Shown here piece after piece: positions 1-64,000 of a stretch of 64,000 bases of DNA; the stretch's first letter is position 1; each line of letters starts with the position of its first letter. The DNA is from Felis catus (taxonomy: Eukaryota), in NCBI RefSeq assembly GCF_018350175.1, contig NC_058382.1:54934001-54998000 (forward strand). Reading direction: 5' to 3'. Below the pieces are notes generated by a model, which saw only the letters and a program-made list of their open reading frames with translations, was not told where the DNA came from and made no database searches. The position numbers were made by a program, and so were the translations under genes.

Positions 1-654
1 TGGGCTTAGGACATGGCCACATCCAGGGAGAAGTGACTGGTCCAGTGGCTTCCCAGGAGTCCGTGGCAGGAAACCCACATTTCCTTCTGGTCCTTCATTT
101 CCTGCCCGCGCTCTGTGCCCCACCCCCATCCCCACCCTGGCAGGGCCTTCTGGTTCTGAACCGCGCCTGCAGCGGCTGCCTGGTCCTGTCCTATTCTGTC
201 CGGGGCCCCCAGTTGCTGCCTCTGCTCTCAGAGTCGGGTCTGGGCTTGTTGGCCTGGGCGAGACTCTCCTATTTTGGCCTCTTCAGAAGCATCCAGACTT
301 CTCGGCCATGACCCCAGTGTCCTCGGCCCTCCCCTGCCAGGCTCCCCAGCGTGTTCTTGCCTTTATGTGTGTCTGCGCCTTGCTTGACTCTCCCCTCCAG
401 AGGAACCCCTTCTTTCCTTCTCCAAAACATACCCAGCCTCCGGTGAGGAGCCAAGCCCCCCCTTTGGATTCGGCCACCTGCGGCCGTTCCTGGTCTCTGC
501 TCCTCCTTCTGGTGTGTTCTACCAGCTCGAGCCCCTGACCTTTGTTAGAGCTGGTGGTCGGTGCTGTCTGAGCCCTGCTGGATATGGAACCATGGGCTTT
601 GAGTGAACCTTAGTAACTTTTCTTTCGGTGAATTTTGACTCTTGAGCAAGACAC

Positions 655-775
655 CTTTCTTCCCTCTCTCTCTCCCTCCCTCCCTTTCTTCCTCCCTGCC
701 TCCCTCCCTCCTTCCCTCCCTGCCTCCCTCCTTCCCCCCTTCCTTCCCTCCCTCTTTTCTCCCTTCTTTCTCTCT
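655..775. repeat. CT-rich low-complexity tract ((CCCT)n/(CCTT)n-like)
   Basis: Near-pure pyrimidine run on + (tccctctctctctccctccctccctttcttcctccctgcctccctccctcc...). Confidence 0.95.
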
Positions 776-1409
776 GTGTGCCAAGCACTGTGCCAAGCCT
801 TGAGTACCCACTTCTTTGAAACCCCACGAATTGAACTAACAAGAGAAGAAAACCCCAAGGAGATGAGAAATCACCTGATTATGCAGGTGCCTTCTGCCAA
901 TCGGTTGAAAAGTTTTTATGAGCAAATCTGGTGGTTATCCTTTGGAAAATAAGCAAAGGCAAACCACTTCCTGCCGCTTCCAGGAGCCGCTTTCTAAGAC
1001 CTACCAAGAATCTGAAACTTCAGGCAAGCTTCCTCCGTTTTCCTGGAGAACTCCGCAGTTTGAGTTGGTGAAATCCCACTGGGCCCTGTGGGGTTGGAGA
1101 TTGCATTTCAGTCTTGTCTCGCAAAGGAACGGCTGAGATCGAGTAATTTGGCGAGAGGAAAAGGGGAGCTTTGGCGTGTGGTGCGCAGGCAGTGCCCTTG
1201 CCATGCGGCTGGTGCCTCTTGGTTTTGCAGACGGGAACCCGGACCCCCTCCCCTGCGTCAGCCACCTCTTTGGGCCCCGGCCAGCTCTGGAAGTGTGCCC
1301 TGCCACGCGTGGATTCAGGGCTCTTTACACTTTTTTCTTGACCTTGTCCTGAATTTCTAGATGGGGAGAAAACAGTGGTCTGCCGTCCTGAGGGTGGGGG
1401 GCAGGACTA

Positions 1410-1600
1410 CGGGGCGGTTAAGACACGGGCCCTGAGCCTTCGGTTGGAATTTAGCTTGGCCACTAACTAGCAAGTTACATAACCCCTCTCTCCATGCCTT
1501 AGTTCCTTATTCGTAAAACAATGATTCTACTACTCCCCTGGGGGTGGTGGGAGGGCTTTTTATTCAGTAAACACACGTAATGCACCCACCACATGCTGGG
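1410..1600 (+). mobile_element. MIR SINE
   Basis: ggttaagacacgggc...caagttacataacccctctctccatgccttagttccttattcgtaaaac resembles the MIR core. Confidence 0.75.
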
Positions 1601-2704
1601 CCCGGTGCTGAGGCTGGGCAGCCCGCAGAGGCAGGCACGACCAACCGAGCCCGCTGTGCAGGTGAGGGAACTGTAGCCCAGCTGGTGGGCAGGAGGCCCC
1701 GGCTTTCGACCAGGGAGTCCGGCCCCAGGGTCCAGGCTTTGTCCCCACCGAGCTGCACTGCTGCCCTCGATGGGCTCAGACGAGATGCCGCACGTCAGCC
1801 GGGTGACCGTTTAGCGCGTTTTGCTTGGGACAGTCGCCGTGTCACTTTCAGTCCTGGTGTAATGACCACCATTTCATTTCATTCTCCAGAGTGTCCTGGT
1901 GGAGGATGGGCTATGTGGTCAGCTCACGAATAGGGCATTGAGGACAGTCCCATGAACACTGTGGGCACTGGATTCTTGGGGGGGGGGAGGTGACACAGCC
2001 ACAGCAGATCCAGCTGGTGTAGCCTGGAGGTGCCTTAGTTTCTGCAGAATTGAGATGTCCTCCTGCGTCACTTCACTCACCGACCGCACCCTGGGCACCT
2101 CTCACATGCCAGGCGTTGGGGCGTTGTGCAGGGTTGGTGCTGAGGAGGGAGACAAGAGACCCAGCCAGGAGCGCTGGGAAATGAAGTCACACCCAAGACC
2201 CGCCCTTCTCAGAAATGCAAAGTATTACCGTTAGGATGCTATTCCCATTGCTTTGTTTGGCAAATTATGACAGTATGTCACTAACTGAGCACATTCTGAT
2301 TACCTATTGTTTGAATTATAAAAAAAAAAAAAGTCAGGAAAAGGCTTCTGGTTGTGGGATGGTATTTAGAAGTTTCCATTCTTGAACAGACCTCAGGGCA
2401 GGGCCAGCGCCCAGGCTGTGTGGAGCCCTGTCTTGTCCCTCTGATGCCAGGTAATTGCTTTATCTCTGGCGTACATGCATCACGCCCTGTCTCCCTGGCC
2501 TTAGATATGTTTGCAGGATGTCGTGGGCTGTGGCTTTCCCAGACAGACTGGTAAGCAGCCCCTGATCTGCTCCGGCCTCCTGGTAGATAGTTGATTAAAG
2601 ACCTGCCCTGGTTCAGTACGTGCTAAATACAGTGACTGAAGAACCCAGGCTCTAGAGTAGGTGACCGTTTGTTCCAGTTTGCCCAGGACTATCCCCATTC
2701 TTAA

Positions 2705-2824
2705 GAAAACTATTTAATTTTTTGTAACTAAATGTTTATTTATTTTAATTTTCATGAACCGTGAGATCACGGCCTGAGCCGAATGAAGTCAGACGTTTAA
2801 CCAACTGAGCCACCCAGGCGTCCC
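2705..2824 (-). mobile_element. CAN-SINE (SINEC_Fc-type), internally deleted
   Basis: gaaccgtgagatcacggcctgagccgaa...ctgagccacccaggcgtccc is the reverse complement of the SINE head; T-rich tail on the left. Confidence 0.9.
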
Positions 2825-2842
2825 AGGACTGTCCCCGTTTAA

Positions 2843-2881
2843 TTTTTTTTTTAATTTTTTTTTTTTTGTATTTTATTTTAT

Positions 2882-2927
<46 letters not shown>

Positions 2928-3087
2928 AAGCAGGGGAGGTGCAATTGGACGGAGACAGAATCTGAAGCAGGCTCCAGGCTCCGAGCTGTCAGCACAGAGC
3001 CTGATGTGGGGCTTGAACTCGCAAACAGTGCGACCATGACCTGAGCTGAAGTCGGATGCTTAACTGCCTGAGCCACTGAGGCGCCCC
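2843..3087 (-). mobile_element. CAN-SINE (SINEC_Fc-type), full length
   Basis: Poly-T, (GA)n, gaatctgaagcaggctccaggctccgagctgtcagcacagagcc...ggcgcccc; TSD aggact(a/g)tcccc(a/g)ttt. Confidence 0.97.
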
Positions 3088-3189
3088 AGGACTATCCCCA
3101 TTTTAAAATCGAAAGTCCCAAGTCCCAGTAAAACTAGACAGTTGGTCAGTCTATTCTGGAGTGAAGCCAGCCCTCAGTCACCACACCTA

Positions 3190-3370
3190 GCCCTGCTGTG
3201 GGATTGCGGGTCCGTTACTTAACCACACCGAGCCTCAGTTTCCTCTCCTGCCAAACAGTCTTAACCGTCCCCGGCTCACAGGGTCATTGTGAAGCGCCAG
3301 TAAGTTTTGAGAACCGTTGGGCACAGAGGCGCTCGCAGATGGCGGTAAGCATCGGTTTCATAATGGTTAT
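3190..3370 (+). mobile_element. MIR SINE
   Basis: ttacttaacc...gagcctcagtttcctctcctg...cacagggtcattgtgaag MIR core. Confidence 0.75.
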
Positions 3371-4733
3371 AAATCATCTTAAGGCATTGGATGTTGTGCT
3401 CCGGTCTCAGTGGACCACCAGGCCGTCTGCCAAGTCCTTCTTTAGCTGCACGTCTGCTCACCATACCTCACGGTGGGTGTCGGAAGTCAGTTCTGCACTT
3501 CGACCCCGTGCCTCCGTCTCTGAGGTTGCTTGAGGCCTACGGCCCCACTCCAGATTCCCCAGCCAGCCACTGGGCCTGTCTGTGCCAGAGTCGCTGTCGC
3601 CCGGGAGTAGGACAGGATGTGGACGAGTGGCTGACGTTTATCGAGCGCCTTCCTCACAGCTGGCGTCGTGTTCCGTGTGCTTTCCGTATAAATCTTCACC
3701 TGAACATTCTCACGTTACAGACAGAGTGGAGGCTTGGAAAGGTTAAATTATTTCTCCGGTGTTAGAAAACGCGGCCCTGGGGCTGGAGCCCGCCTTTGTC
3801 TGTCTCCACTGACTGTGGCACCGCAGGCGTGGGCCGGGGATCCGGGCCCATCTGTGGAGGGGCTGAAGAGGCAAGTCCAGAGGAGCGGAAGGTCCAGACA
3901 CTTTTCTTCTCATCTGACATTACGGTGATACTTTTCTTGTATTTTCCAAATCGTTGGTGTGCGATGGAGTAGAAATTACAGATAAAAGTAGAATTCTGGT
4001 CTCTGGCCTCAGACGGGTCGAGAAGTGCCGTCGTGAGCTGTGTGTGCTCTTTGACCTCTCGCTGTGGCCATGTGGGCCAGGCTCTGCTGCGGTAACACGG
4101 AGCCCGTCCGCCAGCAGCTCTGCACAGTCCAGGTGTATTTCTCAGCAGGGGCCTCGCTCCTCTCCGGAGCCCCCCAGGACCCAGACTCACCGAGGTCCCA
4201 CCTCCGCCCGTGCTTCCGCTGTCTCGAAGGCGAGGCTGAGAGACGTGGTGCTTGAATGCGGGTCTCCAGGTGGCTCACGTCACTTCACATCTCATGGCCG
4301 AAGGGCCACACAGGCACACCTGGGACTTAGGCGGTGAGTGTGGAGGGGAGGGGGGACCCTACCGTGTGCCCAGATAAAGGAGGCGGCTGTGCCTGCCCGG
4401 GGACAGCTGTTCTGCCACACTCGCGCCCATTCTCGCTCCCAGGTGTGACTGGTCCCCTGGGTCAGGACGACTCCTGCCGCCTCAGGGCTGCTGATTTGGT
4501 CCCACCATTTATATTGCACTTTTCAAAGGGAGCAGAGCCCGTGGATCCCAGAGCATCAGGGCATCAGGTCGGACCCTCCGGACCGGGTTTCTGGTCTCTC
4601 CTGAAGGGTGGCTTTAGAGTTTCGTTGGTTTGGGAGCTGGAAGTCTTGTCTGCTTCCGTCAGGCTGTGTGAGGGAAGAGATTATGAACAGTGTTGGGAAA
4701 CTACCCCGAAAGTTTTGCCGGGATAACTCCCCG

Positions 4734-4765
<32 letters not shown>
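4734..4765. repeat. Poly-C mononucleotide run (32 C)
   Basis: Directly visible. Confidence 0.95.
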
Positions 4766-4767
<2 letters not shown>

Positions 4768-4879
4768 GTGTGAGGTTGTGGCTCCTTTAAATCACGGATA
4801 ATACAAACTACCTGCTGTTCTCCTGGTGCTGACGGTATGCTGGCCCCACGCTGAGCAGCTGACTCCCTTCCTCTTCCTT

Positions 4880-5010
4880 CTTAGCCTCATTTTATGGGCG
4901 AAGAAACCAAGGCTCAGAGAAGTTAAGGAAGTTCCCCCAGGTCACGTAGCTCACTGGTTGAGTTAGGGTTGGATCCTGGCCTATGTGGTTCTGAGTTTGT
5001 ATTCTGAACT
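4880..5010 (-). mobile_element. MIR SINE
   Basis: cattttatgggcgaagaaaccaaggctcagagaagttaaggaagttcccccaggtcacgtagc. Confidence 0.8.
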
Positions 5011-6084
5011 GCTTTGATGGTGTTCACTGAGTCGGGGTCTGCGGAGACAGTAGCAAGGAAGGGTCCCCAGAGAAACGTCCAGCCCTTCAAAAAGCCCGGG
5101 GAAATCTTGGCGTTTCTTCTTGAGCCACGGGCCCTGGCTAAGTTCAGCCATTTGATTACACAGGGAAACCTGATCCTTCCTTTTATTGATATTTACTGCT
5201 TTTTAAAAACCGTCCGTATGTTACGGAAATAACATTGGAAGTGAAAATGGAAATAAAAATTAGTAATCGCGTAGGAACGCTAGTTTGGGGTGGGGACATG
5301 TTTTCCAAATATAAAGATAATGAAGTGGGAAGAAAATAAAGCGTGTCTTTGAAGTGCAAATGACTTGCAGCCTTTTTCCCACACGAACCCTGAGATGAGG
5401 TCACTTGCCGGCCCGGGCTCTGCTCTCTGGGGTCTTGGGCACTTGCCACAGAATCCTCGCCTCGGGGGTGTCAGGAGCTCCAGAAAGTGCAGGCTTACCC
5501 CCCCCCGTATCTTCTCCACATAACCATTTGACTTGCCGATTCAGAGGGAAAAAGGTTGAGTCATTTAACTGATAAGGTAATTTAAAACATGGCTCCGTTC
5601 TCTCGGAATGAGCATTTTACTTGAGGAGTGGAAAGGTTAAGTAATTTAACTGGGGCATAATTGATAACACGGCGCCCCTTTCTGGAAGTCTCCATTTTAG
5701 AAGATTTGGTGAGGGGGGAAAGGTTAAACAATCTAACTAGGGAGTCATTTAAAGTATTATTTTGCTATTAGAGCAAGGACAGATGTGGAGTGGAATAGAA
5801 AATTCTCAAGGCTTGTTAAGATTAAGCACATGACTTGAGCAAAATTTCCTGATGCGGTAGGTGTGGGTCACTGAGTGTTTGCCTTCTCTCCTGCGGGGTT
5901 CTTGCAGAAAGTAAGAACCCTCCTGGGTTCTCGGGAGGGTTTGCAGTCATAGTGCCGATATCGCTGTGCCCGTGTGTCCTGTTGCCGCACGGGACACCAG
6001 GCCGGCCTCGTGGCTCCAGATAGTCTAGGTGAACACAAGCAAATGCATGCATGTTTTCGTTTCCTTCTTTGTTTGTTTAGAAGA

Positions 6085-6470
6085 ACGACAGAACCCCGCA
6101 CACATGTTCCTGTATCATTTTTGTGCTGACCAGTAATAAGAGATCGTCACGGGTCAGTACAGCTTCCTCTTCTCTGTTTGTGGCTGCAGAGTATTCCACT
6201 GTATGGGACCACACAGCCATCCCCTCAGGGTATGTGTGTCTGTAGACTGTAGCCCTTTCGGGTAATGCTGTGCTGATCCGTGAGGTGCCAAGGTCTCTGA
6301 GATGTGCAGGGGGTGTCTCTGGCATGAATTCCCAGAAGTGGAATAGCTGGGTCGAAGGTTACGTGCTTTGGGAATATTGATAGATCTTTCCAAAGTGCGT
6401 TGCCCTGAGAAGGTGCCCCCTGAGCAGGGTCTCGGGAGAGCTCGGGGAGGCCTGGGATGGTATGCGGAAT
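6085..6470 (-). mobile_element. Ancient L1 (L1M) fragment, ORF2 C-terminus/3' end
   Basis: cccagaagtggaatagctgggtcg; minus-strand translation contains [10 protein letters not shown], matching the L1 ORF2 C-terminal [13 protein letters not shown] motif. Confidence 0.85.
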
Positions 6471-8324
6471 GGGGATTGCCATCGCGTCCCCGGGTCTCCT
6501 GCACCGTGTGCTTCGGCAGCCGTGCAGCTTGGGGTGGGAAACGCTTAGGAGAACAAGCGTCACTGCCCGGGGCCAGCCGCCCTTGGCCTTGCTGGCCGGT
6601 CGCTTGCAGAATTAAGCCTGTGATGCCTTCATTGGGGAGACATGGAGTTTGGGTATTTGGAATGCAAAGCCCCCTTCTTGCTTAGTGGGACGGACCCCAC
6701 TTCCCGGAATTTAACTCTTTAATAAAATTAAAGAGCAGCAGCTTTCATGATGTGAAGGGAATCATTTATTTATTGCTTTTCAAATAAAGACCACTCTCTC
6801 GGGAGAAAAGGCAGCAGGTCCCCACGAAGAGCAGGTTCACACAGGTGTCCGAAGGTGGTGCAGGCCCCCTGCGTGGCAAGCCCTCTTCCCCGATCCCGGT
6901 CATCATCCTCACTACTCTTGTCAGCTCTTGTTGGCTGCGTCCTGCAGAGGAGCAAGTGTGGCTCAGAGAGGAGCAGTGGGCAGGACCACCCTCGTCCCTG
7001 TCACCCAGCTGCCCTGCAGCCTGCCACGGAGGGAGCGTGGCTTCAGAGATAGTCACTGGGTTTGAAATAGAGGCTCCTCTGCTTCCTGGCTATGTCGCCT
7101 CCGGCACCTCTCTGAACTTGAGGTTTTTCAGCGCTAAGAATGGGAGTGAGCTTCGAGATAGGCTGGGTGCTCTTGGAGTCCTGGTCTGGCTGTCTTTCCC
7201 TCCTGCCCCATTTGTCCATCTCCTTCCAGTCATCCTGAGTAGGTCGGGCCAGTGTGGCCCCAACACAGAACTCTTCCCTTGAATTGGGGCGGGGGCAAAT
7301 TTCAGGAAGGCTCCGGAATACAGCCTGGGGCACCCAAGGGCATGGCCTGACCCGCTGTCTCTTGGGTGCCCTGCCACAGCTATATCTCTGTGGCTGGGTC
7401 TTCCCTGGGACCCAGGACTTCCAGACTATTGTCTTCCTAGCTCCCCGGTTGGGGGATGGGCTGGAACAATGTCCTCTGGTGGCCGGAGCATGACCCCGTG
7501 ATGGATGGCATGGCATGGACGGGCCTCCCCTACCTCTCTGGGATGAGGGCCCTTTGTCTGGAACTCCAGGCGTCCTTCTTTCCACCTAGAAGTCCTGCCC
7601 CAGGGGAACTGTGCCTAAATTGGATCTGGTTGGCAAATGGAACCTCATTTTCTGATCAATTTACATTACACTTTCGGATGAGGATGCGTTTCTTGTATCT
7701 CTGATGGGGCATTTGGCAAAAGCGCTGTTGGCTTTGGCTTCTTGCCCTGTGAGCACCCTGTCAAGGCATGGAGGACGGTCATCAGCGTCCTACCACACTA
7801 CCTTCTCCTTCCTGCTGTCATCTGTACCTCTCGGGGCCCCTGCAAAGACTGGGAGGCATCTGCCCCTCAGAGCTTCCCGGAGCTGCACAGCCCAGGTACT
7901 GGGGCCTTTGTTTCCCCGAGTGACCACACCAGACCTTAGCTTGGAAATGTGCCCACGATGGACACCCCGACTCCAGTGTGCCTTCCCAGGATAACGGTGA
8001 CGAAACCAGTAGGGATGGTTGTGTTCTCACCGGATGTTATCACTGGTCCTCGGCTAAGCACTTAGTTTGGGTTATTTTATGTAATCCTTACAACAGTCTT
8101 GTGAGGAAGCACTGTTGTGAGCAGCAGAGTAAACTGAGCGCTAGCAGCCGAAGGGACAGGCGGGTCACATGACAGCTGGCGACGACATGGGGATTCAGAT
8201 CCTGGAGGGGTGGCTCCAGAGCTCCGTCTGCCAAGCTGCACTCCACCAACCCCCTTTTGTGGTGCCACATCCGTCCAGCCTGAGACCGACAGCCCTTTCT
8301 TTTGTTAAAAAAAAAATCAGACCT

Positions 8325-8528
8325 GGGGCACCTGGGTGGCTCAGTCGGTAGAGCCTTCGGCTCGGGTCATGATCTCACGGTTCGTGAGTACAAGCCCCAC
8401 ATCAAGGCTCTTTGCTGACAGCTTGGAGCCTGCTTCAGATCCTCTGTCTCCCTCTCTCTCTGCACCTCCCCTACTTGCAGTCTCTCCCTGCCCCCCGCCT
8501 CAAAAATAAAGAAACATTTAAAAAAAAA
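8325..8528 (+). mobile_element. CAN-SINE (SINEC_Fc-type)
   Basis: ggggcacctgggtggctcagtcgg...ctctctctc...aaaataaa; TSD aaaaa(a/g)tcagacct. Confidence 0.95.
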
Positions 8529-8539
8529 GTCAGACCTTC

Positions 8540-9110
8540 ATTTTGGGAAATTTGAGAAGACGTATTTGACAACAGAGAAGAGTAACATGAACCCCTCTGT
8601 GCCCGTCACCACCTTCAACAGTTACCAGCTCTTGGCCAGTCTTGCCACCTAACTGCCCTCACCCGCTCCCCTCCCCTGCCCCCCCAAACCACTGAATTTC
8701 CTGAAAGCAGATCCTTGACATCCTGTCATTTCATTAGAGATTACTTCTGTAGGTTTCCCTAAAAAATGAGCTATCATTAAAAAAAGAAATTTAAATGGAT
8801 TACCATTCTCAATGCCTGAGAAACTAACAGTTCCTTGATATCAAATGTCCAGTCAGTGTTCACATTTCTCCAGCTGTCTCATAAATGATTTTTGTTGAAA
8901 TGTTCAAGTAAGAATCCAAGCACAGTCTGTACATCGTGTCTGCTTAGGATGTCTCTTAAGGGTTTTGAAAGCCTTTGGAGTCGGGTCACCGGTATTCCGC
9001 GATCTTCCATATTCCCAGTTCTGCCGACCGCTTCCGCGTGGTGTCTTTGAACGCCTTCCTCCGTGCCTTGTCTTTCCTGCACATTCTCCATGCACCCTGT
9101 GGCTTTCTAG
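8540..9110 (-). mobile_element. Ancient L1M 3'UTR-type fragment
   Basis: aacccctctgtgcccgtcaccaccttcaacagttacc...ttccttgatatcaaatgtccagtcagtgttcacatttc resembles an antisense L1MC/MD 3' end; probably continues ~9480-9830. Confidence 0.55.
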
Positions 9111-9119
9111 TTCGTTCTA

Positions 9120-9335
9120 GACCCGTGCCGTCCAGGACAACAGCCACCGGCCACATGGCCGCCAAGCACTTGAAATGACCGATCTGAGTTGAAATGTGCT
9201 GTGTGACGCACACACCAGATTTTGAAGACTTAGCTTGAAAGGAAGAGTATAAAATAGCCCGCTGAAGATGTGTTATGTGGATCGCGCGTTGAAGTGATCA
9301 CCTGTCGGACACAGTGGGTTAATAGGTAAAGTGCC
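9120..9335. mobile_element. MER33-like hAT-Charlie DNA transposon remnant
   Basis: agccaccggccacatggcc...gcacttgaaatg...gaaatgtgctgt...cacaccagattttgaagacttag. Confidence 0.8.
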
Positions 9336-11084
9336 CCCTTTGTAGGTGGCGACCCGCACTTCTTGGGCCGCTTGGGGCCGGGTCTCTGGGTGTGATTTGA
9401 GATCAGGTTCAGATGCTGGCCGCCTGACCCATCTATCGGCTTAGTCGTCATCGAGCCATCATCGTTGAGGTCCATTATCCATCAGGGACGCAAAGTGCAG
9501 GTGTTTTTTGAGTCTGCCTTTCCGTCCTCATTCATTAGATAGAATTATTCCAAAAGGGGCTTCACTTCATCTAATACTTGGTCGTCCTGATGTTCAGGAT
9601 GTATAAGAAAGGCAGGAAAAAAGCCTCCTTCTTCCCCTTTCTACCAAGTTTTCCAGTAATGAGCTGATTTTTTAGAATCTCCCAAAGCTTTATTTTTTTT
9701 AGTTGTTTTCTCTCCCATGAATCCACGGACTTACATTTCTATCTGATGAGTTTTAATCAAAACCCAGGGCGGTTACTCCTCTTTCTGATGTTCACATAGT
9801 CCCATCTTTGGCCGGTGGGAGCATTCTGCTCTACTTTGATTTCGATTCCTTGCCCAACTAAGCCCTCTGCAAATCTCTTGAGTCCTTTTGTCTGTTGAGC
9901 TGGTCGGAAGGTTCCCTCTCTGGATGGAAGCTTGCAGCAGGGGCAGGCCTACAGCCGTCGCTGCTCACCAGGCCCAGGGTGTGGGGGCTGCCTGCCAACA
10001 GGCTATTCATAGATGCCACCTTCCTCTTTGGCCTCGTTGCCAAGGTCCCAGCCAGAGGCTGGAGTGGAGGAGCCAGGCCAGCGGGGCTGGCTTGGGCCCC
10101 ACGCATAGTAGGTGTTCCGGAAACGGCTGTCCAGTGAATGAAGGGACTGAAATCTGATCCGTTGCACCACCTGGCTGGATTGGGTTCCTTTCCACCCTGG
10201 GATTCTCCGGGGAGGCCGACTGGCAAATAGAGCTGGCCTTTGATTCTCTGCGCGTCGGGGACACCTTTCCAGGGCTGAGCGTGCACAGAACTGGGATCAA
10301 GCCTCCAGGGTCACGTCAAGGGTGCTGACGTGGCGGCCGCCCGGCCTCCGGGTGCAGGTGGTGGGGTGAGCGTTGGATCTGGACCCTTCCCAGAGTGGAG
10401 CTGCCTGTTCCCAGGCCGAGCTGTTCTGCAGGGGACACAGGCATAGCTTGGGTCGGCCCCGGACTCAGCAGCAGAACTCTGTGCTGGTGTGAATTTTTAA
10501 AATTCTGGCCCTCGGAACCTCCGGGTTTGGTTTTCACTCCACTGACGCTTGCTGCCACAATATTGGCTTTGCTCCTCTTGTCCCTGGCCGGACGCTCTGG
10601 TCCCCGCAGCCCAGCCCAGTCAGGGGCTGAAGGAAGGCTTTGTGATTTGGCCCCAAAACGGACCACAGGGCTTCTGTTCTGGCTGCTGCTGCTAGTTGAA
10701 AAAAACAACACAAAACAAAAAAACCCTGCCAGCTTTGTCGAAGCCCAGAGAATCTTCATCCCCAAAATACTGTGTTTGTGGAAGATGATTTCATGTATTT
10801 ACTACATAAGAGGCCAGCATCCGGTGACACTCCCGGTCTATTTGAGGGGTGGGTTCGTGTCTGGATTTGTGGTGAGGAGGGCAGGTGTTCCAGCCCATGT
10901 GGTTGGGGGGTGGGGTGGGCAGGGAGGAGGAGAGGGACCAAGAAAGCTTCCCCTTTGGCGGGGGCGTGACCACCCCTGGGGGATCAGGGTGAGGGAAGTT
11001 TCTCAAAATGGCACAAGGAGGGAGGAAGGGGAGCCAGCCTTGACCTTGACAGCCATTTGGCCCTAAAGGGGTCAGGAGGGTGGT

Positions 11085-11500
11085 TCTGGAATGAGAGCAC
11101 CTAAATTCCAAGTCACGTGGCCACTTGTTAAGTCTGTGACCTTGGACAAGTGGCTTGACCTCACTGAACCTCCCATTTCCTCATCCACAAAACGGGGCTA
11201 TTTGGAGGATAACGTGGGAAAGCCCTGTGGGTACGCCTTAATAGAGAGCACTAGTATAAATAGTTACTCACCGTTAACCCATATGGGCTGTGGAGCCCGA
11301 GTGCCCGGGGGGTAAGCTTGGCTCCACCGCTCCTAAACTAACGGTGAGCCCAGGGATTAATTTCCCAACTTCTCTGTGCCTCGGTCTCCTCATCTATAAA
11401 ATGGGTATAATCACGTTTCCTGTGAAAAGGTAAGTGACTGTTGAAGGTTAAGTGGCTGGATAGATATGAAATCCTGGGGGTAGTGCCCAGCATGTGTGTG
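11085..11500 (+). mobile_element. Two adjacent MIR SINE fragments
   Basis: ctgtgaccttggacaagtggcttgacctcactgaacctcccatttcctcatcc and tctctgtgcctcggtctcctcatctataaaatggg. Confidence 0.8.
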
Positions 11501-13419
11501 TGCTACATCACTCCAGTTAGGATTAATACAAATAGCTGTCACGTAAGGCTACCGTAGACCCGGAACGGGGCCCTTTCCTCCAGTGACAGAAGGTGCCGTG
11601 AATGGCTCACCGGAATGACATAATTGGAGAATCAGACGCTATCTTGGTAAATCTCGCAACAGTCCTGGGAGGAGGTCGCATCCTTCCCATTTCCCAGAGC
11701 TGGGGTCCGAGGCTGGAGGCTACCTGTGGCCACACGGCCAGTCGCTGACAGAGCTGGGTTGCCCCTCAGCCCTCAGCCTTTTCCCGGTGCCTTCCCAGCT
11801 GGACCGAAGCACGACTCGAGCAGCGAGAAACATCCTGGCAACCGGCCTTCATTCCGTGCCAGGATGTGCCAAAGAACCTGCCCAGCATTTCGGGATCAAC
11901 TGGGCAGGTGAGGCCGAATCCTCCCCATCTGTGCTCGGAGGCTTCAAAGTGAGCCGCAGCACAACGGAGCATCTTGGCCTCCTGGTTCCTGTCCTTGAAC
12001 CTCCGGGCTCCCTCCTGCTTTCACATGTGGAAATGGATCTCTGCTGGGTGGTGCGGACGTGTGTGGGGATGTGAGGGGTGGGGCGTGTCCGGTCTGGCTT
12101 TGAGGGCCGGGCAGGCGGGCACCACTTGGCTGCTGTTTCAGAGAACACACTATCGATTTTCTATTGAGTGCTTGAGAGTGCAGGGCCAGGATTGGGGATA
12201 ATGAGAGGCGTGTTTCGTCAGTCTGAAAGCAGCTTCGATAGCTATCAGAAAATCAATTGTAGGCCTGGCGGGGCTCTGAAACCATCCTTGGCTCTGTTTA
12301 TTCTTTTAGCGAGCGTGTCTCCTGTACCAGGCGCTATTCCAGGGACCGGAGGTTCACCTCGGCGCATCTGAGCCAGGTCTCCCCTGGGTGGTTGATTCCT
12401 CGCCCTTCCTCTGCTCGGGGGGCTGTGGGGGAAAGGGGGGACCCTGCAGGCTGCATGTCTCTGGGTTCAGCCACTGGGAGGAACAGGCGAGAGGCTGGGG
12501 GGGGGGGGTCTCTCCCTGTCTCTGTCCCCGCGAGGCTCTCTGACGGCAGCTGCGACTCCCCCTGTGGTTCTGTCCCCAGCCCCTGGGCTTCAGTTCCACC
12601 CCTCTCTCCCTCTGTCCCTCACATCAAGGAGTGGTGGCAGCTTCCAGCCGGTGCTGACCTCTGGGCCACCTCATCGTCCCCCATTTGACTTCTTGGCTCT
12701 TCCATGCCTGTGTGCCCGTTTTCCTGCATTAAAGCCCCTCAGTTCAAACACTGCAGGGGTTCCTGTCTTTGGTGAGACCCTGACAGATCTGGCAGGTGAA
12801 GACGTCACGGTTCTAGCTTCTGAGTGATTTCTGGTCCCATCACCCAGCCACGGGTCTGGGCCATAGTTCTTGTTCCCTTTGCGGTTTTCCGTGCACGGAA
12901 CGCCCTGCCCCTTGCGCTCCAGCCTGCCGCTGCCCGATGGCAGCCTGCGTTGTCACGTCAGCCCCTCGTCTTTCCCGGGGCCCCTGGGCACTTGCTGCAG
13001 TACACGTCCAATCGTGCTTCTCCTCTGCACTGAGTCTGCTGCCTGCTCCCCACTGGCCTCCTATAGGATCTCAGCCATGCCACGCTGCTTCCTCTCCCTA
13101 AAGCGCACATCTGGCTCACCGCCTGCTGTTCGAGGCATGTGCTCTTCGTAGGCTTGGAATCTCCACCCAGCGCTCCCCCCGGGACACTCTAACATCTGTC
13201 CCTCTGTCTTGGCCAAGTCCACGCAGGACCCAGCTCCCACTAGACCGTGTTCCCACTAGAGGAAGCTGACCTCGCCTCCCCAGCGTGAGTGTCTCATCGA
13301 TGGCCAGGCAGCCAGGGCTCGTGGCTCCCTGAAGCTGGGACCTGGTCTGGCTGTGCACTGCTGAGATCAGGGGCCTAGCGGAGAGTACTAAAGCACCAAC
13401 GTGTCTGTCTTAAAGCAGT

Positions 13420-13860
13420 TGTCCTTCGCGCACCTAGAGACATGCCCAAGGATGTGTAAGGGAGCAGACTGAAAAGCTAGAGACGACATCCAAGCTCATC
13501 GGTGAAGGACTAGGTTAATCAATTTTAGTGTATTTATTCTGTGGAATACGATGGAATGGTGAAAAAGAAAGGTAAATGTAAAATGCATTGCTACGGAAAG
13601 ATGTCCTAAGCATGCCCTTGTTTAAGGCTCATTGTTACACAAAAGCATGAAAGAAAAACTCTTTTCTTACATGTACATAAGTGCCTAGAAAAATGACTTC
13701 AAGGAAACACCTCAAATTGGCTACCCAAGGGGTTATCTCTGGGGAAGGTGAGTGGGATTGAATCCAGATGAAAGAGACTTTGCTGCTTTTTGTTCTTCAC
13801 ATTTCTGTGTTGTTCGAATTTTTATGACGACACTGTATTCATGCGTCACCTGCATGATTG
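13420..13860 (+). mobile_element. Ancient L1ME-type 3' fragment
   Basis: cccaaggatgtg...tattctgtggaatacg...acggaaagatgtcc...ggttatctctgggg. Confidence 0.55.
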
Positions 13861-14273
13861 CAGAATGAATAACGGGCTCCCAAGGGGTACAACTCCTCTC
13901 CCCCACCCCCCTGTTAGAGGCAGCGTGTCCTAGGAATCTCCCCTCAAGACACCAGGGAGGCTGGAAACCTTTCCTGCAGGATAGCAGTGGCGACGCCCTT
14001 GGGAACATGTCAGAAACAGTCCTACCCATTGGACTGCCATTTTTGGACTTAGGTATTTCCCGGAGACCTGGAAGATTCAGCCATGGCACAAAGTTGGCAG
14101 TGGCTTGAAACATCTATTTTACTTCTGACCTCCCACGACAACAATGGGAACCTTTCATAGTTCTTGGATTTTCTAGAAAATCGGACACCAGTAGATTTGT
14201 GGAATTTCTTCGCAGGCAACATTCAATGAAAGGAGTCTCTTTGAGCACCAGTCTCCCAACTCCACCTTGATTA

Positions 14274-14275
<2 letters not shown>

Positions 14276-14318
<43 letters not shown>
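14276..14318. repeat. (TG)n microsatellite
   Basis: Perfect TG dinucleotide run. Confidence 0.97.
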
Positions 14319-14321
<3 letters not shown>

Positions 14322-15214
14322 GGTCGGAGGAGAAAGTGGGTAATGCAGCTATTTGAGGACTAGTCATTCTTTCCAAGGCTTCAGTCAATAGCATGCTATT
14401 TCCCAAGTCCCCTTTGAAACTCCTGTGGCTAAAGCCTGTGGATGATCTCATCCCTCCATTTCCTATTTGGCTCTTTCTTTGGTCAAAAGATAGCTGAGTG
14501 CAGAAAATTTGTCACAATTCTGAAACTTTGACCTGCCATCTGCTACAGGGTCAGCTCACCCAGCCCCACTGGCTTATCCTCTGGGATTGTTGACGCCATG
14601 GAGTTGGGAAGTGGAGAGAGATGTCAGGGTCATGGAGGGAAACAATGGCCTTATCATGGCGAATGGGATACAGGAAATGCCCAGACCTATCTGGGAAAGG
14701 AGGGGACAGGCACGGGAGAGCCTTTCTCCTGACGTCCCCAAAGTGACCAGGCTGGGCTGCACCCCTCCAGCTTGGTGAGAGGTTCAGAGACCGGCCACGG
14801 ACAAGGGAAGTGATGTCTGCTGTGCCCTGCGTGTGAACCAGGCATGGTGCTGGGCTCTTGGCTCACATGACTGTGTTTATTTCTCAACCAGCCGTGTGCA
14901 GTAGACGTAAGCATCCTACCTTACGCACCAGCCAAGTGAGCTCAAACCGATTAACTGTCTACCTGCTTCCTGTGTTCTTTGCCTCTTGGTATTGATTTAA
15001 AAATATAAAACAAAACCCCTGTGATTACTGGTCTTACCACTACACCACACCTGTTTCTCTTTGAGAGCCAAGCTTGGGCCCCCAGGAAAAGTCCTAGCCT
15101 CCTGGCTCCCTCAACTCATACAGCACAGGAAGTGGTTTCTCTGGTCTGTTTTCCCACTGTGTCATACCCTCGCTGGGCTTCCCGGCCCCCAGGGCAGCCG
15201 GGAAAACAGTGTTG

Positions 15215-15400
15215 CATGGTGGACAGGAAGGACTTTGAAGACAGTCGGGTCTGGCTACAGTCCTGTGCGTCCCGCTTCCCGTCTCTGTGACCGTGGGCAG
15301 TCACTTAACCTCTCTGAGCCTCATCAGTACAGTGGAGTTGTTAGGAGGGTCAGACGTTAGAATAAACCATGTGTGGTTGCCAGAGTTTGACCACTTGTAA
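15215..15400 (+). mobile_element. MIR SINE
   Basis: ctgtgaccgtgggcagtcacttaacctctctgagcctc. Confidence 0.75.
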
Positions 15401-15939
15401 CCTGCAAAATGGCGGTTGCATGTGGCTCTACATATCTGTACACAACGAAGATGCCTTTGTGAGGTGCTGGGACGTGCCGGCGTCTTGTTTCCTCCCCTAA
15501 GGCCCTCGGCGTTGGGGGCTCTGTCTTCCTGAACCGTAGTGAATGGGAAGTAGGTTCTGAAATGCCCGCCTCAGGATGAACAGGGAGCAGAGAAGTCGTG
15601 ACTCCCTGGAAGGTCCTGTCTGCCCTGAAGGGGGCCATTGACCAAAGCTGTCATTCTGCCAGATTTGTTGGGGGGCTGCAGGGACGCAGGCATGAGAGCT
15701 CACCTAGATGCTTCTCTGTGGCCAACCAGGGTCATTTCAGATGTGTCATGTGCTGACAGGCACGGCCCAGACTGTTTTGGGGGAGTAAATTTATGTGTAC
15801 TGTATGTGGGTTCTTGGGACTGTTCTGTGGCGTCCAGGCACACCCCACACCCAAGGGCGGGATCCTTGGGAGGCTGTGCTGGGTCACCAGGGTCTAACGT
15901 TTGTGCTTCAGCTGCCCTTGTCGTTAAGAAGCAGGGTAG

Positions 15940-16170
15940 TGGGTGACTGGGGGCCCGGGCTGCGGAGTCCGGCTGGCCACGAGTGAACCCCAGGTCTGCC
16001 TCTTACCTGCTGTGTGCCATCAGACAAATTACTTCACCTCTCTGCACCTCAGTTTCCTCATCTGCAATCGTTGCTACCTCATTGATTCTGCGAGACACGA
16101 ATAAGATGCTTCGTATAACGTATCTAATGCAGTGCCCAGCACAAAGTAGGCAATATCTATGAAGTAGCTA
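15940..16170 (+). mobile_element. MIR SINE
   Basis: ttacttcacctctctgcacctcagtttcctcatctgcaa...cagtgcccagcacaaagtagg. Confidence 0.85.
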
Positions 16171-16669
16171 TGAATGTTTCTTAAAATAATGGTTATTAAA
16201 AATTAACGTTAGCTGTTATGAATACGCAGGGCCTGATGCATGGAACGCTGCATTGGGGGTAATAGAGGTGACCAGAATTAATCAGGGCCTTTGACATTGG
16301 ACAGCTCACTTACCCTCCCTGAGCCTCATTCCTCTGTAAGATGTGGGCAGGAAGGAAGGAATTCGATTTACAAATAGGGTTGTGAGGGTAGAATCAGATG
16401 CCACTTCTGGAAGGGCCTCAGCCCAGTGCCTGGTGTGCCCCGGGACTGCCGTATAGCCTGCGGTTCTACTCTGGGAGCCCTGGTGTCCCAGTCTGCCGGC
16501 CCCACTAGAGCCCTGGCCATGTGTTGAAAGAGGTCCCCATGGGGCTCTTACCTGATATGTTCAGCCCTGGAGATTTTTGTATCCCCAGAGCAGGAATGCA
16601 CTTTCAAAAGGATTTACTTTTGGGGTAAATGAATTCTTGAGGAGCAGGAGATGGGCTTTTAAGCCCAGC

Positions 16670-16702
16670 AAACAAAACAAAACAAAATAAAACAAAACAG
16701 AA
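16670..16702. repeat. (AAAAC)n microsatellite
   Basis: aaacaaaacaaaacaaaataaaacaaaac. Confidence 0.9.
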
Positions 16703-16835
16703 ACACGATCGCTTTGGAAGCCTTCTCTCTGTCACTTCCTCGTCCCTGCGGCTGCGGACCGCAGGACCCTGTCAGCCCCATGGCCTTCCTGAGTGGCCTC
16801 TGCATCACTGCTTACCGAGCGGATGGTACTGCGCG

Positions 16836-16874
16836 GTTGCCATGGTAGCAGCAGGATGTGGTTCCTATGGTGAT
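16836..16874. promoter_or_regulatory. Pair of RFX X-box-like motifs
   Basis: GTTGCCATGGTAGC (16836-16849) and GTTCCTATGGTGAT (16861-16874) vs consensus GTTGCCATGGCAAC. Confidence 0.4.
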
Positions 16875-18239
16875 GGTCGGCAGTGGCAGGAAGACAGCAG
16901 AGGTTTCAGTTATCTGGTGGCTCCACGTTTGCCGCCCCCTGAACAGCACAACACGGGCGGCCCCCACTCCGCTCTGCCCTGCAGACTGGTGACCGTGAGC
17001 CTGCTGCCTCCCCAAAATGCCGCCTGCTGCTTCTTAGAAGGGTCCGGCCGCTTCTGCTTCCAGATGATGAGGGGCCCGAGTCGTTCCAGGGGCACCTAGC
17101 CGGGAGGAGACTCTGTGAGGACCCTGAGTGCAGCAGGCGGGGTCTGTGGGAGCTTCTCCAAAAAGCCCCTCTCCCGCGCTTCTTTTCCCATCCGCGCCAC
17201 CTTTGTTCGCGGGCAGGTGTGGGACGGTGATGGCGGACGGACGAGAGAAACCAGATGGTTTTCGAGTCTTGCCATACCTTGCATTCACATCCCCAAACGG
17301 TCACAGTTTGGGGGAGGGGGGTCACTTTGGTTTTCGAGCATGTGATATTGCTCTTCAGCTGGGGGTTGATGAGATCAGAGAAAGGAAAAAGTCTCCTGAA
17401 TGTTTCTCTTCCGTCCTGGCATCCAGAGTCTGACAGATAGAATTTCTCCCTGGAAAGGCGGGTCTGTGATCCAGTGAAATGTGGCATCCAGAATGTTGTT
17501 TCTTTTTTATCTGGAAATGAGGGAGAGAAAGTGTGTAAGCAGCATTCGAGGGGCACTGTTACAATTTAAGAGTAAATCTGGAATTGAGGAGCCGAGCGTG
17601 GGTGGACGTGGGGGCTGCCTGCTGGTGTCCGTGTTGGACAACGCCCAACATTTACACTCGATAAGGTTTCCCAAGAGAAAAGAAATGTCAAGTGTCTTTG
17701 CCTCTTGCTGAAATCCTGTCGGCCTGGTGTGGCAACACGAGTCACTCATGTGGGTCAGGCGCTCCGATTGGTGATCAGTGATGTCACTGGGTTTCCTGGA
17801 TTGTGATTGGTGGATTGGAGCCTGCCATGAGAGCTCAGTGCCAGGTGGCCATACCTGGATTGAAGCAGGAGGGACGGATAGTTCTCTGGGCGCTCAGTGC
17901 CGGTCTTCCACGGCAGGACACCCAGCCCTCCTCCAGTGCCTGTCCTAGCCAGGGAAGTGGAGCAGTGGCAGGGCCCTGGGCCAGGCAGACCTCTTGTTCC
18001 CCTGAAACAGCCAGAGGTGGAAGACTGCCTTCTAGCAGAGGCGTGGGGCACCAGGACCCTGGATACTTTGAGGGAGGAATGCAGTTTAGTAAGCACTCTG
18101 AGCACATGCTGCATGCTCCGAGAGACTCTTTCTTTTTGAATCTTGGGAATAAAAAAAAAAAAATTCACAATTTAGAGTACATATACCGTCAGTAGAATTC
18201 ATTACCTGACCATGTACAGGTGTCAAGGTGACTTTCGGG

Positions 18240-18700
18240 TCGGACAACATACAAATAGCAACAAAGACTAATCTCAGAAAGCCACATTTCTACCACCGAG
18301 AACTGACCACTGGTAACATTTTATTCTCTTTGCTTTGCCTTTTTAAATAAAGGAACGAAACATGGCCAGAGGAGTTAGGATTACCTTGACATTCACCTGT
18401 AGCTCACCACCTGCCTCCAGGTACCCTTCGCTATAGATTTGGTGTGGATCTTTCCATTAGACTTAAATACTTTTACACGCACACACACACACACACCACA
18501 CACACGTACCGTAAACAATACGTAGCGTTGCTTTGGGCGTGTTTTTTAAATGCGCTCACAACTTGGCTTTTCCACCCAGCATTGTTTGTTCCTGTGTCTG
18601 AGACCTGCCTCTGTTGATTTGCACAGATCTGGCCTATTCTTTCCCCTGCTGCAGAGTGCCTCTGTGTCTGCCCTCCTGTTCGTTTGGGGGGCAGCCCCGG
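18240..18700 (-). mobile_element. Ancient L1ME-type fragment(s) containing a (CA)n tract at ~18476-18505
   Basis: caacttggcttttccacccagcattg...tctgagacctgcctctgttgat...ctgctgcagagtgcctctgtgt, typical antisense L1 3' end. Confidence 0.55.
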
Positions 18701-20079
18701 ATGGGGGACAGCGTCACCCCATCTTATAGATGGGCACCCGGAGCCCACAGTCACTCGGCTGCATGGCGGGCTTCATAGCCACCTCCCACCCCGCCCCCAT
18801 TTCGGTGGGACTTCAGAGGCAGGGCGTCCCTCGCGGCACGTCAAGCCTGCCTGGTCCCCGGCCAAGCAGCTGACTAATCCGGTCTGTCGGATCCAGGTTC
18901 CCGAGCCACCCAGCCCGGCCATGTTTGCCTGATTTAGGTCACTGGCAACCCCTCCTCCCTGCAGAGGGCATCGTGGCCTAGAATGCTGTGTGAAAAGGAA
19001 ACGTGCCGACGACACTGTGGTTCGGGTAGCGCTGTGCCCATTTCCCTGACTGCCCTAGGCGCCTGCTTGGAACCTTGCCAGCCGTCCAGCTGAGCACCCT
19101 GAGTCGTCTCCTGAGCTGAGTCACCCCCAAGCAGCCCTGAACTTCTGCTTGGGCACAGCCTCCTTGCCCCGGGAGCGGGGAGGTGAGGCTGATCTCATCC
19201 CTCGGCTCTCTCCCAGCGTCCGGGCCTCTTGAACCAAAGGTGAACCCCTCGCACACTGGCAGAAGCTCACAGCTGCCGGCACCTGAGTCATCGGTGTGTT
19301 CGCCAGGTGTGCGTGTGTGTGCATGTGACGGTGCGTAGGCGTCCATCCACCACGGCGTAGGTTATTTTTCTGTCCCTTCAGCCGTGGCTCCCTCCGGCCC
19401 CACCTCCATCAGCGGCTCCGTGGAGAACACTGACCTGTGACATGCTGGGGTTATCCCAACATCCACTTGGAGACCTGAAAGACCGGGCCCCATCAATGCC
19501 ACCATCCCCTGCTTGTAAGGGAAACCACTTTTGTGGGGGGGGGGGAATCACACAGAACGTGGTTCTTGAGCCTCCAGCTCACCAGCTCTGGGGACGGTGT
19601 GGCTGATGAAACAGGCCTATCTGGGTCTGTCACACGGGAGCCTGCAGCTTAGTGGGACAGACAGGAAACAAGTAGCAGGCAAATACACACAGACCTGTGT
19701 GTCGGGGTTCCTCAGTGAGGCCGGCCTGCGTGTCCTTGCCTGGTGGGTGACTCTGGGTGGGTTAACTAAGTCATCGGGAAAGTTGTCCAACCTCACGGGG
19801 TTATCAGAAAGTCTCAGGCAAGACGATATGCTCTCTCTTCCCTGTGCTGGGCAGGTGGCCTCTTTTACAGAGGTGGAAACTGAGGCCAGGGAGGTGGAGT
19901 GGCCTGCTCATGGTGGCACATCGGCTCACAAGCCCAGGTCCGTGGGGCGGCCCAGCCTGGCTCAGGGCCACCAGGAGACTGCCCCTGCCTCTGGCCACGA
20001 GAGAGGCCGTTCTTCTTAAAGGTCATGGCCTTCTGTGTTCTGCAGGGTCCGTTTTCTTTTATTTTTATTTTTTATCCAC

Positions 20080-20433
20080 TCAGATATACATAACACGAAG
20101 TTCACCATTCTAGCCGTTTCGCGGTGCACAGTTCTGTGGTGTTAAAGTACGTTCATGCTTTCTACACTCATCGCCACTGTCCGTCTCCAGAACTTTTTCA
20201 GCTTCCCAAACTGAAGCGCTGTCCGTCCCCGTTAAATGCTGACTCCCCCAGCCCCTGTGGCCACCGGTTGCCTTTCTGTCTCTAGAAATCCCGCCCCTCG
20301 AGGTTCTTTAGAGAAGTGGAATCCTAGAGTTTGTGTGTTTTCGTGTCTGGCTTATTTCACTTAGCACAGTATCCTCGAGGTTCATTCCTATTGTAACGTG
20401 TCCACATTTCCTTCTTTTCCAGGGCTGAATAAC

Positions 20434-20486
<53 letters not shown>

Positions 20487-20620
20487 TTTACACATCCCGC
20501 ATTTTGTTCCTCTCCTCATGTGTCAGAGGACGTTTGGGTTGTCTGCACCTCGTAGCTAATGTGACTCGCGCTGCTGTGCACACTGATGCGCAGAATCTGT
20601 TTGAACCCCTGTTTTCACCT
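20080..20620 (-). mobile_element. L1MB-type 3' end fragment containing (TG)n at ~20436-20487
   Basis: acataacacgaagttcaccattctagccg...ctccagaactttttcagcttcccaaactgaa...tggcttatttcacttagcacag. Confidence 0.85.
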
Positions 20621-20702
20621 CGTCGGGGTCGGTGCCTGGCTGCAGGGAGCGTGTTCTCATGAGGAATAAAATAAAGGGAATGAAAAGAAAGCTACTGACT
20701 TC

Positions 20703-21322
20703 CAGGAGTTCTCATCCTTGGGGCCATGGGTAGAATTCAGGGGACCTGGGAATTGGATGTGAAAAAAATGGCACTTTCTGGTCACGACCCTGTAACTAAA
20801 ATGCCGCATTTCTTCCAGTGATGACAGTAGCCGGTGCTGCTGTCGTCTTCATGGGCAGGAACTGTGACTCAGGCACCAGCAGAAATCACAGATGTTTTCA
20901 GGTCCTTTTCCCTCTGTTACGGGCATCTCGAATCTCTTTATGGTCATTACTGCTCCCAAGTCCCGGTAGTTGTCGGGCCTGCTCTCGATCTCGTTATTTA
21001 ATGCAGGAAAGAAGCTATCTTTTGCTCTGTCACACGTTTTAAGAAATATTTTGATAATTGTATTGCGGTGTGCTGGGCTTCCTTTGTAATCCTATGGATT
21101 TATTTTATACGTTTTAAAAAGCTTACTCCGGGGCGCCTGGCTGGCTCAGTTGGTGGAGCTTGGGACTCCTGACCTCAGTCAGGGTCATGAGTTCGAGACC
21201 CATGTTGGGTGTAGAGAATACTTAAAAAGAAAAAAAAAAAAAAGCTTACCCTGAGAAAGCGTCCAGATTCTTCACCACGCAACCAAGGGCTCCAAGACGC
21301 ACAAAAGGTTGAGGGGACCGTG
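20703..21322. mobile_element. Charlie4a-like hAT-Charlie DNA transposon (SINE inserted)
   Basis: caggagttctcatccttggggccatgggtagaattcagggg...agaaatcacagat...ctttgtaatcctatg...cacaaaaggttgagggg; subfamily name from memory. Confidence 0.7.
21130..21243 (+). mobile_element. Short older CAN-SINE
   Basis: ggggcgcctggctggctcagttggtggagc...gagttcgagacccatgttgggtgtagag + A-tail; TSD aaaaagcttac. Confidence 0.9.
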
Positions 21323-21674
21323 TCAACTCCCCACCCCCACCCCCGGGAGTGCACACAGGCTCCCTGAACTCCTTCAGATGCAGAACCAGCCTCCAGAGTC
21401 GGTTTACGTCATCGTTTCCAGCCAGCTCCTCACAGGAGAGTCCGAGTTTCTTTGGAGGAGTGGTCGAGTGTCTGGAATCTTCCATGCTTTTCAACCTATC
21501 CCCCTCCCCAGAATAAGAAGAGAAGTTCCATTTCGTAATCACCAGAGTCTTCTCTGTTTCTAGAACGGCCGTAGATGTGTCTCGAGTCTGCCTGGGCTCC
21601 CAGGAGTGAGCTCACGGGGCTGTGAGCTTTGCCATTTAGAAGCTGGTTTTATGCTGGTGGACGCGGTAGGTGGG

Positions 21675-21778
21675 GTGGACTTCTGACCCCCAGGACTGTA
21701 AGACAGTAAATGTGTGTGTGTCATTTTAGGCACTAAGTTCTAGTGACTTGTTACAGCAGCCATCGGAGCCTGATTCAT
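21675..21778 (+). mobile_element. MLT1 (ERVL-MaLR) LTR 3' fragment
   Basis: ggacttctgacccccaggactgtaagacagtaaat...ttgttacagcagccatcgg. Confidence 0.75.
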
Positions 21779-22775
21779 TGGTTAATCGTGGAGTCATCTG
21801 AAAACCTGTGTGCCAGGGTCGGGGTTAAGGGTGGGGGTGTGTGAAGGGCTTTTGGGACACGGATGGTTAGACCATCCCCATCATGTGAAAAACCGCTGAG
21901 AGAGTTCATGTTCCAGCCAGGCAGCTAGAAAATGGCTTTCTCCGTAGATAAATGGTTGTGACCGTTAACGCCAGGGGAAAATTAGACTCTGGGCCTGATC
22001 TATTCTGATCCGGGTCCCTGCGTGTTAGGATGTTTGAACCTTCTTCCTAGGGGATCCTGATCATCCCAGGCATATAGGATGTGAATAGGGCCCCGCTTTG
22101 GGGGGGAAAATCCTAGTAAAAGTGGGGGATCCCTCAGAGCCCTTGATGGATTTCCCGTTACTCATTTCTCCCGACTGTTGGGCGGGAAGGTGGGGTGTTT
22201 AGTGAGTATCACTGTAACCTGTACTTTTCTAAAGTCAAACAGATTTCTCTTGGTGGGAGTATTCCTCTTTTGTGGGATCCGCGCAGCCCGTCTGACTCAG
22301 CGACTCACCCATTACCCTCCGCAGCTGACGCTCCTGACGGTTCACTTGACTCTCCTGCCTCCTTCTCACAAAGCCTGCTTGTCACTCAGCCCCCCTCGCT
22401 CCCCAGAAGCAGAGCAGAGCCTCTCCCGCCCCCCTCCCACTCTCTCCCCCGGCGGGGGGCCCGTGTGACTGCTACCTCCGAGACTTCTGTGTCACCGGGA
22501 ATGGAAATATCACCAAGCGATGGGACCGGGAGCCTCCTCCAGATACTACCCGGGGCGGCATCGCTGAGCGTCACTGACACGCGGGTGCTGTGCTCTCTTC
22601 TACATATATTACCTTGTTTGATCGTTACAGCCCCTGCATTAAAATTTTTTTCTCTCCTAACATCCCAGGGCCGATCATTGGAAAAGCTAAATGTAGCACC
22701 CGGCACATTTGCCCCCTCACTGCCACTTTCCTTCTCCCGCCATTAACTTGTTCTAATACTATCTCGGATGGTCGC

Positions 22776-22890
22776 TGCGGTGGGTTGAAATGTGCCCCCC
22801 CCCCCCACATATGTTCAAGTCCAAACCTCCAGTAGGCAGGAATGTGACCTTACTTGGACTAGGGTCTCTGCAGATTTCATCAGTGTAATC
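22776..22890 (+). mobile_element. MLT1 LTR 5' fragment
   Basis: tgggttgaaatgtgccccc...atatgttcaagtcc...gaatgtgaccttacttggactagggtctctgcaga. Confidence 0.8.
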
Positions 22891-23259
22891 CAGTCCGACC
22901 TTTGCTTGGAGAAGTGGGTTCATTGGGTTCAAGATCATTCCTTTCCTTCCAAGTTAGCTGATTTCAGGAGGTCAAACTGTGTTGTGGCTTTTCCCAGACT
23001 GGCTGATTCAAACTATTGCCACAGCCAGGAAAGGGGGAGAAAAAGAGATTATTGACTAAGAAACATTCATTCCTGTTGCAAATTACTAGTTGGGGCTAGT
23101 TGTTGATTATCTCACCTCTCTTGCCGTTTGTATTTAGAAATGGCTCATAAATTTGCTTACGTGGGTCTGGTTTGTCCTCTAAAATAAAACAATTGCACTG
23201 CAAAGAGCTCCAAAACCGTCCTGTGGTTCCACAGTTTCCCCTTCATGGAGCTCCAACCA

Positions 23260-23420
23260 TCAGGCATGGAGCCGGGTGCTTTGCTTACATTGTCTGTAGT
23301 TTACGCAGTAATCTGGGAAGCTCCGTTTTACAGATGAGGAAACTGAGGCAGAGGATAGCTGAGAAAGTCCGCTCATGTGTGTGCAAGCTGGCTTTCACAC
23401 CTCATTCTTCAGACTCCAGA
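23260..23420 (-). mobile_element. MIR SINE
   Basis: ccgttttacagatgaggaaactgaggcagag. Confidence 0.85.
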
Positions 23421-24049
23421 TTCTCTCCTGCCCTGCCTGTCTTTGAGCTTAACTGCCAGCAAGTTCATGATCAGATGGCGGAGAAAAACAAATACAGCGT
23501 TCCCATTTAGCTGTGCGTTTGCTAGAACTGTGCACATGCTTGTGCAGGCCTGTGTATATGTATCATCGTCTTCAAGAACAGTAACCATCGCTAATGTTGA
23601 AAAATGTCCTAAGCGACCTTTCGTGCCAGGCCCATAAATCGAGCTCCACAGGGAAATCGCCTGGCTTATTGCGAGTCTCTTTAAGAACGTTTTAAATCCT
23701 GCACACAGCCCTGGGCCTCCCCAGGGAGGGGAGCTGCACTCAGGTGGGTCCCACAGGCCAGGCCGCAGGAAGCACCCTCAGCTTGTCTGGTGCCTGGGTC
23801 AGGAAAAGCTTCCCTGGGACCAGAGGAAAGCGGGAGGTGATGTTGTGGACCTCGTGCTGTGCGGTGGGTTGGCAGGACCCTCGCCTTTTCTCCACCAGCC
23901 CCCGAAGGAGGGCAGAGGCGTGGCACTGGTGTGGGTCTGCGCCCTTTTCCCGGTGTGATTGATGCCCGGCTGGTCTTTCAATGATTAACCGCTCGACCTT
24001 GGGCTCAGTGTGGCCTCCTGGGAGCCCCACTCATGGGCCTCTTCCTGTG

Positions 24050-24460
24050 ACACGCCCGGCGATGCACCTGGAGGTCTTTGCCCCGGCCGGTCCCTCCACA
24101 TGGGGTGTCTCTGCCCAGAAATCCACACTGCCTGCTCTGCACTGATGTTGGGTCTTTACTCAGAAGTCACTTAACTGGGTTTCTTCGGCTGTCCCACTGA
24201 AAGTGCTAACACTCCCCCTGGTATTTTATTTTATGTCTCATTTCTCTGCCTTAATTTTCCTTCTTAGCACTTTACCAGAATCTGACAGACTATGTATGTC
24301 TCATTTAGTTTGTTTATTGTCTCCTCCTGTTAGAAAGGCAGAGATCTTTGTTTGTTTTCTGGCCCTCCTGCTCCTGTATCCCGGGCATTTGGAACAGGGC
24401 CTGGTCCTTGTGCGTGTTCGGTACTCTTCTGAGTGAGCGAATGGATGGATAAGTGAATCG
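24050..24460 (+). mobile_element. L2 LINE 3' fragment
   Basis: tttgtttattgtctcctcc...aggcagagatctttgtttgtttt...tgtatcccgggcatttggaacagggcctgg...gaatggatggat. Confidence 0.7.
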
Positions 24461-25129
24461 GGTTAGCTTTGCAGGGCCTCGCTTTGCTCGCCGGAGGACG
24501 CAGTGTGCCTACCGAGCGTGTGTAGGGAGCGGTCACTAAGTGGTAGACACTCACCGAGCGAGGGCCTCCCTTATTGTTGGTATTATTACTATTTCGTGCT
24601 TCATCTTGAAAGTCGAGGCACTGCCTCCGAAAGTTCCCCAGAGCGCGGGCAGAGGCCGAGCACGTGCAGGGCGCCTGGAGGCACCAGTCTGGAGGAGGTG
24701 GCAGGCAGACCCCCTCTGGCCCCTCCCCTGCCCATCACCCGTGGGCATCCTCTGGGCGGCCGAGGAGTCCCCGGACGGGGAAGGAAGATCCTGGAGACTA
24801 GTGTTTGCTTTTTCCTGCCGTCTGATTCCAGGCAGGACAGGAGAGGGGCACCTTGGGAGCCCTGCTCACGGCCCCACTGCCACCCCGTGTGGGTCCGCGT
24901 GTCTCCACCAGGCTGGTCTCTGTCGGGGTTCCTGTACCCGGGCACGTCCCGGGCAGCCTGCGGTCAGGCTGCGTCTCGTGGCCAGGACTTTCAGGAATGC
25001 ACCCTCTTGACCACACAAGCGAGGCCACACATGCCTGATTGTAGTGAACTCTGAACTCTTTAAAGGAGTGTGAGCCTCACACAGTGCCCTCAGTAAGGAC
25101 TTGTTACCTTAAATCGCTTTCACGCCCCT

Positions 25130-25660
25130 TGCTTTATGGATTCATTTACTATTTGCATTTCTTTTGCTCGTTGTTGAGGTCTTTGTGTTTCATTTTTAAT
25201 TGGGGTATGTCTAGAATCTTTTATTTTTTTAGAAAAAGGAGTTTGTGAGGGTTTCATCTTTGAGATAGAAACATTGTTAATCTTTTTTAAAACCTCAGGT
25301 CAATGATTGTCACCCCTTCCCACTTCTCTTGTCCAGCCTCTCAATTTTGTGTGGGGAATTTATTTGACATAGAGAAGTTTTACGTTTTCCTGCGGTCAGA
25401 TCTTAGTGTCTTAATTAGTGGCTTCTTAATGAAATGCCTTAGTTAGTGGTTTAAAAAGTTCTTCCAAATTTCAAGACTGGGCAAAAATTCCCCATTGTTT
25501 CTTTTTCTTTCTTTCTTTTTTTTAAGACATAACTGTAAAATTAGTCTAGAATTAATTTTTGGTATAAAGTGTAAGGCGAGGCATAGTGCTGTTCTTCCCC
25601 TCCAAATAGTTAACAAAATTGTCTACTAGTATTCACCAGTGTTCCCTTCCCCTCTGCTTT
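25130..25660 (-). mobile_element. Ancient L1 fragment
   Basis: T-rich: tagaattaatttttggtataaagtgtaaggcgagg, agaagttttacgtttt; continues ~26200-26340. Confidence 0.55.
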
Positions 25661-25712
25661 AAAATGTCACTATTATCATGAAAATAAACATTAAAAACAT
25701 TGAAAGAAAAAA

Positions 25713-25930
25713 GGGCGCCTGGGTGGCGCAGTCGGTTAAGCGTCCGACTTCAGCCAGGTCACGATCTCGCGGTCCGTGAGTTCGAGCCCCGCCTCGGGCT
25801 CTGGGCTGATGGCTCAGAGCCTGGAGCCTGTTTCCGATTCTGTGTCTCCCTCTCTCTCTGCCCCTCCCCCGTTCATGCTCTGTCTCTCTCTGTCCCAAAA
25901 ATAAATAAACGTTGAAAAAAAATTTTTTTT
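25713..25930 (+). mobile_element. Young CAN-SINE (SINEC_Fc)
   Basis: gggcgcctgggtggcgcagtcggttaagcgtccgacttcagccaggtcacgatctcgcggtccgtgagttcgagcccc; CpGs intact. Confidence 0.97.
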
Positions 25931-25981
25931 AAATGTCACTATTATCATGAAAATAAACATTAAAAACATTGAAAGAAAAAA

Positions 25982-26198
25982 GGGAGCCTGGGTGGCTCAG
26001 TCGGTTAAGCGTCCGACTTCAGCTCAGGTCATGATCTCATAGTTCACGAGTTTGAGCCCCGTGTTGGGCTCTGTGCTGACAGCTCAGAGCCTGGAGCCTG
26101 CTTCAAATTCTGTGTCTCCCTCCCTCTCTCTCTGCCCCTTCCCCACTCACTCTCTGTGTTTCTCTCTCAAAAATGAATGAACATTAAAAAAATTTTGT
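25982..26198 (+). mobile_element. CAN-SINE (SINEC_Fc-type)
   Basis: gggagcctgggtggctcagtcggttaagcgtccgacttcagctcaggtcatgatctc... Confidence 0.97.
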
Positions 26199-26349
26199 AA
26201 ATGGCACTATTACCATGTACTAAAGCTTTCAAATACGTGTCAAAGCCTCTTCTAGGCTTTCTGTTAGTTACTGCTGATTTTCTGTCCTTGCTCTAGCCCC
26301 ATACTGTTCTAGTTATTTATTCTAGATTCATAGTGTTTGAAAGTTGAAC

Positions 26350-26430
26350 CCTTCATTTTGTAGATGAAGGAACAGAGGCACAGAGAGGTCAAGTACTTGG
26401 CCCAGTCCCACGGCTAGATGGGGGCTCCAG
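26350..26430 (-). mobile_element. MIR core
   Basis: cattttgtagatgaaggaacagaggcacagagaggtcaagtacttggccc. Confidence 0.75.
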
Positions 26431-28092
26431 ATCTCATATGCATGTAGCTTCCAGCATATTTGACCTTTCTCATAGGTTGTGTCTCAGTGTGCCTTTCTGT
26501 ACATCCTACATACGTATCATGCTTGCTCGCGGCATATCACTGAGATGCCTTTTTTCTTTTTAAGCAGCCGGGATCAGTTCTGTCTCTGTCTGGGTGGACC
26601 CAGTTATAAGTATCTGCCACGTAAGAGTTATCATCACGAGTGAGATTAGATACGTGAATTTGATAGTACTATACCTGGTACATAAAAACTTTTCGTCTGT
26701 TAATAATAACATAACATTACTTGTCAGTGTTAGTGATTTTCTGTAAGGTGTCTCTTCACTTCATACCTTTCACCTTTGAGCAGAATTCATAGTAAATACA
26801 CTGTAGTCGCATGTCCTTGAATTTCCCAAATATTCCCAGTGGCAAATATTTGACTCGATTGCCCACGCCTCCCTCCACCCAATAAATTATTGAGACAGCC
26901 CCACACTCTAAAAGGGCTGAAAGCGATTACAGTAATAAAAGGTTATACACCTGAACATTCTTATGAACTACAAGGACTCTGGGTCAATTCCTGTGTCTTG
27001 GGCTGCTGGAGAAACCTGTCGACTCTAACTAACTTCAAGGTAAGTGCATCTTGGATCTCTCCCCAGGGAGTTGTGTCGCCCACGGGCCGAGAGAACCTCA
27101 GTGATGTGGGACCCCAAGTCTGCAGTGTCTTGTGCGTGCACTGGAGTGTGCACCTGTGGGTCAGCGTGATCCCAGTCTGCAGCATAAATTCCTAGGTGGA
27201 GACAGAAAGCACCCCACCCCAAGGTCTGTAACGCAGACCGGGCAACATAAAGAATTTCCCTGTAAAAACTTTGAAATGAGGTGTTAATTGCTTTAGAATC
27301 ACAGGAGGAGAGACCAAGAAGAGACCTGTTTGCTGTGAAAGCTAATAATTGGTTCCTTGAATCCATTTAGAGGGTGACAAGCAAGGATGCTGGGAAGTGA
27401 CCCCTCACACCCCCCCCCCCCGCCCCGCTGAGGAAATCAGACGTCACCACCTTGTCTTGCGCATGTGGGTGTGATGGGGGTGGCGGTGAGCCTGGGTTTG
27501 TGTCCACATTAACAGGCTGACACCATCCTTCCTCATGCTCTGCGGGAACCTATGCCTGGTGGCTCCTCGACTTGGAAAATAGGTGGTCTTGCTTTGGAAT
27601 TCAGTCAGGAGTGAGCTTTCAGCTGAAGTGGGAAGGTGCTATCCAAGAGTGGGGTCCGTCTCGAGTGGGATTACTGAGCCTCTTGTCACCTCTTCCTGGA
27701 ACCAAGATGGGGAGAACAAGGATAAATGGCCACCCCTGTCCCGCGGGGTTGCTCACTTGGACCAGGGGATGAGGACGCACCCAGGAAACAGAGAACAAGG
27801 CGGGAGAGCAAGTGTACTTGGGGATGGCAGATGCGTTTCAGGGATGGGACCGCCTGGAGCATTGTCTTGGGAAGGATTCTGAGGCTGCTTTTGAGCTCAG
27901 CAGGGAAGATCTGGACTCTCTTTCCATGAGGAGGAAGGGGCAGTGGTGCCTGAGAGATAAAGGAATCTATAGAGACACAAAACAGAACTGGGGGCCAAAA
28001 AGAGGCTTTACAAAACGGGGGAGGGAGACCACGAAGCACAGATACAAGTTGTTTATTTTTGTTTAGTTTTATGATTAAGAAATATGAAGATA

Positions 28093-28305
28093 GGGGCTCC
28101 TGGGTGGCTCAGTCAGTTAAGACTTTGGCCCAGGTCTTCATCTGGCTGCTTGTGGGTTCGAGCCCCATGTCGGGCTCTGTGCTGACAGCTCGGAGCCTGA
28201 AGCCTGCTTCGGATTCTGGGTCTCCCTCTCTCTCTCTCTCTCTGCCCCTTCCCCGCTCATGCTCTGTCTCTTTCAAAAATAAACATTCCAAAAAATAAAA
28301 AAAAA
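28093..28305 (+). mobile_element. CAN-SINE (SINEC_Fc-type)
   Basis: ggggctcctgggtggctcagtcagttaag...; TSD aagaaa(t/c)atgaa. Confidence 0.95.
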
Positions 28306-28699
28306 GAAACATGAATGTAAAATATTCAAAGAGTAGAAAAGGAGAACCAGAAAACCATCAGGAATTCCGCTCATCAGAATAATAATTGTGGTTATTTGTG
28401 GCTGCATTTCCTAGTCCTCGGCTAGATCCGTGTGCATGTTTTAACACAGTTTTCCAAAAGGGTGGCATTTTGTATCCTCTTTTCTCTTTTAACAGCTATC
28501 ACACTTTGTTCATCTTTGCATGCCTTAAGGCAAGATCTTGAAAAAAAACGTAAGCCCAAGGGTACAGCTTGGTGCCTTTCTCCCCAATCATTTACTGTGG
28601 GGCATTATAAATTGACCTTCAGGGATAAAATTCTCACTTAACAGTTCATTCTTTTTGTGGTTGTGGTAAAATACACATAGAATTTACTGTCTTTACCAT

Positions 28700-28920
28700 T
28701 TTTTTAAAGAGTTTAAGTTTTAATGTTTGTTTTTGTTATTTGAGTGTGTGTGTGTGTGTGTGTGTGTGGGTGTGTGTGTGTGTGTGAGCGCGCGCGCGCA
28801 CATAAGTGGGGCAGGGCAGGGAGAGGACAGAGGATCTGAAGTGGGCTCGAACTCACGAACTGTGAGATCATGACCTAAGCTGAAGTCAGATATTTAACAA
28901 CTGAGCCACCCAGGCGCCCC
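28700..28920 (-). mobile_element. CAN-SINE with internal deletion and (TG)n(GC)n tract, inserted in an L1MB-type fragment (~28655-28990)
   Basis: gggctcgaactcacgaactgtgagatcatgacc...ctgagccacccaggcgcccc. Confidence 0.9.
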
Positions 28921-29057
28921 TCTTTTAACGACCCTTAACTGAATAGTTAAGTAGCACTAAGTATGTTCACATTGTAGTGCAACCAATCTGTGTGAATTTA
29001 TATAGTTAGTCTGAAGTCCTGCAGCCCCTTGGGATGGGCACCTATTCCTGACCTTTA

Positions 29058-29178
29058 TTTTTATTTTTAGAGCCTAAAATAGAGCCCAGTGCAGGGCTCG
29101 AACTCACAACCCTGAGATCAAGACCTGAGCTGAGATCAAGAGTTGGACGCTTAACCGACAGAGCCCCCCAGGCGCCCC
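29058..29178 (-). mobile_element. Short CAN-SINE
   Basis: gggctcgaactcacaaccctgagatcaagacctgagctgagatcaagagttggacgcttaaccgac...ggcgcccc; TSD ttcctgaccttta. Confidence 0.92.
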
Positions 29179-29819
29179 ATAGTTCCTGACCTTTAGAGGA
29201 GGTGGATAGAGTTTAGTGCAGGAGGCGAGGGAGGAACAGCACGCACAGCAGGGTCTCCGCAGTAGGGGTGATTACCTCCCCAGGACCCCCCATTGTATAG
29301 TTGATGAAACAGAGGTGCAGGTTGTCGTTGCTTTTTGGTGTAGGGGGGGATAAATGTTAGTGAAACCTAACATAAATCTGGGAAGGTGCAGATACTGTTC
29401 AGCCGAGTGCATTTTCTCCAACTTTTGCGTGACTTCTACAAACAAGTAACTTGCCACGGACCTTAGAACCAGTCGGGTGCAGACCTGGGATGCCGACTTG
29501 GGTCCGCCCCGCCTGCTCTGCCATCATCATGCCTTTTAGGGGACATCTCGGTAGGGCTCCCGAGAGTAAAGTTGGATAGAAATGGACAGATCGGGGGTTT
29601 TGTGAATGTTCAGTGGTGGAATTAGACGTAGGCGTTCCAGGAGCCACTCCTGTTGAACAGTGGAGGGACAGGGAGTCTGGGTGCTGAGGGATGGAGTACA
29701 GGGCAAAGGTCAGCCAAAAGAGCTGCTGAGAGTTCTCAGGGGGAGAAGCAAAACCCTGGGTGCAGAATCTTGGGCAAGTGGGGCTACAGGGCGAATGTGG
29801 GAGTCGGGGAGAGACCCGT

Positions 29820-30015
29820 AATAACTGATATTTGCCAAGGGCTAATGTGCTGGACACTGTGCCACGCACATGACACGTCTTACTGCCCCCCACGTCCGCC
29901 ACCTGCCTGTGAGGTAGGTAATACCATCGTACCCGCTTTTAGATGGGAGAACCGAGTCTCGGGTGGGTGAAATGCCTTGCCCTAGGTTAAGTATCCAGTG
30001 AGGAGGAGGGGCGGG
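29820..30015 (-). mobile_element. MIR SINE
   Basis: cctgtgaggtaggtaataccatcgtacccgcttttagatgggagaaccgag...ccttgccctagg. Confidence 0.75.
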
Positions 30016-32344
30016 ATTGGGGCAATATTGTTCTCAGAATGTCACCCACGGCCACCACATTGTATGGGCTGCCCACAGGCACTCGTGGGTTAACGATGCC
30101 CAAGAAATAGCGAGCCAGCAGTGGGGTCTCCTGCTTGTGGGAGAAAGATTCCGTATCTGCCTTCCCGGGGTTTGTTGGAACAGTGGAAACACGGTCAAAA
30201 CCGGTTTCATCGTCATTCGTTAAGTGTGCTGTGGGTTAGCTGGAGTTTTCTCAGTGGATTTGCTTGAAGCTGGCGGGTACCTCTGTATTCTTACTTCATA
30301 AGCGGAGTAAGTTGATATCTGCAATTTAAGAAGAGCCTGGTTTTGGTAGGAAGTTGATTCAATTACCATTTTATAAGATTTTCTTGGTCTGGTCTTGATC
30401 CTGTGGATTTCTCTTGGTTACAGTAATTTCTGGGTGGTGATCTATCCCCTGTCATTTAAGCCAAGTGACACTGGCATTCGGTGCACCCAAAGAACATACT
30501 AGAACAGCCTTGTTCCAAGAAGATAGAAAGAGGCATTAGGTGAAGTGGCATGGAACATCTCAAACTGAGACTGTGTTGTGATCTCAGGCAAGGATGTGAT
30601 TATCTGATTCTGCCCGCCCCCCCCCCCCCCCGCAGGCAGGTTGATTCCTTCTGAGGTCATTAATTTCATCCACATCCAGGGGGAAATTGTGTTCATTTTG
30701 AATTAAAATAAAAGTAATGGGGTTCATCTGGTTTTGGAAACCTTAATCTCTTAAAGCTGATACGATCCGTCTGTCTATAAGTTCATCATGGGTCAGAACA
30801 ACAGTATTTATATTCATACACACAGGACATTCGATTAGATAGCACAGAGGAAGAACACATACTGATGGGGCGTGATTACCGTGAACTCAGGCAGCCCAGA
30901 TTCTCCGGTCCTCCTGAATGTCATATTAGCTGGGGATATCCCTTTTGTGACGCAGGATCTTGCAGCAAAACAGTTGGGTGTAGCCGCCTGAGAGAAAGAA
31001 ACGCTCGCAGCAGGGATTTTCCAAGCAGGCGCCTCAATTGCACAGAAAAACATCTTGACAATGTTTCCACGAGCCCAGCAGTCCGAGGGTTTTGTGCACA
31101 ACGTTGAAAGGGCTCTAACCAGGGCATCCTTGGGGCTTGATAGTGGTGGACGGGGACACTGCCAAGTATCTGGCTGTCCCGGGGGCCTGACACAGATGTT
31201 TGCGGGGCCCACGGTGATGCAAAGAATCGAGGGCCCTTTTGGAAGCACAGGCTGCAAGATCGGTGTTTTCAGGTGCAAAGGAAAGGGCAACGTTTATACG
31301 GAACTGCACTCTTCTGCTCAGGAATCCTGTGCTAGCTCTCACTGCTTTTGGGAAACCTTCAGGATTCTCGGCCTGGGGCCTGGGGACGGGGGATGGTTCC
31401 ATCTGGACCTGTGTCTCCCACCTTCTCCTGTTCCGTGGAGTTCACTTACCTGGCTCCAGCCAAAGGGTCTGTTCCCTTTGTTCGGCCGGGCCACGCCGAC
31501 CACCTCCAAGCGCTCACTGTCCTCTTTGCAAAGACCGATCTTCCCTCCCACCTCCACTCTTTCCCCGCTAATTCCCCTCTTGTTCTCAGCCTCAAGGCCA
31601 CTGTCATAGGGGGCCCCTGCCACAGGGGACCTTTTGTGGTCCTCCCTGACCTCCGCAGCCTGGGACAGGATAGGTCGGTAATTCTCTTTGTGGGCTTTAC
31701 CAGCGCAAGCACAATTCACATGAAATAATGACTCATCCATTGGTGGTTTTGTGTCCTTCTCCACCACGTTCGTATCGCTGCCCCCTCCTCCCCATGCCAC
31801 GCGGAGCATGTACCAGCATCCAGTGATGGGGGGTCCCCTGGGAGATGAAGACAAAACAAACTTTTGTAGCGAATGGGGGTTGGCAGGACTTGTCTCATTG
31901 CAGAATAATCTCCACCACCTTGGAAGTACCCTCCGAGTGCCACTTCTTGGTGAATTGTGAGACACATGGCATGTCGGGTTAAATGGAGGAAATCTCAAGG
32001 GTTGTTGAGCGGTTGGTTGCTGTGGCAGCTTCGTGCGTACATTGACCTTGGGGTCTGGTCAGAACATGCTGGTTTGATGACTCCACTAACTGTTTCTGGT
32101 CCTGCCCATTGAAGATGTCCAGCCAGGGATGGTTTGACCATGCCATTCACTGCTCCCCCAGCCAAGAGGCAGACAGCCGCTCCTTTGAAGCCAAATGAAA
32201 ATGTTTCTTATTTTGAATGTTATTTTCATTTCTTTTTTTCTTTTTTTTTTTTTTTAAGCTGCACACTTACTGGGCTCTGGGCTTATTTGTTTTAAGTGCT
32301 GAACTCTTCTGTTAAAGTTTTATTGATTAAAAAAAAAAAAACTT

Positions 32345-32511
32345 GGGGCACCTGGGTGGCTCAGTCGGTTAAGCACCCAACTTCAGCTCAGGTCACGATC
32401 TCAAGGTTTGTGGGTTCTAGCCCTGTGTCAGGCTCTGTGCTGATAGCTCAGACCTGGAGCCTGCTTTGGATTCTGTGTGTCTCTCTCTCTCTGCCCCTCC
32501 CACACTCACAC

Positions 32512-32550
<39 letters not shown>

Positions 32551-32584
32551 GAAAAATAAACATTAAAAACATTAAAAAATAAAA
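32345..32584 (+). mobile_element. CAN-SINE (SINEC_Fc-type)
   Basis: ggggcacctgggtggctcagtcggttaagcacccaacttcagctcagg... Confidence 0.97.
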
Positions 32585-32600
32585 CTCAGTTATGTACTTA

Positions 32601-32808
32601 AAAAAATTTTTTTTCATTTATTTATTTTTGAGAGACAGAAAGAGTACAAGTGGGGAGGGGCAGAGAGGGAAGGAGACAGAATCCAAAGCAGGCTCCAGGC
32701 TCTGAGCTGTCCGCACAGAGCCCAACGCGGGGCTCGAACTCACAAACTGTGAGATCATGACCTGAGCCGAAGTCGGACGCTTAACTCACTGAGCCACCCA
32801 GGCACCCC
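32601..32808 (-). mobile_element. CAN-SINE (SINEC_Fc-type)
   Basis: Reverse-complement SINE; TSD ctca(g/a)ttat(g/a)tactta at 32585-32600 and 32809-32824. Confidence 0.97.
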
Positions 32809-33078
32809 CTCAATTATATACTTATATTCTTCTCATGGAAAACGATGCCTTACAGAAAAATGTGAAGTACCCCTTCCTCCACTACCAGTCCCATTCCTGT
32901 CCCACATCCTGCTTTTCCAGTCTTTCTCTATGTTTCTGTATGTTCATGCTCAAGCATATTGTTTTATAGGAAGTGTATGGTATAATTTTATATAAGAGTT
33001 TATTTATACATAAGAGGAATCCTGTTGTAGGTACCATCCTGCAGTTTGCCTTTTCACTTAATAAAAGACTTTGTGGAG

Positions 33079-33191
33079 GGAGGCACCTGAGTGGCCCAGT
33101 TGGTTGAGTGTCTGGTTCTTGGTTTCGGCTCAAGTCAAGATCCCAGGGTGGTGGGATCGAGCCCTGAGCATGGAGCCTGCTTAAGATATTC

Positions 33192-33231
<40 letters not shown>

Positions 33232-33262
33232 CCCCTCTCTGTCCGAAAGAGAGAAAAAGAGG
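33079..33262 (+). mobile_element. Older CAN-SINE inserted in an antisense L1M fragment (~32830-33310)
   Basis: ggaggcacctgagtggcccagttggttgag...gggatcgagccctg...(CT)n; TSD agactttgtggag. Confidence 0.9.
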
Positions 33263-34429
33263 GTAAGTCAGACTTTGTGGAGATGTATCCATGTTAGTTC
33301 AATGGAACCATATAAATTGTGCTAACCTGACTTACTCCTCTAACTGTAAATGGCAGAAGATTTAACAGATGGGCTGGGATTCCCAACACCCTGCCGTCTA
33401 CTCCCTCGGCACTGGCTGGAGTACAAGCTGGTAGGGCACTCTGGGAAGGCTGCGCTTCTCTTCCGGCAAGTTCTGTTGCATGTTACCAAGGGCCAGTTGT
33501 GCCTGTCCCAGACCTGATCAGGCTGATTGTAGGTGTTATTGTAATTACACAATTTACTTGAAGATTATATAAACTTCTGGAACACCAGTGCGAAAAGAGA
33601 GTGGTCGTTTATATGAAAGCCAAACGGAATGCTTCCGAAAGTCTCAGTAGAGAGTTGCTGAAAACCAGGCTGTTGTGGGTGAGACAGCGGAGAAGGCCAT
33701 ACTACCACCGGCCTCGTGGAGGTCTTTAAGGAAACAGGAATTGGATGTTGTCTGTTGCAAATCGCTTGGGGTTTATGTGAGCAAGATAGTGGGGACGTCA
33801 GAGGCGGGGCCATCCTCAAGGAAGAGGCATTGTCCCTACCATGAAAGATGGGGAACAAATACACATTTTGCGTGTTTCCAGTAAAAATAACACACCTGTT
33901 TCATTTCATAATAACGATTGACTTCTTTTGGGCTCATCGCCAGTCACTGGTCCTGGTAGCTGGAGACCCACCGTTCTCTGTTCACATTCCATGAAATGCT
34001 TGTCCCTCCACCTCCGGCCCTGTCAGTGGATGTGAAGGTCATTTCTCACCGTTCACGTGTAAACACAGTGCAGGAGCAAACAGCTCTTCTGAGATTGTGT
34101 GCACAGATCAGTTGTGGGTACATGCTGAGGCGCAGAATTGCTGGGTGTGGGCTCACTTGGTCGGCAGGGAAGCTGGAGCTCCATGACCCAGGACGGGTTT
34201 TTACCTGGGAAGGAGGGTTGCACAGGGGCCGTATGTTAAACGTGAACGTATTCAACCAGTGCTTGGGTCTCTTTACTTAGCAGGCGTTTCTCGTGCCTCA
34301 CTTGGTGTGCCGGGGGCTGCGGTGGGCCTTGGGGGTTAGGAGATTCCCATGCCTGGCCTCGCGAAGCAGGCCACATTATTCTGTATGTGGGAGAACAGAC
34401 TGCCTGAGTCTCTGGACCTTCGTCTGAGC

Positions 34430-34790
34430 GGAATGCTCTCCATCTGTCCTGGTCACCTCGGACCACCTTAACACAATACCACCGACTTGGGGGGCTTGAG
34501 CAACAGACATTTGTCACAGCTCTGAGGCTGGAAGTCTAAGGCCAGGGTGCCAGCCTAATCGGTGCCTCGCGAGAGCCCTCTTCCCGGGCTTCCCCCCGTG
34601 TCCCCACGCGGCCGAGACCGAGGGCTCTGGGCTCCCTCTTCTTGCAAGAGGTTCCCACTCTCATGTCCTCCTCTAACCCCAATTATTCCCCGAAGGCCTC
34701 GCTTCCCAATCTCATCACAATGGGGGTTAGGGCCTCAGCGTGTGGATTTGGGGGGTGGGTATTGGAGACACAAACATCCAGTCTGTACCA
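34430..34790 (-). mobile_element. MLT1 LTR
   Basis: aacacaataccaccgacttggggggcttgagcaacagacattt...tcacagctctgaggctggaagtctaag...cacaatgggggttagggcctcagc. Confidence 0.85.
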
Positions 34791-35464
34791 TCCCCATCAT
34801 GGGAGAGCAGAGAGGGGAGCATTTTACAGGGGGGCAGAATTTATAAGATTGACTTGTAGCTTTGCTTTTGAGGGGGTTGTGAATTTTCTGTTCTAGGCTT
34901 AGTGAAAGGCAAGTTCAGGGGTCCATTCCAAAGAGTGTCCGTCTGAGCCCCTGCTGACTTGGAATGTGTGAGGTGGGGGAGGGCAAAGGTCTGGCGTCGT
35001 GGGACCCCTGTGTCCCTCCTGGTTCTGCCCAGTGCTTGCTCTGTGGCCTCGAAGAGATTGCTTCACCTCTCTGGGCCTCAGCGTACACATCTGATAGGTG
35101 GGCTGGGTCGGGCTTGGGCAATCCGAAGACAGAATGGTCCTGAGATGGCACAGAGTTTGTGGCTGTCTTGGCCTTGGGCAGAATGATGCCCTTCCCTCTC
35201 CTCACATCACAGCCAAGGCTGCACGACAGCCCCAGAGCCTTCTTGGTTGGCACCATGAGAACGTTCTAGAGCAATCACGTTCACCCCCATAGATGGCTGC
35301 TTACCGCGAAGGCATTTTATCGGCCAGCCATTCCCACGTTAAGGTCCAGGGCTGCTGGGACTCTGCCGTTGCCCTTCTGGGCCCTGCTGCACCTGTCTGT
35401 GGCCCTGCCTTGGCCCAGTGAGCAGTGGGTCTGAATGTGATGAGAAGGAGGTCAGTCGGGAGAA

Positions 35465-35620
35465 CGAGAGTCTGAGCCTTGAAGGAAGAAGGCCTGGGTT
35501 CAAATTCAGCCTTTAGCTCTGTGATTTCAGGCATGTTACTTTCCCCCTCTGTGCCTCAGTTTCCACACATGGATAAAACAGACTACCGTCTTAGAACAGT
35601 GCCAGGCCTGACAAAGGTGG
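35465..35620 (+). mobile_element. MIR SINE
   Basis: cctgggttcaaattcagc...tctgtgcctcagtttccacac...ttagaacagtgcc. Confidence 0.8.
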
Positions 35621-36063
35621 AGTTCAGTTCCCTGCGACGAAGAGAAATCCTTTGGCCCTGGAAGTCTCTCTTTCCAAGGAAGTAACTAAGTTTGAGTTCA
35701 TTGTTTAAAAATTGACTCTTTCCAATCCAGCTGTGACCCCTGAAGTCCCTTCTATTTCAGAACTTCCCCTCTCTCTGTAAAGAAAAGAGTATACTGAGCT
35801 AATTGCTGGTATGAACCATATTGCAGGGAAAAAGGTTTATCCTGCTTAGGAGAATGCAGCTATTTTAAGGAACCTTTAGCACATTTTTATTTGCATCCAC
35901 CTGCTGCAAGAAATCTCCATTGTGAACGAGCCTCCTTGGGGTAACCGTTCTCCTTGGAGATCAGACCCTCCGCTCAGGAGAAAGGGGGAGGGGTAGAGCG
36001 TACCAGGTGCAGGCCCCGCGTGGTGAGGTCGCCCCCCATCATTCTACCCTTCGTGGGGTTCCC

Positions 36064-36114
36064 TGATCGCCTCCCCTTGCTGCACCGCGGTTCTGAATTT
36101 GTGGAGACAGACCC
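36064..36114 (+). repeat. Left arm of perfect 51-bp inverted repeat
   Basis: tgatcgcctccccttgctgcaccgcggttctgaatttgtggagacagaccc is the exact reverse complement of 37005-37055. Confidence 0.97.
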
Positions 36115-36451
36115 GCACTTCCCTTTTAAATGTGGGAGGAAGTTTCCTTCTAAAACAGGGCCCAGGCTGCAACGTCATGCAGGTGAAAGAGAGTGGGTTT
36201 ATTGCAGTCTCTGGTGCTGCGTGTGGTACACCTAACCTGATTACCCATTGAGCTCTCTTGTTCTCAAGGTGTGAGTTAGTGTGCGCGTGCGTGCAGGTGG
36301 GCCGGGAGGTAACCTCCTGTTTATCAACATTTCCTCCTCCAGCCAGCCTGGAACTGGCCCTCAGGCCTCAGCTTTCAGAACACACCCTCTCTGCTTGGAG
36401 TCTAGAGGCTCCCGTTTCTGCCCTGGGCACAATGCCGTGGAGCCAGGCCCA

Positions 36452-36706
36452 TGAGTGTGTGTGTGTGTGTGTTTGTATGCGTGTGGAGTGTTGCACCTGC
36501 ACACGTGTGTGTAGGGGGGTTTACGTGCATGCGTGTTTACATGTTTTGTGTGTGTGTGTGTAGGGCGTGTATGTGTGTGTGTAGATGTGTTTGTACGTGC
36601 ACGTATGTGTGTTTGTACCTGTGGGGGGTGTTTGTGTATGTTTGTGTGTGTGTGTGTGTGTTTGTACATGTATGTGGAGTGTTGTGTGCATATACACGTG
36701 TGTGTG
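36452..36706. repeat. Degenerate (TG)n-rich low-complexity tract
   Basis: Interrupted gtgt/gtat/gcgt repeats over ~250 bp. Confidence 0.9.
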
Positions 36707-37004
36707 CAGGGGGTGTCTCCAGAGTCGAGTAACTTGAGTGGCACTTAAAACTCCCCATCACCCACAGGGCGAAGTTCGCCTCCTTGTTTTCCAGGCAGAG
36801 AAGGCTGAATTTGGCCCCAAATCAATCTTTATTTTCATCTCCTGCCAGTTCCTTACCAGGCACCCTGTGCCGCAGCCGCAGACAGACAGCCTTTTCTTAT
36901 TGCCCAAAGGGCCCGTGATCGTGGGTACTTCTAGACCTTCGAGCGTGCCAGGGATCCCCATTCTGTCCTCTTTCCTGGCCCAGCTCACATGCTGTGAAAC
37001 CTCT

Positions 37005-37055
37005 GGGTCTGTCTCCACAAATTCAGAACCGCGGTGCAGCAAGGGGAGGCGATCA
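37005..37055 (-). repeat. Right arm of perfect 51-bp inverted repeat
   Basis: gggtctgtctccacaaattcagaaccgcggtgcagcaaggggaggcgatca. Confidence 0.97.
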
Positions 37056-38389
37056 CGCCTGCCCAGGCCTCGTCCTCCGTCCTCTGGGCTACTTAGCCTT
37101 CCGTGTCCTTGCAAGACATGCTCACCGCGTGCACTGTTGTATTTGATTTAATGTGTCCGTCATCCCAGCAGACGTCCTGCTACCTGAGAACAGGTACAGA
37201 GTCCGATCCGTCACCACACGCAGCACACACAGTGCCTGGGGGGGCGCCCACGCTTGGTGCTGGTCAGAGCGAAGGAGCGGACGTTCGTGTGGCGAGGCTA
37301 GAAGAGCTGCTTGGCAAACGGCATCGACATCGATCATAGTATGTGTTTATTGGGTGTTCGGTGCTGGGCCCCGTGCTAAGCACTTTACCTCAGTGAATGC
37401 GTTTAATTCAAACCACCCTGGCAGGCAGGTGCTGGAATTATCCCCCGTTTTCAGCTGGGAACGGGAGGCTCGGGAAGGAAGAGAAAGTTTACTCCGGGTC
37501 GCTCGGTTATACGCGGTGGGTCCAGGATGCTCACCGTGAAGGAGGGTAACCAGTTACCTACCACCCTGCTTCCGTTCTGGAAACCAGCCTCTCCTTGGCA
37601 CTTCTTCCACGTGACAGCGGCTTTCCAGCTCCTCTTGCCCTGCCTGCCTGCCCTCCCACGTGCCCTAGGATCTTTGCACGGGATTTCCACGTGCGGTTGC
37701 AAGTCTGGGTCTCAGCTGAATGACAGAGCACAGGGTCCCCCACAGGCCTGTAAGAGAATTCCTACATTTGCTCCAAGCGGTATCACCCCCCCTCACCGGA
37801 GGCATACCTAGTGACTGCAGGGAGAACCCATCGTGACCTACATCAGAAGGAAGTGGGGCAGCCAGTCGGGGGGAGAAACACAGATGACGCTCGCTCGCCG
37901 TGAATAACAGTGTTGCAGAACATCACAGCCACCGGTCGGGGATGAAAGGCATTGGTTGATAATAGAAGCTCACGCTCATCCTCATTGTTATAAGTTAATA
38001 ATTTTTCTGAGACCTCCTGAGGGGACCCCGCTGCCTGAGCAGGGAGGGGAGGGAACGGCGGCCCCAGGGCAAGGAGGAGTCCTGCTCTTCAACTGAGTCT
38101 AGAGCGAGCAGACTTCCCCGGCTTCTTCCCTGGCGTCAGGGGGAGAGGGAAGGACACCCGAGAAAGGACGTCTCACTCTGGTGGCGGCCGCTCACTGTGG
38201 ACACCCGGTGAGACGGAGCCCAGGATGCGGGGCCCAGACGGTCTCTGAGGTGGGAAGGAAGAACCGGGCTGGAAATCCGTTCAGGAGCCAGTCCAGCGGC
38301 CTGCTTTCTCTTCCGTCTGTTCTCCGTGGGCTTGGCGGCAAAGGGAACGAGGCTCCGAGCGGCAGGCCATGCATTCGTGCACGCGCTCA

Positions 38390-38630
38390 TCTGTTTCATT
38401 AATGTTTATTGAGGGTCTGTGTCCCAGGAAGCACGCAAAACGCTGGGGATATAGTGATGAGCAAAGGCTGTGTCCTACCCTCGCGACGCTCTCAGCCTGC
38501 TGGAGAAGACTGATGTCAGATGCTTATAATGTGGGCTGATAAAGTAGGGTGATGAACATCATTCGTTCGTTCGTTCATTCGTTCAACCAACCCGCGGGTG
38601 CCGAGCACCTACTATGCTCTGGGCATTGTT
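38390..38630 (-). mobile_element. L2 3' fragments
   Basis: aatgtttattgagg...gctggggatatagtgatgagcaaa; cattcgttcgttcgttcattcgttcaacc...gagcacctactatgc. Confidence 0.7.
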
Positions 38631-38828
38631 CTAGACCAGCGCTGCCCAATATGGTAGCCACTAGCCACATACGGCTGTTGAGAGTTAATTAAAATTAAAC
38701 AAAAGTAAAAGTTCGGTTCTTCAGATTTCAGAGACTCTGTGGCCACATGTGGGTAGTGGCTCCTGTACCGGCCAGGATGGACACAGACCATTTCCATCGT
38801 TGCGGAAAGTTGTGTTGGGCGGGCTGCA
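38631..38828. mobile_element. MER3-like hAT-Charlie element
   Basis: cagcgctgcccaatatggtagccactagccacat...ttaattaaaattaa...gccacatgtgggtagtggct...catttccatcgttgcggaaagtt. Confidence 0.85.
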
Positions 38829-39839
38829 GAGGTGAGGCGCTCGGAAAAGCTCTCTGCCCTCGGGTTCCAGATCTAGCGGCTTTGGATACAGACCGGTGTG
38901 TGTTCCTTAGCAGACGGGGTGGTAGGCGCACAGATGGGGCCGCACGGAAGCAGGGCCGAGCCTGGCCTAGAGGGAGGGATGTTTCAGTGAGGTCTGAGTC
39001 ACGTGAAGAGGGTGGGGGGCAAAAGGGGCAGGGCCCAGCGTCCCGGGAGGGAGGAGCATGTGTCCAGGCCTGGCCATTAGAAGGAGGCCGGAGAGACCGC
39101 GTGGCTGGTTGTAGGCCCCACGTGTGTTGACTGGGCCATGCGCGAGGGACCAGCTGAAGGCAGAAGAGACCAGGCCGCACAGGCTCTCCTGGGACTTTCT
39201 GCCACCCCTGAGGCCGACCCTTCCCTGGGCGTGTGGGCAGAGGGTCCTGTAACCGCATCGGCCAGACTCTTGGAAGGAAGGTCTGGTTCGAGGGGCCAAG
39301 GGTGTACATCTTGCTCAGGCTGAGCCCTGGGGACAGACTGCCCCGTCAGGCAACAGCTGAGGGTAGCAGATGGGGGATGGAGAGAGGAAGGAGGAGGGGG
39401 GAGGAAGTGCCTGCTTCGAGCTGTCTGCAGGGTCCAGCCATGGGTGTCTGTCCTCTCAGTGTCCAAGAAAACAACTTGGGAAGCAGCCCCTGCTCCCCTT
39501 GTGGGACCGCAGAAGGAAGGCAGAGGCAGCGGCTGTGATTCTGGGGCAGCCAGAGCGGATTCGACATCTCCACCCGCCTGGGACTGGGTCGTGCCCTGGG
39601 GAAGAGGGGACACTGGGAGAGTCAGGCAGCCCGTTCAGCTCCGCTCTGTCCTGTCACTGGAGCAGCTCACAGCCACAGGTCCCAGCTTCCTTCCCTGCAG
39701 TCTGGTGACAGTAATGTCATCCTGTAGGGCTGCTGGGACAGTTTTGACATAATCAGAGCCACTGGCGTTCGTGGAGGGCTTACCTTGAGCCAGGCATTGT
39801 GTTGCATCCTTCACACTAGGATCTCTTACCAGAGACCCC

Positions 39840-39980
39840 CCTGACCCATGAGGTGGCTCGTTCTCTGTGGGGGGTTGTGGGGGGGATACCCTGTTTGTGG
39901 AGGGTGTGACCTGCTAGATGCCAGTAGCACCTGCCCCAGCGTGACACCCAGCAGCGTCTCTAGACATCGCCAGATGCCCA
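39840..39980 (-). mobile_element. MER20 fragment
   Basis: ctagatgccagtagcacc...gtgacacccagcagcgtctctagacatcgccagatg. Confidence 0.8.
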
Positions 39981-40794
39981 CGGCTGAGAGCCCCATTTTA
40001 CAGACGGAGCCGGCTGCCGTCCGAGCCGAACCGTGGGCATCAGGCTTCAAACTCAGGTCTGTGTGCCTGGGCTTGGCACTCAGCCATGAACTCCATTTTA
40101 CCTTTGGCCTGGGCGGAAGGAGCGCGGCCCAGGGCCAGGCGCACAGTAGGTGGTCGGTGAGGCCTCTTCCCATGACAGAGCGCTGGTTCATTCAGTCAGA
40201 AAACCAGACCCTTTGTGCTGGCAGCTGGCAGCGCAGGGTGGGGAGGGCGGGGCCCGACCCCCAGCCTGGCCCTGACTTACCTTACTTGCTGGAACACCAC
40301 AGCCTGCTTGAGGGCGGAGGGAGCCGTTTGTACTTGACAGGCCACGATTAACCTCGCCCGGCTGGTAAATCATCCGAAGGACAGAACTTTCCCCTGGAAA
40401 ATGCCAGCCTGGCCGACGCGGGCCGTTGTTTCCCATCTGCACTTCCTCCCTCGGGCTTGGACGGCCCACCGGGTCGGGAGCCACGCAGAGGGCCGCCGCA
40501 AAATTGTGCCCGAGTAGATTTCTCCCTCTCTTTCCTGCCAGGGCTGGGCTGTGTGTGTGTGTGAGTGAGAGCGAGCGAGAGTGTGGTGGGGGTGTTGGGG
40601 AAGCAGCCCCGAGAGGCAGGCCTGAGGCCTCCTTGTTTGTTTACTGTCTTTGGAAACCACCATCAGTGATGCAATCATCCCCAGAGGGCAGAGGTGGCAA
40701 GGACTGGCCTTTGCCAAACCTGGCACTGTGGGCCTGGAGCAGGGCACGGGGTGCCGACCGGCTCCCTCGTCCCCTCTATGTCGAGGAACCGTGC

Positions 40795-40930
40795 ATGTAC
40801 ACACACATGTGCGTGCACGCTCATATTTAACACGTGCCTCTTTAACAGCGTGAGCTCTGTGTGCATGCGCGCACACACACGTGTGTGTACCTGTCTGTGC
40901 GTGTGCGTGTGTGAGTGTTGTGGTGTGTGA
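40795..40930. repeat. Degenerate alternating purine-pyrimidine (TG/CA/CG) tract
   Basis: gtgcatgcgcgcacacacacgtgtgtgtacc...gtgcgtgtgcgtgtgtgagtg. Confidence 0.8.
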
Positions 40931-42677
40931 TGTGACCCACCCGCGCCGTGGTTGTAGGGCCGAGGTCATGTCCTCCAGGCACCTGGCACGTGCCGATGTT
41001 GGCCCTTCTCCTTCGCCTCTCCTTTTCATACGCAGCGGATACACAGCTGGGTTGGACGCACAGCTTTGCCTGTTCCTGGCTGTGACCTGAGGCCAGTCAT
41101 GTGCGCGGAGTCTCAGTGTTCTCCTCTGTGAAAGGGGAGAGTTAAGGCAGCTGCGGGAGGTTGCAGTGAGGTCCACGGGTGACCGGGGTGCACCTGGCTG
41201 GGGGCCGGGCTGGGAGAGGGCAGGCCATAGACGGCTTGTCCCCCAGCTTGGGGAGGCGTGGCCTTGCCCACGGGGGGCTCAGGAGAACAGTGGGGGCTTT
41301 GGCTGCTTGCTGCTCTTGACCCTGAAAGCTTGGCGGCATCGGGTAGGACTGCATAGGCGGGTCTCACCCTACCTTCTGTGTTCTTGGTGTGGTTAGTCAC
41401 ATAGCTTCTGGTGCCAGGGGAGGCCTGAACTCAGTGGGGATTTTGTGCTCCTATGGCTTGCCTGGTCAGAGTTAGAAATTACTAGAAGGCCAAGGTCGGG
41501 GGCTCCAGAGACCCTGGTTTTGCTCACTGGTGACCACCACACTGTCATTCTTACATGAAGCTGCCGCCCTTTTCTGTGGTGACAGCCCCCGGCATTCTCC
41601 CTATTTGCCCAGGAGAGGACAAAGAATCCCACTCCCATTTTGTGCACACCGCGTGCCCCCTCCCCCCAGCTCCATCAGATAAATCCAGAGGGTTCTCAGT
41701 AACCACGGACAACGGAAAGCGAAGAAAATAGGAGTATTTTCTCTGCCTTGCCACTGTTTTCCGATTAGTCACTCCTAACTAATTAGCAAGTGACAAATGG
41801 GACAATAAAGCTCTGAAAATATCCATCGACATCCTAGAATCGCAGCCACAGACATGGCAGAGGGCCTGGCAAAGAAGCAGAGAGGGGGGAAGACATCTGT
41901 GGGAGGGAGGCACAGAGGTCCGAGGCGCTCTGGGCATGTCAGGAAGGTGGCTGCAGGTGGGCCTGAGAGACACGCGTGGGACATGTGCGGGGGTGCGGGA
42001 AACTCCCCCCCCACACACACACTGTCTGGGAGAAGTGGTTTCCCGTCACCATCATCCAGGGACACAGGTGGACGTCCCCCATCTGGTGTGGAAGTTGTCA
42101 TGGGGACCCTGGGGACTGTGTCGGGGTCTCTGGCCAGGGTGGCCTCTCTCTGAAGGCAGCTGAGACCCCTCAGGTGGACAGTGTGTGGGGGGGGCGGGTG
42201 TGTGGGGGGGCGGCAGCTGCTGCTTCCGTAGCCAGGTCCCCCCACGCCTTCTTAGGACGGCTGAGGTGGTGCCGCGACATCGGGCAGAAGATGCTCTCTG
42301 GCAGCTCTGTTGACGTGTCCGTGGAGGGTCCGCGGGGACCCGCTCCACATGGGCGGCACACGGGGGGCTGGGTGGCGGTTGTCCCAGGAGGACATGCAGC
42401 CCCCCTGCCCCGCGAAGCCCCGGGATTCCCGGGGTGCTCAGCGTTGCGGTGCCGTCCTTTGGCCTTGGAGGCCTCACGGAGTTGTCTCATGTCACCTCCT
42501 CTCATGTGTTCGGCCACAGCCCGTCCTGTCACCATGGCTTGGCTTCAAGGGGGCAGGAATCTCCATCCCTCACTACTGGGAAGGAGGAGACAACTCAGCG
42601 GCCATTGTCTCATGAATGTAGGTTCCGTGGGGCTGATTGTCGCCGGCCAGGGAGCCCGAGAGTGCCCTGCAGGGCAC

Positions 42678-42998
42678 TGTAGTTTCCTGTGGCTGGTATG
42701 ACAAGTTCCCACGAACTTGGAGGCTTAGAACCACACCAGTTTACTGTCTCACGGTTCTGGAGACCAGAAGTCCGACATGGGTCGTCCCCAGGCTGCCTGC
42801 GTCCCCAGGCTCACGATGGCACTGCTCCCGCTCTCCGCCTCTGCCCCTCCTCCCTCCCTCTTACAGGGACCTTCTGAGGCCACGGGGCCCACAGGGTAGC
42901 CCAGCATCACCCCCATCTCGGCAGAGTATTCACAGGTTCTGGGGATTCAGATGTGGACACCTTGGGGGGCCTGGGGGGGCGTGGTTCTGCTGACCACA
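42678..42998 (-). mobile_element. MLT1 LTR remnant
   Basis: tgtagtttcctgtggctggtatgacaagttccc...ctcacggttctggagaccagaagtcc...attcacaggttctggggattcagatgtggacac. Confidence 0.85.
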
Positions 42999-45900
42999 GC
43001 GGGCCAGCCCTGGCACGAGAGACCCAGATCCCTCCCGCCCCCACATGTCCCCCCATTTCCGCCAGACACTGTGCCGGGGCTGGGGGTGACTAGGTCCCTG
43101 CCCTCACAGAGTTTCCAGTCCGTCCCAGAGGGGAGGCCGACGTGAACGGGAGTTTCCACGGGCAGGCGAGTTTTATCGGGTGACCCGGTCTCCTCCTCCA
43201 GGGCTGCGGGAAGCGACTCGTCAGCTGTGGTCTGAGGGAGGAGGAGGGTGAGGGAAGTCAGCCGGGAGCACAGACCTACAGATGGGTCTCGGCACCCGGG
43301 GCCTGAACTCCCTGTTGCTGGAAATCCCTCCTCGTTTTTGTCCGCCGTGGTGGCGCCTGCTCTGTCCTTGGACCCTCCGCCCGCTGGTTTTCTGGAAGGT
43401 GGGAGGGGTCGGCTCCCTCCCTGCCCTGGTCTCTGGCCCAGCGGCCGTGCCTCCAGGAGGCTGCCTGGACGTGGCTGCAGCGATGTGGGAAATAGGACCC
43501 AGGACCATATTTGCAAAAGCAACAGAGTTGAAAGCTGGGCGGGCAGGCTGGGTTCAGCTGTTTGCACTGGGGGAAGCGCTGGCCTCAGAGATGCCTTCTT
43601 CCTCCTCCGGCCAGAAAGGGAGGTTGTTTCAGACTCTCTGATGAGGAGCATCTATTCCAAACAAACCCTGCTGCCCGTCCGGTGCCAGCCTGGAACAGGG
43701 AAGGCGACTGTGACACGCCGGGCCGCCCCTTCACGGCGGTGGGTGAGGTTGCTCAGGCCAGCGGTGGGGGTGGGGGTGGGGGGTGGGGAGCAGGACCTCA
43801 AGTCCAGCCTTGAGATAAAAGCCGGGCACGCTCCCGCCGGCTGCGGACACACCTCCCCTCCCCGCCCCGGAGATGCCATTGTGTCTTGTCTTTCCTGCGC
43901 CCTCGCCTCTCGCCAGAAGCTGTGGGTCGCACAGCCGACGTTCTTCTCTGGGGTGGAAAAAATCAGAGAATGAAGTACGAGCTTCTGATTAGCAGAGACA
44001 GAAAAATCACTGGCGGGGGGGGTCCCTGTGCTGCAGCCTCCCCAGGTCCCCTTGCTGTCACATGCCCGCACTCCTCGGCCTTCCAGCACCCTCTGGGCTC
44101 TGGACGCAGTGGGCAAGGGCGTCCGGTGGGCTGTGAGCAGCAAGGTGGGTTGCCACGTCATACTCGGTCCTGGGCCGGGAGGCGGAGGCTGCCTCCCCAG
44201 CTCGTGGGTGTGACGCGGCCCTCTGAGCGTGCCACTTGGGAACCGAAGTAAATAGTTGCTAAGTTAATTGTCTTCCTTGCTGAGCTCAGCGAGGGCAGAG
44301 ACCCTAGGACGTAATCGGCACCCAGGAAGTGTGTACGTTGAGTGGAACCTACCTTCGCTGTAAGAATTGAGTTTTACCTCTGAATTAACAAGTTCTAGGT
44401 GTGTAGTTTAACCTCAGAGGAAATACCCTTCTCTTCCAAAGGTATTTCTACCTACTGTTCTGTAACTGAGCTCATTTAATGCAAAGAGAAGCGAAGGAGC
44501 AGGGGGATTCAGAGGAATCTCCTGCATCAGCCGGATGTACAGCAGACTAGTGGTGGTAAGTGGGGCATCTGTTCCACTGCTTTCCACAGGTGTGCCCGGG
44601 GCAGACGTCAGTAATCAATCACCACCCTTTCCACTTGAGCCCCGATGCGGCTGCAGAATCCTTCCCAACTCACTTCCAGGAAGCCACCTCCAGGCATCTG
44701 AGAGGTCTGCAAAATCCCGAATTGGCAGATAGGTCCACGTAATCTAATGCATCTCATACCTTCTACCCGGATTTCTACTCTGACTCAGGACAGTCGCCGT
44801 ACTTTCTCGTTTTCTTCATTCCCTAGCATCAACAAGTGTCTGTCCTCCTGCAGCCGCTTTACGGGCGGAATAACCCTGGTCAGGCCACTTCATTCTTCCG
44901 TGGCGCTCAGGCCCTTGTCTGTAGATTGGAGGGAATCGTACACCTGGCAAGACTCCGTGAGACCCAAGCAAAGCACAGAACGCTTAGCACAGTGCCCGCT
45001 AGCACCTAATGGCACTCAAGAAACGACCACAGCCTTAAAATACCTTTGTCCCCCATCTGGGGCGGGGTGGGGGGGGCAGATTGAGCCCCTGGCCGCAGGT
45101 GGTGCTGGGCTGGAAGGGCCCAGGGGCGCCCAGCCCTTCCCAGAGGCAGTAAGCGTTCCCCAGCCTCTGGCAAGCCCTCCTCAGCAAAGTCCTGCAACGG
45201 GAGGGCCACCCTCTCTTGCCCTGGTGCCTCACCCCTGCATTCACAGTCCCAGGGGTCCACCCCAGGGGGCCTTGTCTCAGGTCTGCCGCATCCAGCAAAA
45301 AGCCAGAGCCAGAAGAAAGCCCGTCATTTCCCCTCTTGCAGAAATCCACAAGAAGTATTTCCAATGTTGTCATAGTTATAATAAGCAGCAGGCATCATCC
45401 AGGGAGGGGAAACGTGACGGAGCAGTGCGGAAAAAAATACCCTTGGTTCCTTTATCTCCAGAGTGGTCTCTGTGGCTCTGGAGAAATCAGGGTTCCCCTG
45501 GGCTTAGGTGGGAACAGTTTTCTCCTTTCTGACTTAGCTTGAGGGCACAGAACTACACCCCAGTGGGGGACACACAGACCTGGTGACCGTACGGACTTGC
45601 AAACATCGCTGCCAGGCCTCCCCAGGGGGGGGGGGGGCGTCCTCCGGCAGATCCGAGCGGGTCCCTGCAGGCCCCAGGTCCCCTGAATGGAAAGGGCCTG
45701 CCAGGCAGGAAGTAGGTGGGGAGGGCACCTGGCTGAGAAGGCCCGGGGCCCCTCTGTGGCGCCTGCTGCTGTTACAGGCAGCTGGTCAGGGGCGTTACCT
45801 GGGCAGGTGTGTTTCGTCTTCCTTGCCCCTGCCGGTCCCTGTTTGTCCCTGGGTTCAGATCCCTCGGCCTTCTCCAGAACTCCACGTGCCCGACGTTGCT

Positions 45901-47520
45901 TCAGGAGCTCCCATAGCCACGATTTCGTGTCAGGAGCCCGGCCACCCTGGCAGTGCACGTATCTACCAACCCTGCGTTGCTAGACTGGCTCTCAGAGGGC
46001 TGAAGCCACTGGCCTGAGGCCACACAGCTCCTAAGTGACAGAGCCAGAATGTGCCCCCAGTCCTCCGATTCTGGTGCATGTGCAGTGGGGCCGTGTGGCC
46101 TCCTCACGACACACATTGGACCTTTGCCAGAACTTTGCCTGGATGAATAAATAAAACCAGCGGTAGGGAAGAAACTCAAAAATTAAGACGCCAGCAGTAT
46201 GAAATCTGGGAGGTAGATTTGACGTGGGTCATTGTTGAGAGAAGGACTGCCTTCCTGGCCCTTCCCTGCAGCCCCATGGCCTTAGAACAGCTGTCTGCGC
46301 CTCGCCGACCCTCTGCCCCTGTCCTGCAGGGGTCCCGGAACCCCCCTCCTGCCCTGATCCATCCGTGACCATGCACGCTAGAGCCGGTGAAACCGCTGGG
46401 GGGCAATTATTGCCACTGGGGCTGTCCTGAAGGGGGGGCCTGATTCCTGCCAAGTGATTGTTCCTCCTGGACCTTGTTTTCCTCACCTCTGACGCGGTTC
46501 AGCAGTAAAATAAATGTCTACAGCTGGGAACCACGAAGGTAACAGCCAGGAGGTAAACCTTGTCACGCAGTAAGTGCTTAATAAATAGGAGCTTCTTACT
46601 GGCTGTCCTTTATTTCTCTTGCGACTTGAGTACAGTCCCTGCCAACTAGAAGCACCGTCTCCTCTGCCTTCAGCCTTTGTTTCCCTGAAAAACGCAGACC
46701 CGGCGAGGAGCCGGGAATCCAGCGGGGGAGGCATCTCGTTGGGGTCGGAACTTGGGTTCCGGAGTCACCCCGGCCACACACATCTGCACGTCTGTGACCT
46801 TTGGCAAGCCACATCTCTAGTCTTGGCCTCGGTTTCCGCGGCTGGAGGACGGGGGGTCATTTTGCTACCGCCCCTGTGGTCTCTTTCACAGTCTCACCAA
46901 AACCTCGTCAGGTGCCGCGGCCCAGCGTCCGGCACGCCGTGGGTGCCCAGTGAGGACTCTTCTTGGCAGGACGTTGCGGATATCTTGGTGGATGTCGTTG
47001 CTGCCAGTCTCGTGTGTGTGGAGTGCGTATGTGTGTGTCCACGTGTGCGTTTGGGTCGGGGGGGGGCTGCCTGTCAGAGCCCTTCTCTGGGAAGGGAGTC
47101 ACGCTCTTCCCGCCCTTGCTCCAAGAGCCCCCGCTTTGCCAGAGCCACCAGGCGGCGTCATCTGGAGGGTCAGGAAGGTGTGGGTCTGCCCACCACTGGG
47201 GCACAGCCCTTTCAAGGAGGCAGGGGCTGCCTGGGGGCTGGGAAGATCCTGCTGTGGTGTCTCCACTATGGCCCTGCCTTCCGATACAACCCGGGCCAGG
47301 GACCTGAAGAGCGAAGCCGGCCCCTTACCTGGCCACAGCTCATCTTAGTGTGCTGTCAGAGGCCCATTCTACCTGCTGGACCCCCCGCCCCCCGGGGGCT
47401 GGGATGCCTCAGAGAGCAAGGCAAATGCGGCTCAGTACGGAAGGGCCAGCGGCTGGCTAGGGACGCAGGCGTTGAATGTGTTAGAAGGGGACGTCTGCTC
47501 TAGAAGCTGTCTGTGGCCTT

Positions 47521-47863
47521 CGGTTGCTCCTACCCTTTGGCCGGATACCCTTTGGTGCCCTTTGGCTCCTACCCTTTAATGGATAATGCTGCGGTGAACG
47601 TGGGGGCGTGGCTACCTCCTCGGGTCCCTGCTGTCGACTCTCCTGGGCAGGTGCCTAGCTGCTGGCTCAGGTGGTAATTCTGTTGTTGAATTTGGGGGGG
47701 AATCTCCTAAGCGGTTTCCTGCAGCGGCTGCCCCGTTTTGCATTCCCACCAGCAGCGCGCAAGACTCCGGGGCCTCCGCGCCCCCTCGGCTTGTTATTTT
47801 CTGGTCTTCTCGTAGTAGCCACCTCGATGGGTGTGGAGCGTCCTCTCCTTGTGGGTTTTGATT
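47521..47863 (-). mobile_element. L1 fragment (ORF2 end), antisense
   Basis: ataatgctgcggtgaacgtggg...tttgcattcccaccagcag...gccacctcgatgggtgtgg...ttgtgggttttgatt. Confidence 0.8.
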
Positions 47864-48065
47864 CGTGGTTACCCCGGGGCCAGGGCTGGTGAATGGGGAG
47901 CTCGTGTGTAATGGGGACGGGGTTTCAGGTTGGGAGGGTGAGAAGGTTCCAGAGATGGACGGTGGTGGCTTTGGCACAACAGTGGGGAAGGATTTAATGC
48001 TGCTGTGCGGTACACTTAAAGATGGTTAAAACCGTAAACTTTATGTTACGTATATTTGACCACAA
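47860..48065 (+). mobile_element. L1MB-type 3' terminus, sense
   Basis: gtggttacc...aaggttccagagatggacggtggtgg...tacacttaaagatggttaaaa...ttatgttacgtatatttgaccacaa. Confidence 0.85.
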
Positions 48066-48266
48066 TTTTTTAATGCTTATTCATTTTGAGAGAGCAAGAG
48101 AGAGCATGAGCAGGGGAGGGGCGGAGAGAGAGGGAGACAGAATCCCAAGCAGGCTGTGCACCTTCAGCACGGAGCCCGATGTGAGGCTCAAATCCGCGAA
48201 CCGTGAGATCATGACCTGGCCAGAATCGAGTCGGATGCTTAACCCACTAAGGCACCCAGGTGCCCC
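48066..48266 (-). mobile_element. CAN-SINE (SINEC_Fc-type)
   Basis: gagagcatgagcaggggaggggcggagagagagggagacagaatccc...cacccaggtgcccc; TSD acca(c)a/gattttt. Confidence 0.93.
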
Positions 48267-48289
48267 ACCACGATTTTTTAAAAAAAGGA

Positions 48290-48705
48290 GGCACCCCATT
48301 GGAGGAACCCAGTTTGAAGGGTGTTCTGTAAAACCCCTGAGCAGTGTTCCTGAAAACTGTCAAAGGCAAACTTCAAGGGCAAAGAAGGTGGGAAACTGCT
48401 CCAGACTAGAGGATGTCAGGGCGATACGAGGACACGTGTGATGTGGCATCCTGGCTGGGACCCTGGCACAGGAGAGGGGCCCTGGGTGGGGGATGCAGTG
48501 ACGTCCAAACGACGCGTCCAGGCCAGCCGGTACTCAGTACCAATGCCGGTCTCTTGGTTGTGACTGGTGCTCCAGGGTCGTGAAGATGTCAACGTGAGGG
48601 GAAATGGGGTGACAGTGTAGCAGAAGTCGCCAGAAGTCCCTGTGCTGTCTTTGCAGCTTAAAAAAAAAAAATTCTAAAACAATCTGAAAATTAAAAAGTT
48701 TGAAA
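48290..48705 (+). mobile_element. L1MC/MD-type 3'UTR fragment
   Basis: ctgaaaactgtcaaagg...gggaaactgctccagactagagg...ccctgtgctgtctttgcagc. Confidence 0.7.
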
Positions 48706-48879
48706 GAAGAGGGGTAAGCGTCTGGTCTGAGTGGGGGAGGTCAGGGAAGGGCCCCACAGAACGCTGCTTCTGCGTCAGGGCTTGATGGTGGACTGAGGCC
48801 AACCTTACGGGGGGGCGGGGGGTGGGGGAGATGAACGGGGCAGAGGCACCCAGCCCACCTGCTGAGGGCAGTGCCCCCT

Positions 48880-49235
48880 GGTCACTCCTCCTCTGCTTTC
48901 TGTCACTAGGAACCTGACCATTTCAGGTGTCTCAAGGAAGGTGGAACGGAAGGGTGTTTGTATTTTTGTGACTGGCTCAGCGCACGTAGCGCTGTGTGCA
49001 TCCAGCCCACTTTCTTTGTCCGGTCACCTCCCCGCAGACCCTCGGGTTGCTTCCGCCTTCTGGTCGTTGTGAATAATGCTTATGTGAACAGGGATGTTCG
49101 AATGTCTCTCTGAGATCTTTCAGTTCTTGCGGGTCTACACCCAGAAGTGGGATGGCTGGATCATATGGTAGTTCTATTTTTAATTTCTTGAGGGATCTCC
49201 ATACCGTTTTCCAAAGCGGCTGCGTTCTTTTACCT
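48880..49235 (-). mobile_element. L1MB-type fragment
   Basis: ttgtgaataatgct...cccagaagtgggatggctggatcatatggtagttctatttttaatttcttgagg...ccataccgttttcca. Confidence 0.85.
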
Positions 49236-49244
49236 TCCCACGAG

Positions 49245-49357
49245 CCGCCGGGAGAGGCCGGGGATCCTTCTCAACACCACCCGAGGCCCAGGCCCGCCCC
49301 CCACCACAAGGAGCGATTTGGCCCCAAATGTCAGCAGTGCTAAGGTGGAGAACCCTG
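49245..49357 (+). mobile_element. MER20 3' half
   Basis: gaggccggggatcc...ccccaccacaaggag...tggccccaaatgtcagcagtgctaaggtggagaaccctg. Confidence 0.8.
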
Positions 49358-50059
49358 GACGCGAGCGAGAGAGGGGTGGAGGGAGACCCAGACTGAGTTT
49401 GCAGGGGCGGAGCTGGGCCCGTCCAGGCGTGCTGCCATGAACGTTGTGAGGAGCATGTCCTAGAAGAAGAAACACAATCATTGCAGCGGCGGAAGGGACC
49501 CCAGGAAGGGACTCAACGGGAAGTGCCTTTCTTGCGTTATCTTATTTAAACCCGCACCGCCGTGAGGGTGGCCGAGAAGGGTGGCCGAGAATGTGTCGAA
49601 AGTGGGCCGCCCACAGTAGGTCCTCAGGAACCCGAGCTTGCTTTCCTTGCCCACTACAGACTCACGGCCTGCAGACTGGGACCCTGCTCCCCCGTGTACT
49701 TTGTCCTCCGTAAGCGAGGCACAAACACCGGTGGTCAGGCCAGCAGATAAGGCAGCCGAACACACACAGCCCCTCCCGGCGGAACTTGTGTGGCCCGTGG
49801 TTGTGAGCGACGGGGTGGGGTTACCTGGCAACCAGGCCCACCGGCAGTTCTGCCCACCGCCAGCACCCCCACCCCGGCCACCAGGAGACTTCCTTCTGTG
49901 TGGGGTTCCCGGCTTCTTGGCACCCAAGGCAGGGCATGCTGGGCAGAGGAGAGGGTGTTGTTCCTTTGTTGTTCCATAATCAAAGAGACACCAGGCCTGG
50001 CCCTGAACAAGATTGACTGGGTTTGGGGAAAGAATGACGACAATTTATTATTACCGTAG

Positions 50060-50706
50060 CAGTCGTGGTTGTTTATTGAGTACCTGCTATGTGCTGGGTA
50101 TCTCGCTCATGATTCTTTTGTTCATCTGTATAGAGGGCCTGCTCTGAGCCTGGCCAGGGCTATTCCGGGCACAGGAGATACAGCAGTGAGTGTGACAGGC
50201 AAAGTCTTTGCTTCCACAAATCCTATATTCTGGTAAGAAGAGAGAATAAATATGTGAACAAATACATAGCATTTTAAGTAGTCATAGCTATTTTTGAAGA
50301 AACGTGGCAGGGGGAGGTGAGGCACAGTGGACTCAGGGTGTCATTTCCTGGGGTCAGGGAGAATATTGGAACAGAGCCTTCAATTAGGGGACCCAGTTGT
50401 GAAGACATTTAGGGGAAAGTGTGTGTGTGCAATGGCGGGCACAGCATGGGCAAAGGCCCTGTGGCAGGAGCAGGAGTGGCAGGTATAAGCAACTGCAAGG
50501 AAGCCAGCGGGGTTGGAACAGAATGGGTGAGAAAGAAGGTGGTGAGAGCCAAGACCAGAGAGAGTGGGGGTGGGCAGGTCACGGAGGGTCTTGCAGGCAA
50601 TTACCAGGGCTTTGGGTTTTCTTCTGGGTGAGAAAGGAGTCAGTCGTTGGAGGGTTTTGAGTAGAGGAGGGACACAATCTGACTTTGGCTTTACAAAGCA
50701 TCCCTC
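50060..50706 (-). mobile_element. L2 LINE fragments
   Basis: tttattgagtacctgctatgtgc...ggagatacagcagtgag...acagcatgggcaaaggccctgtggcagga...ggagggttttgagtagaggagggacacaatctga. Confidence 0.8.
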
Positions 50707-50707
50707 A

Positions 50708-50912
50708 GGGGCACCTGGGTGGCTCAATTGGTTAAGCGTCTGACTTCAGCTCAGGTCGTGATCTCACTGTTGGTGAGTTCGGGCCCCGCATCAGGCTCTG
50801 TGCTAACAGCCTGGAGCCTGCTTTGGATTCTGTGTCTCCCTCTCTTTCTGCCCCTCCCCTGCTCGTGCTCTCTTCTCTCTCGAAGAAAGACATTAAAAAA
50901 CTTTTTTAAAAA
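50708..50912 (+). mobile_element. CAN-SINE (SINEC_Fc-type)
   Basis: ggggcacctgggtggctcaattggttaagcgtctgacttcagctcagg; TSD gcatccctcag. Confidence 0.95.
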
Positions 50913-50944
50913 CGCATCCCTCAGCTGCTAGATGGAGAATAGTC

Positions 50945-51110
50945 TAAAACTCTGATCCGACGATTGTTAGCCGTGTGTGGCCATTTAAATTTAATTGGGC
51001 ACCTGTAAAGTTGTAAACTGAGTTCCTCAGTCACGGTTGCCACCTTTCAGGCACTCGCTAGCCGGTGCGGATAGCGAGCATTTCTGCCAACCCAGTAAGT
51101 CCTCTCGGGT
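50945..51110. mobile_element. MER3-like remnant
   Basis: tagccgtgtgtggccatttaaatttaatt...agttcctcagtcac...gccacctttcaggcactc. Confidence 0.65.
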
Positions 51111-51829
51111 GGTGCCGTCTGAGGGAGGCCAGTGTGCCCGACAGTCCAGGCAGGAGGTGAGGCTGACACTCGGCCGCTTGGTCTCACGGGCAGAGGCTGT
51201 GACGGTGGTCACTCTTGGCGCTGATCTGGAGGCGAAGCGGCCAGGACTTGCCCGTGGATCGGACGTAAGAGTGCAGAGTGGGCAAAAAGCCAAGGGCAGC
51301 CTGGTGATTGCTGGCTGGAGAGGCCGTCACCTCGTAACTCACCTGGCTGAGCACATGATGTGCGCCAGGCACAGGCCGAGCGCCGTCCGGGCCTCCTGGA
51401 ACCCCCATACCAGTCCCGTGTTACAGCAGAGCCAGTGGGGCCCCCGCGGAGGGGTGTGAGCTGCAAGGCCAGCCTGCTCAGGGTCCAAGCACCAGGATTC
51501 CAACCCCGGTCCTCTCGCTCTGTTCACAGGGCACGCCTCATGGCACTTCTCTCGGAAGCCATCCATGAGGTGCCAGACCCTCCCGCCCCCAAGCGAATTC
51601 ATCAGGGACCAGCCTGTAGTGCTGGCCATTCTCGGCTCTTGGGCCCGGGCGGTGGCCCCGTGAGAGTGGGTCACGTGGCGAAGCAGGGCTGCTGGGATGT
51701 CCGCCCCTTCCCAGCGACGCCCTGCCCGGTCTCGGGCAGACTAGCCCAGCTGGCCTTCTGGGAACCCTGCGTGGCTCACTCCTCAGTCCGGGGCCAACTC
51801 TGCGAGCGCCAAAGGGCTCCCAAGTTCAT

Positions 51830-51965
51830 ATCTCACAACAGTTCTGTGAGGGAGGTGGGCATTTCCCCCATTTTCCAAATGTGGAAACAGGCTCAGAGAG
51901 GTGCAGTCACTTGCTCAAAGTCACACAGCCGTGATGTAGGAGGGGTGGAATTTGAACTTAGAAAG
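51830..51965 (-). mobile_element. MIR SINE
   Basis: ccccattttccaaatgtggaaacaggctcagagaggtgcagtcacttgctcaaagtcacacagc. Confidence 0.85.
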
Positions 51966-52299
51966 TCCTTGCTCTTCGTCACTAGGATCTGCGGCCTCAG
52001 GGGGAAGCACTGGCGGGCAGGGCCTCCGTGGAGAGTCACGCGGTTGTCATTTCAGACCTTGTCACGGCCATGGGTTGAGTGGGCTGGAATTGCATGTGCC
52101 CTGGCAAGGCGCTGACCCCTCCGGAGAAAAGGGCTTCTCGTTCTTTGCACAAAGATTCCCCACCTCGCCAGGCCGTGGCCTGAATTGTCTGAGAGGTGGG
52201 GCTCCTTTTCTAATTGCCACCGCCTGGCTGGCCCCCCTGCATGGGGGACACAAGGAACCAGTGAGAACACGGTGAAGCCTGGAGGGCTGGCTGGGGAGG

Positions 52300-52480
52300 C
52301 ATCTTGGCTCAGTGGTCATGAGTTTGTGTCTTGGAGCCCACGGTGCTGGGTTCAAATCTCGGCATGGCCTCTTTTGCCTTTGTGACTCACGCAGCTCGTG
52401 AATTTCTATAAGCTGCAGTTTCCTTTGTGTTGTTATAAAGGGAATGTTGGTAATAATAACATCCTCCATCTGGTAGGGCA
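52300..52480 (+). mobile_element. MIR SINE
   Basis: cagtggtcatgag...ggagccc...ctgggttcaaatctcggc...cagtttcctttgtg. Confidence 0.65.
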
Positions 52481-53622
52481 GCCCCTTTCCGTGCGACTGG
52501 CTGCCTCTGCCCCACTGCAAGTTTTTTGGAGATTCAGACTCTCAGACCCTACCCTCCTGCACTATGGTCTGGATTTTGACAAAACTCTCCAGGCAGCCCG
52601 TCGGCACATTCAACGCGAGAGGCCGTGGTGTGGACTGAACAAGGTGATTCAGGCCCCGGCGAGCACAGGTAGTACGCTCCTCTGGGCGGGCACCTTCTGT
52701 CTCCTTGGTAGCTGTGTGGTCTTGAGCTGCCGGCCACGTACTCTGAACTCTCGTTATCACAGTGCTTGGTGGTGCGCAGATGAGGCGCCCTGGAAAACAG
52801 ATCGATGCCTGGGACAGCTTCCAGGTGAGTCGATGCTGTCTGACCGTTTACTGCACCTTGAAGAGCCAGGCTTCCAGGGCAGACCACAAGCTGGAGACCG
52901 GTGCTGCTGCCCTGCCTTGAGGGCGGAGCTCCGCGTAGCGCGCTGGAAGAACCGCATACCCCCGAGCCCATGGCCCGAGGGCCAGCCGCGCCTCTCCTTG
53001 CAGTTTTAGGGCAGATCGATATACGGTTTGAAGGAGCCCCGGGCTGGGGGGTAGAGAAGCAGGCGGCTCTCACATCTCGCCGGAGCCCAGGTTTCGATTG
53101 GCTGAATAAATCTCCCAGGGGAGGAAAGAGCACAGAGCGCACACAGGCGAGGGTGCAGGGTGGCTCGAGAGGGGCCGCGAGTACAGATGTGTTTGCAGCG
53201 GGCCTTCGTCAGTGTTGCCCTCTGCACACCAGCCCCCCGCCCCTTAAGTCACCTTCCTTGGGAGAGCTCTCCTAAGACACGTTCATGAAGACTTCCACAG
53301 GGCAAGCCTTTTAAAAGTGCGCGTGTGTATCTTTGCATGTGCGTGTTATACATCTGATGCTCTTGGAGCAGAGGTAACCCCACCCCGCTGTTAGAGAAGA
53401 GTCTCATCCCCATGGACTGCGGTTCTGAGCCCCTTGCTGGCAACCCCGGGGGCTCACGGGGGCCAGGGATGACAAGGACGAGGAAAAGGAGCAGAGCCCG
53501 CTGAGACCAGCCGCTCTTGACCGTCAGCGTAGCCGGCAGCACGGGCATCTGTTCCAGGAGCGTCGTTCCTGGGTAGGAGCAGGAGTGGTTGGGCTGCTCA
53601 GTATTGTACGTAAGCAAACCCT

Positions 53623-53832
53623 GGGCGCCCGGGGGGTACAGTCGGCGAAGCGTCCGACTCTTGGTTTTGGCTCAGGTCATGATCTCACAGTTCGCGAGTT
53701 CAAGCCCCGTATTGGGCTCTGTGCTGACAGCACAGAGCGTGCTTGGGATTCTCTCTCTTCTCTCGCTGCCCCTCCCGTGCTTGCGCTCTCTCTCTGTCAA
53801 ACTATAATAAGAAACAAACTTCAAAAACACTT
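53623..53832 (+). mobile_element. CAN-SINE
   Basis: gggcgcccggggggtacagtcggcgaagcgtccgactcttggttttggctcaggtcatgatctc; outer TSD taagc(a/c)aaccctgg at 53611 and 54041. Confidence 0.93.
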
Positions 53833-53834
53833 AA

Positions 53835-54040
53835 GGGACGCCTGGGTGACTCAGTCGGTTGAGCGTCCGACATCAGCTCAGGTCATCATGTCACAATTTG
53901 TGGGTTCGAGCCCCGTGTCGGGCTCTGTGCTGACAGCTCAGAGTCTGGAGCCTGCTTTGGATTCTGTCTCCCGCTCTCTGTCCCTCCCCTTCTCATACTC
54001 GTCTCTCTCTCTCTCAAAAATAAATAAATATTAAAAACAA
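53835..54040 (+). mobile_element. CAN-SINE (SINEC_Fc-type) inserted in the tail of the preceding SINE
   Basis: gggacgcctgggtgactcagtcggttgagcgtccgac...aaaataaataaata. Confidence 0.95.
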
Positions 54041-54699
54041 TAAGCCAACCCTGGTAATTCTGATGCCGGTGACTCTGCAGATCACACTTGCAGAAATTGG
54101 GCATTGGGGTAAGAATCAGCAAGTCGGACACATAATAGGTGCTCAGTCAACACTTGATGAGTTGTAGGTCTGTGTGTAGGAATGAATAAAACATACAAGA
54201 GCTCGTGGACGAATGTGCAGAAGAACAGTTTGCGAATGACAATATGCCGAGAGGGTGTCTGAGAAGGAGGGAACGCACGTGTGGCCGTGCGCGTGGATGA
54301 GGTTGGGGTTCCAGGACAGTGGGGGAGGGGCAGGACCTCCCGAGTGGGTTAAGTGAAGGGCGGTGCTCTGGTGTGTCTGGCGAGGGCCCGAATGTTCCAA
54401 GCGGGAGCTCGAGGCATTCTCCCCGAGGATAGGCTGGGTTCTGGGAGCGGGGTAGAAAGGGGACCGTTATTGTGGAATCTATATAAAGTCCCTGCGGGGA
54501 CCAGGGTCAGGGCAGCAGTGTGAACCTTAACCCAGAGTCTGGGCCCCGTCTGGGCCTAGAGAGATGCCTTTGACTCCACAGCCGACCTTCCACAGGGAAG
54601 TTTGTTCTTTTAGGTGCCGTTGGGTTTACTCTGAGGACGGGAGCCTTTCTCCCTCGTCTTCACTGCGGAAACCCCTGGGCATCCTGCGAGACCCACCGA

Positions 54700-55180
54700 G
54701 GAGCGCTGCCTGCGCGTGACCTTCCCCGTTCTAGGTGCGGACCACCGCAGCCCGGCTCGGGGCGCTGCGGGAAAGCGATCGGGGCAGGGGCTAGAAACCC
54801 GTGGCCCCTTCGTCTCAGTCTCCGTCTGCGGCTCCGCCTTCTTCTGTGGCGTCTCGCTGGAAAGGAGACTCCCCTGTTTCTCGCTCTTGTCTCTAGGCTC
54901 CCAAAGAAGCTCCCCATATGGCCAGGCCTAGGGCAGGGGCCGACCTCCGGACCAGTCACCGCGGCTACCAGGCGGCATCCTATGGTAACCATGGTGACCC
55001 CACCGCCAGTGGGGGCAGGGTCATTCGCAGGGGAGATGGAGAGCTTTCCAAAGGGTAGGGAGGGACAGCAACACGAGCGGCCCGGCCTGCACCCCACACC
55101 CAGGAAGACCTCACTTGCCTCCTCCCCTCTGATTCACGCTCCCAGTGGGAAGGCAGCGTTCAGCACACGCTTCTGCCATT
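54700..55180 (-). mobile_element. Possible ancient ERVL LTR (LTR16-like), CpG-rich
   Basis: Minus strand gtgactggtccggaggtcggcccctgccctaggcctggcca...gagtctcctttcc resembles the LTR16-family gtgattggtccag...acccaagctgggccaa segment; weak similarity only. Confidence 0.3.
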
Positions 55181-55824
55181 AGGTTCATCTCCCTTGGAGA
55201 CCGGGAGCTCCTTCAGGCCGTGCCGGCCTCGTCCGCCTTTCCCCAGTCCTGTGTCGGGGCCGGTGCACGGTGAGTGGGCACACGTGTCCCACGGGTGGAT
55301 GTGCCACCTCGCCCCCTCCTCCGCCATTCGGGACTGGGACCAGAGCGTGTCTCCGGGCCCTCCCAGCCAGCAGGAGGCTTCAGGAGAGAAACGAGGGAGA
55401 CGGAGACATAGTCGGTCCTTTGAGGCTGAAATCGGGCAGCGGGAGACGTGGAGGACCGTTGACTGTCATTTGTTTGGACAAGCGAGGCTTCTGCCACTCT
55501 GTCTCGGCCACTCTGGGGGAGACAAAGGCGCTTCTGATGGGAGGCTGCCCTCTCCCCAAGAAGGAGGGCGCGCCGGGGCGGCTGGATGCGTTTGCTTCCA
55601 GATGAAATTATGTGCTTGGGGTTTGAGTGGACTTAGGCCTCATTCATGCATGTCTGTTTGCTCAGCCTGCCAGGCCCCCGGACCTGGTCTCCCAGCCTCC
55701 TGGGGACAGATTGGGGCCTTGCTGTTCTTCCAGGGAGTTAAGGAGCATTGTCCTCCCCTGTGCTCTCTTTCTGCAGTAGGTACTGCTCAGGGCGCCCACC
55801 CCTGTGAAGCTGGGAGGGGGGCAT

Positions 55825-55990
55825 GGCGCTGGAGCCACACATAGCTCTTGGGTTTGCATCCCAGCTGTGCTACCCTTTAGCTGTGTGACCCTGGACATGT
55901 TACTTGACCTCTCTGTTTCCTCGTCTACACAGTGAGGCTCATCTTGTTTGCCTACAAGGTCTTGGCAAGGTTCTAATGCATTTGTACCTG
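55825..55990 (+). mobile_element. MIR SINE
   Basis: tagctgtgtgaccctggacatgttacttgacctctctgtttcctcgtct. Confidence 0.8.
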
Positions 55991-55999
55991 CTTCTCTAG

Positions 56000-56430
56000 G
56001 ACCCAGCAATCCTACTCTCAGTTATATTCCCGAGTGCTCTGTCCACCAGAAGACATGAGCAAGAATGTTCAAAGCAGCCTCAGCAATAGCCTAAAATTGG
56101 AAACAAGCCAAGTATCCATCACTGGTAGAATGGGAAACAAATTATAGCATGATCACACGAGGGAATAGTATACAGCCATGAAAAATGACGAATACTACAG
56201 ATGAATATCACAGATGTTGTGTTGCGCAAAATAAACCAGACACAGAGGGGTCCATACCGCATGATTCCGTTTATATGACGTTCAAGGGCAGATAAAACTG
56301 GCCTGTAGCAATAGAGGTCATAAGAGTGATGACTTCTGGGGGACACTGACCAGGAAGGGGCACGAGGGAGCCTTCTGGATGTGGGGTCATGATCCCGTGA
56401 GTGTGTTCATACCTGAATGTTCATGAGGCT
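56000..56430 (+). mobile_element. L1ME-type 3' fragment
   Basis: gacccagcaatcctactc...caagaatgttcaaagcagc...tggaaacaagcc...atgattccgtttatatga. Confidence 0.85.
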
Positions 56431-57074
56431 CCTGCACGCCATCAGTGCACGGGACCGGATGGAAGGACACCTCAGACCCTCCTGTCCCCCAGAGGGAAGG
56501 GTCCTGCAGCCATAACTGTTCTGTAGATGCTCATTGGAAGGAGTCCCAGGGCACACCCCCGGGTCTTTGCTGCCTGGTGTGAGAACCTGCTGACAAAGGG
56601 TCCGCAGCAGCCATGTTGTGCTTGCTGTGGCCGCTGGGCCTTGCGGGTCCTTGCGGGTCCTCGCGGGCCCTCATCGTCCTCAGAGTGCGCCGTGCCCGGT
56701 GTGGGGGCACAGTTGCTGCGGGCCGGGACCCCCTTTGGTTTTGCCTATGTCTGGCATATTTGGACTGTGAGAAAACACTGTGGCCCTGGGAGCATTTACT
56801 TAACCCTGAAGTCCTAGCCCCATGGTTGGAGGAGACAGACAGACAGACAGACTTGCCCTGGAAATCCCCTGGCTGCACCTCTGTGGGCCTCAGTTTCCAC
56901 TTCTGCAAGCATGATGCTCCCCGAGAGACGGCCTGTGCGATGTGCCAGCCCTTTCTGGCTCCAGTGCCCCTTCTCCATAGGACCCACCTTCTCGGCCTCT
57001 CTGCGCCCTGGCCCTTCTCTGCTTGGTTTCCTCTGCAGACTTGATCACAGCGTAAAGTTCATTTATTCACTCAT

Positions 57075-57180
57075 TGCTTCCTTGGCAGCTTCCCGAAGGC
57101 AGGGACTTTTGTCTGTTTTGTTCACTGCTGTATCCCCAGCCCTTGGCACATAGTAGGCACTTCATAAATTGTTGTTGGCT
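57075..57180 (+). mobile_element. L2 3' end
   Basis: ggcagggacttttgtctgttttgttcactgctgtatccccagcccttggcacatagtaggcac. Confidence 0.9.
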
Positions 57181-57949
57181 TGGCACGGACCTGTTAGCGG
57201 CCGTTAGAAGGTTCTCAATCTTTTCATGCCCAGGGCTTTCTTTGGGGTAGAATTGAGGCCAGAGAACTTCAATACACTCACCCAGGGATGGTGGGAGCTG
57301 TATGCCGAGTTGTTCAGTGTAAGATTCAACTTTTTTTAAAGCCAGAAGTCACTGACAGAGGAAGGGCCCACTTTGCAGAGGTGGAAACTGACGCCCAGAA
57401 AGGTGCAGGGCACCTGCCTTCTAGGGCAGCTTTGATAGTGAAGGAGGGTGAGGGGACCTCTGTGCCTTCCCCTTGGCGTTGACTGTGGACCGTGGCACGG
57501 TGGGTCGAGACTGCCTGCCCCTCTGACTTCCAGCTTGTTCTCCTCTGGTGCTCCGGCCACATGCCTGCCCTCTGCCCCCTGGAAGCGGGGACGTCAGGAG
57601 GGAGCTATGCTCCCGTCCTCAGGTGCAAGGCTGGCTGCCCGATGAAAACCCTGCAGTGTGTGGGCCGCCTGTCTCCCGTCTCGGCTTGGCAGGGGCCCAG
57701 AGCAAGGGCACCAGGCCTTGGGAGTGAGTCACTCTCTCTCCATGCCAGGCGGGAGCTCCAGGGGACAGGGGAGTGACCCCACAGGGGGCAGGCCACGTGG
57801 GGGGAGGCCCAGGCATGGCCCTCATGGCTTGCTGGGGGACGAGGGAGGAGAGTGGAAACTTTGACATTTGTTTCTTACTTTCAAGCCAGTTGGTGAGGAT
57901 CAACCTCACAGATCAACAACAGCCCTAAACCTTGGCTCTTTCTGTTTGA

Positions 57950-58340
57950 GAAACCACAAAGGAAAGGAGAACTGGATTTGGCTACATTTAAAAAAAAAAA
58001 AAGAAGGCACCCTTGAGCATGGAAAAACGGAGCGACACATCAGCCTTACTGTAAACCGATGTGAAAGGCAAATGACGAGCTGGGAAGATGCAGTTCCAGC
58101 ATATTTGACAAATAAAGAGTTAAATAACCTTAATACGCAGAAAGTGCGCGTGAATCAATAAGAAACTGACCACCTCTGGGGGGAAACGTACAGAGAGTCA
58201 AAGGAGAAATGCAGTGGCCAACATCTGTGAGGAAACGCCTCTCAGTAATGAGAGAAATAGGAAGTAAAAAGAAACCACGAAGCAGGTTTTCACCTGGAAA
58301 ACTGGCAAAGATTTAAATATGATAATGCATTTTCCAAGGA
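57950..58340 (+). mobile_element. Ancient L1 ORF2-region fragment
   Basis: gtgaaaggcaaatgacgagctgggaaga...catatttgacaaataaagagttaa...gaaatgcagtggccaac...ttggcaaag-like segment. Confidence 0.65.
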
Positions 58341-58459
58341 GGACAGGTGCGTCTCACACTTTTGTGGGTCCTCCCCGTCCCGGGTCCGTAACCCCCTCCC
58401 TCTGAATCGCTTACTTTTTGGCCGTCTCTTGCCTGCACTCTGGATCCACTGAGAATGTC

Positions 58460-58650
58460 AGTAGCTGCCACTCGTGAGCACCTACTGTATGCCAGGCATC
58501 CCACACATGCCGTCTCATTCTGGACAACCCATGCGGCATGGCTTACCGCCCCGTTTTGCAGATGAGGAAACTGAGGCTCAGCACGAAGGGACTTAGGCGA
58601 CACCTCACATTGGATAGTGGAGCCAGAATTTGAATCCAGAGATAACCGGC
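58460..58650 (-). mobile_element. MIR SINE
   Basis: gagcacctactgtatgccaggc...ccccgttttgcagatgaggaaactgaggctcag...tagtggagccagaatttgaatccag. Confidence 0.9.
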
Positions 58651-59869
58651 CCTCAAGGCCATGCTCTCCTTTCTCCTTCCCTCCTGGCCAGCATTGGGGC
58701 CCTGGCTCGCTCTCGGAGAGGACACTGGCAGGGGTCCAGGCTGTCCTGGCATCTCTGGTCTTCAGTTTGACTTTCCAGAAGCCACGGCCTGCAGGAGCTC
58801 CTCAGACAGGATCAGTCCTGCCACGGAGGCCAGTGGGTTACAGAGGCACGTCCCCGTCTTGGCCAGGTGCTGTTCGGTGCTTTTGCTTTACTGGGGCAAA
58901 TTATCCCATGAGAATCTGAACCCTGAACTCAGTGTGGGAGTGTGGTTTTCTCGTGAAACCTGGGAGCGCTGAGGGCAGAGCATCACACACACACACACAC
59001 ATGTGTGCACACACGCGCACACACCCCCGTCTTGCCTGCCCTCGAGAGGGCGGTGTGGCCTGGTGGTGGAGAACGTGGATGAGGGTTCAGACTGCCCGGG
59101 TTGGAGTCTGCTTTCTGCAGAGTGGTGGCTTTTCTGGGCGGGGGGTGGGGGAGCCTGGATTTGGAGGGTTGAGCAGTTTCCACAGTGTAAATACTCCCGC
59201 TGTGGCCAAAACAAGACCGCTGAATGCAGACGAGGAAGAGGCGCACACAGCTGGCCTCCGGGAACCAGGAAGGGCCAGACCCGTCACACGCCATGACCGC
59301 TGCCGCGCGTCCCGGTGGGTGAGACCCGTGCTGCTGTGCGGTGAGAACCTGGGCTTGAACCTGACACGGCCATTTCCCGGTGATGCCTTATTCCGAGCCT
59401 CGGTTTCCTCCTCTACAGAACGTTCTGACAACAGCTTCCTTGAAGGTGGGGGTGGGGGGTTGGGTTCGAAGTGGCCGAGGCCGAAAGGCCCTTTCACGGG
59501 GCTTGTCACGTCTTCAGTGAGGGAGCCACGCTGTTGTGTCAGGCCTGGGCTGGCTGGGCCCTGGCCAGGGGACTCTGAGCATCTACCGGCTGAGCCCCTT
59601 CTTCCTTTAGGCCCCAGCAGGGCCTGGAGAGGAGACGTGGGCGGCGGGGGTGGGGGGGGTGAGCGAGGGGCTGAAAACACCTGTTTGAAGCAGATACCCG
59701 CTATCCAGTTCTGGAGGTCCCTGGTTCCTGGTCTCCTTCCCACACCACCTTTGGGTCTTCAGTCATCAGCTCCCCCCCCCCCCCCCCCCTCCCATTAACA
59801 GCCTCAGTAAAGAGGGAGGAATAGCATTGGCCATACCTTAAGAGGCTTCTGGTAGGGGCTTCCTTCCGA

Positions 59870-60435
59870 GGAGCAGAGTACAGAAAGGGGAAGAAAGGAA
59901 TAACCTGACAGTGGAGAAACCTGCCAGCATCCCTTGGCCCGCCGGTCACGGCCGTCGGCAGCCATGACGAGTCATGTGACGGCATATGCACCCTGGCTAT
60001 GATGTGAGGAGAGGGGCACCGTACCTCTGGGGACCTCCTCCCTCCAGCCCACAGGCCCGGTCTAATCAGGAGAAAAACATCAGACCAACCCCCCCCTGAG
60101 GGACATTCTGCAAAATACCTGACTGGCACCCCTCACAACTGCCCAGGTCATCAAGAACAAGAAAAGTCTAAGCAACTGTCACAGCCCAGAGGAGCCTGAG
60201 ATGGCGAGACAACAAAGTGTAGTGGGGTGATGGGATCCTGGAACTGAAAAGGAATGTGAAATTAAAACCGTGGAAATCCGAATCAGGCACGAACTTTCAC
60301 TATAGTATTATTTCACTAGTTGTTAACAGGTGCACCACATTCACGTACGTAGGGGAACCAGAATGTGGTACCTGTGGGAACTCTGTGCTATCCTTCCCAT
60401 TTTTCTGGAAACCTGCAATTGTCCTAAAAAGTGTA
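59870..60435 (+). mobile_element. L1MC/MD-type 3'UTR fragment
   Basis: acagtggagaaacctg...ctaatcaggagaaaaacatcagac...gagggacattctgcaaaatacctgac...gggaactctgtgctatcctt. Confidence 0.8.
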
Positions 60436-61624
60436 TCAAAGGGGGGGGGGGGGAAGGCGTTCCAGAGAGGTGTGGACTCACATGGCCCCCTCCCTGGTGA
60501 ACCTCAGTGTGGAGCTTAGTGGCAGTGTGGGCTGACGTGTGCCCCGTGCATTGCCTTGGTTGGTCACACCCTGCCCTGGCCAGCAGGTGTGCACGGTGGC
60601 CCTGCCTCCCACGCCGGGAGCCTGTTCCCTGACGCCCAGGACGAATCCCAGCCTCTCCTTGCGCTCGCTGACCTGTGCTGGCAGACCTCCTCTCTTGTTC
60701 TCCTCGACTCCAGCCCCCTCAGCCTTCGTCTGGCAGGAGGAAGGGCGGTGAGTAGATCTCCACCGTGAGACCCTTGGTGGACTCGCTCACCAGGAAGCCC
60801 TTGGCCCCGACCCCGGCACCAGCCCAGGACACTTTGATGTGGTTCTGACTGGTCCTCCATCCAGTTCCCCTCCTTCTTTGCCCAGGGATTTTTGCACGTT
60901 CTTCTCAAGGCTCCAGAGACCTTGAGCTCACCATCTGAAGTAGCCGTCTCTTTCCTGGGTCTCCAGAATGCTGGTTTCTGGCAGCCGCCTCAGACTCAGC
61001 TTCCCCATTTCTGTCCATCACATCAGCCTCCTGCTTGGCTGTGGTGTCCACTCGGAACCTGCTCAGGGCAGCGTGCAGCCCCTGTGAGCTCTTTCTGTGG
61101 ACAAGAGAACTGTGGGGGGAGCCCTCCTATTCACGGGCAGGACTCTGGGGGTCAGTCTTGGAAAGGGCCCCCCCTCCTCCCTGGCAAATTTCGTGGGGTG
61201 GGGTGGGGCTGGGGTATGCTAGGTGAATGAGTTCTTTTGCATTCTTTCTTGGAATTATTCAGAGTTGTTACTCGTTCTGCTTCTTGGCCTTTAATAGTGG
61301 CCACAAAGAGGGGGGAGGAGCCAGTGTTCTTTGAGCACCTCCTGCGTGCAGGCACTTTCTATTTCTTCGTTCCCCCCACAACGCTCTGGGAGAGAGAGTC
61401 TTACTGTCCTTATTTACAGACGAGCACCTGAGGTTCCGAGACGCTCACAGGGGTTGAGCCGGGATCTCAGAATCCATTCAGTCTGATTTCGGATCCGGGC
61501 TCCCTTCTTCATGGCCCCCACTTGCCTGATGGCTGGCAGCCCCACAGTCAGAGGTGCCCAAGGTCCCTAGTGACGGTTGTGAAATCGACCTGATGGCTCT
61601 CGTGGAAAGTGACATAGTCAAGGT

Positions 61625-61715
61625 CGGTGACCAGCCGAGACGTCCCCGTTCTGGCAGCAAGAATCCCTCTTTCCGGAAACCCCTCAGTCCCAAGCAGACC
61701 AGCATTTCGGCCCCC
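61625..61715. mobile_element. MER81-like remnant
   Basis: ggtgaccagcc...gtccccgtt...ccggaaacccctcagtcccaagcagacc. Confidence 0.5.
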
Positions 61716-62569
61716 CTGCCTCACATCCACGTTTGTTCATGTTTCACACGCTCAGCAGCCCCATGACCACCATATTGGATGGCGGAGGTAGAGAACGTTT
61801 CCATCATCACGGAAGGGTGCTGGTCTAGAGGGTTGGCCCTGCCGGGGCTGCCCAGCCGAGAGCCCAGGGAGCCCCCCGTCTTACTTCCCCGCACTCAGCA
61901 TCCTGCTGGAGCCTTCATCTCTGGGTCTCCTCGTCGCCCCACAGCCCCTTTGTCCAGACTGCCAGCCATTCCCCTGAGGCCCCCCGCCCCGTCCTCCCTG
62001 ACCCCCACCTGCTACTTCTTGGCCCATCCCAGGCTGACCATTGCCCGGCCACAAGGCCCTTCCCAGCCCTGGGAGTCCTCCCACTGGCCAGCAGGGGGAC
62101 GTGGACGGGGTGCTAAGTTTGGCAGTGGGCACCGTTGGCTCAGCTCCACAGGGCAGGCCCTAACCGGGGCTCGTGGTGTGTGTATGCTCCATAAGGAAAA
62201 GGCGATGCTTCAGCGGAAACTGAGAGGCTGCTGGAGGCTTTCCTATTGGACAGATTGGGAAACTGTCAGTCACTGAAGAAGTGAGGTGGGGGGCGGGGAA
62301 GATAGTGGAAGGTTCTAGAAGAGTCTTTGACTTTAACCTGAAATAGTCCCTCAACTCGGCTCATTTTCTTACCCATCCGCGAGCAGGTTTGCTGTGCTCC
62401 ACGCTGTGCTCCGTGCTGGGGACGCATAGGTGACCCCTGGGGGCAGGTCACCATCCCTACCCTCAGGGGTTCGCAGACACTGGGGAGACACAGACTCATG
62501 AGTAAATAGTCACTTTGCAACTCACTTGGTGCTTACGCCACTGATCCTGAGTATTAGAATGGACCAAAT

Positions 62570-62670
62570 GGAAGACAGTGGGGGCAAGGACCATATTGTC
62601 CCCTGGCGTCCCCAGGGCTCCATGCACAGTAGGTGCTCATTAAGTGCTTGCTGGAGAAACGTTTGTATAA
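62570..62670 (+). mobile_element. L2 3' end
   Basis: gggcaaggaccatattgtc...tccccaggg...gcacagtaggtgctcattaagtgcttgctg. Confidence 0.7.
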
Positions 62671-63629
62671 GGTGTCATCGCCATCTACTGAGTTGTCTCT
62701 CATCCCTCTCTCGTTTCTTCCTCTGAGAGGGGAACATTCATTTCTATAGCGTTCAGAGAGGCACGCCCTCTTCTGGAATGTACTCAAGGAGAGTTGCCTT
62801 ATAATGTAACTAAGGTTAACTGAGCACGTGCTAAACACTTTGCCCTGATTGCCTTTTTAATCTGCCCAACAAATTATGTATGGATGGGGGACAGAGGAGG
62901 AAACTGAGGCACAGGAAGAGCTGGGCGGTTCAGCCCACGTTGTGTGGCACAGCGGTGGGACAGGGATCCCCCAGCCCCCTCGCCAGCTTTTCCGGGCTCA
63001 GAGCGCTCCTGAGATGCTGATTCGGACCGAATCGTCCCCGGCACTGACTCCCTCGCCCTCGGCCTCCACGCTGCCTGTGGAGACGGTCGCAGAGCTGTCG
63101 CGAGTCCAGTTTTTCCAGGAGGCTTGAAGCACGGGCGATGTGGGCTTCGGGGAACAGAAAACTTTTTCTCAAGGTAGGCTTGTGGGTCTCCTGAGTGATG
63201 ATCAGGGCCCCAGGAAGGAAGGTCCCGCACGGAGGCTGACTTCATCCGTGAGCGTAGAATAAACACCAGGATGAGGGGCCCTAGAGGCTGCAGCTGGGGC
63301 CCAGGGACACACCGCCCTGCTCCCCTCCTTTACTCGCCTGGTGCCTCCAGGGGTGCCTGAATTCCTGCCACCGTGACCACCCGGGAGCCCCAGCCAGAGA
63401 GCTTTGAGCTGCGTGTGGGCGCTTAGGAGTTCTGAGTTCAAGTCCTGCCCCTGGACCATCCCAGCTGTGTGAACTGCGCGTGCGTGAGGAGGAGTCTGCG
63501 TCTCTCGGGGAGGAATGTGTTTCTGGCAAAGCGTCTGGCTCAGGGTCTGACCAGGGTTTGATCCCGTAACGAACACCGGAATAAATTTTGCAGGCTGCCT
63601 GAACTCTAAACCGTTGTTGAAACGAGAAC

Positions 63630-63980
63630 AAATGTTCATAAACGCTCATTTTGTGCCTGGTGCTGTTCTACGCTCTCTCTCTCTCTATTATCTCGCCTAG
63701 TCCCCATAACAACTCTCTGGGACGGGTGCTACCAATCTTTCTTCAGATCTGAGACCCCATTGCTGGTAAGATACCCTCTTCTCTCTCCGACCTCGGAGAG
63801 AGAAAAGAATGTAGCAGAGCCTTATTACCCGGCCAACTTTAAGGGAGGTTCAGCTGTGTTTGAACTGACGAAGTACGATACTACTGTGTGCATTCTACAT
63901 GAGGAAATCAAGGCACCGAGAAGTGCCTAACTTCTCCGCGCATAGCTAGCCAGAGGCAGAGCCAGGACTCAAACGCTGGG
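63630..63980 (-). mobile_element. MIR fragment(s)
   Basis: cattctacatgaggaaatcaaggcaccgagaagt...catagctagccagaggcagagccaggactcaaac. Confidence 0.7.
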
Positions 63981-64000
63981 GGCCTCTTACCAGAGCCTGG

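What the first reader, a model, noticed from the sequence alone, without database searches (positions are those of the whole stretch)
36064..37055. Perfect 51-bp inverted repeat in apparently unique DNA enclosing an 890-bp loop
Seen: 36064-36114 (tgatcgcctccccttgctgcaccgcggttctgaatttgtggagacagaccc) and 37005-37055 are exact reverse complements, and pairing stops abruptly on both sides. The same peptide DRLPLLHRGSEFVETDP therefore appears in two opposite-strand ORFs. The arm resembles no repeat I recognise, and I saw no TSD outside the arms. Its CpGs (tcgc, ccgcgg) are intact in both copies. The loop holds a ~250-bp TG-rich tract and acceptor-like sites (ctccttgttttccag|g at ~36794). Inference: either a very recent event (template-switch insertion, or an inversion made by staggered breaks that left an inverted duplication) or a selected long-range RNA pairing. 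If transcribed, a 51-bp perfect stem is long enough to be an ADAR/dsRNA-sensor substrate and could loop out or circularise the enclosed segment.
Basis: partly seen in the sequence, partly recalled or inferred. Interest (0 to 1): 0.7.

Follow-up and report, generated by a model that had tools for sequence, protein, structure and literature searches.

The report
Recent inverted copy-paste mutation scar
About 50 bases of ordinary non-coding DNA in a cat-family genome were recently copied backwards into a spot 0.9 kb away, leaving a perfect inverted repeat that is most likely a neutral scar of a known DNA-copying error rather than a selected RNA structure.

Summary
The repeat is in the assembly as described: 36064-36114 and 37005-37055 are exact reverse complements with an 890-bp loop. 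No genome or reads were obtained. Two chance gene calls on unnamed public contigs turned out to be the orthologous DNA of more distant mammals. P0015 runs collinearly through loop start, LEFT arm and left flank; the arm has diverged like its flanks. P0014 runs collinearly through loop end and right flank and lacks one 50-nt block at 37003-37052. So the left arm is ancestral, the right arm is a clean, derived inverted insertion, the loop was not inverted, and the arms are not transposon ends. Perfect identity, CpGs included, means youth (95% bound about 7-13 My), not selection. Best reading: a templated inverted insertion (template switch or repair synthesis), a known and common class. Its 0.9-kb reach exceeds the usual short-range definitions. 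Not tested: read support (artefact about 7%), age within cats, polymorphism, transcription, editing. Each junction rests on one outgroup sequence seen only as protein. Interest low.

The parts
36064..36114 (+). Left arm: ancestral unique DNA, the template of the copy
   Evidence: Outgroup gene call P0015 aligns collinearly across it and both flanks; score 119 native, 62 with the arm removed; divergence like the flanks
37005..37055 (-). Right arm: derived inverted copy of the left arm, net insertion of about 50 bp with no detectable loss at the target site
   Evidence: Outgroup gene call P0014 aligns with one 50-nt DNA-only block at 37003-37052 under 3 of 3 parameter sets; removing the arm raises the score from 183.5 to 199.75; boundaries uncertain by a few bases
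37053..37055 (+). Last 2-3 bases of the right arm, possibly ancestral at the target site (candidate microhomology at the outer junction)
   Evidence: The outgroup residue before the outer flank fits this codon with no change; about 9.5% by chance; inferred from protein only
36115..37004 (+). 890-bp loop: ancestral DNA in ancestral orientation, not an inserted or inverted element
   Evidence: Loop start collinear with the left flank (P0015; inverted arrangement scores 65.5 against 119); loop end collinear with the right flank (P0014); strand-bias likelihood ratio 3.5-9 for native orientation
36451..36715 (+). Degenerate TG tract inside the loop; same orientation as 8 of 10 long TG/CA runs of the window (3 of the 8 are in this tract)
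36828..36881 (+). Locally better-conserved block inside the loop (18 consecutive codon positions needing no change against the outgroup); possible non-coding element, function not tested
   Evidence: permutation p=0.008

Best explanation
A single recent germline mutation. DNA synthesis at about 37004/37055 (a stalled fork or a break under repair) switched to the opposite strand 0.9 kb away, copied about 48-51 bases of unique DNA (36064-36114) and returned to where it had left, with almost no loss. This made a perfect inverted repeat around an untouched loop. Shown: polarity (left old, right new), clean insertion, no inversion of the loop. Inferred: priming by 2-3 bases of microhomology at the outer junction and none at the inner one; an age of a few million years or less; neutrality. 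Which polymerase did it (replicative template switch/MMBIR, polymerase-theta end joining, or repair of a meiotic break) cannot be told from the sequence.
For: P0014 (E 3e-12; minimum nucleotide divergence 13%) lacks a 50-nt block at the right arm under 3 of 3 settings. Of 13 control removals of 51 nt, only the 2 that overlap most of the arm (192, 190) beat the native score of 183.5, and exact arm removal scores best (199.75); 8 shuffles score at most 8.75. P0015 (E 8e-6; minimum divergence 18-19%) holds the left arm in place. Strand bias independently favours the left orientation of the arm (likelihood ratio 1.5-3) and a non-inverted loop (3.5-9). Two copies 13% apart would be 51/51 identical with p=0.0008. 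The class is common: 4017 short-range events in great apes, copied length median 12 and maximum 128 (PMC7954356); inverted duplications are the commonest non-mobile-element inversion class in 1,019 humans, mostly with 1-15 bp microhomology (PMC12350158).
Against: No reads were seen, so the right arm is known from this one assembly only. No felid gene call spanning a right-arm junction was found, neither with nor without the arm. Each junction rests on one unnamed outgroup sequence seen as protein, and the two may be different species. The microhomology is weak (9.5% by chance), and seven alternative placements cost only one more change. The template lies 890 bp away, beyond the 100-bp limit used to define MMB-TIs (PMC8421209). 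Neutrality is inferred from youth and non-coding context, not measured.
Confidence: 0.85

Rival explanations
1. Assembly or library artefact: the right arm is a chimeric or mis-joined inverted copy that exists only in this assembly.
For: The copies are perfectly identical; 51 is a commonly used assembly word length (recalled); the outer end of the arm contains a GATC (about 2 per kb in the window); no read-derived sequence crossing a right-arm junction was found.
Against: The insertion is clean and leaves both flanks collinear with the outgroup; the window has no N. Inspected template-switch candidates in human were confirmed as reliable assembly (PMC5453318 passage). The look-ups are uninformative as negatives: only 4 of 9 chance ORFs elsewhere in the window were in the collection.
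Confidence: 0.07
2. The insertion arose by accident but the 51-bp RNA stem now has an effect (A-to-I editing, altered splicing or back-splicing, or hiding the conserved block in the loop) and is kept by selection.
For: The stem is predicted to form on either strand (mean pair probability 0.995 and 0.998; duplex -112 kcal/mol). The window-wide T-over-A skew (-0.08) fits the inside of a + strand transcript. The loop holds a better-conserved block (p=0.008).
Against: The right arm is absent from an outgroup; the left arm is not conserved above its flanks; no Rfam match at gathering score (only sub-threshold matches); no Pfam match in 113 of 113 + strand ORFs scanned; inverted SINE pairs nearby give stronger duplexes.
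Confidence: 0.05
3. An 890-bp inversion made by staggered breaks left the inverted duplication (Ranz et al. model).
For: Such inversions leave inverted duplications as short as 46 bp, often at one breakpoint only (PMC1885836 passages).
Against: The loop start is joined to the left arm and flank, and the loop end to the right flank, in the outgroups exactly as in the window (inverted arrangement 65.5 against 119); strand bias favours the native orientation.
Confidence: 0.015
4. The arms are the terminal inverted repeats of a MITE or DNA transposon, or two copies of a short dispersed repeat.
For: The geometry (perfect arms around a spacer) resembles one. No genome-wide search was possible, so further copies elsewhere are not excluded.
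Against: The loop and the left arm are orthologous, collinear ancestral DNA; no target-site duplication at the outer ends; no third copy in 64 kb; no match in plasmids, viral contigs or metagenome contigs.
Confidence: 0.015

Closest known systems
Template-switch mutations, four-point model (PMC5453318; PMC7954356)
   Same: One-step creation of a perfect inverted repeat by a reverse-complement copy of nearby DNA; net length gain; copied length within the reported range (maximum 128).
   Different: Those studies search tens to hundreds of bases around the event and the median copy is 12 bp; here the template is 890 bp away and the copy is about 50 bp.
MMBIR-like templated insertions, MMB-TI (PMC8421209), and human inverted duplications (PMC12350158)
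   Same: Germline inverted copy of a local template inserted with little or no loss; short microhomology is compatible with the data.
   Different: MMB-TIs are defined with templates within 100 bp; microhomology here could only be inferred at one junction; human inverted duplications have a median of 284 bp.
Inverted local insertions at mouse meiotic hotspot pairs (10.1101/2020.06.23.168138)
   Same: 16-709 bp local inserts in inverted orientation, with microhomology at one junction and little at the other.
   Different: Those inserts sit in kilobase deletions in Atm-null germlines; here the source and the intervening DNA are retained.
Staggered-break inversions with inverted duplications (PMC1885836)
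   Same: Inverted duplication of unique sequence at two nearby points.
   Different: Needs an inverted spacer; the spacer here is not inverted.
Class 2 templated sequence insertion polymorphisms (PMC5110952)
   Same: Short templated patch with no target-site duplication or poly(A); donor intact.
   Different: TSIP donors are distant; this donor is 0.9 kb away on the same molecule.

Membership tests
Templated inverted insertion (template switch / MMB-TI / inverted duplication) | Insert is an exact reverse-complement copy of local DNA | tested here: met
   51 of 51
Templated inverted insertion (template switch / MMB-TI / inverted duplication) | Insert absent from the ancestral allele, flanks contiguous | tested here: met
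   One outgroup gene call, P0014: 50-nt DNA-only block at 37003-37052
Templated inverted insertion (template switch / MMB-TI / inverted duplication) | Donor intact and ancestral | tested here: met
   One outgroup gene call, P0015
Templated inverted insertion (template switch / MMB-TI / inverted duplication) | Microhomology at one or both junctions | tested here: inconclusive
   2-3 bp possible at the outer junction, 9.5% by chance; seen only through protein
MMB-TI in the strict operational sense (PMC8421209) | Template within 100 bp of the insertion | tested here: not met
   890 bp between the arms; so it works like an MMB-TI but is not filed in the strict class
Templated inverted insertion (template switch / MMB-TI / inverted duplication) | Present in the animal's DNA (read support) | not testable with these tools
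   The one run search listed none under the filter chosen, so no reads were laid
Staggered-break inversion | Spacer inverted relative to the ancestor | tested here: not met
MITE / DNA transposon with terminal inverted repeats | Whole element absent from the empty site; target-site duplication | tested here: not met
   Loop and left arm are ancestral; no duplication outside the arms
MITE / DNA transposon with terminal inverted repeats | Many copies genome-wide | not testable with these tools
   No genome held; only two copies in the window
Selected long-range RNA pairing (editing-complementary or splicing-regulatory stems) | Both arms conserved across species, with compensatory change | tested here: not met
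   Right arm absent in P0014; left arm diverged like its flanks. Conservation within cats alone was not tested
Selected long-range RNA pairing (editing-complementary or splicing-regulatory stems) | Transcribed, edited or affecting splicing | not testable with these tools
   No RNA data obtained
Class 1 TSIP / retrotransposed insert | Target-site duplication of 5 bp or more and poly(A) tail | tested here: not met
   0 shared bases at the right arm, no poly(A)

The most novel reading that the evidence does not exclude
One template switch over 0.9 kb built, in a single step, a 51-bp perfect RNA stem around a conserved intronic block, and this stem now changes editing or splicing of the host transcript in cats, or lets the 890-bp loop flip recurrently so that both orientations segregate. 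That would be a dated, natural example of a regulatory long-range pairing born whole.
Probability: 0.06. Interest if true: 0.55.

Novelty: new member of a known kind. Interest (0 to 1): 0.14.

Why it matters
As found it matters little: it is one more templated inverted insertion. It is a tidy case (donor and empty target both seen in outgroups, no loss, longer reach than standard short-range screens cover) and could serve as a lineage or population marker in cats. It shows that a perfect long stem in an intron is by itself a sign of youth, not of selection. It would matter more only if the stem were shown to alter RNA processing or to make the loop flip.

Tried and rejected
No whole genome is held. 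The single run search (34000-39500, DNA, library word PACBIO) listed none; this means 'none was listed', not 'none exists', and my narrow filter may have caused it; so no reads were laid. DNA scans for the arm found nothing in plasmids, viral contigs or metagenome contigs. Rfam: 0 at gathering score; 7 sub-threshold matches, several on the TG tract. Pfam: 0 of 113 + strand ORFs; the minus-strand ORFs among the 254 listed were not scanned, so the host gene is unidentified. Protein searches with two other junction-spanning frames found nothing. Exact look-ups found 0 of 7 junction-crossing ORFs (1, 6); 4 of 9 other ORFs were found and 0 of 3. I tried to show that the right arm interrupts an old L2-type repeat (label recalled): pairwise scores were weak and partly out of register, one profile gave nothing, and another gave only E 0.5 at 37148-37281 in 1 of 3 builds; dropped as evidence. 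A 3-bp match at the left arm briefly suggested that it was the insert; rejected. No G-quadruplex-like motif in 35401-37700. One paper asked for by DOI was not held. A search on felid structural variants listed 9 papers, none evidently about this locus from the listing; since the gene is unnamed I make no claim that the variant is unpublished. An earlier count said 9 of 16 arm codons change; the count is 10 of 16.

Full report
Observation. The two arms are exact reverse complements over 51 bases with 890 bases between them. Identity ends at once on both sides, and the flanks align no better than shuffles (p=0.87 and 0.61). Chance expectation is about 8e-22. The arm has no further copy in the 64 kb and no match in plasmids, viral contigs or metagenome contigs.

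Context. It has no Rfam match and no Pfam match in 113 of 113 + strand ORFs scanned (minus-strand ORFs were not scanned). A T-over-A skew of -0.08 on the + strand suggests the inside of a long transcript. The host gene was not identified.

How outgroups were reached. No genome is held and the one run search listed none under my filter, so no reads were seen. Four of 10 chance ORFs of the window are in the protein collection letter for letter, which shows that gene callers have been run on mammalian contigs. Such meaningless gene calls can act as probes of orthologous DNA. Of four junction-spanning frames searched, two found a relative and two found none.

Right arm. P0014 (135 aa, 44% identity, E 3e-12) follows window 36738-37184 on the + strand. 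A frameshift-aware alignment needs at least 13% nucleotide change and places a single large DNA-only block of 50 nt at 37003-37052 under 3 of 3 gap settings. Removing the arm raises the score from 183.5 to 199.75. Of 13 control removals, only the two that overlap most of the arm beat the native score, and eight shuffled proteins score at most 8.75. P0014 shares no word longer than 2 residues with any of the six arm frames. The right arm is therefore absent from that outgroup, and the sequences on its two sides are contiguous and in the same orientation there.

Left arm. P0015 (149 aa, 46% identity, E 8e-6) follows the minus strand from about 36330 through the arm to about 35920, at a minimum divergence of 18-19%. 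It scores 119 against the native arrangement, 62 with the arm removed and 65.5 against the arrangement an inverted loop would give. Within the arm 10 of 16 codons need a change, against 53 of 114 elsewhere (Fisher p=0.29). The left arm is old, in place and not specially conserved.

Independent internal check. A strand-specific model trained on the rest of the window favours the present orientation of the loop without its TG tract (likelihood ratio 3.5-9 over four model orders) and, weakly, the left orientation of the arm (1.5-3).

Mechanism. The simplest account is a templated inverted insertion: synthesis left the target site, copied about 48-51 bases from the opposite strand 0.9 kb away and came back with a net gain of about 50 bases. 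The outgroup residue just before the outer flank fits the last codon of the arm without change, so 2-3 terminal bases may be ancestral and may have primed the switch. This is weak: 9.5% by chance, and seven other placements cost one more change. No homology is seen beyond the inner end. The pathway (replicative switch, MMBIR, polymerase-theta joining or meiotic break repair) is not determined. With the cat rate of 0.86e-8 per generation at 3.8 years (10.1101/2021.04.06.438608, start of abstract in a search listing), zero differences give a 95% upper age of 13 My, or 7.4 My if CpG sites are assumed to mutate ten times faster. The intact CpGs thus reflect youth.

Function. If transcribed, the stem would form (mean pair probability 0.995; -112 kcal/mol). 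Two inverted SINE pairs in the window, one only 248 nt apart, give stronger predicted duplexes (-229 and -154), so this stem adds little to what the region already offers to dsRNA-binding proteins. Acceptor-like sites number 4 across the repeat against 1.7 per kb in the window. The loop contains an 18-codon block with no required change against the outgroup (36828-36881, p=0.008); it predates the repeat. Nothing tested points to selection on the pairing; expression and editing were not testable.

Comparison with what is known. Template-switch mutations create perfect inverted repeats in one step (PMC5453318, passages; PMC7954356, passages and part 1 of section 8: 4017 events, copied length median 12, maximum 128). 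Germline inverted templated insertions with microhomology are described in PMC8421209 (passages; templates within 100 bp by definition). In 1,019 humans, inverted duplications are the commonest inversion class outside mobile elements (277 of 733, median 284 bp; PMC12350158, passages). Local inverted inserts with microhomology at one junction occur at mouse meiotic hotspots (10.1101/2020.06.23.168138, passages). Staggered-break inversions (PMC1885836, passages) need an inverted spacer, which is not met. TSIPs (PMC5110952, passages) come from distant donors. PMC8755829 was seen as abstract and outline only and is not relied on. No supplements were read; the event tables of these papers could show how rare a 0.9-kb reach is. 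Fifteen earlier notes of this scan hold the same key words, and the 8 shown reach like verdicts in other genomes; they are unchecked, came after my conclusion and are not evidence for this locus.

Limits. Each junction rests on one unnamed outgroup sequence seen only as protein, the two may come from different species, and synonymous changes are invisible. The right arm is known from this assembly alone: 0 of 7 junction-crossing ORFs were found by exact look-up, which is uninformative given how patchy such gene calls are. I put an artefact at about 7%.

Verdict. Real in the assembly, recent, polarised and mechanistically ordinary: a templated inverted insertion with a somewhat long reach. New member of a known kind; interest 0.14.

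Noticed in passing
window 25658-26193: Two carnivore-type SINEs head to tail, each preceded by the same 54-bp exact sequence (25662 and 25931; 97 nt at 97%): an unusually long target-site-like duplication around the younger SINE.
   Followed up: no
window 36828-36881: Better-conserved block inside the loop (18 codon positions without required change against outgroup P0014, p=0.008), starting near an acceptor-like site at 36848; possibly a non-coding element.
   Followed up: partly
window 32345-32808: Inverted SINE pair only 248 nt apart with a predicted duplex of -229 kcal/mol: a stronger dsRNA candidate than the 51-bp stem.
   Followed up: partly
window 36930-37280: By eye the right arm seems to interrupt an old L2-type repeat remnant (label recalled); in-window profiles gave only E 0.5 for 37148-37281 in 1 of 3 builds.
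   Followed up: partly
window 31061-31606, 38731-39309, 40373-41029, 42950-43651: Chance ORFs of this non-coding mammalian DNA are present letter for letter in the public protein collection: spurious gene calls on host contigs, useful as probes of orthologous DNA and a caution against reading such hits as genes.
   Followed up: yes
window 4733-4765: Run of about 33 C; real or a sequencing-error-prone homopolymer.
   Followed up: no
window 5500-5850: AT-rich non-repetitive block that looks by eye like a conserved non-coding element; not tested.
   Followed up: no
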